This document shows positions 1 to 64,000 of a stretch of 64,000 nucleotides of DNA, piece by piece. The number at the start of each line of letters is the position of its first letter. Within the stretch, counting starts at the first letter, position 1. The stretch is taken from positions 1,426,001 through 1,490,000 of the forward strand of contig JBLDXI010000046.1 of the NCBI GenBank assembly GCA_047495785.1, given 5' to 3'. The translations under genes were made by a program, and so were the position numbers. A model generated the notes under the pieces. That model searched no databases, was not told the DNA's origin, and saw nothing but the letters and a program-made list of their open reading frames with translations. The DNA comes from Lepidodermella squamata (lineage: Eukaryota > Animalia > Gastrotricha).

Positions 1-1699
1 GCCTCGACGGCTTCTCGCGAACTTCAACCATGCCTGTCGATGTCGTGCAACTGCCGCGACTTGAGCTGTTCGAATCTGCTGTTTTGAACATTCTAGCATC
101 AGCCGAGAACGCGATTGCGCCGTACCAGGTCGTTTCGAACGCGACAGCTTCTGCTGCTGCCAACGTCATGGCTGGCCTGTCATCGCCTCGTATGGACCAT
201 GATATCGAGAGTCAGCAGCAGCAATCGCGACGAGGTGCGATGAATAACGGAACTCCGGTGATTTCTGTCTTGCAGTCGAACCGATCGATGCATCACCACC
301 AGCATCAACAACAGCAGCAGGCCATGTCGATGCAGAACCATGCGGGACTCGTTCCGTATTCGCATCAGCAATTCGGAGGCAACGGCTTTTTCGGCGGTGC
401 GGCTAATCTCTCGACGCCGTCAGCGGCTGGTTCGACGATCGCGTCGTCGCCGAGCCCTATGAACCACCCTGCCTCGGCTCTGTCTGTTCCGCTCACACCA
501 TCTGGACCTAGCTCGAACATGGGTTCGAACAACGTCTCCTTCCTTCAAGGTTTGATTGAGCTGTTCTTTCGAGAAAATTATGTTTATTGAGAAGATTGTT
601 TAGGCATGATTATCCCGTCGCCGAACAACCAGGCGCCGATGTTGTTGCGCGAGCCATCAGCCGCCCAGCGCATCCCCCGCCAGCGCATGATCTACCACTT
701 GAAGTTCGGAGAATTCGGCGTTATGGAGGGTCAGTTCACTGAACCGAGCGGCATCGCCTGCAACGCGCAGAACGACATCATCGTCGCCGATACGAACAAC
801 CACCGCGTTCAGATCTTCGACTCCGAGGGTCGTTTCAAGTTCACGTACGGCGAGTGCGGCAAGCGCGACGCCCAGCTGCTGTACCCGAACCGCGTCGCTG
901 TCTGCAAGGCGACGGGCGACATTGTTGTCACTGAGCGATCGCCGTCGCACCAGGTCCAGATCTACGACCAGTACGGCATTTTCGTGCGCCGATTCGGCCA
1001 AGACTGCCTGAAGCACCCGCGCGGCGTGTTCGTCGACTCGCGCGGCCGCATTCTAGTCGTCGAGTGCAAGGTGATGCGCGTCACCATCTTCTCGATGGAA
1101 GGCCGCGTTCTGCGCTCGTTCACCTGCCGGTCGTACCTCGAGTTCCCGAACGGCATCTGCGCGACTGACAACCCGGAGGAGATCTACATCTCGGACAACC
1201 GCGCCCACTGCGTCTGGGTCTTCAACTACGACGGCATTTTCCTGCGCCGTATTGGTGGCGAGGGCATCACCAACTACCCAATTGGTGTCGGCATCAATCA
1301 GGTACATTTTATTTTTATCATTCATCATTTGACCTTATTTTATTGCCTGACACACAAAGCCGCTTTTATTTGCCACTCATTAACCTTGAAACAGCAATTG
1401 AGGTCATCGAAATAATAATTATAGCAAAAACTTGTGTGTGGGAATTTATTAAGGTGGACTTTTTTTAATAGCTTGGAGAAATTATTGTCGCGGACAATCA
1501 CAACAACTTCAATTTGACGGCGTTCACGCCCGAAGGCCAAGTGTTGTACGGACTCGAGTCGAAGGTGAAACACGCGCAAGTGTTCGATGCGACCCTGATG
1601 AACGACGGCTGCGTCGCTATCGCGTGCAAGGACTACCGCGTTTACGTTTACCGCTACATGTCAGCGTCGACGCGCCACCTCGGGCTCAACATTCGCTAA
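1..1699 (+). CDS. brat: Brain tumor/NCL-1 TRIM-NHL protein, 3' part (exons <1-549, 604-1301, 1472-1699); 5' end outside the window
   Basis: NHL repeats closely match Brat (RQRMIYHLKFGEFGVMEGQFTEPSGIA, ADTNNHRVQIFD, GEGITNYPIGVGIN|LGEIIVADNHNNFNLT). GT-AG introns at 550-603 and 1302-1471 keep the frame, and the frame is open to the window edge. Confidence 0.93.
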
Positions 1700-1904
1700 A
1701 CACTACTACTGAAATCTGACATTATATCAAAGCTTATTATTCCAGAAATTAATATCTATTGTTGCCTAATTATTATTCGTAAAAAAAGACTGTTTTAACC
1801 CACCTAAAAATGATGATGATGACGACTATTAATGCATGTGATGTGTGGCCCTGAGTGATACAAACGATGAAATGACTATTGTTTTTTTGTGCCCACAGAC
1901 CTAC

Positions 1905-2072
1905 GCGTTGTAAATAGGTTTTATCATATTATACATCTATATACGCAAAGCTAAAACACTCTTTCGTTTGGTTTACTCTCTTTTGTTTATATAAATGCGT
2001 TGTACATAGCATGCAATCGAAATTCGGTGAAAAACTGATCGGAAAAAACTTCGATTCCTCGTTGTAAATAGC
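1905..2072 (+). promoter_or_regulatory. Three Pumilio response elements (UGUAHAUA) in the brat 3' UTR
   Basis: TGTAAATA 1909-1916, TGTACATA 2001-2008 and TGTAAATA 2063-2070, all in the context CGTTGTA(A/C)ATAG. Confidence 0.7.
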
Positions 2073-3237
2073 TCTTGATGGCTGCGTGTGTTGTTCTACG
2101 CTGTTATGTTTGACTGAATTTTTTGTAAACGTGTTGCGGTGTATGCGAAAATTTTGTCTCGTCGTTATGCTTATACGTATCAAAACTATACTTGTGTGTG
2201 TCTTCCTCGTATAACAAAACAAACTTCTAGGGGAAAAAACCATCGCTTTTTCGTGTTGCCGTCGCCCTAAAACGCATGCGCCGCAGCTCGCAATGTGTCA
2301 TCGTCGTCGTCCAACGTCCGATTTGATCGAAAAAAACAACACACGGTTGGTTGTTGGTTGTTTTATATTTGAGAACCAAAAACGCGAAAATAATGTCTTG
2401 TAAAATGTTTCTTGTTTTCATGTGCTACTGCGATTCGAATTCATTGCTCAACAACTTGCTCGTCGAATTTTCTTTTCTTCTTTTTTCACGATTATTCTTG
2501 ATTGATTGATACCTCGCTCACTTATAATCGCTGCTCTTCGGTGTTTGTCGTTTTAGCGCGCCAGCCGTTGCAAAAAGTGATAAGTTGAACTGGCTAGGGG
2601 AAGCAAAATCCACAAAACCAGCCTTTCTTTTAATTTCTCTCGAAAAATCTCTTGATTTTAAAAAGTCGCCTTGAAAAACCTGTGTACAGAAATTACCATC
2701 ACGTGTGCGACTATCAACGAAAATTTCTACCTACTATGCATTTTATTCCATCACGTTATATGTGCATGAAGAGAGCTTTCTATATGCCAAATGTAAAGGA
2801 CTGATGATATTAATAATTTTACCCATTGATCAATTGTGCGCATGTTTGAAACAAATGACTGTTATTATAGGTCAAATAAATAAAAATCAGGTGCAATTAT
2901 ATATGCCGATTGATGCTGAATGTGATGTGTGCTGAATCTGAGATCTGGTCTACGAAATCGACATTTATGTAATTGTGATGATGAGAACTGTGACAATAGA
3001 GGTTGATAAATTAGGTGATGATATTATTATGAAAACTATTATTCTGCTGACAATTATTGATACTGACAAGAATTTGGACAGGAATAAACACACAATATAA
3101 ATAATTTCCCGGGTTTTTTTCCAAGTTCAAAGTCTGCTAAAGACTCTAGAGGTGGTGCGCCTAGCACTCTGCTCGGGGGAGCTACTGTTCAGCGGTATCT
3201 AGAAAAATGGTAAAATGTTGGCTTCCATTATTGCTGA

Positions 3238-3318
3238 GGTCGGAGAAAACGCTGATTTGTAAAATCGATAAATTTGAAATCGATATCGGCTCTGCATGCT
3301 GAAGTATAACTCGTAAAA
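3238..3318 (+). repeat. Dispersed repeat family, copy 1 (partial)
   Basis: ctgatttgtaaaatcgata...tgaaatcgatatcggctctg...tgaagtataactcgtaaa matches 23130-23212 and the reverse complement of 31691-31770. Confidence 0.75.
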
Positions 3319-3821
3319 ATAGCGGTAGCTTCGCTGTTAATTTGGTGATATTTTATAGCTTGGATTTGCGAATTATGATTATGGGATCGCCAAGGGAGGT
3401 GTTGAGAAGCCCTGTGGTAAAGCCTTGATCATAAGGCCTCATATTCCTAATTTGTTCTCGTTTTCCTACGATTGGTTTTCCAGGGCATATTCACCTAAAG
3501 GCCACGTGAAAACCGGGCCATCTTGAAAACCGGAAAAATCTTCCATAAATTGGGGTGATTTTAGCATATCAAAAATCGAAGGTAGATAGGTAAATGCCCT
3601 CGAATCATCTGTGGATAACTTTTTCCAAAATTGGACCCAAGGGTCAATAAAACCTGAAAATCCAAGTGAGCGTTCAAAATTACCCACTAATTGTCCAACT
3701 TCGTTCATACATCGTCCAACATCGCCAAAAATCAGATAAAAATTGAAAAATCACCAAAAACCAAAAACCAGATAATCTCGCCAGTCACTTTAATTGTCCA
3801 CTTTTGCACCAAAATCATCTA

Positions 3822-4013
3822 CCGTATTTGTTCGTCCTATAGCAGCCCGGGCTAATAAAATGTCAACCTCGAAATTTCAAAAATTTCAAAAATCAATTTC
3901 TCGTGAATCGTTCACTATTCATGTTTTCGAACCGACTTGACCGCTCAACCCTGAGCTACTATTAGGATGCGCGATTATTAGTGAATGGGCTGCTATTGGA
4001 ACAAATAATACGG
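3822..4013. mobile_element. MITE (Tc1/mariner-pogo type) with TA target-site duplication
   Basis: Imperfect ~27-bp TIRs (CCGTATTTGTTCGTCCTATAGCAGCCC / GGGCTGCTATTGGAACAAATAATACGG) flanked by TA at 3820-21 and 4014-15. No coding capacity. Confidence 0.75.
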
Positions 4014-4264
4014 TATTCTGAACTAGCACTGATTTTCAATCCTCGAAAAACATGGCTTTGTCCAAAATTAACTCACCCTACGGAACCTCAAGTCGAAAAA
4101 AACTCAGTTCGAAGCAAAATGTGACGTATTTATTATTTAAAGCTCAAACAGGGAAATATTGAGCGAAACGGCATTAGGTCGTAATATGAAATTCAGTTTA
4201 AAAACCAAGCATCACATTGTTTAATCACCACGAAGAAAAATCCCAGACGCCGACATTTTTTCTG

Positions 4265-6324
4265 TCAATCGTCAGACGCAAATGAGTCATTGCGCTGTTT
4301 TTTACGCTGCGGAATCACAACATGAGATCGCGGCTGCGACGCGTCGTCCTCGTCGCTCGAACTGTCCTCAGCGCCCAGCTCACTGGCGCCGCTGTTCGAC
4401 GCCGAATCCGAGCCGGAACTCGACGAGCCGCTGCCACTTTCCGCCGAGGAATGCTTCCGCTTATTTTTACCAGCCTTCTTTTTCAACAGTTTCTTCTTGC
4501 TCTTCGCTTTTTCAGGCGATGAAGCAGAGCTGGCGGATGATGACGAGCTGCCAGATTCACTCGAAGTGCTGCCGGAATTTGAAGACGAAGAGCTCGATTG
4601 TGACGAACTGGATTCAGAGCCAGACGAATCACTTTCTTCACTCGAACTAGATTTCGCCTCCTCCGCTTTTTTCCTAAAAAAAATTGATAAATAGAAATAA
4701 TATTAATATTGAGAGCAGATTTAATTGGATGCCGTGACGAAGGTTCATCAATCAGCCTTTTCTATTGAAATTGTTCCGAGAATTTTTTCTATTTCTACTG
4801 CCGTTACAAAGCGTTCTCATGGCCGCCCCGAATGGCATAGATCTACGACTGGATTTACGACTGAAAGCAAGTGCTTTAGATGCTACCATGCAGCCATAAG
4901 TCGCAAAAAACCAGTTGTGCCCGAACTTGGAAACCCAAGGAGACTCGGCCGATTTACTCAGCCATGGCGCTGCATTTTCTGATTCAGTCACTGATTGGAG
5001 GGTTATACTCGAAACCATATACTCGTTGTGATCTATGCCTCCCCTGACTGACATACTTTTACCAAAACGTCCACCTTAAACTATTTCTCGCTCATTTTTC
5101 GCACTTTTCCACGGCCTGTGCCAACTCCACCTCGGCTCTTCCTATTTTCTTCTTTTTTCTTTAACAAGTTCGTTTTGTTATTGAAAATAACGATGGATGA
5201 CACCTTCATTTATACAGATTTACTTGATTACCAACTTCATAACGGCCAGTTCGCTGAATCTTTGGGCCTTAGAAGCAATTTCGCTCCTCGTTTGAAAACT
5301 AAACTCGAGCGATTTCTAATTGCATTATCAAATACAGCTCTCGAGAGTGGGAAGTTCAGCGAGTCATTTTCTCCAGCTATGCAGCTTTACTCATAGGGCG
5401 CTCTTGTATAATGCAAATTTTGCATAAACTTGACTTCAAAGCATATAAGGTGCACGCGGTATATAATTTTCATCCAGGCGATGCCCTGAAGTTTGTGAAT
5501 GGTTTTTGCAACAGCGTGCTACATTGATCAACAATTTCCCGTTCAATTTCTCATGTAATTTTAGATGTCGAAGAGATCGGCTTTTCTAGAATGGCCCTGA
5601 ATAATCTTCAACCTTCCCGCCCATCCGACGAATACGTGTTTTACGTCATTGGTTCTCATGGGGGTATCTCAAATCTGAAGTATATAAGGATCCCAAGCCC
5701 ACAACAATGGCTCAACTTCAAAACCGGATAATTCACACGTCCCAACAAATTACCCCTGAAATGCTTGCGCGTGTTCGTGGAAGTTTGATTTCCCGATTAC
5801 TTGCATCTCGAGAGAGAAATGGAGAGGGTCCCAAATTTCGAAATTTCACATGAAATTTCACTGCTTATACCCATTTTCAACAATTGGCCATCGCCCCAAT
5901 ACTCTCAAGCCCTTTACTCCATTTACGTGTTATACCATGAATATAATGTGCGTAATTTTTATCAACACTACCTATGTAAATCTGGATTTATTGTTTTGTC
6001 CTACCTGTTATCAGCAATTTTCTTCAGCACCGCTTGTTCCGCCATTTGTTTCATCATTTGCGTTCGAGTAGGCCTCGATAGATATTTCGGCTTAGCTTTA
6101 CATTCATACGTCCAATGCCCGACCTTCAAATCAGACCGAAAAATTAGTGAAACAAAATTTGACCTAGATAAAATAGACACTGACCTCGAGGCATTTCTGG
6201 CATTTGAACGAGCCTCGTTTTTCAGATTCTCTATACAAAATTCATTTTTGATCATGTTCAGCTTTGAAGTCGAAGTTTCTTACATCTTTTTATCTCGGGA
6301 AACCAGGAGCGAAGTTGGATCCAT
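4265..6324 (-). CDS. ZCCHC10: Zinc-knuckle CCHC protein with Ser/Lys-rich tail (ZCCHC10/SREK1IP1 family), 4 exons
   Basis: The spliced product MDPTSLLVSRDKKI-ESEKRGSFKCQKCLE-VGHWTYECKAKPKYLSRPTRT... carries the CQKCLExGHWTYEC signature. The last exon (4673-4265) is Ser-rich. All three introns are GT-AG and phase-consistent. Confidence 0.85.
5460..5845 (+). mobile_element. Degenerate Tc1/mariner-superfamily transposase remnant in ZCCHC10 intron 3
   Basis: WGYLKSEVYKDPKPTTMAQLQNRIIHTSQQITPEMLARVRGSLISRL...NG resembles the C-terminal part of DDD/DDE transposases. The upstream catalytic region is broken by stops and frameshifts. Confidence 0.7.
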
Positions 6325-6608
6325 TTATCAAATAATATACACTATAATAATAATCAAAAAAATTTAACCAATTTTCAGGTCGATCTGTTTTATTTTCATC
6401 ACTATAGCAAACGCAAAGAGGTTTTCACCATCGAAATTATTTTATTAATCATTCGGATTTCACGTAGTCGATATCCGGGTTCAAAAAGGAGTGCTGGTAC
6501 TTCTCGCTTAATACAACTGAATATTACTAAACAAGGGCGCAATTTGCAGAACTAATTTCAGTGTTTTAAGGTGGCGTATTTCTCATATTTTTGACCTGAT
6601 TAGTCGGT

Positions 6609-6931
6609 TTAATGGTGGGCAGGCGGTCCACCTCCTGGAGGCTTGCGGATGCTACGTTCGTGGTCCTCGTTAGCCCAGGTATAAAGGAGGAAAACTGATA
6701 TCATAGCTAATGAATATTTTAAAACTGAAAACATAGCTTATTTAATTAGAGAAAGAAATTACGTGGCGCAACGTAGAAAACGTTACGGTTGAATTTCGTC
6801 CACCATTTCTGCGCCCAGTGGCTCAAAAAGCCGGACGGGAAAACCTTCAGTTCATACGGCGAAAGCCTGTACCAGATGAGGCCGCGGACGTGCGAGCCGA
6901 AAAGTTGATCGTGCTTAGCGCCGCCTCCCAT
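6609..6931 (-). CDS. UQCRQ: Cytochrome bc1 complex subunit 8 (QCR8), exons 6931-6763 and 6706-6609
   Basis: VRGLIWYRLSPYELKVF...FYVAPPMISVFLLYTWANEDHERSIRK matches the UcrQ family. 56-nt GT-AG intron. Confidence 0.88.
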
Positions 6932-6990
6932 TTTCACTCAGAATTGGTAAAAATCTATCGAAATTCAGCAAATTAATTAGTATAACAATG

Positions 6991-8017
6991 TTACAACGAT
7001 TTCTTTGTCAAAGATTTTAAAACGTTGACTGGATAGTCGTCGCTTGGCACCAAATTATCAGGCAGGGCAAGATCTTCCGGCAAATATTCGATATTACGCA
7101 GGTACAACCCGCAAGGAGACACCGTCGGAGTCGGGTGAGGGATGTTATTTGGCACTTCTACGCCACGCAACAATGTTTCGAGGGTACTAATTGGAATCCT
7201 TTTACCAGCAATTTGAAGTAAACAGCCAACCATTCGGCGAATCTTGATTGAAAACGAAAAGTAACGAAGGCCAACATGACTAGAGAAAATAACTTGCTTG
7301 GTGATAGAAAAAAGAATTAGAACGAAATAAAATGTCATAAAATTGAACATCGTTTTCAACTTGAAACGGCCAGTACTCGCCCAGTATCGGGCGAGACTTG
7401 ACAACGCGAACCGACATGGGGCGAGTAGCTGCTCCGCCCTTTTCTTGCAACGACTCGCTTGTCGTGAAGAGCTTGAACGAGTGAAAACCGTTAAAAGTCT
7501 CAGCAGCTTTCATGAATAACGCTTCGTCGAATTCGCCCGAGTAGACTAAACAACGATTGACCTCAGTCGCGGTCATAGCAGCTAACATTCCGACTTGGCT
7601 CTTAGAAGGATTCGTCACGGCGAGACGATATAAGTATTCGCGGGAAACAGCTGCAGCCCTGCAATTGAAATCAGGCGCTACCCGCAAGGCGCGCCAAACA
7701 CGAATGGGCTCGTTGTGGCGATCAAAAACCGAATTCAAACCAAACATGAACATTTTAGGGTCAGGCTCCCGAGATTTTCGCATGTCTTCTTTCGAGTAAA
7801 CCGCATCAAAGTGCAAAGTATTGGCTAAAGCATGAACGCCAGCATCGGTACGAGATGCTAGGGTCAACTTGCCCCTTTCGATGAGTTTTATGTAATCAAA
7901 AGCTTTCTCAATAACACCTTGCACCGTTCTGACGAGCTGCGTACCAGCCATAACTTGCTGCTGGGAGCCGCTAAAGCTGGAACCGATATAAGAGAAGAAA
8001 AGCATATATCGACCCAT
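6991..8017 (-). CDS. PUSL1: TruA-family tRNA pseudouridine synthase-like 1, exons 8017-7298 and 7242-6991
   Basis: RY...SYIGSSFSGSQ, catalytic SRTDAGVHA, REYLYRL, SFFYHQ|IRRMVG and PCGLYL. Joining requires a 55-nt GC-AG intron. Confidence 0.9.
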
Positions 8018-8841
8018 AGCTGGAATCTAAACTCTAAACAGCAAGCTATGGATAAGAATAAACAAATCAATGATAAGTTACAAATTAATCAAATTTCCCA
8101 GGCAGGTTTTTCAGCGTTAACCCCCTATTAATTCTACCAATTCTACACAAGTGCCAAACTTAGCATCAGTGGCACCCTAATTCAAAATATCAAAATGATT
8201 TTATGCAATGGCACATGACACCATGACCCTGGATCCTGGTCCGACTTGCTACATCACCGCCACTGAGCAGCAGACCAATTTATCAATTGTAACCATTCAG
8301 TAGTTTTGGCCAACATGTAACTCAACAGCCCGTTCGAAAGCGATCAAAACGCGATAGTTCCTACGCTTTCAAGCGTCAAGCGTGATGGTCAAGTCACTGA
8401 CATCCTACATCCTACATGGCAAACAGTCAACAGCTCACAACTCTCAAATCGTTGAAACCCCATGAATACGAGTAAAGCAAATAAGCCCAAAGAGCAAACA
8501 GTCCACAACTCCATCCACAACTATCCTCCCTCATCACCTGTCAACTGAGCATAGGAAAACAAGAACGAAAGAACGATGGGCATGGAAGCTCGCTCGAAGA
8601 AGATGAAAAAGGTCACGGAAACAGCCAAGTTTTTTTCGCACCCCTCCAGATTCGAGTTTTTACTAGACCTTGATAAAAGGCTTAATTTTCAGCATATTTT
8701 TTTCCCAACGTAGTTATGACTCAACATTTTGAATGAGTAATTAAGTAAGTTGTTAAGATTTATTTCGGTGAAAGCGAATAATAACATCTCGAATGAACCG
8801 GGCCGAATTTTTTTCTTTCGCCCTCAATCTGACCTGAAAAT

Positions 8842-11800
8842 ATGCGTCATCGGCGCTTTTCTACGTTGGTACGGTGCGATTTGCCAGTTGCCATTGACTC
8901 TTCGTGCTACATGAATTGCCTGTTTATCAACTTCTTTGCATTTTGCGGGTTACCCTTTGTGAAAAAAATGGAATCAAATGAAGGTGATCGCGATGATGAA
9001 GATGCTAACTCCAAACTCTATTGTCATTTCAGACTGGGCATCTATTCTCAAAATTCACGGAGAGTTGAACGGATTTGTAAACTGCTAGCTTTTGGTATTC
9101 AGTTTCATAAAAATATTTCAGATACGAGGTAACACGTAACATTGTCTGGCGACTGGCGACTGGCGTTGGAAAAGTTCCCATCTCCGTGACGCTTTTCTGC
9201 CTCTTGTTTTAAGCCGACTCTTGAATCCGATAGACCAATGCTGTTTCGTGCTTTGTATATAATGATTTTATATTCCTAGGCACTTTATCCGTTTATCTTT
9301 AATACTGGATTCTAATGGACTTGGGAATGGATATACCATACCCGAGAGACGGTTAGATATCGCTGTCGTGAACTTTTCATCTCTTAATGTTACTTTTTCA
9401 TTCCAGACAAGTGACAGTTGCTTCATCGTTCATCCCGATTCATTGCGCCAATACTAGGAACGAGTTACATTTAACTACTTCCAATCACCAAGAGCAGCAA
9501 CATTGTAATCAATTTGAAAACAATAATTGTAACCAAGCAATCATCAACAATGCGCCTGCATCGTCCGACTCACTTAGATTGGCCGACCTTATCGACAGAT
9601 ATCTGCGCGATAAAAGCCCTGCTATAGTTACTGAACTTGTAAAGTTTATTTGCAACGATCAGATTGTAATCAGTTTTGTGTCGCTGGTGAGTTGCTGCAG
9701 CAAACACTTGAACTTCTATTAATTTCTTGTATTTTTTGCAGAGTTATAACAAGTTTACTTCGGAGTTTGTTAGTTATAGTCCCCAAATTGCTGAACTATG
9801 TCGTTTGGTGTACAATCAGTTGTCAGGCTCTTCTGCCATAATAAACGGTCCTGTTGATTCAAGTCGAGTTTATTACAGCAATGTAAGCTTGAATTTGATT
9901 ATGCGATATTATTTGAATTTGCTTTTTTATAGCTTTATTTGGAAGAATTGCTGCGAAAGTGTCAAAATGAGTTTTCTCGTTGGTCATCTTATGGCGTCAA
10001 AAGTGACGCAAGTAACGGACATAATTCGCCCCGACCAGCCGATATCGGGCATTCGCCTGCCGATAGAGGCGTTGATTCGGGGCACAATTCACCCACTCCA
10101 TTCATCATCAGTCAAACGCCGCCTCCGGATAGGAAACCGAAACTTCTTGCCTGCGCCAAATTTGTTGGCGAGATGGGCCGACTCGACCTGTTGCCCGAAG
10201 CCTTCCTCTTCGACTGCCTTCGCACTCTGCTCGCCCGTTCTCGCTCCACACCGGTAGCGATTTTTCACGAAAATCTCGAGGCAGCATGTCAGCTGCTGAA
10301 AATTGTCGGCAGGAAGTTGGACCATAAGTTGGCCCGTGCGCTTATGGACCAGTACTTCAATCGAATTCAGTCGATTCTTGCGTCTAATTCAGTGCCTATT
10401 GAAAAACGAATCCGTTTCCTGTTAACGGATCTGATCCAACTACGCCAGAATGGATGGGGCACGAATTGGGAGAGCAGCAGCGAATCCGAGTCGAATTCGT
10501 CGATTGAACCGCCGAAAAACAACAACCACCAGCCACAACGTCCATCAATTTACAGCTCAGCTCCGTCGCCATCAACATCGCCGTCAACCACTTCGTCATC
10601 AAGCGGTTTCGTACCGAACGTTTTCCCATTTCCAACTCCACCGTTGAGTGGGCAGTCGGGCAATGGGGCGAAATATGCCATGCCGCAAGTTTTCTACTAC
10701 CCGCCGCCGCCTTTTCCGATGCCGATGTCAGGCCCGATTGATCAAATGAGGCCCAGAGGCATGTTTCCAGCAATGCAGCAACCGTTTTTTGTCCCTCCAC
10801 CGGACTTTGCGCCTCGTTTTATCGCGCCGAAACCAACGAACGGTTTCAACCATCAGCAGAAACTGGAAATTTGCCCGAGTTTTGTCGAGCCGGCGAAGGA
10901 GAAGCCGAAAAGTGCGTTTCCTTACGACCCTACATCAGTCGCTGCCGCTCAGCCGCAACCAACACCGCGAACTTTTGCCACGGTTTCGAGCGGCCAGTCG
11001 ACTGGGCACGTTGAAATGACGAAAATCGGGGTTGCGAAAAAAGCTGGCGGAATTAAAACCGAACACACGAAACCAGTCGTTAATTCTGACCAGCCTATCG
11101 TCAGTCTGAGACCTCAAGGCGGTCTGGGCAAACGACTGCAGGCCGCTAAAAAGGATGACGAGAAAACAACAGCGGAAGTTACGGAAAAAACCGAAATTAT
11201 TAAGGAGACTGTCGTAAAACCGACAAAAACCCTGATTTCGCATGAATTACTCGCGAAGTTGGATCAGAATGTGATCAAGGCGTCTTTTCCGTCCTTCAAC
11301 GAGTTGATTCGCGTTCTTGAGACCTCGTTCAATTTCACGTCGAGACCGGCTGAAAACGCCTATCATCTTCTAGTCGCAAGTCTCGACGCGTCTGACGAGG
11401 TGAAGGAACAAGTTCAAATCGTGCTGAGTCACTTCAGAAATCAGGGCATCATCACCCAATCGCAGTTGGATGCTGTTTTCATCGACCTGGTTTCAAGCGT
11501 TGCAGAGCTTGAGGGCTTTATCACCTGCGTGAAGTCGCATGTAGCCAGTCATTTAGCTATTGCGATTTCGTGCGGGCTCCAGTCAATCGCCTGTCTGCCG
11601 CTGAGTGGCAAACAACACCCTGTTGCGCTGATCGCAGTCCAACGCGCTGTTAAGCGAGCCGGCGAGGAGAAGGTTTTCCAGTTTTTCGATAACAGCCGCG
11701 CGATTTCGTCGATAGTCCAGGCCGATATTTTGCGATTGTTACCCGAGGCGCTTCAGAGTGACAAAATTGCTCGGCGTCAAACGTTGGAAGATCGAAATCT

Positions 11801-12459
11801 CGGATTTTTCCTCTTCGATTTCGAATTGCCGTTGGATATCAAACAAGCGTTTAGCTCATCGCCTGAAAAATTGGACGATTTAGCTGAAAAAATCGCTGGA
11901 TTTTCGCTCGGTTTGAATCTGGCTAATTGGCAATTTGAATCGCGGTCTTTTGTGCGTTACTTGTTGAGCGCATTGAAAACCGAGTGGCTATCAGCCGAGA
12001 AAAAGTGGAGTTTCAATGATTTTCAACGACTGGTTGAACTAGTTCGGCTACGTGCGAACTGGCAGGCGGCTAATTTGATGGCGGAGCTCGAGCTGTGTCT
12101 TGTTGAGGCGAACAACGAGGCGGCTCAAGGTCAGTTTTTTAGCGGATTTCCCCTTCCTATTTAATTACCGCCGTGCCTTGCGTGGGAAATTTTTAAGGAG
12201 GATTTTTTGCAATTTGAAAATATTTATAAAATTGTCCCAGTTTTCTAGGGTGAATTAATTCATTATTATTCTATGTATTGTGACAAATTTGTTGGGTTGT
12301 TATTATTTGGAAAATTCTTCTTCGTATTATGCTAATTAATTCCCCGAGGCAACATAAAATTGTTATTTTCAACGCTGCATGGACAATGCGTGCAAATATA
12401 TTGAGCGGAAAAATAAAGTAATTTTTTAAAAATATTTTTCAGGTGTTTCGAAGCAGTAA
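8842..12459 (+). CDS. EIF4G2: eIF4G2/DAP5/NAT1-like translation factor (MIF4G, Pro-rich linker, MA3-like helical domain, truncated C-terminus); start codon uncertain
   Basis: KFVGEMGRLDLL...ENLEAACQLLKIVGRKLDH..ARALMDQYF..RIRFLLTDLIQLRQNGW is DAP5-type MIF4G. Small 5' exons join in frame (about 8842-8873, 9032-9128, 9280-9351, 9407-9687, 9743-9882) to the large exon ending at 12129. The last exon is 12443-12459. Confidence 0.8.
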
Positions 12460-13359
12460 GAATGGAATCGAGTGGCGAAGGAGTGTTGATTGAATCATCG
12501 GGTGAAAAGCGGAAAATTCTTCACAGAAAAGAGACTTGAGTTACCTTGCATAAATTCATAACGCGTTTATCTCTCTCTCTCTCTTTGTCCTACTTTGATA
12601 ATGGGAAGAAATCTTTAAAAATGCTACTTGTTTATACCACGACTACAACTCGAATCGGACTTGAAACTACCCGGAGGTGATGGCTTGATATTTGACTGAC
12701 CGAAAAATGGCACAACCAAACTGACAACTTGAATATATCATAGGTAAATGTATCGACAAAAAATTCTGCGTTTTTTCCGCGTGTCTCTTCACAAGTTTTA
12801 ATATTATACCAAGCTCATCATTGTGTGTGCGTGATATATTTCAAGCTTGATCAACCTTAGTAAGTTTTTCTTGCAGAAAAATTGAAATATTACCCTGAAT
12901 TTCCCTATACTCTCTGTGTGCGTGTGTTGTGTTCAACAAAAAATCAGAGAAAAAATGATTAATAATATTATCTAAATTCAATGTTCCGCCAACTGTCGCT
13001 CGCTATTTGTTTCTCTGGATGATCGAAAAATTATTTGTAATTTCACTTGAATAGAAAGCTTATGTGGGCCCTTTTTTACGTTGAATGTGTTCTAAATATC
13101 GTCGCTGAATCGCGGCGATCTTTCCTTGTTTTTTCTTTTCTCCGCTTTTGTGTTATATCAATGAACAGAATTGAAAAAAAATCTTCACAAAAAAGACGCA
13201 CGCTTTTTGTCGCTCTAGATGGAAAAAGTCTAGCTTCTATGATAATGTTATTATTGGTATATAATATTATTGAATGTATTAATTAATAAACACTGTCTAC
13301 GTGGAAATCAATTGATTTTTTTTTCTAATTTTTAATTATTAGTGTTAATTTTTTAAATT

Positions 13360-14939
13360 ATGAGCAAACTACTGAAGCCGTTCAAAGTCATCCGAGAGCA
13401 TTGGAAAAAATCTCTATTTTTCACGTGTGTTGGAGCTTACGGTATTTGATATAGCGTAGAAAATCAGTAGAAGTAATAATACTAATTTGTTTCCTCAAGG
13501 TGCGAATTGGGCGAATGAGTATTTCAAGGAGGAGGAAATTCGAGCGAGTTATTGCGCGAAAGCGAAAGTGTTCGGCGACAAAACAATAGCATCGTCGTTT
13601 CAAAAGCCGGATACGCTGCTAGTCCTTATCAATAGATCTTCAGCGAATAACAAAGGCAAAACGACATTCGACAAAAACTGCGCACCTATACTCCACCTTG
13701 CAGGTAAAAAATGGAAATGAGTACTAAAATTAGTATAATAATCAAATATAATGAAATTTGCAAAAATATTGAAAAAATTAAATAAAATTGAAGAAATTGA
13801 AAATTAAAATAATTGAATACAATTTTATTGTATAGTGTTTTTTTCGATTTTCGATTAAAATTTTGATTATTTAATTTTGATTATTCCATTTTTTTATTTT
13901 CAGGATATGACATTGATACTCATGACTGGGAGGGTTCTTACGATGCTGAATCGAGCGCTGCCCTGGACAAATATCTGAAAAATTCGACGAAAAACTACAC
14001 CGCCGTGCTGGTAGTTGGCGGAAATCGAACGGTTAACGCGTATCTCAACTACCACATGACGCAGCCTAACAAAGCCGCCCTACCTCCCGTAGCCTTCATC
14101 CCCGTGGGTAAAGACTCCGTTGTCATGACGCGTTTCCTACCCTTCTCGGGATCAACCGCCTACGTGAAACGGCTGTGCGAAACTGCATTCAAAGTGGTGC
14201 AAAACCGGCCGGAAACTGTGGATGTTATTCGCATTGAAACGAAAGACCACAGCGAGAAGAGCCAAGAAACCGCGCTGTACGCCGTCTCAACGTTTTCGTT
14301 CGATAAAGTCGCCGATATCTCGCATAAATCGTTCAAATACTGGTATCTACCCGGCGTTATGAAGCGAATTTTCGTAGGCACCCTGGGCCTATTCAGCGGC
14401 TCATTCAACGAGCGAATTATTGGCGATATTGAGGCGTTGCATATCGAAAGGCCGATTTTGCCGGAAAATACAGCTGATCAGCCTGCTGCGGCTGTTGCTA
14501 AGGGCAGTTGGTGGTGGGGGTCGTCGTCGAAAGCACCAGCCGCCGCGGTTAAGGAGGATCCGATCGCGGCCGAGTTGGTCCGAACGCCCGTGCGATCGGG
14601 CGCGTTTGACGCTGATTTTGTGTCGATTTCGGCGAATCATCCTAATAAATTGGGCAGTTTCCTTGTTGAAGTTTCACTGAAGAACCAGGGCGCGTTCAGT
14701 TCGTTCGCCCAGGCTGTGTTGAAAGAACACCCGCAGGTCGAACAGACCTTCCGCGCCACTGATGTTCTTCTCACTCTGAAATTGGTAATTCTAGATTTTT
14801 TTGGAATTTTTTTGATTAATTTTGAAATTTTCAGATTCCTCGCCATTCTTCGTTTTATGTCGATGGCGTTCCTCATTCCGATTTCGATCGGGTCCTGCGA
14901 GTTTCAATACTGCCCAAGTCGTTTAAAATGTTTTATTAG
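13360..14939 (+). CDS. AGK: Acylglycerol kinase homolog (exons 13360-13441, 13500-13703, 13904-14784, 14835-14939)
   Basis: N-terminus FKVIREHWKKSLF and CAKAKVFGD...FDKNCAPILHLAG and KYWYL match AGK. Three phase-consistent GT-AG introns. Confidence 0.88.
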
Positions 14940-15871
14940 CCGATTTGCGGGTTTGCGATGCAACGAAATTTGTGATGGAAATCAATGAGAAACCAAATGT
15001 GATGATGAAAAAATTCCTCTCACTCTCGAAATAATGTGCGAAATGTTGCCTTTTTTCTACCACTGAGTGCATATATACAATCTGAGTTGTGCAAAAATAT
15101 ATGAAAAATGTCTCGTGCTATTATTTGAAAAATAGTCATTTACAAGCGAGTTGAAGATTGAAAAAATATTTCGGAAAATAAATGTTCTAAAAATGCTTTT
15201 TCTATGCAATATTTTTGTTTCTCGCTTTGCTTTGGTACGACAATAAAAAAATGTAGGCCAATTTTCAATCGCTTGCTGACTGAGGCACAGTAGCTGCAAT
15301 ATTAACAGTTTTTAGCCATTTCAGCACAAAGGGCAGCGGGTAGAACTGTGGAAAATTTAGCTTTTAGAGTGTTCAGCAAATGTTACAATAAAAAAGGTGA
15401 TAGTCTGAAATATATGATTTTTTTCGATAAAGGAATCATAGAATAACACATAGGTACCAGTATGTCGCCAATAATCAAAAGAAAAACGACATTCGGTGAA
15501 GGTTACAATTTCACCTATAAGTTCCAGTTTGATTACCAAAAAATATTTCCATAAATTTACCCGTCGTAGCCGTCGTAGCTACCTTTGCATTTTGATAGGT
15601 TAGAGTTTAGAGTCAGTCCCATTAGTCAGTCTAAAGATCAATGGTTCGAACGCTATCAAAAAGGGGACGATAATCATCAGGTTTGCTCGGAAAATGAGCT
15701 TTCAAGTTTATACCCGTCAAAAATGCAAATTTCGATAAAAGTGCGCTTTTTTTATTGCGTCAGTTTTAATATTCCGTCACGGATAAATTTGTCCGTTGAG
15801 TGTTCTCGCGAAAACCATGCTGCGCTGGCGTTAGGAACTTTGAGAGATGAACCTGAGCAGCTAAGCAGCGC

Positions 15872-16315
15872 TCAAACGAGCGAGCAACTGCGGATTTTGC
15901 CGAAATAGGTCGCTAGTGCCAACATCCAGTCTATAGCCAGACACGTGGAGCGGGCTAACAGTTGAAGCCTTATTCCAATCATCAACAAAGGTGCCTTCAG
16001 TAAAAATAATTCAACAAGATGAGTAAAAATACTTGCAGCTTCATTATCTGAGAAAACACCTGGTTTAGCAGCTATCGCTATGCCAACCATGATGGCCGCC
16101 TCAATGGTAGCCGTGAGTGCCATACCCGATGATGTGGCAGCATCTTGAATATTTTCATCCACAAAGTCCGACAATGTCTCTTCTTCTGAAACTGCTGGTC
16201 GGCACATGAAAAATGCTTAAATCATGTGGCCATAGAGAATAGAGTTACTCAGTTGCAGTAGAAGAGAGCAGTTCAAGTAGAATCGGTGCGTAAAGGACGT
16301 TTTTGAATTGACCAT
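15872..16315 (-). CDS. Possible small secreted/membrane orphan protein
   Basis: The 111-aa hydrophobic ORF could be extended to an ATG at 16315, giving a signal-peptide-like start, via an unusually short 33-nt GT-AG intron. No recognisable homology. Confidence 0.25.
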
Positions 16316-16666
16316 CAAGTTTGCTCTTCTGTCGTTTTGTCCAAGTCGTGCCCATTTTTTATGCGAAATTTTCGTTTGTGCAAATAATGTGGAACCAATT
16401 GTTAGATCGCTTCAACTGCAGTCCTCTGGCATCACTTTTTGGGACGGAGAATAGAAGCAAATTTAGATCACGTGGCTATCTGTTATCGTTCAGTGCACAA
16501 ATTAAGAAGCAAGTGATAATTCGGCTATTTTTCCTCGAAAACAGGTTTTGCGGTCAACAAAAATCAGGCATTATGACAGAGCGTTGCTGAATGAAATCGT
16601 TTTTGACGTTGTGCTAATAAAAAGGCTTACTTGAGTAGGTCGTTATAACATTTTCGGTGCAAGACA

Positions 16667-19377
16667 ATGAAAGTCGAATTCTTATCGCTCATAATTTTTC
16701 TTCAAGTCAACTTGGCAGCTTCAGCCAAGTATGAGCTCCCAATTCTTGCGATGATATCGGTCACGGGCAACGAACCATTCGACGGAACGGCCTGTAAAAC
16801 TGGAATGCAAATCGCGTTCGACGCTGTTAATAGCCGACGAAACATCTTGGAAGATTACGACGTTAAGGCGATATACAAAGACGACGGAGCTGGCAATAAG
16901 GCTGCTCTTGCTCTCGTTCAATTCATCCGCCATTTTAGCCAAATAGATAACTCAAGCGTGATCATGTCTCCCCTGGTTGTAGGGGCGATGTTTTCTAGCG
17001 GCTGTAAAGCCATCGCTCCAATGCTTCACCATGAGAATCTCGTCGAGGTAAGTCAGGGTTGTGGGGCGCCTTTCCTTACAGACCGTCGGCTCTATCGCAA
17101 TCTGTACATGATGCGGTCGACAGGGCGAGCTCTCACGATTGCTCAGATGCATTTCATCAAAGACGTCGGCAGATGGCAGCGAATCGGAATTTTGATCTAC
17201 GTCGAGAACATTTTCGACTACGTAACGGCTACGTTACTACAGAAGCTCGCGAATGAAAATGCAGTTCAGATAACCATTTTCGACTATTTCCTCGACGTTA
17301 CCGAGGAAATGTTTACAGAAATCAAGCGAAACGACGTTCGAGTCATTGTCTACTTCTGTTCGATGGCTCGACTAATCTGGAAGTTTTTCTGCGAGTCTTA
17401 TAAGAGGGGCATTACTGGCCCACGTTACATCTTCATTATTATTGTCATTCAATTCACCGATCCGAGGAATATACCCGATGAAACGTTGTTTGGATGCTCG
17501 CGTGACATCATCATTGAACAGTTGAGATACACATATCTGACTGGTCCGGTAATGTTCAACGATATTCCGACGTTGAAGAACCAATTCGACTACGACAGTT
17601 TTGAATTTGAACAGCGCTTCAATGCCTTGACGAAAAACAAACAGCCACTTGATTATGAATTTCGAGTTTTTTGCCACGTAAGTCATCTACAAAACTCTCA
17701 GCTCAATTAGGTTCATGAACTGCTATTATAGGATACAGTAATGCAGAGTTTGATCGTGTTAGACAATGCGGACCGAGAGTTGAAGAAGCAAAACCTTTCC
17801 CTGGCAAGTTATAAGAATAATCCGCGGCTTGTCATGGAAGTTGTTAACAAATCAGCAATCAGTGTCGATTATATCAGTTTAAGAATGGGGCGAATGAGGT
17901 ATAACTCACGCGGGGAGGTTGAAGCTGATCTTCAAATGATTGGTCGATGGTCGCCTGAAACCTCACTGAATTACGTCAACCTAGTCCGCCAATATGAAAA
18001 CACTTCAGGGTATGACTACGAAGATTACTGGGTTCAGAACGTGTCTGAAGCAAGATGGGCAACTGCAAACAACAAACCCCCGCGGGATAAAGTTATCGAA
18101 AAGCGAATGGCGCGTGAGGTGCCGATTCCTTTCTACTACTCAGCAATTGGCGTTGCGGCTTTTCTGATCCTTATCCAGATTTTCGTGATTCTTACAACAG
18201 TTTTCGCCTGGCTCAAGATTGGCAACGATCTAGCAATGCATGTCTTGCCACTTACTAAATGTATCGGGTATTTAGGATGCATAATTTTGAACATCTCAGC
18301 AATCTTATTCACCATGGAAACTCAGCAACATCCCCGTGTCATTTGGGAAGTTCGAGTTGTAGCGGTTTTAGTTGGCTGTGCGATGGTTATAGGGTCGTCT
18401 TTTTCAAGGGTTGTCGTCATCTACCAAGCTGTTCTCGGCTTCAACAAGCAGGTTCAATCGCATCAACGCAAGCATTTTCGAAACTCGGATCCGTCGAAAT
18501 TCGTCATTGACTACGGACCGTTCTTCACCTCAGACATGGTTAGAAAACTGGAGAAACGCAGTGTGCTCACGGCTGCCTCTATATTTTTCCTATCTAACAC
18601 CTTTATCATGAACTGGTTCTTATGGGACCCGATATTCTGCAAATTTGAAGTTATTGACGAAGATCCTATTTACAACTATGAAGAGGACACTTCTACAATA
18701 ATGCATTCTGTGAAATGTTCCTCGTCGGGCCTAGTTACTTGGTCATCGTTTTCAGGCGCATCTGCACTTATCCTGTTAATAGTGAGCTGTTACATGTCAA
18801 GAAAGCTTTATTACCTAACGTATTCAATGCGAAAATATCACGAACTAGGGACGATTTACATCGTTAGCCTGATGATAATTTCGACTTTCGTCGCCGAACT
18901 ACTCCTGCATTTTTTGATTGAAGACGAGACGAGGCAGCGAATTGTTATTGCATTTGGCTGTGTTCTCGTTTCTGTGATGATGACAGTCGTCAATTTTTTC
19001 AGCGGCTGCATCGATCATCGGCAGAAAACTTTCGCCCCAAATAACGACGCAACAGCGACTGTAACAACGACAGTTGTCAGGTAAACTTATTTCACTGAAA
19101 TTTCCGGCGGGGAATATGATTTTTGCATTTATCTAGAAGACGAGGCTCCTCCACTCTCACTGCGTCAGCCATTTTCCAGCAGCCGCCGAGTGTTGGTAAT
19201 AACAACTCGAATACTAGTGCTGGGCTGATGCTGCACGTCATTCGATTGGTGGTAAGCTCAACGGGAAATTCAACGGCGAACAATTCAGTTCATCCTATCG
19301 CGGGAGGCCAGCAGCACCTGGAATCTGAAACTCATATCATCACAGCTGATGTATCAGTTATTCAACCTAGTTCGTGA
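16667..19377 (+). CDS. Class C GPCR, GABA-B-receptor-like (Venus flytrap + 7TM), exons 16667-17677, 17732-19080, 19137-19377
   Basis: Signal peptide; ANF-receptor-type motifs (QIAFDAVNSRRNILEDY, GAMFSSGCKAIA, LTDRRLYRNLY, WQRIG); W...KPPRD stalk with no Cys-rich domain; seven hydrophobic segments with W..DP and ECL2 CSS. Confidence 0.85.
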
Positions 19378-20173
19378 TGTGCACAACTCAATCTATACTC
19401 AATGGCGACTCACGACTATAAAATAGTAATTCTCCTACTGCTACAATAAATGAGTAAAATTGGTAAATCTTTCACTGTTTCACAGATCAAAAGAACGAAG
19501 AACTGATTTGCATGTTTTCGTTATGTTCTCCAACCCCGAGGTTCGCCACTTATAACCAGAGTGATATTACCGAGTGTAAAAAATAATCCTATTGCTATTA
19601 AGGAATTGCTGCGTCTTTTTTGACATAAATGCTTATAGTTGTGAAACGTCGCGTCAATAAAGGTTTAATTTGCTCCTGTGATTTAGAACGAAAATGACAA
19701 CTCTTACATGTTGGGTAAAAAATGTCGCTGCTTAGTGATCTGTTACTTGTCACGCCTGCAATTTTTCACAGAATCAAATCTAGGAAACACGATTCGTTGA
19801 AATAAATGGATCACATGCGTCGCTTTCCATGATTGCACTGGCTGACCTAGTTTTTCAGCGTTTCAACGTTTTCATTATATTGAAATGAGAAAAGTTCTTC
19901 TTGCGATTCACGATCCAGAGTTAGGCCGTAGACGGAAGCTAAAAAAAGTTCTGCTTTCCCACCCAAGTTGAGCCGATCGAAGGTACTTCTTTGTGACCAT
20001 CAACTTTATAGTAGCATCATCAGCATTTCGCATTTCGTTCTCTATGGCTGGAATACAGAAAATGCGCCAACCCCACATTTCACTTGTTAACGATCACTTT
20101 TTTCTCATGAAAATGTTTAATTTCAATTTTTCGGAGCAATTATCAAGCAGCGACTATAGAAAAATTATAAGTG

Positions 20174-21211
20174 TTAACAATGACGAGACGACGCAGTCTG
20201 CCTGCGTTTCCGCCTGACGACAGCATAGCCAATAGCCACGCCAGCTAAAACAAGTAGGCCAACACCGATAACAGTCGGAACCAGGACAACCGAAACGGCA
20301 TCAGCCCGCACTCGCATGTCTTTCACGTCAGTCTCTTCATACTGCATACTCATATTTTGACTAAATCGACTGCTCCACATAAGAAATGTAATATTAGATG
20401 GCGCAAAAATGGTCCGAGCCGCCGTAATTCTAGGTAGAGTCGTCGGATTTTTCGTCGAAATTGTCCTAATCGATCTCGTTATAGCAGTTGATAAGGTACT
20501 AGTTGAAGTCGTCAATGCTGCCATTGCTGGAAAAAATCGAAATTAATTCGAATTCCCATGATTTTTTGAATTCACTCACGAAATTGGCAGGCGAATGGAT
20601 ATCGCCACGGGGCGTTGTTGCACGGGAAAGACGACACCTTCCAATCACTATCGCGCCTCATCAGCAAGCAATTAGTGTCAAATCGCCAGTACGGAGCTTC
20701 AGGCGGTTCGGTATCCGCGAATATTTGCCCGATGTAGTAGCTCGGAATGGCCTGGCCGTTGTTCCAGCAAAACCCACTCGCCGACCGGCTGCACCTAGCC
20801 GCGCCCAGCCAAGCGCCAACTGTCGCAGAATTCGTCACATTCGACAGCCATTTTCGCATGGAAGCCAAAGCTTTTAAACTGGTTATGTTAAATACCGGCA
20901 GGCGACCTTCTCCAGTATTTCCGTTCGGCCCCTGAAATCGACAGGATAAATTTTAATTTTTATAGGATTTTTCCTAATACCAAAATCGAGCTGCAATACG
21001 CCTCAGCTTCTTCCATAAACCGAGCTCTTGTTATGTAGAGGTAGCAAAGTTGGTTATCTTCGTCGGCGAAGGTTCGATCTTGTTGATTCGAAGCCGTGTC
21101 CCTCAGAAAACCGCATCGCGTGTAGTTCGTCGGGTCGAAATCGTAGTAACTCCCAGCGGCTTGGACTAGCCTCAAGATGGCCATCGCTAGACCGAATAAG
21201 CACAGCCGCAT
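20174..21211 (-). CDS. Type I membrane C-type lectin-domain protein, copy A (3 exons)
   Basis: Signal peptide; LCYLY...EAEAYC, AWLGA, FCWNNG, CLLM, FPC...FACQ; Thr-rich stalk; TM segment followed by RRKRR. Confidence 0.82.
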
Positions 21212-21406
21212 GATTGTTTTAGGCGCGCTCTTATAATGTGATACAAAAGCGCCATCGTTTTTGTTTTTAAGGTGGCGCTATATTTTTCGATCGATCCATA
21301 TGTATGGTGTAATCAATCGCATGCGTAAACATTGCCGTGTGTTTTCTTAGCGGAAAGAGTTGCGCCTATCAATAATTTAGCGGCTAGTTATATGGTGATG
21401 AATTTT

Positions 21407-22626
21407 TTAGGTCAGCTCGGATACTGAGCACATGTTATCTGGCATGCCAACGGGTCTAACTGGGGTGATTCGATACTGCCGCCTGCGTCGTAGGAAAATC
21501 GAGAGAAGCCAAACGGCTAGAATCATCACCACAAATCCAACGATAATTGTCGGGATGGATATCATGGCTATTCGACTGGATTCTGAAAAAAAGAATTTTA
21601 TTAAAACTCGAATTCAAAATTAAATTTTAAAATAATTTATCAAATTTAAAATTTAAATTTAAATTTTTCAATTCTTTAATTTTCAATTTCAATTTCAATT
21701 TTGTATATTTTTTTTTATTTTTCACTTTTAATATTTTGTTACCCTGCGCAGGCGAGACAGTTGTAGTTAGGGACTGGTTCGCTGCACCGGCTGGTTTTTT
21801 TTCGTAAAAATTGCTCAAAGGACCCATTCTAGCCACAGCCCCTTGAGATTTAGGATCCCCTCCATACTTAATCGAAGCCTGAGTCGAAAGAGTCGCATCA
21901 CTTTGACCAGCTGGAAGCATTGCTGTTAAATCAAAATTTAAATTTTTTCATCGAAAAATTCAGAAAAATAATTACGAAATTGGCATATGAAGTTGTAGAG
22001 GTAAGGATAGACCCGGCAAGGGTACGACAGGGCGATCCAGCGTTGATCTCGCCGCATCAGCAAGCAATTGTTGACAACAAAGGCTGGGAAAGATTCTTGC
22101 GGCTGAGCACTGCTGTAGATTTGGTTGAGAAAACTCGACGAAATGGCTCGCCCGCCGTTGTTCCAGCAAAATCCACTGCCGGACTGAAGGCAACGAGTCG
22201 CGCCGAGCCAAATTCCAACAAAATTAGGATTTTCGATTCTATCAAGCCAACCTCGAACGTTTAGTAAGGATTGATTGCTATTTGAAATGAAGGATGGGAG
22301 CTTCCCTTCCCCTGTGGCTCCCATTGGCCCCTAATTTATTGCAAATTTAAAAAAATTACGAATAAAATATTTAAGCTCACATTTAAGCTGGAGCAGAAAC
22401 TATCAGCATCATCCATGTATCTAGGCCTTGATATGAAAATGTAGCAAAATCCAGTGTCTTCATCAGCCATCGTATTTGGTTGGCCGGTTCCAATGAACGG
22501 GTCGGTTAAATAGCCGCATCTCAAGTACTGCGTTGGGTCGAAATTGAACAAAACAGCAGCGTCACTTGCGCAAAACATGCGCAAGACGATGAGCAGCAGA
22601 TAGGCGATAGAACTACAACCTCTCAT
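21407..22626 (-). CDS. Type I membrane C-type lectin-domain protein, copy B (4 exons), tandem paralog of copy A
   Basis: Same Cys pattern and the same first two intron positions as copy A (FDPT.Y.RCG, GFCWN, CLLMRRD, FICQ). The last exon encodes TM IPTIIVGFVVMILAVWLLSIFL-RRRR with the stop at 21407. Confidence 0.82.
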
Positions 22627-22970
22627 TTCCAGCAATGTTTTAAAACAAATGAAACATGCCATCGTTTAATAACGCCCGTGTGCAAAATATGACCGAAATA
22701 GAGATGTATTGTTATTTTTTAATCAGTCGTTAGCGAGTATAGTGTAAATACGAAACAGTGCGCTGCCTGGGTGCGATGTTAAAACAGCGTTACCGCGATC
22801 GATCAACGCTGGAGCTGCTAAACATTTTCTTATATTAATGTATTCACTCGACGCCTTCATCGATTATAGACGCCATTTTTGGAAAAACATTCCTATCACC
22901 ATGATTATACTCGATTTTTCGCCACCAGAGAGCCAAGTCTTTGGAAGAATTCATTTGACGAAATTCTTTT

Positions 22971-23212
22971 GGGTCCAAATATTTGCACCACTAAAAATGA
23001 GGTTCCAGCACTACATTTTCAGATTCTTTGCTATTTCGTTCTTCGTTTTTCCTAGGATTTTTCATTTTAGCTGCATGGTGCCCTAAAAGCTTCGTGGAAA
23101 AATTATCGATTTTGGGTTCCAGGACGGCTGATAATATCGGGAAAATCACTGATTTGTAAAATCGATACTTGAAATTGATATCAGCTCTATAGGATGAAGT
23201 ATAATTCGTAAA
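22971..23212 (+). repeat. Dispersed repeat family, copy 2
   Basis: gggtccaaatatttgcaccactaaaaatgaggttccagc and ggaaaatcactgatttgtaaaatcgata are homologous to the reverse complement of 31691-31968. Confidence 0.75.
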
Positions 23213-23720
23213 CTGACAACTCGTAGAGCGAAATATGCGTAATATGAAGGTATATCGGTTAGATATACACTCAAAAAGGTTCCTTGGTAACCTGAGTTGC
23301 GTTTTTTCTGAATTCAAAGTTTTACCAGCGGCTTTGCTTTTTTTCAATGCATGTTTGCGTCATAGCGTCAGATATGACGGGAAAACTCGTAGCAGGTAGG
23401 TGAGACTTGTTCAAATCCACTGGAATCGATCATCCACGCCAGGCGCGTCAAAGCTTGTTTACAACGCTTGAGTCCTATTAGGAGCCCCATCTAGGAACTA
23501 TAGCTATGTTGTTTGCTCGATAAACGAACTACTGCTGTAGCGGGAAACATCAGGCATAAATGTTGATACAAGACCTCCCCATTCCCATTATCTATGACAG
23601 GCTTCATCTATAATTAACAATCTCCGGCTGAACCCTTTCAGGTACGCTCAGTCGTTGCCCGGTCGCATTTTCAAGAAAGTAGTACGAAAGAGAAACTCAC
23701 ACCCCTTTTCCTAATATCAA

Positions 23721-24155
23721 ATGTCTGGTAAGGCTGTATTCATAAGCTATTCCTCGGACCGCAAGGAGACCGATGCGATTGTCTCAATGATAAGCGAGAG
23801 CTTGCAGCGTCTCGACAAGTCTATTTTACTGGACACAAGCGATGTCACACGGCGTCGTGAAGACACGCGTTTCAAAATATCCCGTGCCGATTTGGTTCTC
23901 ATTGTGTTGGACGAAACATTCATGTCACGCGAGCATTGCCGGTTCGAGATTGAAATGGTTACCATTCTTGGCAAGAAGTTCATTACAATCGAAGCGCAGA
24001 GGAACTACGCGCCCTTGCCGGGTAGTTGGCTGACTGGTTTTGTTAGCAACAGCGAATTCGCCTGCTGCTTACCGGCTTTCAATGACAGGGGAGAGTTGGA
24101 AGCAAACAGGGCAGTGATTGCTATAGAAAAGTCAATATCAGGAAGCAAACATTGA
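23721..24155 (+). CDS. Stand-alone, intronless TIR-domain protein (TIR_2 type), 144 aa
   Basis: VFISYS box, ISRADLVLIVLDETFMSREHCRFEI...LGKKFITI. An in-frame TAA lies 9 nt upstream of the ATG, and AATAAA follows the stop. Confidence 0.85.
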   Translation: MSGKAVFISYSSDRKETDAIVSMISESLQRLDKSILLDTSDVTRRREDTRFKISRADLVLIVLDETFMSREHCRFEIEMVTILGKKFITIEAQRNYAPLPGSWLTGFVSNSEFACCLPAFNDRGELEANRAVIAIEKSISGSKH

Positions 24156-24502
24156 CTTCGAACTCAGCGGCTGTTAAATAAAGATGTAGCTAAGGATATG
24201 AGTTAAATAAAAAAATGAAGTGTTTTGATTACTTCATTTTGATTACTTCATTTCAATTAAAAGCCAAATTTCTCAATGAGTTAGGATGCTCAGGGTAGCC
24301 AGCGAAAGTGAAAAACCAAAGAATATGCAGTTGTTTGGTTCGTCAGTTTTCGTGAATACTCCGTTGCTGCCAGAATGATGAATGATGACAACTGACAACA
24401 TCCAATTAAAATGAAGCGGGGCAAGACATGTTTGCGCAAGACAAGCTCCACGAATTCTTCCGTCATCTAGACGAACTTCTGCATTGTTAGCTGCTGTTTG
24501 GG

Positions 24503-26571
24503 ATGTCGAAGATTTTAGTTTTTGGAATCGTTTGTTCGGCATTTTACTTAGGATCTTCAGCTGAAGAGAAGCAATGGCCAGTTTCTGTGTCAAACAGCTC
24601 CCAAATTCTGCAGAAATTAAAGCTGGATTTGTTCAATTATTGCCCACTGTTGGCCTCGAGGAATCTTCCCGTCGAGATTGGTTTGAGGTCAAATTTTACT
24701 TCAAAGACTCGACTTGTGGTAGAGCTAAGTCTACTGAGATTCGTCGGGATCGATGACCTTCAGAAAAGTTTATCAGTGTATGCACAGGTAACAATTTACT
24801 GGGATATACCTTGCGCGGAGGAGGCAAACACTCGCCTAGCTGCTAGCGTCAACTTCGACAATATTTTCCGCGTTTATTTCCCGCTAAAATCGAACGAAAC
24901 TTGGTATCCGAAAATTATCCATCAGAATGCTATGATTGATTCACTTCCTTTTGAAAGGTATTTTCGACATGAACGCCCAAGCATTTAATGGCAATAACTT
25001 TTCCAGATTCACCAAAGAATTGATAGCACTTCCTTTGACAGACCCGCCCACTGTTGTTATCCGGCCTCGTTTGATTTTTGACAGTGCCTGTGACAAATTC
25101 AGCTTTCGTCGCTTCCCGTTTGACAACCTTGAATGTTCCATCGTCTTCGAATTTTTCGACGATTCCGCTTTGTTGCGAGCTGATCCAGATTGGATAAAAT
25201 TTGGAATTGATCCATCGAGCGTATTCGGAGACGATGCAGACATTTGGCAGCTGGATGCACTCAACTGGACAATTCAAATTTCAAATAGGACGACAGGCGA
25301 ATACGAAACCTTGTACTTCACCTTCTACTTTCATCGCCGATACCAATACTACGTCTGCAACATTTTTCTACCAATAATCACACTGATTGCTATTCAAATT
25401 TCCGCCTTATTCATGCAGCCAGATGCGCCGGATCGAGCTGCATTTTGCGTCACTACCGTTCTTTCTTTCTCAGTTGTCATTAACATGGTTTCGTCGTACA
25501 TCCCACAAACCTCGGAATCTATCTACTTGATGTTCATATTATGGTGCTTTCACAAATGCGTCCGACGGTGAAAACTTCGGCTAGCAACTCGCAAACTTCG
25601 GCAGAGTGAAGCGAAACGTCGGAGAGCGTTATCAGTGGCACTTCGGACGCGCGCGCGCGGTCGGGCGCCCGAAGTCTCTATTGTTTAGTCGCCGAAGTTG
25701 CTGAGTGTCACGCACTAGAGCGCGCGTGCACGCGAGTGGCAGGCTAGGTACCGGGGTCAGGCAAAAAAATTTCTATTTCAGCGTAAATGCTGAATTCAAC
25801 TAAATAATGAGACGTGAAATGCGATGCGGATCATAAAAATCTAAATTTCATCGAAAAATTATGTGATTAAGACGCATGATTTGCATATCATCAATTTTTT
25901 CTTGCCGCGCCGAGCGCGGTTTCGCCGGCCTTAGTTTTTCGGCGTGCGCGGCTCCAAAAAAATTGAAAAATCGGTAAATTTCGAACTCATTTTCATGACT
26001 CATCGTAATTCAAGACGGCTTGAGTGTTTTACAGCCAGTCAAGCAGTCAAATGGCCGCACGAGCGCGCGCGCGCTTGTGTCTATTGGTGCGCGTGTAATA
26101 ATAGTGCGCGCTACAAACTTCGGTTCGGACGCACTTCGGACGGTAGTTTTGGGGGCCTCCGATCCGACGTTCTTTGTTGTGCGTGCGCGCGCCGCGTCGG
26201 ACGCGCTATTGTTTAAACTTCGGGCGCGCGGGCCGAAGTGCGCGCGTTTGTGAAAGAAAATCTAAACGTCGGACAACTATTACGCTACTTCGGGTGCCTA
26301 TTACGAAACTTCGGGCGCCGAAAACGTCGGACGCTCGTCGGACGCATTTGTGAAAGCACCATTAGCGACGAAAATCGTTCTTGGGGCTACTTTGACAATC
26401 TATTCACTAATATCGAGCATTTTAGCAACGTCCAAATCATGGATCAGGAAAGTAAGCATGGGCAAGCTTAAAATATCCTTAATTAGGATTCTGGACTTGA
26501 TCGTAGCTCTTATATCAGTGTTAATCATCGTTATAACCTATGTCGTTTGTTTATATGGAATGCTGGCCTAA
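24503..26571 (+). pseudogene. Divergent Cys-loop ligand-gated ion channel subunit, interrupted in TM3 by an 820-bp MITE (exons 24503-24957, 25007-25541 | 26365-26571)
   Basis: Signal peptide, LSLLRFVGIDD, WYPKI, Cys-loop CDKFSFRRFPFDNLEC, RR..YYVCNIFLP (TM1), DRAAFCVTTVLS (TM2). Removing the element and one TTA restores an in-frame TM3-TM4 ending at the stop at 26571. Confidence 0.85.
25542..26361. mobile_element. PIF/Harbinger (Tourist-like) MITE, 820 bp, TTA target-site duplication
   Basis: Perfect 26-bp TIR TGGTGCTTTCACAAATGCGTCCGACG; TTA at 25539-41 and 26362-64; GC-rich internal subrepeats; no transposase. Confidence 0.92.
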
Positions 26572-26762
26572 AAAAGCTGTTCTTAATGCTTCATGCCAAC
26601 ACTAATCCAGAGTAAAAAAAACTAAAATATTGTTGTTTTATGGTGGCTCGCCATATTAAATCATGAAGGTTCCGAGGATCAGCGTAAATCAATAACGTCT
26701 CTAGTCCTACTTCAGTTATAAACCCTGAATTAGCTTTTGCCGAAGGCATATTGCTTGAGGAA

Positions 26763-27755
26763 ATGTTCAAAATCGTTCATATTTTAGCTGTGTTAAGCAT
26801 CGTTAGCTTTTGTCATGCGGCACTGCCAAGGTTACCGTTACATACAGAAACTTATGAAGAAATTGCAGCACGTTGCCTAAAGCCCAAAGATTCGGGCAGC
26901 TCGAGGTGTAACAAGCAGCAAGAACGCTACTACTATGACGAAGGCCTGAAGCGCTGCGCCACGTTCCAGTACTCGGGATGCGACGGCAACAGCAATAACT
27001 ACGCCAGTGAAATTGATTGTTACAATAATTGCCGTGACTCGTGGATGGCCAGGGTCGACCGGAAGTTTCTGAAGACCGCCCGCTGCTTCAACCCAATACC
27101 GTCGGCCAATGTTTCGTGCAATCCCGGAACGAATTCTACAGAAGCTTATCGTTTCAGCAAGCGAGTGCAGCGTTGCGTTAAATTCACCTACGCAGGCTGC
27201 GGCGGTAATCCGAACTATTTCGCCACCGAAGCTCTATGCCAAGAAGTGTGCGAGAATCAGCAGCTGGCAACTACTACCGCGAAAGCAAGCAGACCGTCCA
27301 GAAAGCTAATTTCCAAGCCTAACTGGGTTCAAGACAGCCGATGCAGGCAGGGAGGCCGGTTGCAACAGCATAACATGGAGAACTTCGATTTCACCGCCTG
27401 CTATACGACAACATTGACCCCGAAATACGTCTACATAGCGTTCTGGAGAGCTTGCAGGCGTATCGTTTTCTTCAACTGCCCAGGGCGTCCTGATCTCAAC
27501 CTGTTCGATGATGAAGTAACTTGCAAGAATTCCTGCTTACCACGTAAGTCCTAAAGAACTTTCGCGACTTCATTAATTAATTCAAAACTGTTATAAGCTG
27601 CACCAACTACTGTGACCACAACCTTGAGATTGTCGACCACCACAACTTCAACTACAACCACAGCACCAAAATCCACGGCACTTTCAACGACAGTTTCTGC
27701 AGTCAAAAAGGTCCAGCGTGGCTTTGAACTTCCGTTTCTCGGGATCAAAATCTGA
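26763..27755 (+). CDS. Secreted protein with three Kunitz/BPTI domains and a Thr-rich tail (exons 26763-27543, 27598-27755)
   Basis: Signal peptide; RYYYD...C..FQYSGCDGNSNNY; C.KFTYAGCGGNPNYF; a third divergent 6-Cys domain; TATAAA about 45 nt upstream and AATAAA at 27801. Confidence 0.9.
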
Positions 27756-27862
27756 GAGAAAGGCTCGTTGAAAAAGCGATCAAATTTATTGTGGTAGAAA
27801 AATAAACTAACAGGACTACAAGTATTTTGGAACGTTATCATAGCAATCACCGAGTTTCACTG

Positions 27863-28833
27863 TCACCCTTTGATAATCTCCTGTGCTAGCCAAGCTTCCT
27901 CGTCGACTTCTTTCTGCAACTGACCGATGAACGTGTCCACTTTGCCCTTCAAATTCGATAGAGTTCTCGTGAGCAAAGGTTGCGTTGCAAGAATGTCGAA
28001 TTTGTCCTCTCCCCTAGCTTTTTGCCGCGAGCCTAGGAATGAAATATCGAAGCCTAACGAATCGTTATTGCTGTCGGAGGTCATCGGCAGACGTAAACTT
28101 GTCGTTAGGTCTAATTTATCGTGCTTATCATGCGCTTGGCTAGAATTGTCAGCTTCATCCTCAGTTTCGCCATTCTGCTGAGCGAATTTTGCATCCGTCA
28201 AACCGCCAGATCCGGATTGCAACTCGGGAGCTGTGTTTGGCATCATTTCCGCCAATCGTTCGCTACTCCTCGACTTCGATAGCAAAGGGAAGAGGCACTC
28301 AACTGGCATTCTGTCGAAGGTTTTCACCACCTCGCCAGTTTTACTGTCCACCTTGTAGATATTTACGGATCTAAAAGGTCAAACCTTAATCTGGTATCTT
28401 GGTAAACATTGAAATTTTGTTACCTGAATGAATTTTTATCGAAACCAAAAACTTCTCGCTGCCTTGCAATCCGGCGCTCGAGGAGTAAAACATCAGTACT
28501 TCGACGAGCTTTCGGTGATTTTGCCCTGACATCCTGCATCGAGTGTACGCCCATGTTTTTGAGGTCCAAAGCTAGTAGGTCAGGATCACTTGCGTACCGT
28601 TTTGGCTCGGATCTGTGTCTCGCCTTTTCATGCATCAATCGAACTCGACAGGCTTCGATGTCTTTGATAGCTAGTTGCTGCTTGACAAACATGGTGCGCA
28701 CCTCCTTCTTGGCGCCGCAGATTAGCGCCAGGTTGCGCCCACGTAGGCCGGACGAAAATTCTGAGCTCAGTGTTGTGCGAGTTTTCAGCGCGTATTCTAA
28801 TTTATTCCTCGGATTTTTTTCTAATCCGGGCAT
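27863..28833 (-). CDS. Uncharacterised ~300-aa hydrophilic protein, 2 exons
   Basis: Two ORFs are joined in phase by a GT-AG intron (SFR|SVNIYKVD). An in-frame stop precedes the ATG at 28833. No recognisable domain. Confidence 0.6.
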
Positions 28834-29142
28834 GCTTTATAGGTATTTATTCAAACAGCGACAGCAGCTGTCAAATTTGCGGAGATAAAAAAATGATTGA
28901 TAGGACGATGATGATGATGATGATGGCGATAATGGAGGAAGGTAAAATATTTTTAGAACACACGCTCGAACAACCAATTAAATTCTAAGCAACGGCTGAT
29001 ATGAATACTGGCGATTCAATGTTCTTTGACCCTGCGTTGAATAGAATGTCGGTTGTTCACTAGCTCAAAGGACTCATTGAGTTTCGGCGGATATCATCAA
29101 AAGGCTGCGTCACACCTCATTTTTTACTTCTAAAAATACCAA

Positions 29143-32055
29143 TCAGTTCTTGATACCTTTCTGAATGAGAAGCCGAACTAGATCGTAGTGGTCGTTTTCA
29201 AAGGCGAGCCGAAGAGCTGTCTTGCCATTCTTGTCTTTCAGCGTCGCGTCGGCGCCTCGTGAGACTAGCAAATCAGCAGCCGCTAGTTGGCCGTTCAAAC
29301 ACGCGCACATCAAAGGAGTCCGCTCGTTCTTGAGAGTAACCGCGTTCATCATAATAGGCTTCCGATCGAGTAACATTTTCATCAAGACAAGTTGAGGAAT
29401 TGTCACGGTTGTATCTTTCGTGGTTGATTTGTTCGAGGTTGAAGTCGACCGGCCTGATCTTGCTGAGTAGATACTTCCCGGGGTCTCACTTCGTTCTCTG
29501 GGTGTTAGCCGGCTGTCATCCTGCTTACTATTCCTGCCACTTACTTTGACTGAATCTTTCCCAGTCCCTTGGATAGTGAACGCACCATTCCCATAAGCCG
29601 CAGCGACGTGAAGTGGAGTGTAGCCTTGTTCGTCCAGTGACTCAAGCTTCGCTCCAGCCGAAATCAGTATGTGAGCGACATTAGGCTGGCTGAATTGAGC
29701 AGCTAGATGCAAAGCCGTCGCTTTCTTCCGATCATCCACCAATTCGAGATTAGCGTTACATTCAATCAGCGCCTTGATGAAATCCGTATGGCCCCACTGC
29801 GCAGCCATGTGAAGGGCTGATCTGCCGTACTGCCCTCCTTTCACGTTGACATTTGCACCATGTTTCACCAGCATCCTCAAAATCTCTGTTCGGCCACGAA
29901 TTGCGGCCCAGTGAATCGGGCATAGGTTGTTACGATCCCTGGGATGTATACTAACCTTTCTCGCAAGAAACATTTCAGTCAACGTGATTCTGTTGAACCA
30001 AACCGCGAGATGAAGAGGGGTTGCCAAATTTTCATCGTCCTGAACCTCCATATTCGCTCTACTCAGGAGGACCGAGACACATTGCGTGTAATCCTTAGTT
30101 ACAGCATCATGAAGAGCCGTCCTACCGATACGTGAATCCTTCGTCCCAGTGTCAGTGCTTCGCGAGAGTAAGAATGACAAAACTGCGGGTTGATTACCAA
30201 GCACTGCGTAGTGAATCGGGGCATCTCCAGCTACATCTCGGGCTGACTTATCAGCGCCGCTGTTAATCAGGTATTTGACACATTCGAGGCGACCGAAGAA
30301 GCAGGCGAAATGCAAAGGCGTCGCGCCGTTACTGCTATCCCTTCCGTCGATAAAAGCACCATATTTTAACAAACTAGCAAGAGCGACACTGTGCCCATAC
30401 CTTAAGATGATACGAAAAAGGGTATGTTGATCGGAAATCATGCTTCACAACTTACTGGGCAGCTAGATGAATCGCAGATCGTCCAGTTGGGCCTGAGTAT
30501 CTGAAATCAGCCGTGTAGTTCGATATTAGATCTATCACAATCGCATGGCCATATATTGCCGCCACTTGAATTACGGAATAAGAGTGATAAGTCGTTTTCT
30601 GGTCGAGCTTAGCACCGTGTTCAAACAGAACGGGAATGCAATTCGAAGAGCCAAACATTGCGGCCAAATGAATCGCAGCACCTCCAATCTCGCTTTCGCG
30701 CAACTCGAGGAGATGAGACCCATCAGATTCTCCATTCGTATGGCCGAGTAACAACTCAACCACGCCGACTTGGTCGCCCTCGATTGCGCGATGTAACGGG
30801 GTGCGTTCGTGTTGGCCCTTTGAATCCAGATCTGCGCCTTTGTTTATCAAATACTTGACCAAATTGAAATTGCCGTGGTAGCAGGCGAGATGAAGCGCCG
30901 TCCATGCGTATGAATTCTTCCAGTCAATCATGTGCGGACATTTTGCGAGTAGAAGATCCGCAGCTTCGTTATTGCCTGATATTGCTGCCAGGTGGAGGCA
31001 AGTATTCGCATTGTCGTCCCGGCTGTCTACCAATTGTTCCGCAACACCTTCAACTTGAAGCAGCTCCTCGGCGCAGAAACAGCTCCTCTGCTCGCAGGCT
31101 CGGTGCAAAGCCGTCCTTCCTTGGTTACCCCGAACGAAAGCATCCGCGCCCTTTGAAATCAAGTATTTCACGATGTGATACTGATTCTCCTGAGCTGCTG
31201 CGATCAAAGCCGTGTCGCCGCAATCGTTCAAGCTGTCGATATTAGCCCCTTGAGCTAGTAGGTCAGCAATTAGGGTGGCATGGCCGAATCTTGCGGCAAG
31301 GTGAATAGGCCGATCGCCGTAGATGCCACCATCGGATTCTTCGATAAAAAGTTTGGCCTTGTTGCCACTTTTCAATATGAACTCGCGTAAAAGAGTTGGG
31401 TCGCCCTTTGTGGAAAAATGGCAAGGTTCAAAGTCGAAGGAATCTTTGAATAAATGATAGGTACTTACCGTTTGAGCTGCCCAATGAATCGTACTGCGGC
31501 CTGATTTAGCCTGTATGAATCAATGAAAACCTGATGAGCATTTGATTGATGTTTATTGACATTTTAAGGGATGTACCAAGTGCCAAATGCCAGTTATCCA
31601 AAAATTTGATTTTTTCGAGGTCATAATTTGAATTCCTATTTTTTATTAGCACCTTACAGACAGATTTACATTTCCTGCTATGCGAGGTTCTTATAAAGGT
31701 TATATTACAGCCTGCAGATCCGATATCGATTTCAAATATCGATTTTGCAAATCAGTGATTTTTCCGATACCAAAAGTCTTGGAGACCAATATTGAAATAA
31801 TTTCCCCTAGCTTATGGTACCGGGTTGTAGAGTTCAGAGTTATTAATTGCCTCATCAATGGTCGAAAAAGGCCGAAAATGCCGAAAAACCTCAAGAATTT
31901 TAAATACCCAGGCTGTCTTTAATTAAGCGCTGGAACCTCAATTATAGTGGTGCAAAGATTTGACCCAATTTTCAAGATGAGAATCTAACGCCAGCGATTT
32001 TAGCCGTGGGTTCGAAAATGCTCACCTGGTTTCCATTTGGTAGAGGAGAAGACAT
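29143..32055 (-). CDS. Long ankyrin-repeat protein (~20 repeats); exons about 32055-32026, 31510-31469, 31407-30456, 30400-29143; exact 3' end uncertain
   Basis: Serial G.TPLH.AA..G motifs and phase-consistent junctions (GNQ|AKSGRSTIHWAAQT|GDPT; AAQ|YGH). Confidence 0.88.
31691..31968 (-). repeat. Dispersed repeat family, copy 3 (in ankyrin gene intron 1)
   Basis: Reverse-complement homolog of 22971-23212. Confidence 0.75.
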
Positions 32056-33198
32056 TATCTTGGAATATTGCGGCTAGGCGCTTCAAGCCAGAAACCTACT
32101 ATGCGTTTTAATCGCTCAAATATTTTGTCCTTCGGTGGCTACGTAGCGCATTTCACATATATTGAAGCGTGTAAGTTAATGAATGAATAATTGAAGTTGC
32201 AAAGCAAACTAGCTGCTGCCGTATCCCAAGGCCTACGCGTAATATTAATCAACATCCAGGCGAGAAACAATAACAGCAGCAGCAGCGTATCAAAGCGAAC
32301 AGAGGTCTCTTACGACTGAAAAGTAGCTCTTTAATAATAACAATATTTCCCTTTCTTGGCTGATCGATTCCAATAAAAAAAAATGGTCACTTGAGGTGAA
32401 TGGGATAATTGCGCGCAAAATCGAGCGTCCTGCAATCGATACCTATATGGCGCCATCGATCTCGCAAAAAAATGCAATTATTTTTCCTGTCTCAATTTCC
32501 TTATAACCGGTAAAAAAACACCGACCTAATTTTTCGAACATTTAATTTTTATTTTTTCATTCATTATTCTCTCGCTTCATTCTTTACATGCCAGCCAAAA
32601 CTCGTTCGGTCATGCCAATAGAGGTACAAAACATAGATTAAAAACAAGGTCATCAGTATTTTACAGTAAAACAATATCATAATACAGCATTAACAAAAAA
32701 ATACAAATAAGTAAACAAAATGAATTGTGTATGCTTTTTTTCCTGGCACTGCGATGCGTCAATCGACGCGCTCTTTTGCGGCTATAAGCTAGTTTGATGC
32801 GTAACGTATGCCGCAATCAATCATTTTTTAACGGCAAAAACGTGAAAATTGTTGTGATGCAAAAATATGGCGCCTCGATTTGACGCTCAGACAAAAATTA
32901 AGTGCCTCGATTTTGTTTACCGGGTGATTTCGCGTGAGGAGGAAAGAACAAGAAAGATTCAACCAACATTTTACAGTGATAAAATTCGACCAGCAACAAA
33001 AAAGAGTTAGCAATTCCAACAATATTAAAGAATGTATCACAGATGATTATTCCAGCGTTAGTTGTAGTTTACGAAGAGAGAACGAGATTTTGAAACACAT
33101 TTTCGAGCAGAGAAAAAATGTTCCGTTCATGCACAAGATTAGACGGTAGCTGAAATCGCGAGCAGAGAATGTTAAAACGCTAAATTTTACTGAAAATT

Positions 33199-34676
33199 CT
33201 ATCTGCGCCTAAAACTTCTTCGACGACTCGCAATTTCAGTCATCATAATCTCGGAAAATTTCGACTCTAAACGAGGTTGCATAGTTGTAGATGTTAAAGC
33301 TGGTTTCGACCGGGTACCAAAGCCTTGATGATAGCACAAATGACTTCTCAGGCTTTCGCCTATTAACCGTAATTTCGCTAGGAAATCGTCGATACATCGA
33401 GAAATATCTGCCGCTGATTGCGGATAGCCATTCTTCTGTCGCATTTCCGCACGGTTTCTGCAGTAATTTGCCGCGCATTTACGGCCTTCTCTCTTTCGAG
33501 TAGTTGCTGCAGGAGTTGTGGTTGTGGTTGAAGTGGTTGTAGTAGTTGTCGCTGTAGGAGTTAAATGCGTCGATGTTAATCGGAGTTTAGTTGTTGAATA
33601 AGTTATGCAGTCTTCACTTCCATCAACACCGCAGTTGTACTCGCGAGCTTCCCGCCAAGCATAGCAACCACTCGGAGGTGGTGAACAGCCCTCAACTGGG
33701 CCGTCTTGGTCAGACCATGGAATCGTTATCACATCAGAACGGGTCGCCCTTAATCGAGTAGTCATCGCTAGCGCTCGTCTAGGACCAGTTGTTGTTAAAT
33801 AAACGTTTCCACTCAAGCCTTGTTGATTTCGACACCATGTTCGATTAGAAACAACCACACGTTCGAAAACGCAATCGTGATTATCTCTCTAGAATTCGAA
33901 ACTAATTAAATTTGACCAAAATTAATCAGATAACTCACATTAGTATAGAATTCTAAAGGCACAGAATAAACGGAGCCATTTCCTGGATGAACGCAAAGTG
34001 TCCTGTTGGCTTTTCTGTTGATAAATTGATACAAATGTGATTTGTATCTGAAGACTGCGAATAAATCGGCTAAAATTCAGAAATAAGATGAACATCAACG
34101 CTGCCTAGCTCAACACTTACTATATTCAGTTGATTGCCGAACATTTCCCGCTATTCTGAAACCTTCAGGCAGACTTGAATCGGGAATCATATTGAGGAAG
34201 GCGCTGATAAGATGCGAACTACACTGCTCACGATAAAAATACTGGAAATGGAGAGCTTGTCTAGAATGCCGCGCTTGGGATTCTGCTATACTAGAGTCTC
34301 CACTTCGAAGAAGTAATTCTGGAAATTTATCATTGGATTCATCGTTAATAGCTGCGAGAAGGTCATCCTCATCGGCTTCGGATAGATAACTGTCATATAA
34401 ACTTTTTCTGCTGCTAAGAAGTAAACTGCTCAGAGTACGTTGCCACCTGAGTTCGCTCTCATCTGACTTTCTCGATGGCGTCCGAGACACCTTTTCGGAA
34501 TCCAGAGTAGTAAGTGCTGGTATCCGCAAATCAGGAATCTGTCCTGTGCTGCTGATAAACCGTAATTCGTCATGAACGCGGTGAGCAAGAACAAAGCGAA
34601 CGTGGAGCATCGATGGATCCATAGTGGCAACAACTGATATTAGTAGTTTCAATATAAAAGGATAAATTTCCATCAT
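33199..34676 (-). CDS. Divergent fibroblast growth factor (FGF8/17/18-like) with long N- and C-terminal extensions; exons 34676-34121, 34069-33939, 33888-33199
   Basis: Spliced core YFYREQCSSHL...RIAG...EY|TDLF...YQFINRKANRTLCVHPGNGSVYS...TN|RDNHDCVFERVV...LAMT resembles the FGF beta-trefoil. The two introns (phase 1, then phase 0) sit at the conserved FGF positions. The N-terminus is hydrophobic. Confidence 0.7.
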
Positions 34677-36552
34677 GAACACATCCTATGAAAAGAAAAT
34701 CGAGAATACAATTGATAAAAAAAACATCAATGCAAATCTGCAGAATCCAAGATTGGACTCGCCCATTATACATCGAATCAAAGTATGCATTGATTCTCTT
34801 GACAGTACACCGTATACATCTAAGATTTTTAACGCAAACATTTCTTCAGCTGAAGCCCAAAGCTAGAAGCTCGAAGCCAAAAACCTCTGATCGGCTTGCC
34901 AAGCGATTCATCAATTTTGAAAATGTCCCGCCTTCAATAAAACGAATTGCTGTTTTTACAGTTAAAATTTATATTTAAGTTACAATTGAATACATCTGAT
35001 TTGTGGTAGTTCTTCACATTTATTATTTGTTTAGCCTTCGAAAGTCTTCGAAAGAAGTTGGGTTCGAAAATCTCGATCTCGAACCGAAATCTTGTCTTCA
35101 GATTCCCGATTGACTTCCAACTTCTAGCCCACTAATATCGCTCTTCGCTCCCACTTACCCGCGCTCCCAGTACCCGATCAGCGGATATTTGCAATTTTGT
35201 TGGGGTGCTGTGGCGCAGATTAGGTCCGAGTTAGCCTTCGCCTAGACACCGTGGGGTGTAGATTGAGTGAATTTACGAAAGGGTCTTCCCCCATTTGGTT
35301 ACTTAACATAAAATGCGCAATTGTGCATTTGTGTTCCGCTCTTTCTCATTTAGTTGTCGGTTGAAACCAGATTCACTTTGATTTGTTTGCGGTTGAGTTT
35401 ATGCATGAGTAAGAAAAAAAGCGGAAATAGCACATAGCGCTCGCTAATCAATGCCATGACCCTGATCTGTGAAAAAATGAAAACCTGCTTTGCGCTTGGA
35501 GAGCGAAAAATCCTGGGATCAGTAAATTTTTAATCGTGAGCCTTGTTTAAGGTTTATGCCGGCTGTTGGCTGTTTGATGTTGTGCTAATTGCTTGAAGGT
35601 TGCAAGAAATTGGCTTCATATACTGAATGAGTGCCTTCGTTAGATTATCAAAAAAGGCGCAGTTCGCAAGTATAGCTACACTGGCTGAATATTGAACGAT
35701 TAATCAATCCTATCAATCATCAGTCCAGATGCAAAAAGTGGCGAGCAGGCGTCAAATTGTATCCTCTAGGCTGTTTCTTGCCCACGAATATCTTAATCTT
35801 GTGCATTATGTGAAGTATGGCTCTTTGATGCTCCCATCGACCCTTACAATTATTGCACGCTGATGTTTAAGTGACGATTCTTGATCTGATCTGATCTGTG
35901 TTCTTTAAATTGACAACCAAGTCATTATGCCTTATGCTTGAAGATAGGATTTGTACCAATATAATTTGTTTGCGCATTACCAGACGAAGCTTATTTTATT
36001 TATCTTGCTCATCTAGTCTAGTTGAAGAAGGGAATTCTGGTCGAGAAGAGAATTTATATGCGAAATTTTTATATGCCCGCTGCATTCCTTAGTTTATTCA
36101 AATGTCATAAGTTGAAAATATCAACTTTCCCGCAAGTAAGAATTTCGAACTGTTGATGCTCTGTTAACAAGGCTTGCTGGAAAATATTTTAATTTAACTT
36201 GAAACGATGTTAGAAAATAGGGTTGCCATCATCAGATCTTGCAAGGGACTGAGTTGCGAGAAGATCCTGAAAATATTTGTCTGTTAGTGAGAGTGAGAGT
36301 TGAAATGATTCGATTTATATCAAGCATGGCTGTGCTCGATTTGTTGATGGATGAACTCCGCGTTTTGGTACTTACTAAAACTGATATTCCCTTCCCAGGT
36401 GTACCCTATCTATCAAGTTCACTAGCGAGAATTTTATGAATGAAAAAATCAGTAATGCGGTTTTGTGTTCTTGTTTTCAACTACTACCGTTCTGTTAATG
36501 ACTGAAATCGATCATTTGTTATTTATAGATCCTCTATTATAGAAAAATTGAA

Positions 36553-39369
36553 ATGGCTTCCCCTTGGATGAGAAGAATCTTACCAGCATTAATTTGCCGG
36601 TCATCTAAATTGCCGTGGAAACTTCTTCAGCGCGGCACCGCCATGACTGGCGGATCTATTTTAGCGTACGCAGCGCTATCTAACGAGAATTCGCCCTTGT
36701 TCAATTTGGCAAAGCCACTCGCTGCAATAATGCCTCAAGTTCACGCTGCCGCCAATGCTGATAAAGCCGCGAAAAACGAAACCGCCGATGATCAGGTTTG
36801 TGGCATTAAAACGATAGAACTAGGCTAACTGGACGATAATTCAGTTTTGTTTTGATACGTGAAGTATCTGAAAAGGTACATTTTGTTAGTTCACGCGAGT
36901 ACTAGAACGCATGTGACTTGGCGCAATCGGTTAGATTTATGCATGGTTCACGTGACATTTCTGACTCTAATTCAGTTCGAAAGAAGCATAATTAATTTGT
37001 TATGCTCTAGAAAAGCATGAGAAAAAGCAGGGAGTTCTATAAATAACCATGTAAAGCTGAAGTCACATGCGTAATGATGAGCAATTTTTATTACAACATC
37101 GTTTTATTTACGTTTACTACCCGCGGCTCTTCAGATGTAAAGGTTAAGATGTAGTCACGGTCTTCAATCATAACCCGCTACATCATCGAAAATCGCTATC
37201 GTAAGGGTAATCGATTCTAAATTATCTACTCGCAATACATAAACATTACCTCGCCATATCCAGGGTTTTATTACCCAACCACTACGTTGGTAATAAAAAC
37301 ATGCGAAGTGGGTTTTACCGGGTTACCTTTCGATTTGAAACAGAATCGGAAACCCAAGAAAAAATGAAAACGAAATGCGCACTTTTTCTGGCCTCTCTTA
37401 CCTGCTATGTTGCGGTTTTGAACTCGCCCTTATTGTGTTCGCAATTTGTATAACAACGCGATAAAAAAACCGCATTTTTGTTACTATTCTTAGGAGCCGG
37501 CCGTTGCTGAGAAGAACAATAAAAAGGCCGTTCGCGGTAAAAGAATGCGCAAAAAGTTCATGTCCTACGCGAGTGTGAACTACGAAGGAACGGCCTACAT
37601 GACGCCGGAAGATTTCATGCTCTCGTTGATCGAAGCGCCGAATCGAATTGCTGAATCTGGCCAAAAAACGCTGAACAAAGACGAAGTGAAAACGATGATA
37701 AAAAATGTTCCTGATCTCAAGAAATCTGCGAAAAATCTCTTCAGAAGTCTCGGAAAAAATGGCCTCATTTCTTTTCCCGAATTCGTTTTCCTTCTGTGCG
37801 CGTTAACTCGTGAGTCGACATAATTAAGGAGGATTTTTTTTCAAAAAAAAAATCGATTTTAGGTTCTGAACGTGGGTTCAAAATCGGGTTTCTGATGTTG
37901 GATGAAGATGGCAGTGGGAAAATTGATTTGCGGGAATTTACGCGCCTAACCGAGCTCATTGGCCACGAATATGCCGGCGAAGAGCTGGATGAGGTGGAAC
38001 GCGTGAAAGGATCAGAATTCGGAACGACCCTTACTGCGCTGCTGTTCGGCCAAAATGGCCGTGGATTGCTATCATTCGACCAATTTGAACTGTGAGTGAA
38101 GAAAAATAATCTTAAACGTGGCATTTTATGAAATTTTTCCACAGATTTGTTCAGAATTTATGGGAAGAAATGGTTGAAGTTGAATTCGAACACGTCGCCG
38201 ATCCGCAGACCCATGAAATTACCGTAATGGACTTTGGTCGGATCGTTCTGCGATACACGCATTTGGACGATATCGAGCAACAGGCTTATTTAAGGCGGCT
38301 AGGTGCAAAATCGAAAGAGGTAAGGAAAATTCGTTTAATTCTCTGTAAAACTCGACATTTTCTAGAAAAGCGTTAGCACAAAATAGTCTCAAATGTTGTT
38401 GTTATATTAGCATGGTAATTGTTAAAATTGTAAACACCCTATTGCTCTTTCAGGCTGGACACATTCAGGTAATACAAAATATTTGACAAAAAAGCTTTGG
38501 TCACGACATTGTTTTTGTTGAACTGACTGCATCCGTGTGCTTTTTCACATTTTATTGAATTTTTTCGAAATTTTTTTGCCAAAGCACGGTTTTGTCTGCT
38601 TTTGATAGCAAGATCCATTTTATTATTTACTGACTTGAAATTAATTTTTGAAAATTGAAATTTTCAGAAAGTCACTTTTGATGAGTTCAAGCAGTTCAAC
38701 AAATTTTTGTCACATTTGGACGATTTTCGCCTCGCAATGCGAATGTACTCGATAGCTGCGGTTTCTGTAACCCAAGGTAAGCTGAAATTTAAATATCAAA
38801 AACACCATTATGTTGTATCCTTAAATGTTGTTAACACAATTTCGTATTATTTCTCCCGCCTTTTAGATGAACTAAGGAATTATGACGAGAAATTCAAGCG
38901 TATTGAATCAATTAATTTTTTCATCGCCCACCCTGAAATCTAACTAATATCCGGGTATTTGATACTAACAATTTCACCCTGGAATTTTAGTAAATCGAGA
39001 GTTGCATGCCGTCGGAATGCTCGGGTTCAAATTTAAGTTATCCCACTGTTTTTATAGAATATTAGTCGATTTTTTTAATATTTTTGGTTTTGATTTTTCA
39101 TGATTTTTTCTTTGTTTTCAGACGAATTGGCGCGGGCGATTTTTGTCTCAAGTGGAGTGAAATTCAGCTCTGGCTTGATTGAAATGATCTACTCGTGCTT
39201 TGACCGGGACGATGATGCGAAATTGTCGTATCGAGAGTTCGTCAGCGTGTTACACGACCGCCTTAACCGCTCGTTACGCTCCGTTGCGTCGGCGGACGAC
39301 GCCGCTAATGTCAGCCTGTGGACGCAGTGGAAAAAATGTGTTCGCGCAGAATTTCGAAGATCTGTGTAG
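36553..39369 (+). CDS. Mitochondrial calcium uniporter regulator, MICU2/MICU3-like EF-hand protein (7-8 exons)
   Basis: Presequence-like N-terminus; KFMSYASVNYEGTAYMTPEDF; GLISFPEFVFLL; EF-hands DEDGSGKIDLREF and DRDDDAKLSYREF; C-terminal WKKCVR. Confidence 0.9.
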
Positions 39370-42300
39370 AAAATATGCGAATAATAAATACTGCCCTCTG
39401 AAAAATATTTTGCTGTGAAATTTTAACCGCGTCACGCATCGCTTAATTTTGTGCACCTCTTATATATGTGTTGCTTTATTTATGAATGAATTTTTATACT
39501 TGCCTTCATGTGATCGCACCGTTTTGGTGGTGAAAAAAATCAGAAATAAAACTGAATTTTGACGAATTTGTTGGTTTTTGTGATTGGAGTTCACGAATAT
39601 GCCAAAGTAAAGAAACGCGTAATATATCCGCCATTTGAGAAGCGTCGCGCGCATTAAGGCGGACGTTTTTATTTGCGAAGACGCGCGCTTAAAAAGGCGG
39701 CAGTTGTCGGACACGCCCTTAAAAATGCTGCATATGATGATAATAATAGTAATAATAGTAAAATCACCACAACGCCCGTGGTGCTGGCAAACACCAGCCG
39801 AAAATTTTGTAAATATATCATGCGAGTTTATATGAAGTGAACAATTTTAATGGCCTCAAAATATATCATATAACGCGTGGTTATTTGCTTTTTAAGGTGA
39901 GCCAAGTTTACGCACCCTGAAATTCTTCACCTCACGCGCACACATCAGGTGACCTTTTCGCGTTTCATTACAGCAAATTGAAGGTGAGGCGGGGCAGGGC
40001 GAGGCAATTATTATTATTACGATTATTTTCCTCGAATTTTCATTTTTAGAGTCGATCGCATTATATATTATAGGAAATTTCCAACGGCAACAGGTGTGTT
40101 TGTTGCGCTTCAGGCAAAGCGATGCGAGCGGCGGCTCTTGATCGCACCGGCATTTGACATGTTGTTTATAGTGTTTTGTCGCGCCGATTATTATTATTGT
40201 TATTATTGTTTAGGCGATGAGATGCGCGCGTTGACGCGCTTCAATATAATCACCTCACCAGCAGCTCGTATAGGCATGTCATAGCTGGCACGCAGAAATG
40301 AGGCGCGCACTAGCATCCGCGCTTCGATACAAGTATAAGCCTTGCAGGTAGGTATATAGGCAGGTATAGCAGAGGTACAAAAATTTTTGCGCGCGACAGA
40401 CTTCCGAAAGACGCTTCGAGCGCGCACGCGAAAATGATGCGCGCATTTTATATATTTACAAATAAAACGCACAATATTTTGCCCTCACGTCGTTATTACT
40501 GCATTGTTAACACATTAACACGATCGTTACCCGAACGTTGTTTTTAAATATTTAACGTTTATTGTTATCTCTTTCGACAAGCGTTTTCCCATCGCCATCG
40601 ACGCGTTTGCTCGAACATTATTATTATTAGGGCTGTGTAAAAAATCGGAAATTATTGTGCGGCAACAAAAACGCGCGGGGTATAATTAGCTTATCGCTTT
40701 TATCAATTTTATTGGTCACCCTGTGCTGTAAACTATTATTATCTTTATTGCCTTATTTGTCACCCTGTCATATTATATTATTTTTCGACGTTGAACGCAG
40801 GACATTTGCACTGCCCAGTGGCCACTTTCCGTCGCGCAAAAAAAGCGAAAAAGCAATTGTCTTACTTTTTTCTTTCATAGCGCAACGGTATGTAAGACGC
40901 ACCACTCATTAGAAGACGGCCGCTCGCCTCTTCAACGCGCCAGTTCCATTATCAGACACATTATATATTAGTATTTTTTCGGTATATATTACCCTGGTAC
41001 ATAAACGATGGCGAATAATGATTTTTTTGAGGAAAAATAATTTTCTCTATCGCCTAAAGTTATTAGAAAAAAAACAGACTTGATCGAGAGGGCAAACTCT
41101 GCGAGATGGTAATTGCTTGTGACACACCTAAGTTTTTTTGTCGATATTCTGTCAGCTATCTGCAAATATTTGCAGCAATTTAGCCCGTCATCATCTCCTC
41201 GAGCACGTTCTTTATGGATTTTTTCATTCAACTTATTTATTTTCTTAGAATTTTTTGCACGTGAACAAATTTTTTTGCTAGGTATACACCGAATATCATT
41301 CAAGTTCTGTTCCAACTTTATAACAGAAAATGATAAATTTTTAAACACCCAATCGCACTCAAAGCTGCAAGGTTGGTTGTTTGCGCTACATGCGAAAATT
41401 CGCTATTGTTTTTGTGGTCAATAAAAAGAAACTGACATAAATATCGATAAGCGCGTTACACTTCGCTAGTTCCGCGTTATTAGTTGCTAATTTTATTCTC
41501 ATCCACCATAAAATTGGACGTTTTTTCATAATAAAATTGTCGATAATATGCTGCGCATTAGCTGTAAAGCATCGTCATCGGCGATTTTATTTTAATCAAT
41601 GCTCGCTTGTGTCGAAAAACTTGTGCCTGCCCCATCGACACTTTGCACGCGAATAAAAGTATACGTGCCGCGAGAGACAGCATCAGAGTGGCACATTTTT
41701 ATTAGGTTTACAACACTTTCGATGGCACTCGCTAAAAAAATTCAAAATTTGATTGTGCCGACATCATCAGACCGCGGGAGAATAAACACTCTCGCCGAGG
41801 CCTAATAGCTTATTTTCATGTCAAATAGCTGTTTTCGCATCATTTTTGTCTCGGCCTTAATGCAATTTACAAGGCAAAAATATTACGATCTCGCCTTTTT
41901 TATCTGGCGATGATAATAATAAATAATATTGTTGTAGAATTCGCCACCCTGAATACTGACTATACTACATCATATATAAGGCTTATGTCCATTTTTGAGA
42001 AATTAGTATGGTAATGCTGTTATTTTAGAGCTCGCCGCTTGCCACTTAGCGCGCGGTTTTTGGTTGGAAATATTATATTATCGCCTGAATAAATATTCGA
42101 GTAAACATTAAAGTACACTTGGTTTCGATATGCAGTTTGTTAAGATTCTCCGCCGGTCTATATTACTCAAGTCACGTTTAAAACAACCAGCCTCAAATAA
42201 TTCCTATATTAAAAATGGATTTATTAAGGAGGATTTTTTTTTAATTTTATCATTTCAATTTTAGCGTGACTCCAATAAATATTGCAAGTTCGTTATTAGG

Positions 42301-43200
42301 AATTTCCACTTATTAGAGCTCCATGCTGTTTGAAGAAGCCCATTAGGCGCGTACAAATGAGACATTAATAATGTTAACACATATGCTCTTCGATATTAAA
42401 ACACACGCATTTGAGTCTCGGTATAATGAAAACACTCCTACGACCGCTTTTTTCGCCTTGGGGCGATAATGATTATAATTATAATTATATATGATATGTG
42501 GCGACGCGCCACTTGTCGCGCGCTTAGAGGCGCGCTGCTTTATTACACTCTACGCATGTATCATTAAAAGAATCTGCCGCGATCAACTGCGCAGATAAAA
42601 TCAGCACGCAGCCTCAATTTTTGCGTGCTTTGTAACGATTTTAACAACATTTATTATTCGTGATCGCCAGCAGTAAAATGCAAACAAAACGGCGCGATAG
42701 CACCGTTAACGGAGACATAATATTTAAAATTCCGAGATTTATGTTGCTACCCCACAGTAGAAAGGAGGACGATTCGATCGGGTGCGCGCACCTGACCCTG
42801 TGTCACATCGCATCCCTCGATCGAGCGCCAGCTATTTCATAAATTTTTAAGGCCGCTCGCGCAGACTCTGTGCGCGCTGTTCGATAAAAACAGCGAATAT
42901 ATCGCCTTGTTTTCTTGAAGCCTCACATATATTCATTGTTAAAAACAATACACTATATGTTAGGCCCTCTCGCTATTTTTACGCACCTTCTTATTACATT
43001 ATCCGTAAACCTGCCCCATTCTTTAGTATTGTTATTTCATCTAGGTTGATTTTACATAAATTATTCACTTGAAAAAGGCTTCAAGAAAACACCCATTGTC
43101 ACGCCAGATCTGTTTTATCGCTTTAGATCTCGTGGGATTTTGATGAAAAATATTTCTCATAAACAACTTCATTACATTTTTTTCGGAATATTTATAATAG

Positions 43201-44505
43201 ATGGCTTATTATTCATTATGGACTTGTCTCACCTTGTCATTACTGGCTGTTTCTACCGTAACCAGCCAAGCGGAACCTGAACCACGGCGGCTCGATGAAA
43301 TGATGCCTGATGAGTTGGAGGACGACTCAGTTCTGGTTAATAACGACGGCTTGGGCGGCGGCTCTGATGGGCTGGTAGAAGACCTCATTATCGGGCATCG
43401 TGACCTCAAAAAACCAACCGCTGATGCTAGCAATAACAATTGCACTAACGAAATTCTCGCATCACTTAGCGGGTCAAGGTCATCGAGGAGTTCGAAAAAA
43501 CTCCAGGTCACGTGGTCGAGTGTTGTTAATTCGTACTCGTTCGACCCGGTTAAAAATCAGCTGACCTTAGTTACGGATTCTATCCTAAGCTGGAACATTG
43601 ACGATTTATCAGCTGGCGGCGTCTTAAATCGGTCAGATGCGTGCCGGAATGTAGACACCCTACTCGTTGAGCCAGCCTCTCTCATTTGGACACCGCGCTT
43701 TGTCTACCTTAACAATTTAGATTCAAGCGCGAATCTACTGCCAAGCGATGTCTGGGACAAATGGCCGGCTGTTGTTCATTTGGATAAAAAACTCGTCACG
43801 TGGCACTTTGCATCACGCTTCACCGTCGCCTGTTCGTTCGCGCCTAGCGAAGCCGCCTTAATAGCGCAGTGTCCGGTTAAAATCGCCGGCGTTACATCGT
43901 CGCTGCTCCTAGAAACGATTATATCAAAATCAAAACCGCAACAGTTTGTGTTTAAAAGTGGCGAAATTACAATTTTAGCCGGTGAAAAGGCATCTGCGAA
44001 ATTTTCTATCGAAGCCGATGCAGCTAATGATGTACCAGCCTTGGTTCTACTGGCCCGGCTTGATTTGACGAGTTATCTCAATGGGATTGATACTTCATCT
44101 AGCTTTTTTGCGCATAGTTACCGCATTCTTCGCGTTCGAATTTTGAACCTGCAACCGAACCAGGAGGATGAAGATGATTCGTCTCTCGCTTTGCACTCTC
44201 GCGTGTTTCGACGCCTGTTTTCGGCCAATTTCTATTGCCTCTTCACGTTTTTCGGCTCTTTCCTAGTCTTTCTGTTATCATCGGTCTCAATCACCCTCGT
44301 CATATTAACGTGGTACGAAAAACAGGTCGTGGCGCATCATCAACAAAAATTGTCGCTCGCCATTAAGGCGGATGATGTAAATAATATTAGTAGCGATAAT
44401 AAGCCGCCTAGCTACGACCAATTATTACTAGCCGATGGAAAATCGATATCAGAAGACGAGCCTAATATCCTGGCCGACGACGAATATCCTCCTCAAAAAG
44501 CGTGA
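43201..44505 (+). CDS. Single-exon type I membrane protein with a divergent Cys-loop receptor ligand-binding-like domain
   Basis: Signal peptide; SFDPVKNQLTL...LSW..D, IWTPRFVYLNN, VTWHFASRFTVAC-x12-CPVKIAG; only one hydrophobic segment near the C-terminus. Confidence 0.65.
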   Translation: MAYYSLWTCLTLSLLAVSTVTSQAEPEPRRLDEMMPDELEDDSVLVNNDGLGGGSDGLVEDLIIGHRDLKKPTADASNNNCTNEILASLSGSRSSRSSKKLQVTWSSVVNSYSFDPVKNQLTLVTDSILSWNIDDLSAGGVLNRSDACRNVDTLLVEPASLIWTPRFVYLNNLDSSANLLPSDVWDKWPAVVHLDKKLVTWHFASRFTVACSFAPSEAALIAQCPVKIAGVTSSLLLETIISKSKPQQFVFKSGEITILAGEKASAKFSIEADAANDVPALVLLARLDLTSYLNGIDTSSSFFAHSYRILRVRILNLQPNQEDEDDSSLALHSRVFRRLFSANFYCLFTFFGSFLVFLLSSVSITLVILTWYEKQVVAHHQQKLSLAIKADDVNNISSDNKPPSYDQLLLADGKSISEDEPNILADDEYPPQKA

Positions 44506-44889
44506 CAAACTGATTTTTTATCTGAAACAGAATAATGCAATCATATTACAATTAATTGCCCTCTGTACTATACTATAGATAATTTAGTATTTTTTGGGAC
44601 TTGTGAAAAAAATATCGACATTGAATTCACCTCTGTAATAGAAAGTTGAATTCTGAAATCTTGTGATCATAGTTTACTTATTTATTTATAACAGCGGGCA
44701 ATCAAGCGTGTAAATAGTGTTTATAAATATGTGCAAAATGCGACATCTCTTTCTCTCCTTTTTTATTTCGAAAAAACATGTTGGGTTTGACAATAATATT
44801 AATGTATAACAAGCGAGAAAAACTGCATAATAAAAATTTAAAAATGGAAATAATTTTTTGACTGTATCAAGGTATCACAAACAATTATT

Positions 44890-46230
44890 TTATGGCATGA
44901 AAGCACTTTCACGGCAATTTGACTCCTTGATCCACCAATCGGCTATATTGATAGATTTTGGCGACTCGATTTGCGGCAATTTTGAGCTCAGATAATTGCA
45001 AATTGCGCACAGAGGGCGGAATTGAAGATTTCGAACAGTTCGAAAACGGCGTTTCCACTCGAAAAATGAATTGTATATTTCAACATTTCCGGCAACCTAG
45101 AACAAAAAAACGCAATAAAAATTAACGTTGCAATTTTTTGGAATATTTATTATTTAAATTTTAAATTTTTCGAAATTAAATTTTAATTTTTAATTTTTTG
45201 AAAAAATTCTAGCTTAAAAATTTCAATTTTTAATTTCTGAAAAATTCAATTACATTTCAGTTTTCAAAAATTTTACCGTCATTAAATGGTCGGCCAGCTC
45301 AGCGACATTGGCGAATTTTCCGACATCAATGAAAGACCCTTCCGGGGCCTCTCTCGAATAATTCGCCCCGCCAAGAACAACAGGTATCAAATCGTAGTCT
45401 AGAATGCGGTAGAATTTCTCCGTCACATAATCGCGGCAAATCGAATTTTCAAACGACGCATAGAAAATGTACCGATCTTTGAGTTCATCCAAACACGCCA
45501 CTGAATCATGCGATGTGCCACCACAAATTAGGCCATTCGGACTGCACCCACCGTAAATATCGACCGTAAGCCCTGCGGCTTCGAGGGCATTCAAAACTTC
45601 GAGCCGATGCGAAACATCGTCGCAATTGCTTATAACCGCGAAAATGTGTCGCTTTTTACTTAGCAATTCCGAGGTCAAAGCAGTGTTGGCGCCAGAATAA
45701 GGCGGATCGATTTCGATGAAGCCGCCGTACTGGACAGCTGGTATGTAAATATCTGAATCGTGTCTGTAAGAAGCAGTTCGATTGAAAAACGCCGACAATC
45801 GAGACCATTTGACCCCGAAATCAAGCCGTTCTAGGGTCGCCGGGGTTTCGAGCGATAGAAAAATCCAAATTTGACGCGGATGCCTTTCGTGGTATTTCAA
45901 ACTGCGCAAACCGGGCAGAAGGTCAGTACGATGGGCGTGGAAAACGAGGGCATCGACTTGCGAGACGATTTGCGGGTAATTTCTGCATGATTCGGGCAAA
46001 TAAATGCAACGATTCGAACAATTAACGCCGATAACATCTTTCGAGAGATAATTTTCGCCGAAATAACTAGTCGCCATTAAAATTATTCTTTCATCGCCAG
46101 ATTTTTCAGCCAATATCCTTTCGCAAGAATCGATCGGAAAATCATCTCCGAAAATTTCGAAAAAATTCAGCAAAATTAACGAAGCAACACAAACGGTTAT
46201 TCCAGTTATAAAAATCAATTTATTTGCCAT
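44890..46230 (-). CDS. GT10 alpha-1,3-fucosyltransferase (exons 46230-45277, 45096-44890)
   Basis: Type II anchor; DALVFH; FNRTASYRHDSDI; FucT motif YIFYASFENSICRDYVTEKFY; last exon YNSFFEWK...LCAIC...WW...C. Confidence 0.92.
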
Positions 46231-46261
46231 TAAAAAAACTAAGCAAAAAAATTTCGATTTA

Positions 46262-49200
46262 TTAATTGTGAGCAAGGCGTTGATGAATTTTCGCAAGAAT
46301 ATCTTCACTAGCTAGGCAGCAGTTATTTTCGAGGGTGAATTGCACAAAGTCAGACCAGCTAGGGTCGGCCATCAAAACAAACGGGTTCGCAATAATAACT
46401 AGCAGCGATTTCGCCCTAGTTAGCGCGACATTCATCCGCTTCGGGTTCGCGAGGAAGCCCAGTGCTTGTCGAATATTGGCCTGTTCATTCGATCGAACAA
46501 TCGATAGGATAATAACAGTTCGCTCCTGGCCCTGGAATTCTTCGACAGTGCCGACTTTAACGCGGGGTATACCGGCCCGGTCCATGAAGAGGCGGATTTT
46601 TTCGATTTGCTTACGGTACGGGGTGATGACGCCGATTTCATCATCAGTGACTAATTTGCCGTCAAAACCGTCGACCATCAATTTTTTCAGGTACGAAATG
46701 ACGATCATAATTTCGTGGCAGTTGAACCATGACATAGATTCGCCCTCCCGCATGTCTTTGCCTTGAACAGCGTGTAAAATTAACGGAATTTTCGGATTCG
46801 GAAGAAACTCTCGAGATTCAGCTGATGACGATACGAAGAGATTTTGTACTGCCTTAGGGGCATTTGCGACTAATTCGTTGTCGTAGAAGAGCCGCGATGA
46901 GACTTGGAATAACGCAGGGTGGCTGCGGTAGTTGTTAACGAGTTTCGTGGCGACCAACGGATTATAGCCGCCTGCCACGCCGGCCTTAGAAAATCGGACT
47001 TCGTCCCGGGCGTAGACTGGTAGTTTCGAAAGGCGCTCGAGATAAGAGACTTGAAGCCCAAACACATTGCTGAGGCGAGATTCTAAAATCGGACCAAGTT
47101 GCTGAGGATCACCGGCTAAAACAATCTAACGAAACATTTTTCAAGATTTTTAAGGCATAATGCAGAGCAAAAAATGCTAACCTGGCCATTGCGACAGTCG
47201 ACAAAGTTTATAGGAATAAGCAGTTCCGGCTCGGTTGCATGCCCGGCTTCGTCGATGACAACGTGCGTGAACGAACCGGCTTTCACATTCGCCGTGTACA
47301 TTTGGCCACTGGTCGTGCACGTCGACACAATCAAACGGCACCTAAAAAAGTATTAAGGCGCATGTTAAAATTAGGGGGAAATGATTTAAAACTATATCAT
47401 ATACATATACATATTTCCTGAATCAGAAAACAACGCACCAAATTTGAGGTTTTTAACCTTGAACCTATGTTATGACTTTGAAGTTTGATGGCGAAAGTTT
47501 TTCCCTGGCTATCGGAATTCGATGTCAAACGTATTCTCTTGGAAAATGAACAAATGAAGCGGCATTGGAATATCTCACAAAAAATCGACAATCTCGACTA
47601 TTATAGCCAAGGTTTAATGCATGTATGGAACCAGCTTTTGGTGACTACTCTAAAGGATTTCGGTTTCAAACAATGTGAGCTCGACCCTTGCCTTTTCCTA
47701 AAAGAAAGTTGCTTCTTAGCTACTCATGTCGACGCACAGTAAAATCGACCGAATTGAGTTTTCCAGGCTTTCTACCGTCAATTTTCATAGGTAATAACTC
47801 AACCGGACCCAAACTCACACCAGGTTATAATATCAAAAAACAGAGATTAAAAGCTTTATATCTGAATTTTAAGCACAAAACTGAGCATAAAAGAGGAAGT
47901 ATTCAACCTTGAGAGTAGTTTTTACATAATTTTTCTGATAGGCGAATTATAGAATGAGAAGGACGTGCATCGGGGTATTTGCCCACGCCAGTCCCCTGAA
48001 TGAAGTGAAAAATAGCCATCACGCTGCAAATTTGTGTGTGCGAGTCGGCAATGGGGAGGAGGTCAGAATGGCCGAAATGTATTTATATACGCCTGACCTT
48101 TACAAAGACCTGTCGTACGGCTGCACAGTCCAGCTTCAGGATGGCCGTGTGACTCAGGGGGATGGCATTGCACGGCCCCGATTTCAATTCAGATATCGAC
48201 ATTGTTCAAGATAAGAAATTTACTGCGGCTAATCGAGTTCAACTAACCAAGTGTCGACAATATGCAGCTTCGAACATGCGAGAAACTTCGAACCTTCTTC
48301 GTACTACTTTGGAGCGAGAATTTTGCAGTGTCAAATTACAAGAGTTTTTCTTTTTCAATTTGCTGTATCATTTTGGTTTACGAGGTCGTGAGAATCTACG
48401 CGAATTTGCGCCCAATACTTCTCAATTTGGTATTGAAGAAGGTCATGAGTTTGGCACTCAGAGCTATTCATCCTAACGCGAGACGCTACAGCTCGCTAAT
48501 GATGAGGTACTCGCCGGCGTTGCATTTAAAAGGCCCAGCCGCATAATCCATGATCCAAGATTCGAATGCTCTGGTTCTTCCCAGTGTTCGAACTTAACAA
48601 AGAGTGGTTGCCATCGAATACGAGGGTGGTCAGTCGGAGAGCGCATAGTATGTTTTGATGAAAGGAAAAATATCGTAACTACCAATACCGATTATCGATT
48701 TTGTCATCTTTCGATGGACGAAATCGGCTGCATGCGATCTGTGCCTACACGATCTGGTCACACGATCGGTGTGGTCATGGAGAAACTTTCTCAGTTAAGT
48801 TTTGTAGTAAGATTCTCTTCAACAAATTTGCTAATAAACGTCGCGGATTGCCCCCTAACGAATAAAAGGAAACCTACATTCGTCCACGATCCCATCTTCC
48901 AAACCATGGAATTATCGTAGACGTCCACCTGTTCCGCCCATTTTTCTGAGTTGCATGGGTCCCGCGGAAATATGATCTCCTCCGCCTCAAACTTGATCCC
49001 TTCTACGATCGTTCAAATCGAATAAATTGCGACTTCGAGCCTTTATTACTTATGCTATGCCTCATCTTGACTATGCTTCTTCAGTTTATTCGCCTTATCT
49101 TCTGACAGTTATCAGCCGCCTTGAATCGGTTCTACACAATTTTTTAAAACGTTTAGCTGCATATAAAATGACGGATTACAAGCTGCTTCTCAACAAATTC

Positions 49201-52200
49201 AACATGGTATCGCTGGAAAACAGGCGTTGTCAACGTGACTTATATCTTATGTTCAAACTATATAAAAACTTCATTGATGCTGAATTCGAGACGTTTTTTT
49301 TAAAAAGTCTACTAACAAATACGCTACTGTACATCGATTATCTGTACCTATGTGCCATCGTGACTGCTATAAATTTTCCTTCAATCGCCGCTTCATTAAT
49401 TTGTGGAATAGCCTACCATATGATGTTGTGGCTGGTTCAATTAATAATTTCAAGACATACGTTGCTAGTTTGGATAGAACAAAATTCTTCAGTTCTGCAG
49501 TGAGACGCCTTTAATTGCTACCGATCGTTCGATCAATTGCAAGTCAAATAAATAAATAAAATAAATAAATTCACCGCAATCAGTCCCTATGATCATGATC
49601 CATAACCATGACCCATCCTAGGCTACCGCTCCGGCTACCCGGGTTACATCAGAGTTGCGGAGAAATTGGGCCTCGAAGCTTACAAGTTACAAGGAAAAAT
49701 TTGAAATTTCGAAAAATGCGCGCTTAACAAGTTTGAGATTTTTGATTGGGTTAATCTGAGGTCAGGAATCTTGCTAGATACTGAACAAGTTTGGTTGAAT
49801 CGGGAGTCTAATCTTTTAAGGAGGTTTGAAGCCTCCCAGAGGACTGAAATTCAAAGTTTTAAATCTCACCGTTGGGCATTTGAATGTGTTTTCCTAAACT
49901 TGAGCGCTAAATAGAACATTCAACGGCTATAGAAATTTGAGTAGAATTTTCAGCAGATTTCTTCAAATCCAAGGAAAATAAATCAGATATTTACAAGGTC
50001 AAAAATTACCCTAATGTTATACCATAGCTTCAGGTAAATTCTCTGATTTTCATCTAATATTTTCAATTTATGACGCAGAATTAATATGGCGGGAGTCTAA
50101 AATTGTACTCCTAAAAAATTAAGGTGGAATATAACTTACTTTGCAGCTGCGTCGATATCCTCCAAACTTTTGTGGTAACGCTTGATGATTTCATCCTCCA
50201 TGCCAGAATCTTTACGCTGAGCCGCATTCAACCGAGCCATATCGAGCGGCGGTTCATTTTCCCGCCGCCTCGTTTCATTCAACAAATGCAACCGGGTGCA
50301 CAGCAAATCAGCGGCGCTGTTCGACGGCGCGCAGGCTAGAATCTTCGAACCAGGCAGTTGGTGGTACAACTGAAGCAGAACCTCAACCAGGGTCATCGTT
50401 TTACCCGTACCAGGCGGTCCGTACAGCAGGTAAGGAATCGGCCGGGCTAGACCTTCGACAATTCTCAGAACAGCCATTCGCTGCCGGTCGTTGAGAACCG
50501 GGTTGAAAAACGTCAACTCAAGCCTCGGAACGTAGTTTCTCGGATCAATTTTCGACCTGTCATTCGCTGAATGGCGGTCAAAAGCTGATTGGCGATGAGT
50601 CCTAAGCGCTACTCGGGTTTGAGCTTCCTTCAAATACCGGCCGTCAACATCGCTAGGGGCAGGGAACAAAACCCGCTGCCCTAGTCGCTTGTGGGCCAAT
50701 TCGATAGCTTGTTGGCATCTTCGAAATGGGGTTCGGTTGAATTTGAACGAAACGTTATAGTCCTCGCCATTGTAGGCGGAATGAAAAGCAGCTGCGAAAA
50801 GAACGATCACACTTTCGAATTGAACCTCGGCGATATTGCCCTCATAAGCCGGGCTGTTACTGTTCGGCGACGGGTCGTGAGCTATAACTTTATCACCAAC
50901 TAACAACGACGGCCTTTGCTCTGAGAGACCCGGAACTTTCAACGCCATTTGCGAATTCGAAATCACTGAAAAGAAAACCCGCTCAAGCGTATAACGATCC
51001 AGTTCTTCTTGAATAGAAAATTCCTCCAAATGCAGCAGAGTTGCGAATCTTTTCACGTAGTTATCAATCGAAATTGTTTCGGCGAGATACGGGCAAATTG
51101 TTACGACGTCTTCCCTATCCTCTAAGCACCGCCTTAATTTTTCAGGAATGTCGTAAGAGCCAAGTCGCTGGATGAATTCCTCACGCGGTTTCGTATTAAA
51201 AACCGGCCGTTCACCCGGGACGACGTATTGATTATCGCCTCGGAATGAATTAACCGCTGTATTTCGCTGATTTTGCTGCGGCCTCGGGCGATTTTGAGCA
51301 GCAGGCACGTGGTTGATGTTCATCATTTCGAGCGAGACACCTTCAACCTCGCAATACGTTGATATTTTAAGCTGGGTCTCTTCGCCGAAAATGAAGTAAA
51401 TTCGCGTGTTTTCAACACCGACTTGTTTGGGCTTACAATCCACCTTAAAATCAACACGCTGCCCGGGTGCAATTTCCAGCGGGAACTTCGAATAATCCAC
51501 CTCAAAAGCCGACATCGAGTTAGATCTGCCCTCGAATTGCTCTCCGATTTGAATATATTTCAGTACCTCTGGGTATTCGCCGTTATTGATGACCGAAATC
51601 ACTTCACTTTTCAGCTCATCGAGCAAAGCCTGGCCGAAATGAACGTCTCCATTGATTTCAAGATGCTTCAGTTGCTCTGAATCTTCATTCAACCTCACAT
51701 CTTTAGCTAAAGTTACGCCGCTAGATTCATTTGTAGCCAAAACTCGAGGTTTAAATGTAGATTGAGGTCGCGGGTATACGTTAATAGCTCGCCATGAACA
51801 GCCTTCAGCAGCCTGAGATTCAAAAGCTAAACCGCCAACCCACTCGCCGCGTAACGGGCGATAACCGTTCAGGCAAGCATCGCACGCTACGTAGATTTCG
51901 CATTCAATAATCGCGAAATCAAGCGATTGGCGGGTTCGATGGTCGTAGTACTTGCCGATTCGAGTAACTTCGCCTTCGAAATTATTCCAACGCAACGGCT
52001 CAATCGCGATAACGCGACCCTGTTCCGCATCGGTTTTCGTTACGGTCAAACGCACGAAGTCACCACGTGTTGGAATAAAAGCACTTATTGAGTTTTCTTC
52101 GCCGATTTTTGAAACAGGACCACCAATACTGACCCCGCTCAACTTGAAGGTAACACTTTGCTTGCCTTTCTCGCCTCCGATCAGCTCGACGTGAAGTTCG

Positions 52201-52833
52201 ATGTCAGACGGGCCACGGGCTGGGGGCGTCAGTTTTCTCACGTCGTTGATTTTCCCATTCATCAGCAGCAAATTGTCAGCATTTGAATTCAGCTTAACGG
52301 CATCGGGTGCCAATTTGTTTTTAGAACTGCTCTTTTCATCATCCCAATCCTCGTCATTGCATAAATCAGGTTGACGGTTCGCCGGTTCGACCCGGATGCA
52401 TTTGTTCCCCTCCAGCCAATACCGAACGAAATCACCAATCTATGAAATAAATCGTACGTTAATTTATTGTTATTGGAATATTGAATCCTTACTTTCATAT
52501 CAGACACAGCTTGAGTTGTGTCGTGCAGCATTTTATTGAATTGGATTCTGTTGTCGATGATCATTCGGTCCAATTCAACACGGGTAACAAAGCCCGTTCG
52601 AGTGATTTGCATGTTGCTTAACATCAGTTCCTCCTCATTCGGCCGAATGCGACCTATAGACAAACAACGTATTTTAGCAATATTCAACTATTCCGTTCTC
52701 AACTCAAACCTTCTTTCAAAAATTCGTTGATGGCTTCTTCGCAGTCCCAGACAGGAGAGAGAAATTCATTCTCCTCATCGCCCCTTTCGGAATCAGTGGC
52801 ATTAACGGTAGAAAACCAATTACCAAAAGGCAT
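46262..52833 (-). CDS. MOV10L1: MOV10L1/Armitage-like UPF1-family RNA helicase (5 exons; 2.8-kb intron 3 at about 50139-47342)
   Basis: PYLLYGPPGTGKT, CAPSNSAAD, DEAGH, LAGDPQQLGP, NYRSH, GVITPYRKQ, GTVEEFQGQE, RMNVALTRAK. A long N-terminal OB-fold-like region typical of MOV10L1. Confidence 0.88.
47590..47740 (+). mobile_element. Ty1/copia reverse transcriptase fragment
   Basis: WNQLLVTTLKDFGFKQCELDPCLF...LATHVD is the RVT_2 segment leading to a degenerate YVDD. Confidence 0.7.
48162..48476 (+). mobile_element. Crypton-like tyrosine recombinase (DUF3504-type) fragment
   Basis: DIVQDKKFTAANR...LQEFFFFNLLYHFGLRGRENLR matches the FGxRGRE motif of Crypton/DUF3504 proteins. Degraded. Confidence 0.6.
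49020..49570 (+). mobile_element. 5'-truncated LINE (CR1/L2-like) ORF2 3' end with (AAAT)n tail
   Basis: AFITYAMPHLDYASSVYSPY...RLESV...SLENRR..DL..FK, then frameshifted FNRRFINLWNSLP, followed by aaataaataaataaaataaataaat. Confidence 0.8.
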
Positions 52834-55076
52834 TCTAAAAATTGGATAATTTCAAAATTAGACTAATTTTCTAATTGCATCTCTTAAATATACATTACCA
52901 CGAGCTATATCCTGGCTTCATAATTTTTTTAATCAAGGAGAATTGCTTCAGATGGCACACAGAATTACCGAAATCTGCAGGAGTATAACTCCAGTTTCTT
53001 GCATTGGTTTGAAGTGTTTTACTCCAAAGCAAGAAAAAACAGCTCAAAGCAACAAAATAACGGCACTTTTAAAAGCCATGCTCTATGACTTCTGCAACCC
53101 GGGAAAATTATATTCCTTTTTCGCTGCCAGGGCCATCTGATTTTACTACGCTGACCCCGAATCAGTCTCCATAATATTTAAATGAGACTAGAAAAGACGG
53201 GAGCGCTAACGTGCGCCCCGTATCTATTACTAACTATATCGTCGCTAATAAAAAGTTGGATGTGACAAATGATGTGTCGGATGTCTACGGCGTTCAATTT
53301 CAACTGAGGTTTTGCTGGGTGTCGTTACTGAAATACAAGCGTCTATTATCCAATGCCTGGTCAGGTGACTTGAAATGTTGAACACTTTCATTTTGGAGAA
53401 CTTGTTCTATAAAGATTGTTGATACGGTTGGCACGGCTGTCGTTAAACACTGATACTTTCTGAGTTTGAGCCTGCTATGGAAAGCCCAGTTGATCCTAGC
53501 ATGGGTATACGTATCCCGGGCTTCGATAATGAGCTTGGCAAAGATGCTTTCAAGCAAGGCGCGGTAAAAATACTAAAATCCCGAAGCCAGCGAAGAATAA
53601 TGCACGAATAAAGCTATTACTGGAATGCATTCCAAAACTCTTCTGTGCGATGGCGGTCGAAGGGCGTGAACAAAATTTCAATGTTCTATAACATGACCCA
53701 GTCCGTTATGCACTTTACGTCAGGTCGTTAGCTTTAATTGACAGCAAATATTAAGAACCATTGCTTTGCAGATGCTTCGTGTGCCATTTTACGTTTACAG
53801 AAAAGTGTACTTCAGCAAATTTTCCCAAACCAGATTTTTCCAAGACGCTCAGTACCATAAAGCGCTTCCACCCAGTCATGTATGTAATTCATTGCAATAC
53901 GTCCATTGTATTAGCCATTAAAAGATATCAGGTTTTTCTCCGTTCCTTCGTTGAAATTTGACATGGAAATTCATCGTCAGTTTATTTGTGATCGAATTTT
54001 CGATTCAGAGCGACAAATGCTTCAAGGAGCGGCCGTCCGAGACAGTGTTTATCCAGATGTAAGACGGTAACTTTCAACCAAAGGCGTGGAATCTGAATTC
54101 AAAACTATTGGAACGCGGCCAACTGTGGGCTTGATCTTTCTCTAGTTCAGTTACAATAACTACACAAATTATGTCCGAGTAAAAGAAACTCGCAATATCG
54201 ACGTCATGATGTCCGACGAGGAACACGGGGAGGGCCAAGAAGAGCCATTGGCTCAGCCCGTCGGCCGAGGCCAACCACAACAACCGCAGCCGAAAAACCT
54301 GCTGTGGCCACATCACCAAAGACAACCCGTTGGACAGGAGACCACAACTAAGGCCAAAGCCAAATCCAAGGTCAAGCGGCTCTGGACCTCCAAAAGCGAA
54401 TGCAACATCAGAACGGCAACGAACAAACCGGAACAACCCTGCGCGGCAATGGAAAGAACGATTTTCGCGGGCTTGTATCAATAATGTTTGAACGTTTTTA
54501 AATACAATTATTGCAATTAGTAATAAAATAAGCTTAGTAGTGTAATTTGATAACCGGCAATAGCTTTTCCCGAAAATTCTTTTGAAAATGAAGGCGGGAA
54601 GGCGGCGCAAGGAGCGCGCGCGAGCAAAAACCCGCTGACTGACTGACTGACTGACTTCACCCTGACTTCACGCCCGTCCGTCACGTCCGTCTCCCGTCAC
54701 TTGTCCACTACCGGGGTGTTGACAGTTTTTTGTCGCCAAGCCGCCCATTACTCACTAAAAATCACTCCAATTTCGAGTCATCATTTTTTGGCGCGGGGCT
54801 GGGCTTCGTCTAATCAGTTTAAGTCCGTCGGCATCTTCATTTTTTTTAATTGTCAATTGTTTACTCTTTTGAGGGCTGAGGGGTCTTCATCGCTGATGCA
54901 CTTTTGCTTGAACCCTTCCTCCTTCCTGAACTTTTCAAGTTCTAGTTTTCCACAGCGTCATAACCGTTACCTGGGAATTACGAATCACCCATCACCCCTA
55001 TCCTGTAGTACATTAGATTACATAAATAGTCAGTGAAAAGATCCCGAGTTAATAAACTACTAAACACTCGTCGCGT

Positions 55077-56663
55077 ATGGATAACATTATTGAGCAAGCA
55101 TTTATTGGCGGCGAATTTGTTGATGCCAGTGATGGAGGCAGATACGAGGGTAAGAAAATGTTTAGATTTGCGTTGGAACTTGGCCTATAAATCCCGCTTC
55201 AATACTATACTTTCAGTAATTAACCCAAGCACTGGATCTCGGATTGGTTCAGTGCCGGATATGTCCTCTGCTGACACTGAATTGGCCATAAATTCAGCGT
55301 ATAATGCATTTCAAAGCTACCGTAATATTTTGGCAAAAGTTTGTACCTTGGGAATTATTTTAATTACTTTCACCGAAATCACTGATAGGAAAGAGCAGTC
55401 TTTCTCGAGAGGATTCGCGATATACTAACCGCAAATGCGGATAACTATGCCAGGGTACTTACTTGCGAGATGGGTAAGCCATTGGCTGAAGCGAAAGCGG
55501 AATTTCTGTTCGCTGCCTCTTTTATGGATTGGTACGCCGGCGAAGCTCGTCGGACATACGGTGATTTCGCTCCAACTCCTTTTCCTAATCGTCGCATGCT
55601 GTTCGTTAAACAACCGGTCGGCGTTGTCGGTGCAATTACGCCCTGGAACTTCCCCATTGGCATGATGGCGCGTAAAGCAGGCGCCGCACTGGCTGCTGGA
55701 TGCACTATCGTTATTAAGCCAGCCGAAGACACGCCATTTTCTGCGCTCATTTTTGCCAAGGTTTGCCAAGAAGCGGGTGTGCCGCCAGGAGTCGTAAACA
55801 TCGTCACATCTAGCCGGAATAATGCCATTACGATCGGCCGCGTCCTTTGTGAGAGTCATCTGGTCGCTAAAATATCATTTACCGGCTCCTCAGTCGTGGG
55901 AAAATTGTTAATGAAGCAAGCAGCAGAAACTATGAAGCGTTTTTCCGGTGAGCTCGGAGGAAACGCTCCATTCATAGTTTTTAATTCTGCTAAAATCACC
56001 GATGCTGTTTCCGGCTTGATCGCCAACAAGTTTCGCGCATCAGGACAAACATGTGTCTGTGCGAATAGAATTTTCGTTCAGGAGGCAGTGTTCGAAACTT
56101 TCACGGAGTCCTTGGTTGCAGCTGTTCAACATCAACTGAAAGTTGGAGATGGATTGAGCCCAGGCGTCAACCAGGGCCCGTTGATTAACAGGCGAGCTGT
56201 TGAAAAGGTTCAAAGCCTAGTTGATGACGCTGTTTCCAAAGGCGCTAAGTTGTTGTGTGGTGGCAAGGTTCATCCTGTTCTGGGAGGAAATTTTTTCGAA
56301 CCCACTGTATTGTCGGGAGTTGAGCCCGAAATGAAAATATTTAGCGAGGAAATATTTGGCCCCGTCGCGAGCATTATCAAGTTTAAGACAGAGGAGGAAG
56401 TCATCCGCTTGGCTAATGATACCAGATCCGGCCTAGCGTCTTACTTTTACTCCCAAAATTACTCCCAGGTATGGCGTGTCGCCGAAAAGTTGGAATGTGG
56501 CATGGTTTCGATCAACGAACCGATGCTTTCAAGCGCGGAAATGCCGTTCGGAGGCATTAAAGAGTCTGGAATAGGCCGAGAGGGATCCAAGTACGGTCTT
56601 GATGATTACATGCACATCAAATATATTTGCTTCGGTGGTCTTGAGATGCAAGCCTCAGATTGA
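55077..56663 (+). CDS. ALDH5A1: Succinate-semialdehyde dehydrogenase (exons 55077-55149, 55218-55338, 55389-56663)
   Basis: EMGKPLAEA, EARRTYGD, ITPWNFP, FTGS, ELGGNAPF, KFRASGQTCVCANR, EEIFGP and PFGGIKESGIGREGSKYG. Confidence 0.92.
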
Positions 56664-56816
56664 AGTTATTCATTAATTTATAGGAAAGCCCGCTTGCTCC
56701 TTCGATTACTTTTGATTTTCACTCCCCTGATAAATTGACCGTCATCTTGTTTTATTTTTGATCATTTATTTTGCCTCCTTTTCCTATATAGATAGTATTA
56801 AAATTTTGAAGTTGGC

Positions 56817-59021
56817 ATGGACTTTGGGTCGCAGGCTCCTGAGGACCCTGAGTTGAAAAATGTGATCGACAAATTGGCGCAGTTTGTTGCCAGGAACGGC
56901 GCTGATTTCGAGCGAATGACAAAAGAAAAACAGAAAAACAATCCGAAGTTCGGCTTCCTCTTTGGCGGTGATTATTATAATTACTATCAATACCGCCTTA
57001 CAACAGAGCAAGCGATACTTCGAAAACAAGGAGTCGGTCCGTACCCGCCTCCAGGAATGCCATATCCTCCAAATGGTCCGCCTCCTCACTTCGGCGCCCC
57101 TCCGCCGTCGTTTGTACCTCCGTGGACTAACCGACCCCCTCCCCCTGGTATGCCTATGAGTATGCCACCCCCACCAATGGGTGGCCCACCACCGATGCCA
57201 CCTCACGGACCGCCGCCTCATATTCATCTTCAACAGCTGCAGCGTCAATTGGACGATTTGCAAGAGCAAATGAACTCGTCCGACCGAAATCTCCATGCTC
57301 AGCGAGATGCTATAATGAGTCAGAAACAAGCTGAACTCGACCAGATTCGGATCGATTTACCTCGACGAATCCTTCACAATCTTTCCAACAACACCGGAAT
57401 TGCATTGGAAGAATTCGACGCCGTAGTTCTGCCGTTGATAGACGCGTGTACTAAGGATAACATGGGCAATGCTAAATCATGGCTACTGTCTCGTTTAAGC
57501 ACCCCGGAGCACTACGATTTATTCACGCTGTTCCTTTTCAATCGCTCGACCATGTTGTCTAGTCAAGGCCCACCGAAATTCGATGGGTGTTTGCACCTCG
57601 TATACCTGGTCAACGATTTGCTGCATCACGCGGTTAAAAAGCAAATCGAAGGCCTACGTCTCGCTCTTCGTCGAGTTATCCCTGCGTTATTCAGCGAAAC
57701 ACTAGTGATATCAAACGGGGAGGAAGATAAACTTGCGAAATTGTTCAAATTGATCAACTTATGGCGGCAAAACGGCTACTTGGACGAGCAGGTTTTGCAG
57801 TTATTGGAGGATACTAACAACCGAGGAGCTGGGCGAAACTGGTTTTTGAATGAAGTTATGCACACCATGTTACCCCATGGTGACCCTCATTTCGGCCCAA
57901 ATTGTGCGGATATCGAGAATCGTTATCATCACCAGTACAGCCAATTGGAGCAGCAAAATAACGAATATGCGGCTCATATTCACGGCCAAATGCAAAATAT
58001 TAGGCAAAGTGAGCTTTTGAGGGATCTAATGATTGAGCAACATTTTTGTGATTTTTTCCAGTGATTCAAAACGTTCAAATGCAGATGCAGGGACCACCGC
58101 CGCCATTCCCACCTTTCCCACCTCAATCAGGCCCTCCCCCTCCGATGATGGGCGGACCTCCTCCAAACGTACCCTGGTCGTGTGAGTTTCTTTTAATTTC
58201 ATCCAAAAAAGCCTATTGATTTTCGGAGATCATCAAAAATTGAAATTTATTTCCGCTAAGTAACTGAATGAAATTTTTGGTCTTTTCAGCTCCTCCTCCG
58301 CCATTACTTCCGCCGCCTCAAAGCTTGCCTCCACCGTTGTATGGTGGAAATGTACCGCCCCCGCTGTTAGGACCGCCACCAACAGATCCGCACTTGCCTG
58401 TTGATACTTCGCGCCCTCCGCCGTCACTTTTCAGCGGTCCACCGCCGGGTTTTATGCCGCCTCAACGCCAACCGACTCCACCTCCTCCAGCCCCTTATTA
58501 CGACCTGCCGGCTGGTTTGATCGTCCCGCTGGTCAAACTCGAGGATAACAGCTATGAGCCGATAGGTATGTCTTTTTGACCAATAATTTTATATTTTTAA
58601 TGTTTTATTTTTATTAATTTCAGACCCTTCAAAAATTCGCCTGCCCCATCCTTGTCCGCCAACCGAGCGATTATTAGCCGCAGTCGAGGCGTTTTACGCC
58701 CCTCCTAGTCATGATAACCCTCGTGATTCAGAAGGCTGGGAACGATTGGGGTTGTACGAATTTTTCCAGGCCAAAGAACGCGCCGCTCGAGAGGCGAGAG
58801 CGCGAAAACGCGCTGAAGAGCGAGATCTTCGCCGTCGATCTCGATCTCGTTCCTCTTCACCGCGATCACGGTCGAGAAGTTCTTCGAGTTCGAGATCTAC
58901 CTCAGGCTCGCCGGTTCCTTACCTGAGATCGAGTAGAAGTCGAAGTCGCTCACCGCCGCCACAGGCCGCTCATAAATGGGCAAAACACAATAGCTCATCA
59001 TCATCTAGTTCTTCAAAATAA
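56817..59021 (+). CDS. CHERP: Calcium homeostasis ER protein / U2-associated splicing factor (SURP, CID, Pro-rich, DUF819, RS), 4 exons
   Basis: VIDKLAQFVARNG..FE.MT.EKQK.NPKF.FLFGG (SURP), LHLVYLVNDLLHH (CID), PYYDLPAGL, ERLLAAVEAFY...EGWE.LGLYEFF and an RS tail. Confidence 0.93.
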
Positions 59022-59157
59022 TGATGCAAAAAATTGTGATTTATTGATATAAAATTCCGCTCAATTTTTTTAAAAGCAACGTGATAAACTTGAAATTGAA
59101 AAATCCACCTTAAACATTCTTCTTTTCTAGATTTTTCGGTTGAAAAATTACTGAAAA

Positions 59158-62100
59158 ATGTATAAGGCGCAGGAAATGGATTACGAGAACGATGACGACG
59201 AGATCAACCCGGAAATGTGGCAGGAGGCGTGCTGGGTTGTTATCAGTGCGTATTTCGACGAAAAAGGTCTCGTACGCCAGCAGTTGGACTCTTTCGATCA
59301 GTTTATCCAGACTTCGGTTCAGAAAATCGTCGCCGATACACCGCCGATTGAGTTGCAATCTGAAGCTCAATATTCTGACGGTAGACTTGAAACTCCCACA
59401 AGGTAATTTTCAAATTATTGAAAAGCTAAATCTGTGTAGATTTACTAATCATAAAAAATTCGATTATAAAATTTTGGATTTTTATTAATTTGATATTCGT
59501 TTTTCTCATTTTTCAGGTACACCGTACGATTCGAGCAAATTTACATTTCAAAGCCGACAAATTGGGAAAAAGACGGCTCTCCTATTCCAGTAACACCAAA
59601 CGAAGCCCGTCTTCGAAATTTGACCTACGCCGCCCCGCTTTTCGTCGACATCCGAAAATCAGTGCAGCGATCAGGGGAGGACGTGCCTAAGGACACAGTC
59701 GAAAAACAGGTTTATATCGGCAAAATCCCGATCATGCTTCGATCGACTTATTGCCTGTTATCGCGGCTCGAAGACCGAGAATTGTACGAATTCAACGAAT
59801 GCCCTCTTGACCCCGGCGGGTATTTCGTCATCAACGGCTCTGAGAAAGTTTTGATCGCCCAGGAGAAAATGGCGACTAACAACGTGTATGTCTTCCAGCA
59901 GAAGGATGGAAAATTCGCGTATAAATGCGAAATTCGATCGTGCATCGAACACTCTAGTCGACCGACTTCATCCCTTTCTATCAATATGTTGGCTCGAAGT
60001 GGCCAGGGCATTAAACGCGGCACTTTAGGCCAGCCCATTGTCGCGGTTCTGCCGTATATTAAACAGGAAATTCACGTTATTATCGTTTTCCGAGCGTTGG
60101 GTTTCGTCTCAGATCGAGACATTCTTGAGCACATTATCTACGACTTTGACGACCAAGAAATGATGGAGATGTTGAAGCCGAGTTTGGACGAGGCTTTCGT
60201 CATTCAGGAGCAAGGAGTTGCCTTGAATTTCATCGGCGCGAGAGGTGCTCGGCCTGGTGTAAGTCGCGAGCGGCGTATTCGTTACGCAAAGGAAATTTTA
60301 CAAAAGGAAGTCCTACCCCACGTTGGTGTTTCGGAATTTTGCGAAACGAAAAAGGCCTATTTCCTCGGCTATATGGTGCATCGGCTACTCCTCGCCTCGC
60401 TCGGCCGTCGACAGTGCGACGATCGCGATCACTACGGCAATAAGCGTCTTGACTTGGCTGGGCCGTTGATGGCCTATTTGTTCCGCGGGCTGTTTCGCAA
60501 TTTGACGAAGGAGTTCCGCATGTATGCACAGAAGTACATTGATCGCGGCAAGGAGTTCAGTGTGCCACTGGCTATCAAAACGCGCATCATCACCGATGGT
60601 CTCAAATATTCACTTGCTACCGGCAACTGGGGTGACCAGAAGAAGGCAAGATTTTTTGCTATTTTCCAACCATTTTTAGACTTCGCTAATTTCGCTGTTA
60701 TTTCATACATTTTTTATATCTAAAACTTAAGAAAAACATTTGACATTCAATTTCACCGAATAATTAAAAATTTACTGGATAAAACCCGGAAAAATCCGAA
60801 AGTTCGGTAATTATCGGTATATTTTACCCGGAATGGCCCATTTGCTGATCATTTTTATTCCTTTTTCTAGTTCAGTTTAAAAGAGTGTAATAGGTACATA
60901 GGCGTCAAATCATGATGATCATTTCGAGCAAATAAAATGTCCACCATAAAATTCCATTAACATAATTTTTCGAGTGAAAAGGTAAGTTGTTCATTCGGCG
61001 AGCAACTTGATTTTTGGTGGACAATCATTCGTCTTCGAAATCTCTACCGTAATCCGTTACAACTTTTAACGGGTAAAAGTTTGAACATTTCACGCAAATC
61101 AGCTTTTCTCTGAAACCATGGAGATTTACCGCTTGGGAATTTTACAGAATATAGGTCTCATTGAGATCTAACATTATGCTAAGTTTCATCAACACAGCCC
61201 TCACAGTCTCTTCCTTTATAATTCCCGAAAAAAACAACGTTTTTGGTCTACTTGGGCCTCGACATGTCAGCCAAATGTGCATACTTCTGTTGGGGCATTT
61301 AGAAACATTTGCGGCCACATGGCTCCAAGATAGAAATGCGAAAATGTAAAGATGGATTCTAAATTAAAAAGAAGCTCAATCCTGAATACATCGGAATAAG
61401 TGTCCAGTAATTCCGCTCGGTTTCACCTTGTGCACCGGGTCAATCGGACATGTCATAAGTACACGGTCCATAGTATGTTGGCCGATGCGATTACTTTTTG
61501 GTCCTAATTTTCTAATTCATTTCTTTTGCAAAATTTCACAATGTTTCAAGCTTTTTGTTTTGAAGGCTGATTAATTATTAATTATTTTCTAGGCCCATTT
61601 GGCTCGAGCTGGTGTGTCTCAGGTGTTGAATCGACTGACCTATGTGTCGACGCTTTCCCATTTGCGCCGCCTCAACTCGCCAATTAACCGCGACGGCAAA
61701 CTCGCCCGCCCCCGCCAGCTCCATAACACCCACTGGGGCATGATTTGCCCTGCCGAGACACCCGAAGGCCACGCTGTCGGTCTCGTGAAAAACTTGGCCA
61801 TGATGTCGTACATTTCCGTCGGTTCCGAAGCTGCGCCGATTCTTGAGTTTTTGGAAGAATGGTCCATGGAATCGCTGGAAGAAATTGCGCCCTCGTCGAT
61901 TGCGGACGCGACTAAAATTTTCGTCAACGGTGCTTGGGCTGGTATTCATCGTGAACCTGATGTTCTGATGAACACACTCAGAAAACTGCGTCGCCAAATG
62001 GATATCGTCGTATCCGAGGTTCGATTTTTTAATTGGAAACTTTCGTGTTGCAAAATTCGATTTTTGCGCCTTCAATTTTTCGAAAATTGAAAATGTCACT

Positions 62101-63821
62101 TTTTAAATTCGAATTCAATTTTTTTAAATCCAAAACTTGAAACATTTTTGAATTGACGACTTTATTCGCAGGTTTCGATGATTCGCGACATCCGCGAGCG
62201 AGAAATTCGAATTTACACCGACGCTGGTCGTATTTCGCGGCCACTTCTCATCGCTCAAAACCAGCGATTACTGCTGAAACGGCACCACGTTCAAGACCTG
62301 AAAATGCGCAGCCGGACGAATTTTGGCTGGCAAGAACTGCTGCAATCAGGCGTGGTCGAGTACATTGACTGCATGGAAGAAGAGACCATCATGTGCGCTA
62401 TGACGCCCGAAGACTTACTCCCAGACGGCGTCTACTGCTCGTCGTACACGCACTGCGAAATCCACCCGTCGATGATTTTGGGCGTCTGCGCGTCGATCAT
62501 TCCGTTTCCCGATCACAACCAGTCTCCGCGTAACACCTACCAGTCTGCTATGGGTAAACAGGCCCTTGGGGTCTACGTCACAAATTTCCACGTTCGCATG
62601 GACACGCTTGCCCATGTGCTGTACTACCCTCAGAAGCCTCTGGCCACCACTCGAGCTATGGAATATTTGCGTTTCGCCGAGTTGCCGGCTGGTATCAATG
62701 CCATTGCAGCTATTGCTTCATACACAGGCAAGTTATTTAGTTTCGGCCCAAAATTAAGTTTACAGCGCCCAGTTAGAGGCTAAAGCAAACTAAATTACGA
62801 TTTGTTGACCCCAACTCGTAGTCGACTAGGCAGCAGAGGAGGTAGACCCTAGCACTACTGAAGTGTAAATCTGCTCCAGTGTCAGCTCCCGTTAGAGAAG
62901 TACTAAACATACGGCATCAGATCCGAATTTGTTTTCTGATATTTCTCTTTGCAAATCGTATATTTCGAGTTGAGCAACTATGTAATTGAATTTGTTTTTC
63001 TCGTCTTAGGCTACAACCAAGAAGATTCAGTCATTTTGAACGAATCAGCCGTTGATCGAGGCCTCTTCCGAACCTTTTTCTTGCGTTCTTTCAACGAAGC
63101 TGAAGCGTCTGTCGGCCTCGAGCAAGAAGAGCGCATCGAACGCCCGACTCGAAACGACACTCTGGGCATGAAAAATTCGTGCTACGACAAGTTGGAAGAA
63201 GACGGTATTGTCGCACCAGGCACTCGTGTTTCCGGCGATGACGTGCTTATCGGCAAAACCGTGACTCTACCGCCGGCTAACGATATGGGCGGAGTCGAAA
63301 ACACAATCGCTAAAAAATTCACGAAACGTGACGCGTCTGTCTACATGAAACACAGCGAGACTGGCATTGTCGACCAAGTCCTGATGACGATCAATTCCGA
63401 CGGTTTCCGTTTCGTGAAAGTCCGCGTTCGATCGGTTCGAATTCCGCAAATCGGCGACAAATTTGCGTCTCGCCACGGTCAAAAAGGTACGTGCGGCATG
63501 CGGTACCGCCAGGAAGACATGCCGTTCTCAGCCGAGGGCATTGCGCCCGATATCATCGTCAACCCTCACGCTATCCCGTCTCGCATGACAGTCGGGCATT
63601 TGATCGAGTGCCTGCAGTCGAAGGTTGCGTCGATGAAGGGCGAAATGGGCGATGCGACGCCGTTCAACGATACGGTCAACGTACAAAAAATCAGCAATCT
63701 ACTGCACGATTTCGGCTATCAGTGCCGCGGCAACGAGGTTCTGATGAACGGCTTCACTGGGCGCAAGTTGAATGTTCAAATCTACCTGGGTCCGACCTAT
63801 TACCAGCGTCTGCGTCACATG
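59158..63821 (+). CDS. POLR2B: RNA polymerase II second-largest subunit, 3'-partial (exons 59158-59402, 59517-60645, 61593-62018, 62172-62727, 63010-63821; continues beyond the window)
   Basis: [69 protein letters not shown] and [11 protein letters not shown]. Confidence 0.98.
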
Positions 63822-64000
63822 GTAAGTGCTTTTTGAGTGTTTCAATTTCATCGCGGGCGTAATTTCGTACGTACCCACAATTACAGTAGCAGAAGCATGG
63901 AATAGAATTAAAGTTTACTATCGAAATTTTTGCTTTAAGCGAGCAATATGTATCTGAAGTTGTCTACACTTGTTAGAACCGTGATGACGATTAAGAGTGA

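Follow-up and report, generated by a model that had tools for sequence, protein, structure and literature searches.

The question raised by this locus is whether SSADH, CHERP and RPB2, three unrelated housekeeping genes that sequence reading and profile searches place consecutively on the forward strand of the 64-kb stretch of Lepidodermella squamata DNA analysed here (64,000 nt, hereafter the window), are transcribed together from a single promoter and then separated into individual messages by spliced leader (SL) trans-splicing. The answer depends on what the genes are, how closely they are packed, what lies in the spacers between them, and whether the genome carries anything that could serve as a spliced leader.

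The gene identities proposed in the preliminary description hold against Pfam, NCBIfam and named homologues, with each exon searched on its own rather than as part of a joined spliced model. SSADH, which runs from an ATG at 55077 to a TGA stop at 56661-56663, matches the Pfam family Aldedh (8e-143), and the best NCBIfam match of its last exon is TIGR01780, SSADH (2e-168). The CHERP-like gene begins with an ATG at 56817-56819 and ends with a TAA at 59019-59021, and exon arithmetic gives 1986 nt in frame, or 661 amino acids. Its product carries Surp (5.5e-18), CID (2e-15) and DUF7819 (4.5e-30) domains in Pfam and an RS-rich C-terminus, and its homologues are named CHERP; a G-patch was not found by Pfam in any CHERP exon scanned, and the best match in the protein index is only 50% identical. 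RPB2, whose ATG lies at 59158-59160, shows RNA_pol_Rpb2_1/2 domains in the scanned exons (Pfam) and 80% identity to the RPB2 of Lingula. It is single-copy, since the other matches in a genome search are paralogues of only 35% and 43% identity, and the genome contains no second copy or haplotig of the SSADH-CHERP-RPB2 region. All features are collected in Table 1.

Table 1. Features of the locus and of the putative spliced leader genes. Positions are those of the window, except for the two leaders, which lie on L008.
Feature	Position	Strand	Details
SSADH CDS	55077-56663	+	exons 55077-55149, 55217-55338, 55389-56663; borders read from sequence
CHERP-like CDS	56817-59021	+	exons 56817-58008, 58062-58181, 58290-58565, 58624-59021
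RPB2, 5' two-thirds	59158-64000, beyond window end	+	exons 59158-59402, 59517-60645, 61593-62018, 62172-62727, 63010-about 63820
Spacer 1, SSADH-CHERP	56664-56816	+	153 nt, GC 0.31; must contain SSADH 3' UTR and CHERP 5' end
Spacer 2, CHERP-RPB2	59022-59157	+	136 nt, GC 0.25
Predicted CHERP trans-splice acceptor	56774-56791	+	12-nt pyrimidine run 56774-56785, ATAT, AG 56790-91
Predicted RPB2 trans-splice acceptor	59117-59130	+	12-nt pyrimidine run 59117-59128, AG 59129-30 immediately after
GATAAA within TGATAAATTGA	56729-56734	+	sole poly(A)-signal-like hexamer before CHERP acceptor; 57 nt from 56792; putative function
GATAAA within TGATAAACTTGA	59083-59088	+	candidate CHERP poly(A) signal; 42 nt from 59131
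GATATAAAAT	59046-59055	+	TATAAA (59048): poly(A)-signal variant or TATA-box-like element
GC-rich block	54590-54720	.	GC 0.58 (composition); candidate cluster promoter
Candidate SSADH trans-splice AGs	54944-45, 54954-55, 55007-08	+	after pyrimidine-rich stretches (sequence reading)
Leader A	L008:5147-5176	-	ends ...CTAAG, followed by donor GTATGA
Leader B	L008:5615-5645	-	ends ...CTGAG, followed by donor GTTAGT

Upon re-reading of the coordinates from the sequence, the same-strand spacer lengths first reported for the two junctions proved exact to the base, as did the pyrimidine tract and AG said to lie shortly before each downstream ATG. The exon of CHERP would begin at 56792, leaving 25 nt between the acceptor at 56791 and the ATG, and two alternative AGs (56794-95 and 56810-11) lie within that interval. 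The exon of RPB2 would similarly begin at 59131, 27 nt separating the acceptor at 59130 from the ATG. To express both sites as a single motif we used Y{12}N{0,4}AG, which occurs 7 times on both strands of the window (128 kb; 0.055 per kb per strand). Two of the seven are the CHERP and RPB2 sites, with no ATG intervening in either case, and this scarcity argues that the acceptor motifs in front of these genes are not there by chance. When each spacer was shuffled 5000 times with dinucleotides preserved, 3.4% of the spacer 1 shuffles and 0.36% of the spacer 2 shuffles had the motif no more than 45 nt from the ATG (p 0.034 and 0.0036), which gives a joint chance of about 1e-4 for both; these counts and p values are generous, as the motif was defined post hoc, after the sites had been seen. 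We preferred this pyrimidine-run test over a position matrix for scoring acceptors. A crude cis-acceptor matrix ranks the RPB2 acceptor among the best 0.8% of the window's AGs and scores the CHERP acceptor poorly, but it was built from 9 hand-read sites and is noisy, with even real introns scoring negative in leave-one-out.

These numbers bear directly on the simplest alternative, that the genes are merely packed tightly and transcribed separately from capped starts in the spacers, with the pyrimidine-AG sequences a by-product of T-rich 3'-end or promoter sequence. T-rich spacers do favour pyrimidine runs, and the motif appears somewhere in 9.9% of the shuffles of spacer 1; the joint chance and the rarity of the motif across the window nevertheless tell against such an origin, and we regard it as improbable.

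A second alternative, that the acceptors belong to cis-spliced 5' UTR introns and pair with non-coding first exons in or before the preceding gene, calls for donors. The absence of a strong donor from the spacers, claimed at the outset, stands up to inspection: the only GTs are weak ones (GTTATT, GTCATC and GTTTTA in spacer 1; GTGATT and GTGATA in spacer 2), so that a consensus donor is missing from both. It would be uncommon for a first exon to lie instead within the neighbouring gene's coding sequence, and cis-splicing is to our minds the least credible of the readings considered here.

Acceptors that lack a cis partner raise the matter of a leader, and candidates for one are found in the ribosomal DNA. 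The spacer of every 8460-bp rDNA unit holds two SL-RNA-like genes beside a 5S gene and on the same strand as the 5S gene. Their leaders are 30-31 nt long, with 3' ends ...TTCTAAG in A and ...TTTCTGAG in B, and each donor is followed by a single-stranded Sm-like sequence (AAUUUGA or UAUUUUAG) and then by a 3' hairpin. The predicted folds place the donor inside a 5' stem and show the 3' hairpin clearly, with MFE z-scores relative to shuffles of -0.14 and +0.29, i.e., the RNAs are not more stable than shuffled sequence. Searches with known leaders and families gave little: the 22-mer of nematode SL1 is absent from the genome at up to 2 mismatches, the Rfam SL1 model has no match in the genome (a weak blank, as this search had no working positive control), and Rfam returned 0 matches on the 64-kb window. 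An arrangement in which leader, donor and Sm-like sequence are repeated together with 5S in a tandem array resembles that of 5S-linked SL-RNA genes elsewhere; here, unlike there, the SL genes sit in the intergenic spacer of the 45S rDNA.

The 3' halves of leaders A and B have about 550 and 522 genomic matches, compared with 0 for a reversed control, which puts the SL-like genes at hundreds of copies. The leaders are also found outside the rDNA. In these dispersed copies the leader is present from its first base and is followed, from the donor position on, by unrelated ORF-bearing sequence, and different copies of one element carry leader A or leader B at an identical junction. The occurrence of leaders at junctions located precisely at the donor position suggests that this animal produces RNAs headed by a leader and joined to it at the donor. 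On the genomic evidence the leader-headed copies are compatible with trans-splicing whose products were read back into the genome. Those that we examined are mostly LINE-like, the others having no recognisable host ORF, and no leader-headed retrocopy of a host gene was seen among them. The LINE-like copies could in principle have arisen in another way, if an element inserted at an SL gene's donor position and read-through transcripts were then retrotransposed. Retroelements of the NeSL-1 and CRE/SLACS/CZAR type are associated with SL genes, and the present copies are likewise tied to the leader/donor junction; they differ in that the whole leader stands at the 5' end of the element, away from the SL genes. 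The presence in this genome of SL-like genes and of putative leader-headed transcripts is a further point against tight packing without trans-splicing. Taken with the acceptors, we consider leader addition at 56792 and 59131 to be quite probable.

Leader addition is a separate matter from the question of where transcription begins, and it is here that the spacers themselves become informative. The distance from stop to acceptor is 127 nt between SSADH and CHERP and 108 nt between CHERP and RPB2. Within it, neither spacer has an AATAAA or ATTAAA upstream of the acceptor, but just the variants GATAAA and TATAAA; our survey of poly(A) signals past other ORF ends in the window has no bearing on this, most such ends being those of internal exons. 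Since each spacer has to hold a 3' UTR, a poly(A) site and the next 5' end, there is little room left for a promoter.

It is nonetheless possible that CHERP and RPB2 are trans-spliced and have promoters of their own, located in the spacer or towards the 3' end of the preceding gene, with a short outron being removed at 56791 and 59130, as happens in nematodes for most monocistronic genes that accept SL1, or in 'hybrid' operons. Strong acceptors are silent on where transcription begins, and GATATAAAAT, 76 nt before the RPB2 acceptor, would favour such an internal promoter if it acts as a TATA-box-like element. Against this, a promoter confined to 127 or 108 nt must overlap the 3' UTR and poly(A) site of the gene before it, and the spacers are AT-rich (GC 0.25-0.31), in contrast with the GC-rich block upstream of SSADH.

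Comparison with relatives cuts both ways. SSADH-CHERP adjacency is not present in the contigs that carry CHERP in the material compared (L001 and L082-L084, of which all but L001 are possibly distant), and CHERP-RPB2 adjacency is found neither in these nor in the RPB2 contigs L085-L089, which are also possibly distant; this lack of conservation of the cluster counts in favour of separate promoters. In the relative represented by L001, however, only 36 nt separate the start of CHERP (52-82% identical) from the stop of an mTERF gene on the same strand, an acceptor-like ...TTTTTTAATACGTATAG precedes the CHERP ATG by 9 nt, and so short a distance behind another gene is inexplicable by a separate promoter. 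On balance, promoters belonging to the downstream genes seem unlikely to us, though they are the alternative that we take most seriously.

A promoter serving all three genes would have to lie upstream of SSADH. The preliminary description had SSADH head-to-head with MOV10L1, and the two genes are indeed divergent, but the arrangement is not a tight one: the likely first-exon ATG of MOV10L1 lies near 52833 on the minus strand, so that about 2.2 kb separates the two ATGs. Between them is a possible small plus-strand gene that extends to 54484, with an AATAAA at 54521; this small ORF had no usable match in the protein atlas. The GC-rich block and the candidate trans-splice AGs of SSADH itself follow (Table 1), and there is no ATG between 54946 and the SSADH ATG at 55077.

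The model that best accommodates these observations is as follows. RNA polymerase II would initiate upstream of SSADH, probably in the region of 54.5-55.0 kb, and read through the three genes. The SSADH and CHERP messages would be cleaved and polyadenylated, each within its own downstream spacer, while a leader of 30-31 nt donated by the SL RNAs of the rDNA spacer would be trans-spliced to CHERP at 56791 and to RPB2 at 59130. The products would be capped monocistronic mRNAs whose 5' UTR consists of the leader plus 25-27 nt. Everything that a genome sequence can reveal, namely the layout, the acceptors and the SL-like genes, fits this operon model. It is weakened by the lack of a canonical poly(A) signal, by the unconserved cluster and by the TATA-like GATATAAAAT. 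We therefore favour an SL-resolved SSADH-CHERP-RPB2 operon as the best explanation with modest confidence, and attach a similarly modest degree of belief to its central element, co-transcription of the three genes from one promoter. A more far-reaching version can also be formulated, in which leaders A and B form two classes with distinct roles, in the manner of nematode SL1 and SL2, and RPB2, and hence all transcription by RNA polymerase II, depends on class-specific trans-splicing and 3'-end processing of a polycistronic RNA starting at SSADH, in a gastrotrich system that is as yet undescribed; this we consider doubtful.

If confirmed, the locus would be a further example of gastrotrich operons resolved by SL trans-splicing, and would bear on the number of times that operons and SL trans-splicing have originated among animals. 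Our full-text literature search found no paper on a spliced leader or trans-splicing in gastrotrichs (it returned an unrelated review only), and neither topic comes up in the L. squamata genome paper. Genome annotation would be affected as well, since genes of this kind are fused or given wrong starts by gene finders. As a test case the locus is a clean one, comprising three genes, two very clear predicted acceptors and the sole RPB2 of the genome as the last known cistron.

Other animals, too, are known to resolve operons by spliced leaders, and housekeeping genes abound in the operons of nematodes; for an animal operon, there is nothing unusual as such in having an essential subunit of RNA polymerase II as a downstream cistron. 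The likeness to SL2/SL1 operons of the C. elegans type extends to same-strand unrelated housekeeping genes spaced by about 100-150 nt, an unpaired TTTTCAG-like acceptor shortly before each downstream ATG, and multi-copy SL RNA genes linked to 5S rDNA. It does not extend to the leader sequences, which are unrelated, or to the phylum, this animal being a gastrotrich, and the distance from poly(A) signal to acceptor would be shorter here (about 40-55 nt). Cistrons in Caenorhabditis operons lie a median of about 100-112 bp apart (PMC7986045).

The SL operons of flatworms, a group near which gastrotrichs are classified, and of tunicates (Ciona, Oikopleura) are alike to the present case in using a single leader or a small number of them, with no specialisation proven. 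The Ciona leader is 16 nt long, unlike the 30-31 nt found here. The leader of Schistosoma, at 36 nt (PMC7986045), differs in the other direction. Median spacers of about 1 bp in Ciona and about 31-57 bp in Oikopleura (PMC7986045) are exceeded by the 153 and 136 nt at this locus. A very short spacer of the tunicate and flatworm kind does occur elsewhere in the window, where MOV10L1 and the fucosyltransferase gene that follows it are 31 nt apart, with an AATAAA that overlaps the stop codon and an acceptor some 17 nt further on. This junction shares the layout of the SSADH-CHERP-RPB2 locus and speaks for the operon model, as does the run of PUSL1, UQCRQ and ZCCHC10, which is arranged in a similar way.

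The window carries animal DNA, with short introns and TTTTCAG-like acceptors read from the sequence, and across 55077-64000 it holds a plus-strand trio of SSADH, CHERP-like and RPB2 genes (see the table), whose models were searched exon by exon. The last exon of SSADH matches TIGR01780 (2e-168), with succinate-semialdehyde dehydrogenase as the top curated match. The CHERP-like exons sum to 1986 nt in frame and encode a protein (56817-59021) with an RS-rich tail whose homologues carry the name calcium homeostasis ER protein; the domain search of its exons did not detect a G-patch, which several named CHERP homologues have. The entire 2.9-kb region occurs once in the genome, and RPB2 is single-copy, its other genomic matches being only 35% and 43% identical, the level that would be expected for the Pol III and Pol I paralogues. 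Two RPB2 introns (60646-61592 and 62728-63009) seem to have GC donors (AAG/GCAAGA and CAG/GCAAGT) together with normal AG acceptors, and the former, at 947 nt against the usual 50-110 nt in the window, contains unexplained sequence.

Features of the gene trio, of comparable junctions in the window and of the leaders in rDNA unit L008
Feature	Position	Strand	Remarks
SSADH	exons 55077-55149, 55217-55338, 55389-56663	+	Pfam Aldedh 8e-143
CHERP-like	exons 56817-58008, 58062-58181, 58290-58565, 58624-59021	+	Surp, CID and DUF7819 domains
RPB2	5' part in window, extends past window end	+	Rpb2 domains; 80% identity to Lingula RPB2
MOV10L1-fucosyltransferase junction	46230-46265	-	AATAAA overlaps stop; candidate acceptor ...TTTTTTTGCTTAG ~17 nt on; ATG 31 nt past stop
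PUSL1-UQCRQ junction	within 6320-7000	-	stop to ATG ~59 nt
UQCRQ-ZCCHC10 junction	within 6320-7000	-	AATAAA ~6441-6446, then two candidate ...TATAG acceptors
Leader A	L008:5147-5176	-	30 nt, ends CTAAG, then donor GTATGA
Leader B	L008:5615-5645	-	31 nt, ends CTGAG, then donor GTTAGT

The preliminary description had placed spacers of 153 nt before CHERP and 136 nt before RPB2, each with a pyrimidine tract and AG (56790-91 and 59129-30) and neither with an obvious strong donor, and all of its coordinates are exact: the spacers span 56664-56816 and 59022-59157, a pure 12-base pyrimidine run precedes each AG, and no consensus splice donor was found in either spacer. Cis-spliced 5' UTR introns would account for such acceptors and would also call for a donor; we regard this minor rival as very improbable. 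The motif tested (twelve pyrimidines, at most 4 bases, AG), which was defined after the sites were known, has seven occurrences in the 64-kb window, counting both strands, and two of the seven are the CHERP and RPB2 sites, lying 25 and 27 nt before the respective start codons with no ATG between. Dinucleotide-preserving shuffles place the motif no more than 45 nt from the ATG in 3.4% of cases for the first spacer and 0.36% for the second, figures that are somewhat flattering because the motif was chosen post hoc. Chance is not a reasonable explanation of the two sites. A crude acceptor matrix derived from nine cis acceptors in SSADH, CHERP and RPB2 ranks 59130 within the top 0.8% of all AGs and 56791 as mediocre; since two further AGs (56794-95 and 56810-11) also lie between 56791 and the CHERP ATG, the CHERP site is predicted with less precision than that of RPB2. 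In our judgement a leader is probably added at, or a few bases from, 56792 and 59131. TATAG is a recurrent ending of acceptors at candidate trans-splice sites, namely 56791, the UQCRQ-ZCCHC10 junction and base 9087 of L001, a metagenome scaffold of a relative.

In the mechanism that we propose, SSADH, CHERP and RPB2 would be co-transcribed from a promoter upstream of SSADH, and a leader would be trans-spliced to the CHERP and RPB2 acceptors. The distance from stop codon to acceptor is 127 nt in the first spacer and 108 nt in the second, and as this must house the 3' UTR and poly(A) site of the preceding gene, there is little space for a separate promoter. With a GC of 0.31 and 0.25, respectively, the spacers are both AT-rich, which we count for the operon, and the layout resembles that of nematode operons, whose spacers have a median of about 100-112 bp (PMC7986045). 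Other junctions in the window have a like architecture, some of them tighter and similar to those of tunicate operons, with MOV10L1-fucosyltransferase the tightest operon-like junction within the window. On scaffold L001 (L001:9058-9099), CHERP (52-82% identical) begins 36 nt past the stop codon of an mTERF-domain gene on its own strand, with an acceptor-like pyrimidine-rich ...TATAG 9 nt before its ATG; there too CHERP lies downstream in tight, operon-like packing, although its upstream neighbour is another gene.

Evidence against co-transcription comes from the poly(A) signals and from gene order. Neither AATAAA nor ATTAAA was found before the acceptor in either spacer, the sole candidates being GATAAA at 56729 and 59083 (both inside TGATAAAYTTGA) and TATAAA at 59048, and the last doubles as a fair TATA box that would suit an internal RPB2 promoter. 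Such a promoter would fit trans-splicing of separately initiated CHERP and RPB2 transcripts, which is the main rival and which we consider unlikely given the narrow spacers. Leaderless capped starts inside the spacers, with the two acceptor motifs as by-products, are a minor rival that we hold to be improbable. None of the contigs compared keeps the SSADH-CHERP-RPB2 order: CHERP has different neighbours in L001 and in three CHERP contigs (L082-L084), and RPB2 is preceded by a divergent or distant gene in the RPB2 contigs L085-L089. This is weak negative evidence, because most of the compared organisms may be far away. A run that may be RNA contains 53% of the window's words, which is compatible with expressed exons and no proof of them. 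On balance we lean slightly towards the three genes being truly transcribed together, starting at a promoter that lies before SSADH.

A source of leaders is suggested by the rDNA. Searches of the genome with the nematode SL1 sequence and the Rfam SL1 model gave no match, and leaders A and B are unrelated to SL1 in sequence. The rDNA unit is 8460 bp long, and in unit L008 the LSU-SSU spacer carries a minus-strand 5S gene (4802-4920) and beside it, on the 5S strand, two small genes laid out like classical SL-RNA genes (L008:4921-5700, G000:C2); the pair is described for every 8460-bp 45S rDNA unit from the spacer read in one, L008. SL genes are classically linked to 5S, and the L. squamata genes share this linkage; they differ from the classical cases by their position within the 45S rDNA spacer, which is a less usual location. 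The leaders are identical in their first nine bases, and both predicted SL RNA folds present a single-stranded Sm-like AAUUUGA or UAUUUUAG followed by a strong 3' hairpin, and the donor of leader A lies within a 5' stem; taken whole, the folds have no better energy than shuffled sequence. The leader 3' halves have about 550 (A) and 522 (B) genomic matches, mainly within rDNA arrays with dozens dispersed, against zero for the reversed control. A 26-nt motif, GTCGCCAATGACCAYGTGCATGTGGT (minus strand), is present twice, ~35 nt upstream of 5S (L008:4953-4978) and between the SL genes (L008:5478-5503); it may serve small-RNA genes as a promoter element.

The dispersed copies resemble the SL genes from the first bases of the leader, excluding the promoter, exactly up to the donor, beyond which stand unrelated sequences, mostly with LINE ORF1-like reading frames. 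The same element can be headed by leader A or leader B at an identical junction (near base 1518 of the dispersed loci; genomic copies L041 vs. L071/L080, and L061 vs. L076/L077), so that leader-headed RNAs joined at the donor would have existed and been reverse-transcribed. Trans-splicing would account most simply for these copies, which are supportive and not conclusive because insertion of the elements at the donors of the two SL genes, with subsequent read-through, is an alternative. One further copy (L051) reads leader A, ~30 nt, a leader-B-like variant and then a LINE-like element.

In nematodes, operons hold an excess of housekeeping genes for transcription, splicing and translation, and RPB2 as a downstream cistron would not in itself be surprising. 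We found no paper tying gastrotrichs to spliced leaders or trans-splicing, and the L. squamata genome paper makes no mention of operons (PMC11660948); at the phylum level, spliced leaders and operons in gastrotrichs seem to be unpublished. The two leader classes raise the question of SL1/SL2-like specialisation, and the SSADH-CHERP-RPB2 locus offers a clean, testable case.

Upstream of SSADH, a GC-rich block (GC 0.58) lies at the expected place of a promoter. SSADH had been described as head-to-head with MOV10L1; the arrangement is divergent but loose, the probable start of MOV10L1 on the minus strand being near 52833, ~2.2 kb from the SSADH ATG. Between the two there is a possible small two-exon gene on the plus strand (54018-54484, intron 54059-54145), which may or may not be real; its product would be basic and of low complexity, with no match in Pfam or the protein atlas, and an AATAAA lies 38 nt past its end, at 54521. 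The GC-rich block also contains a short (CTGA)n microsatellite at 54637-54657.
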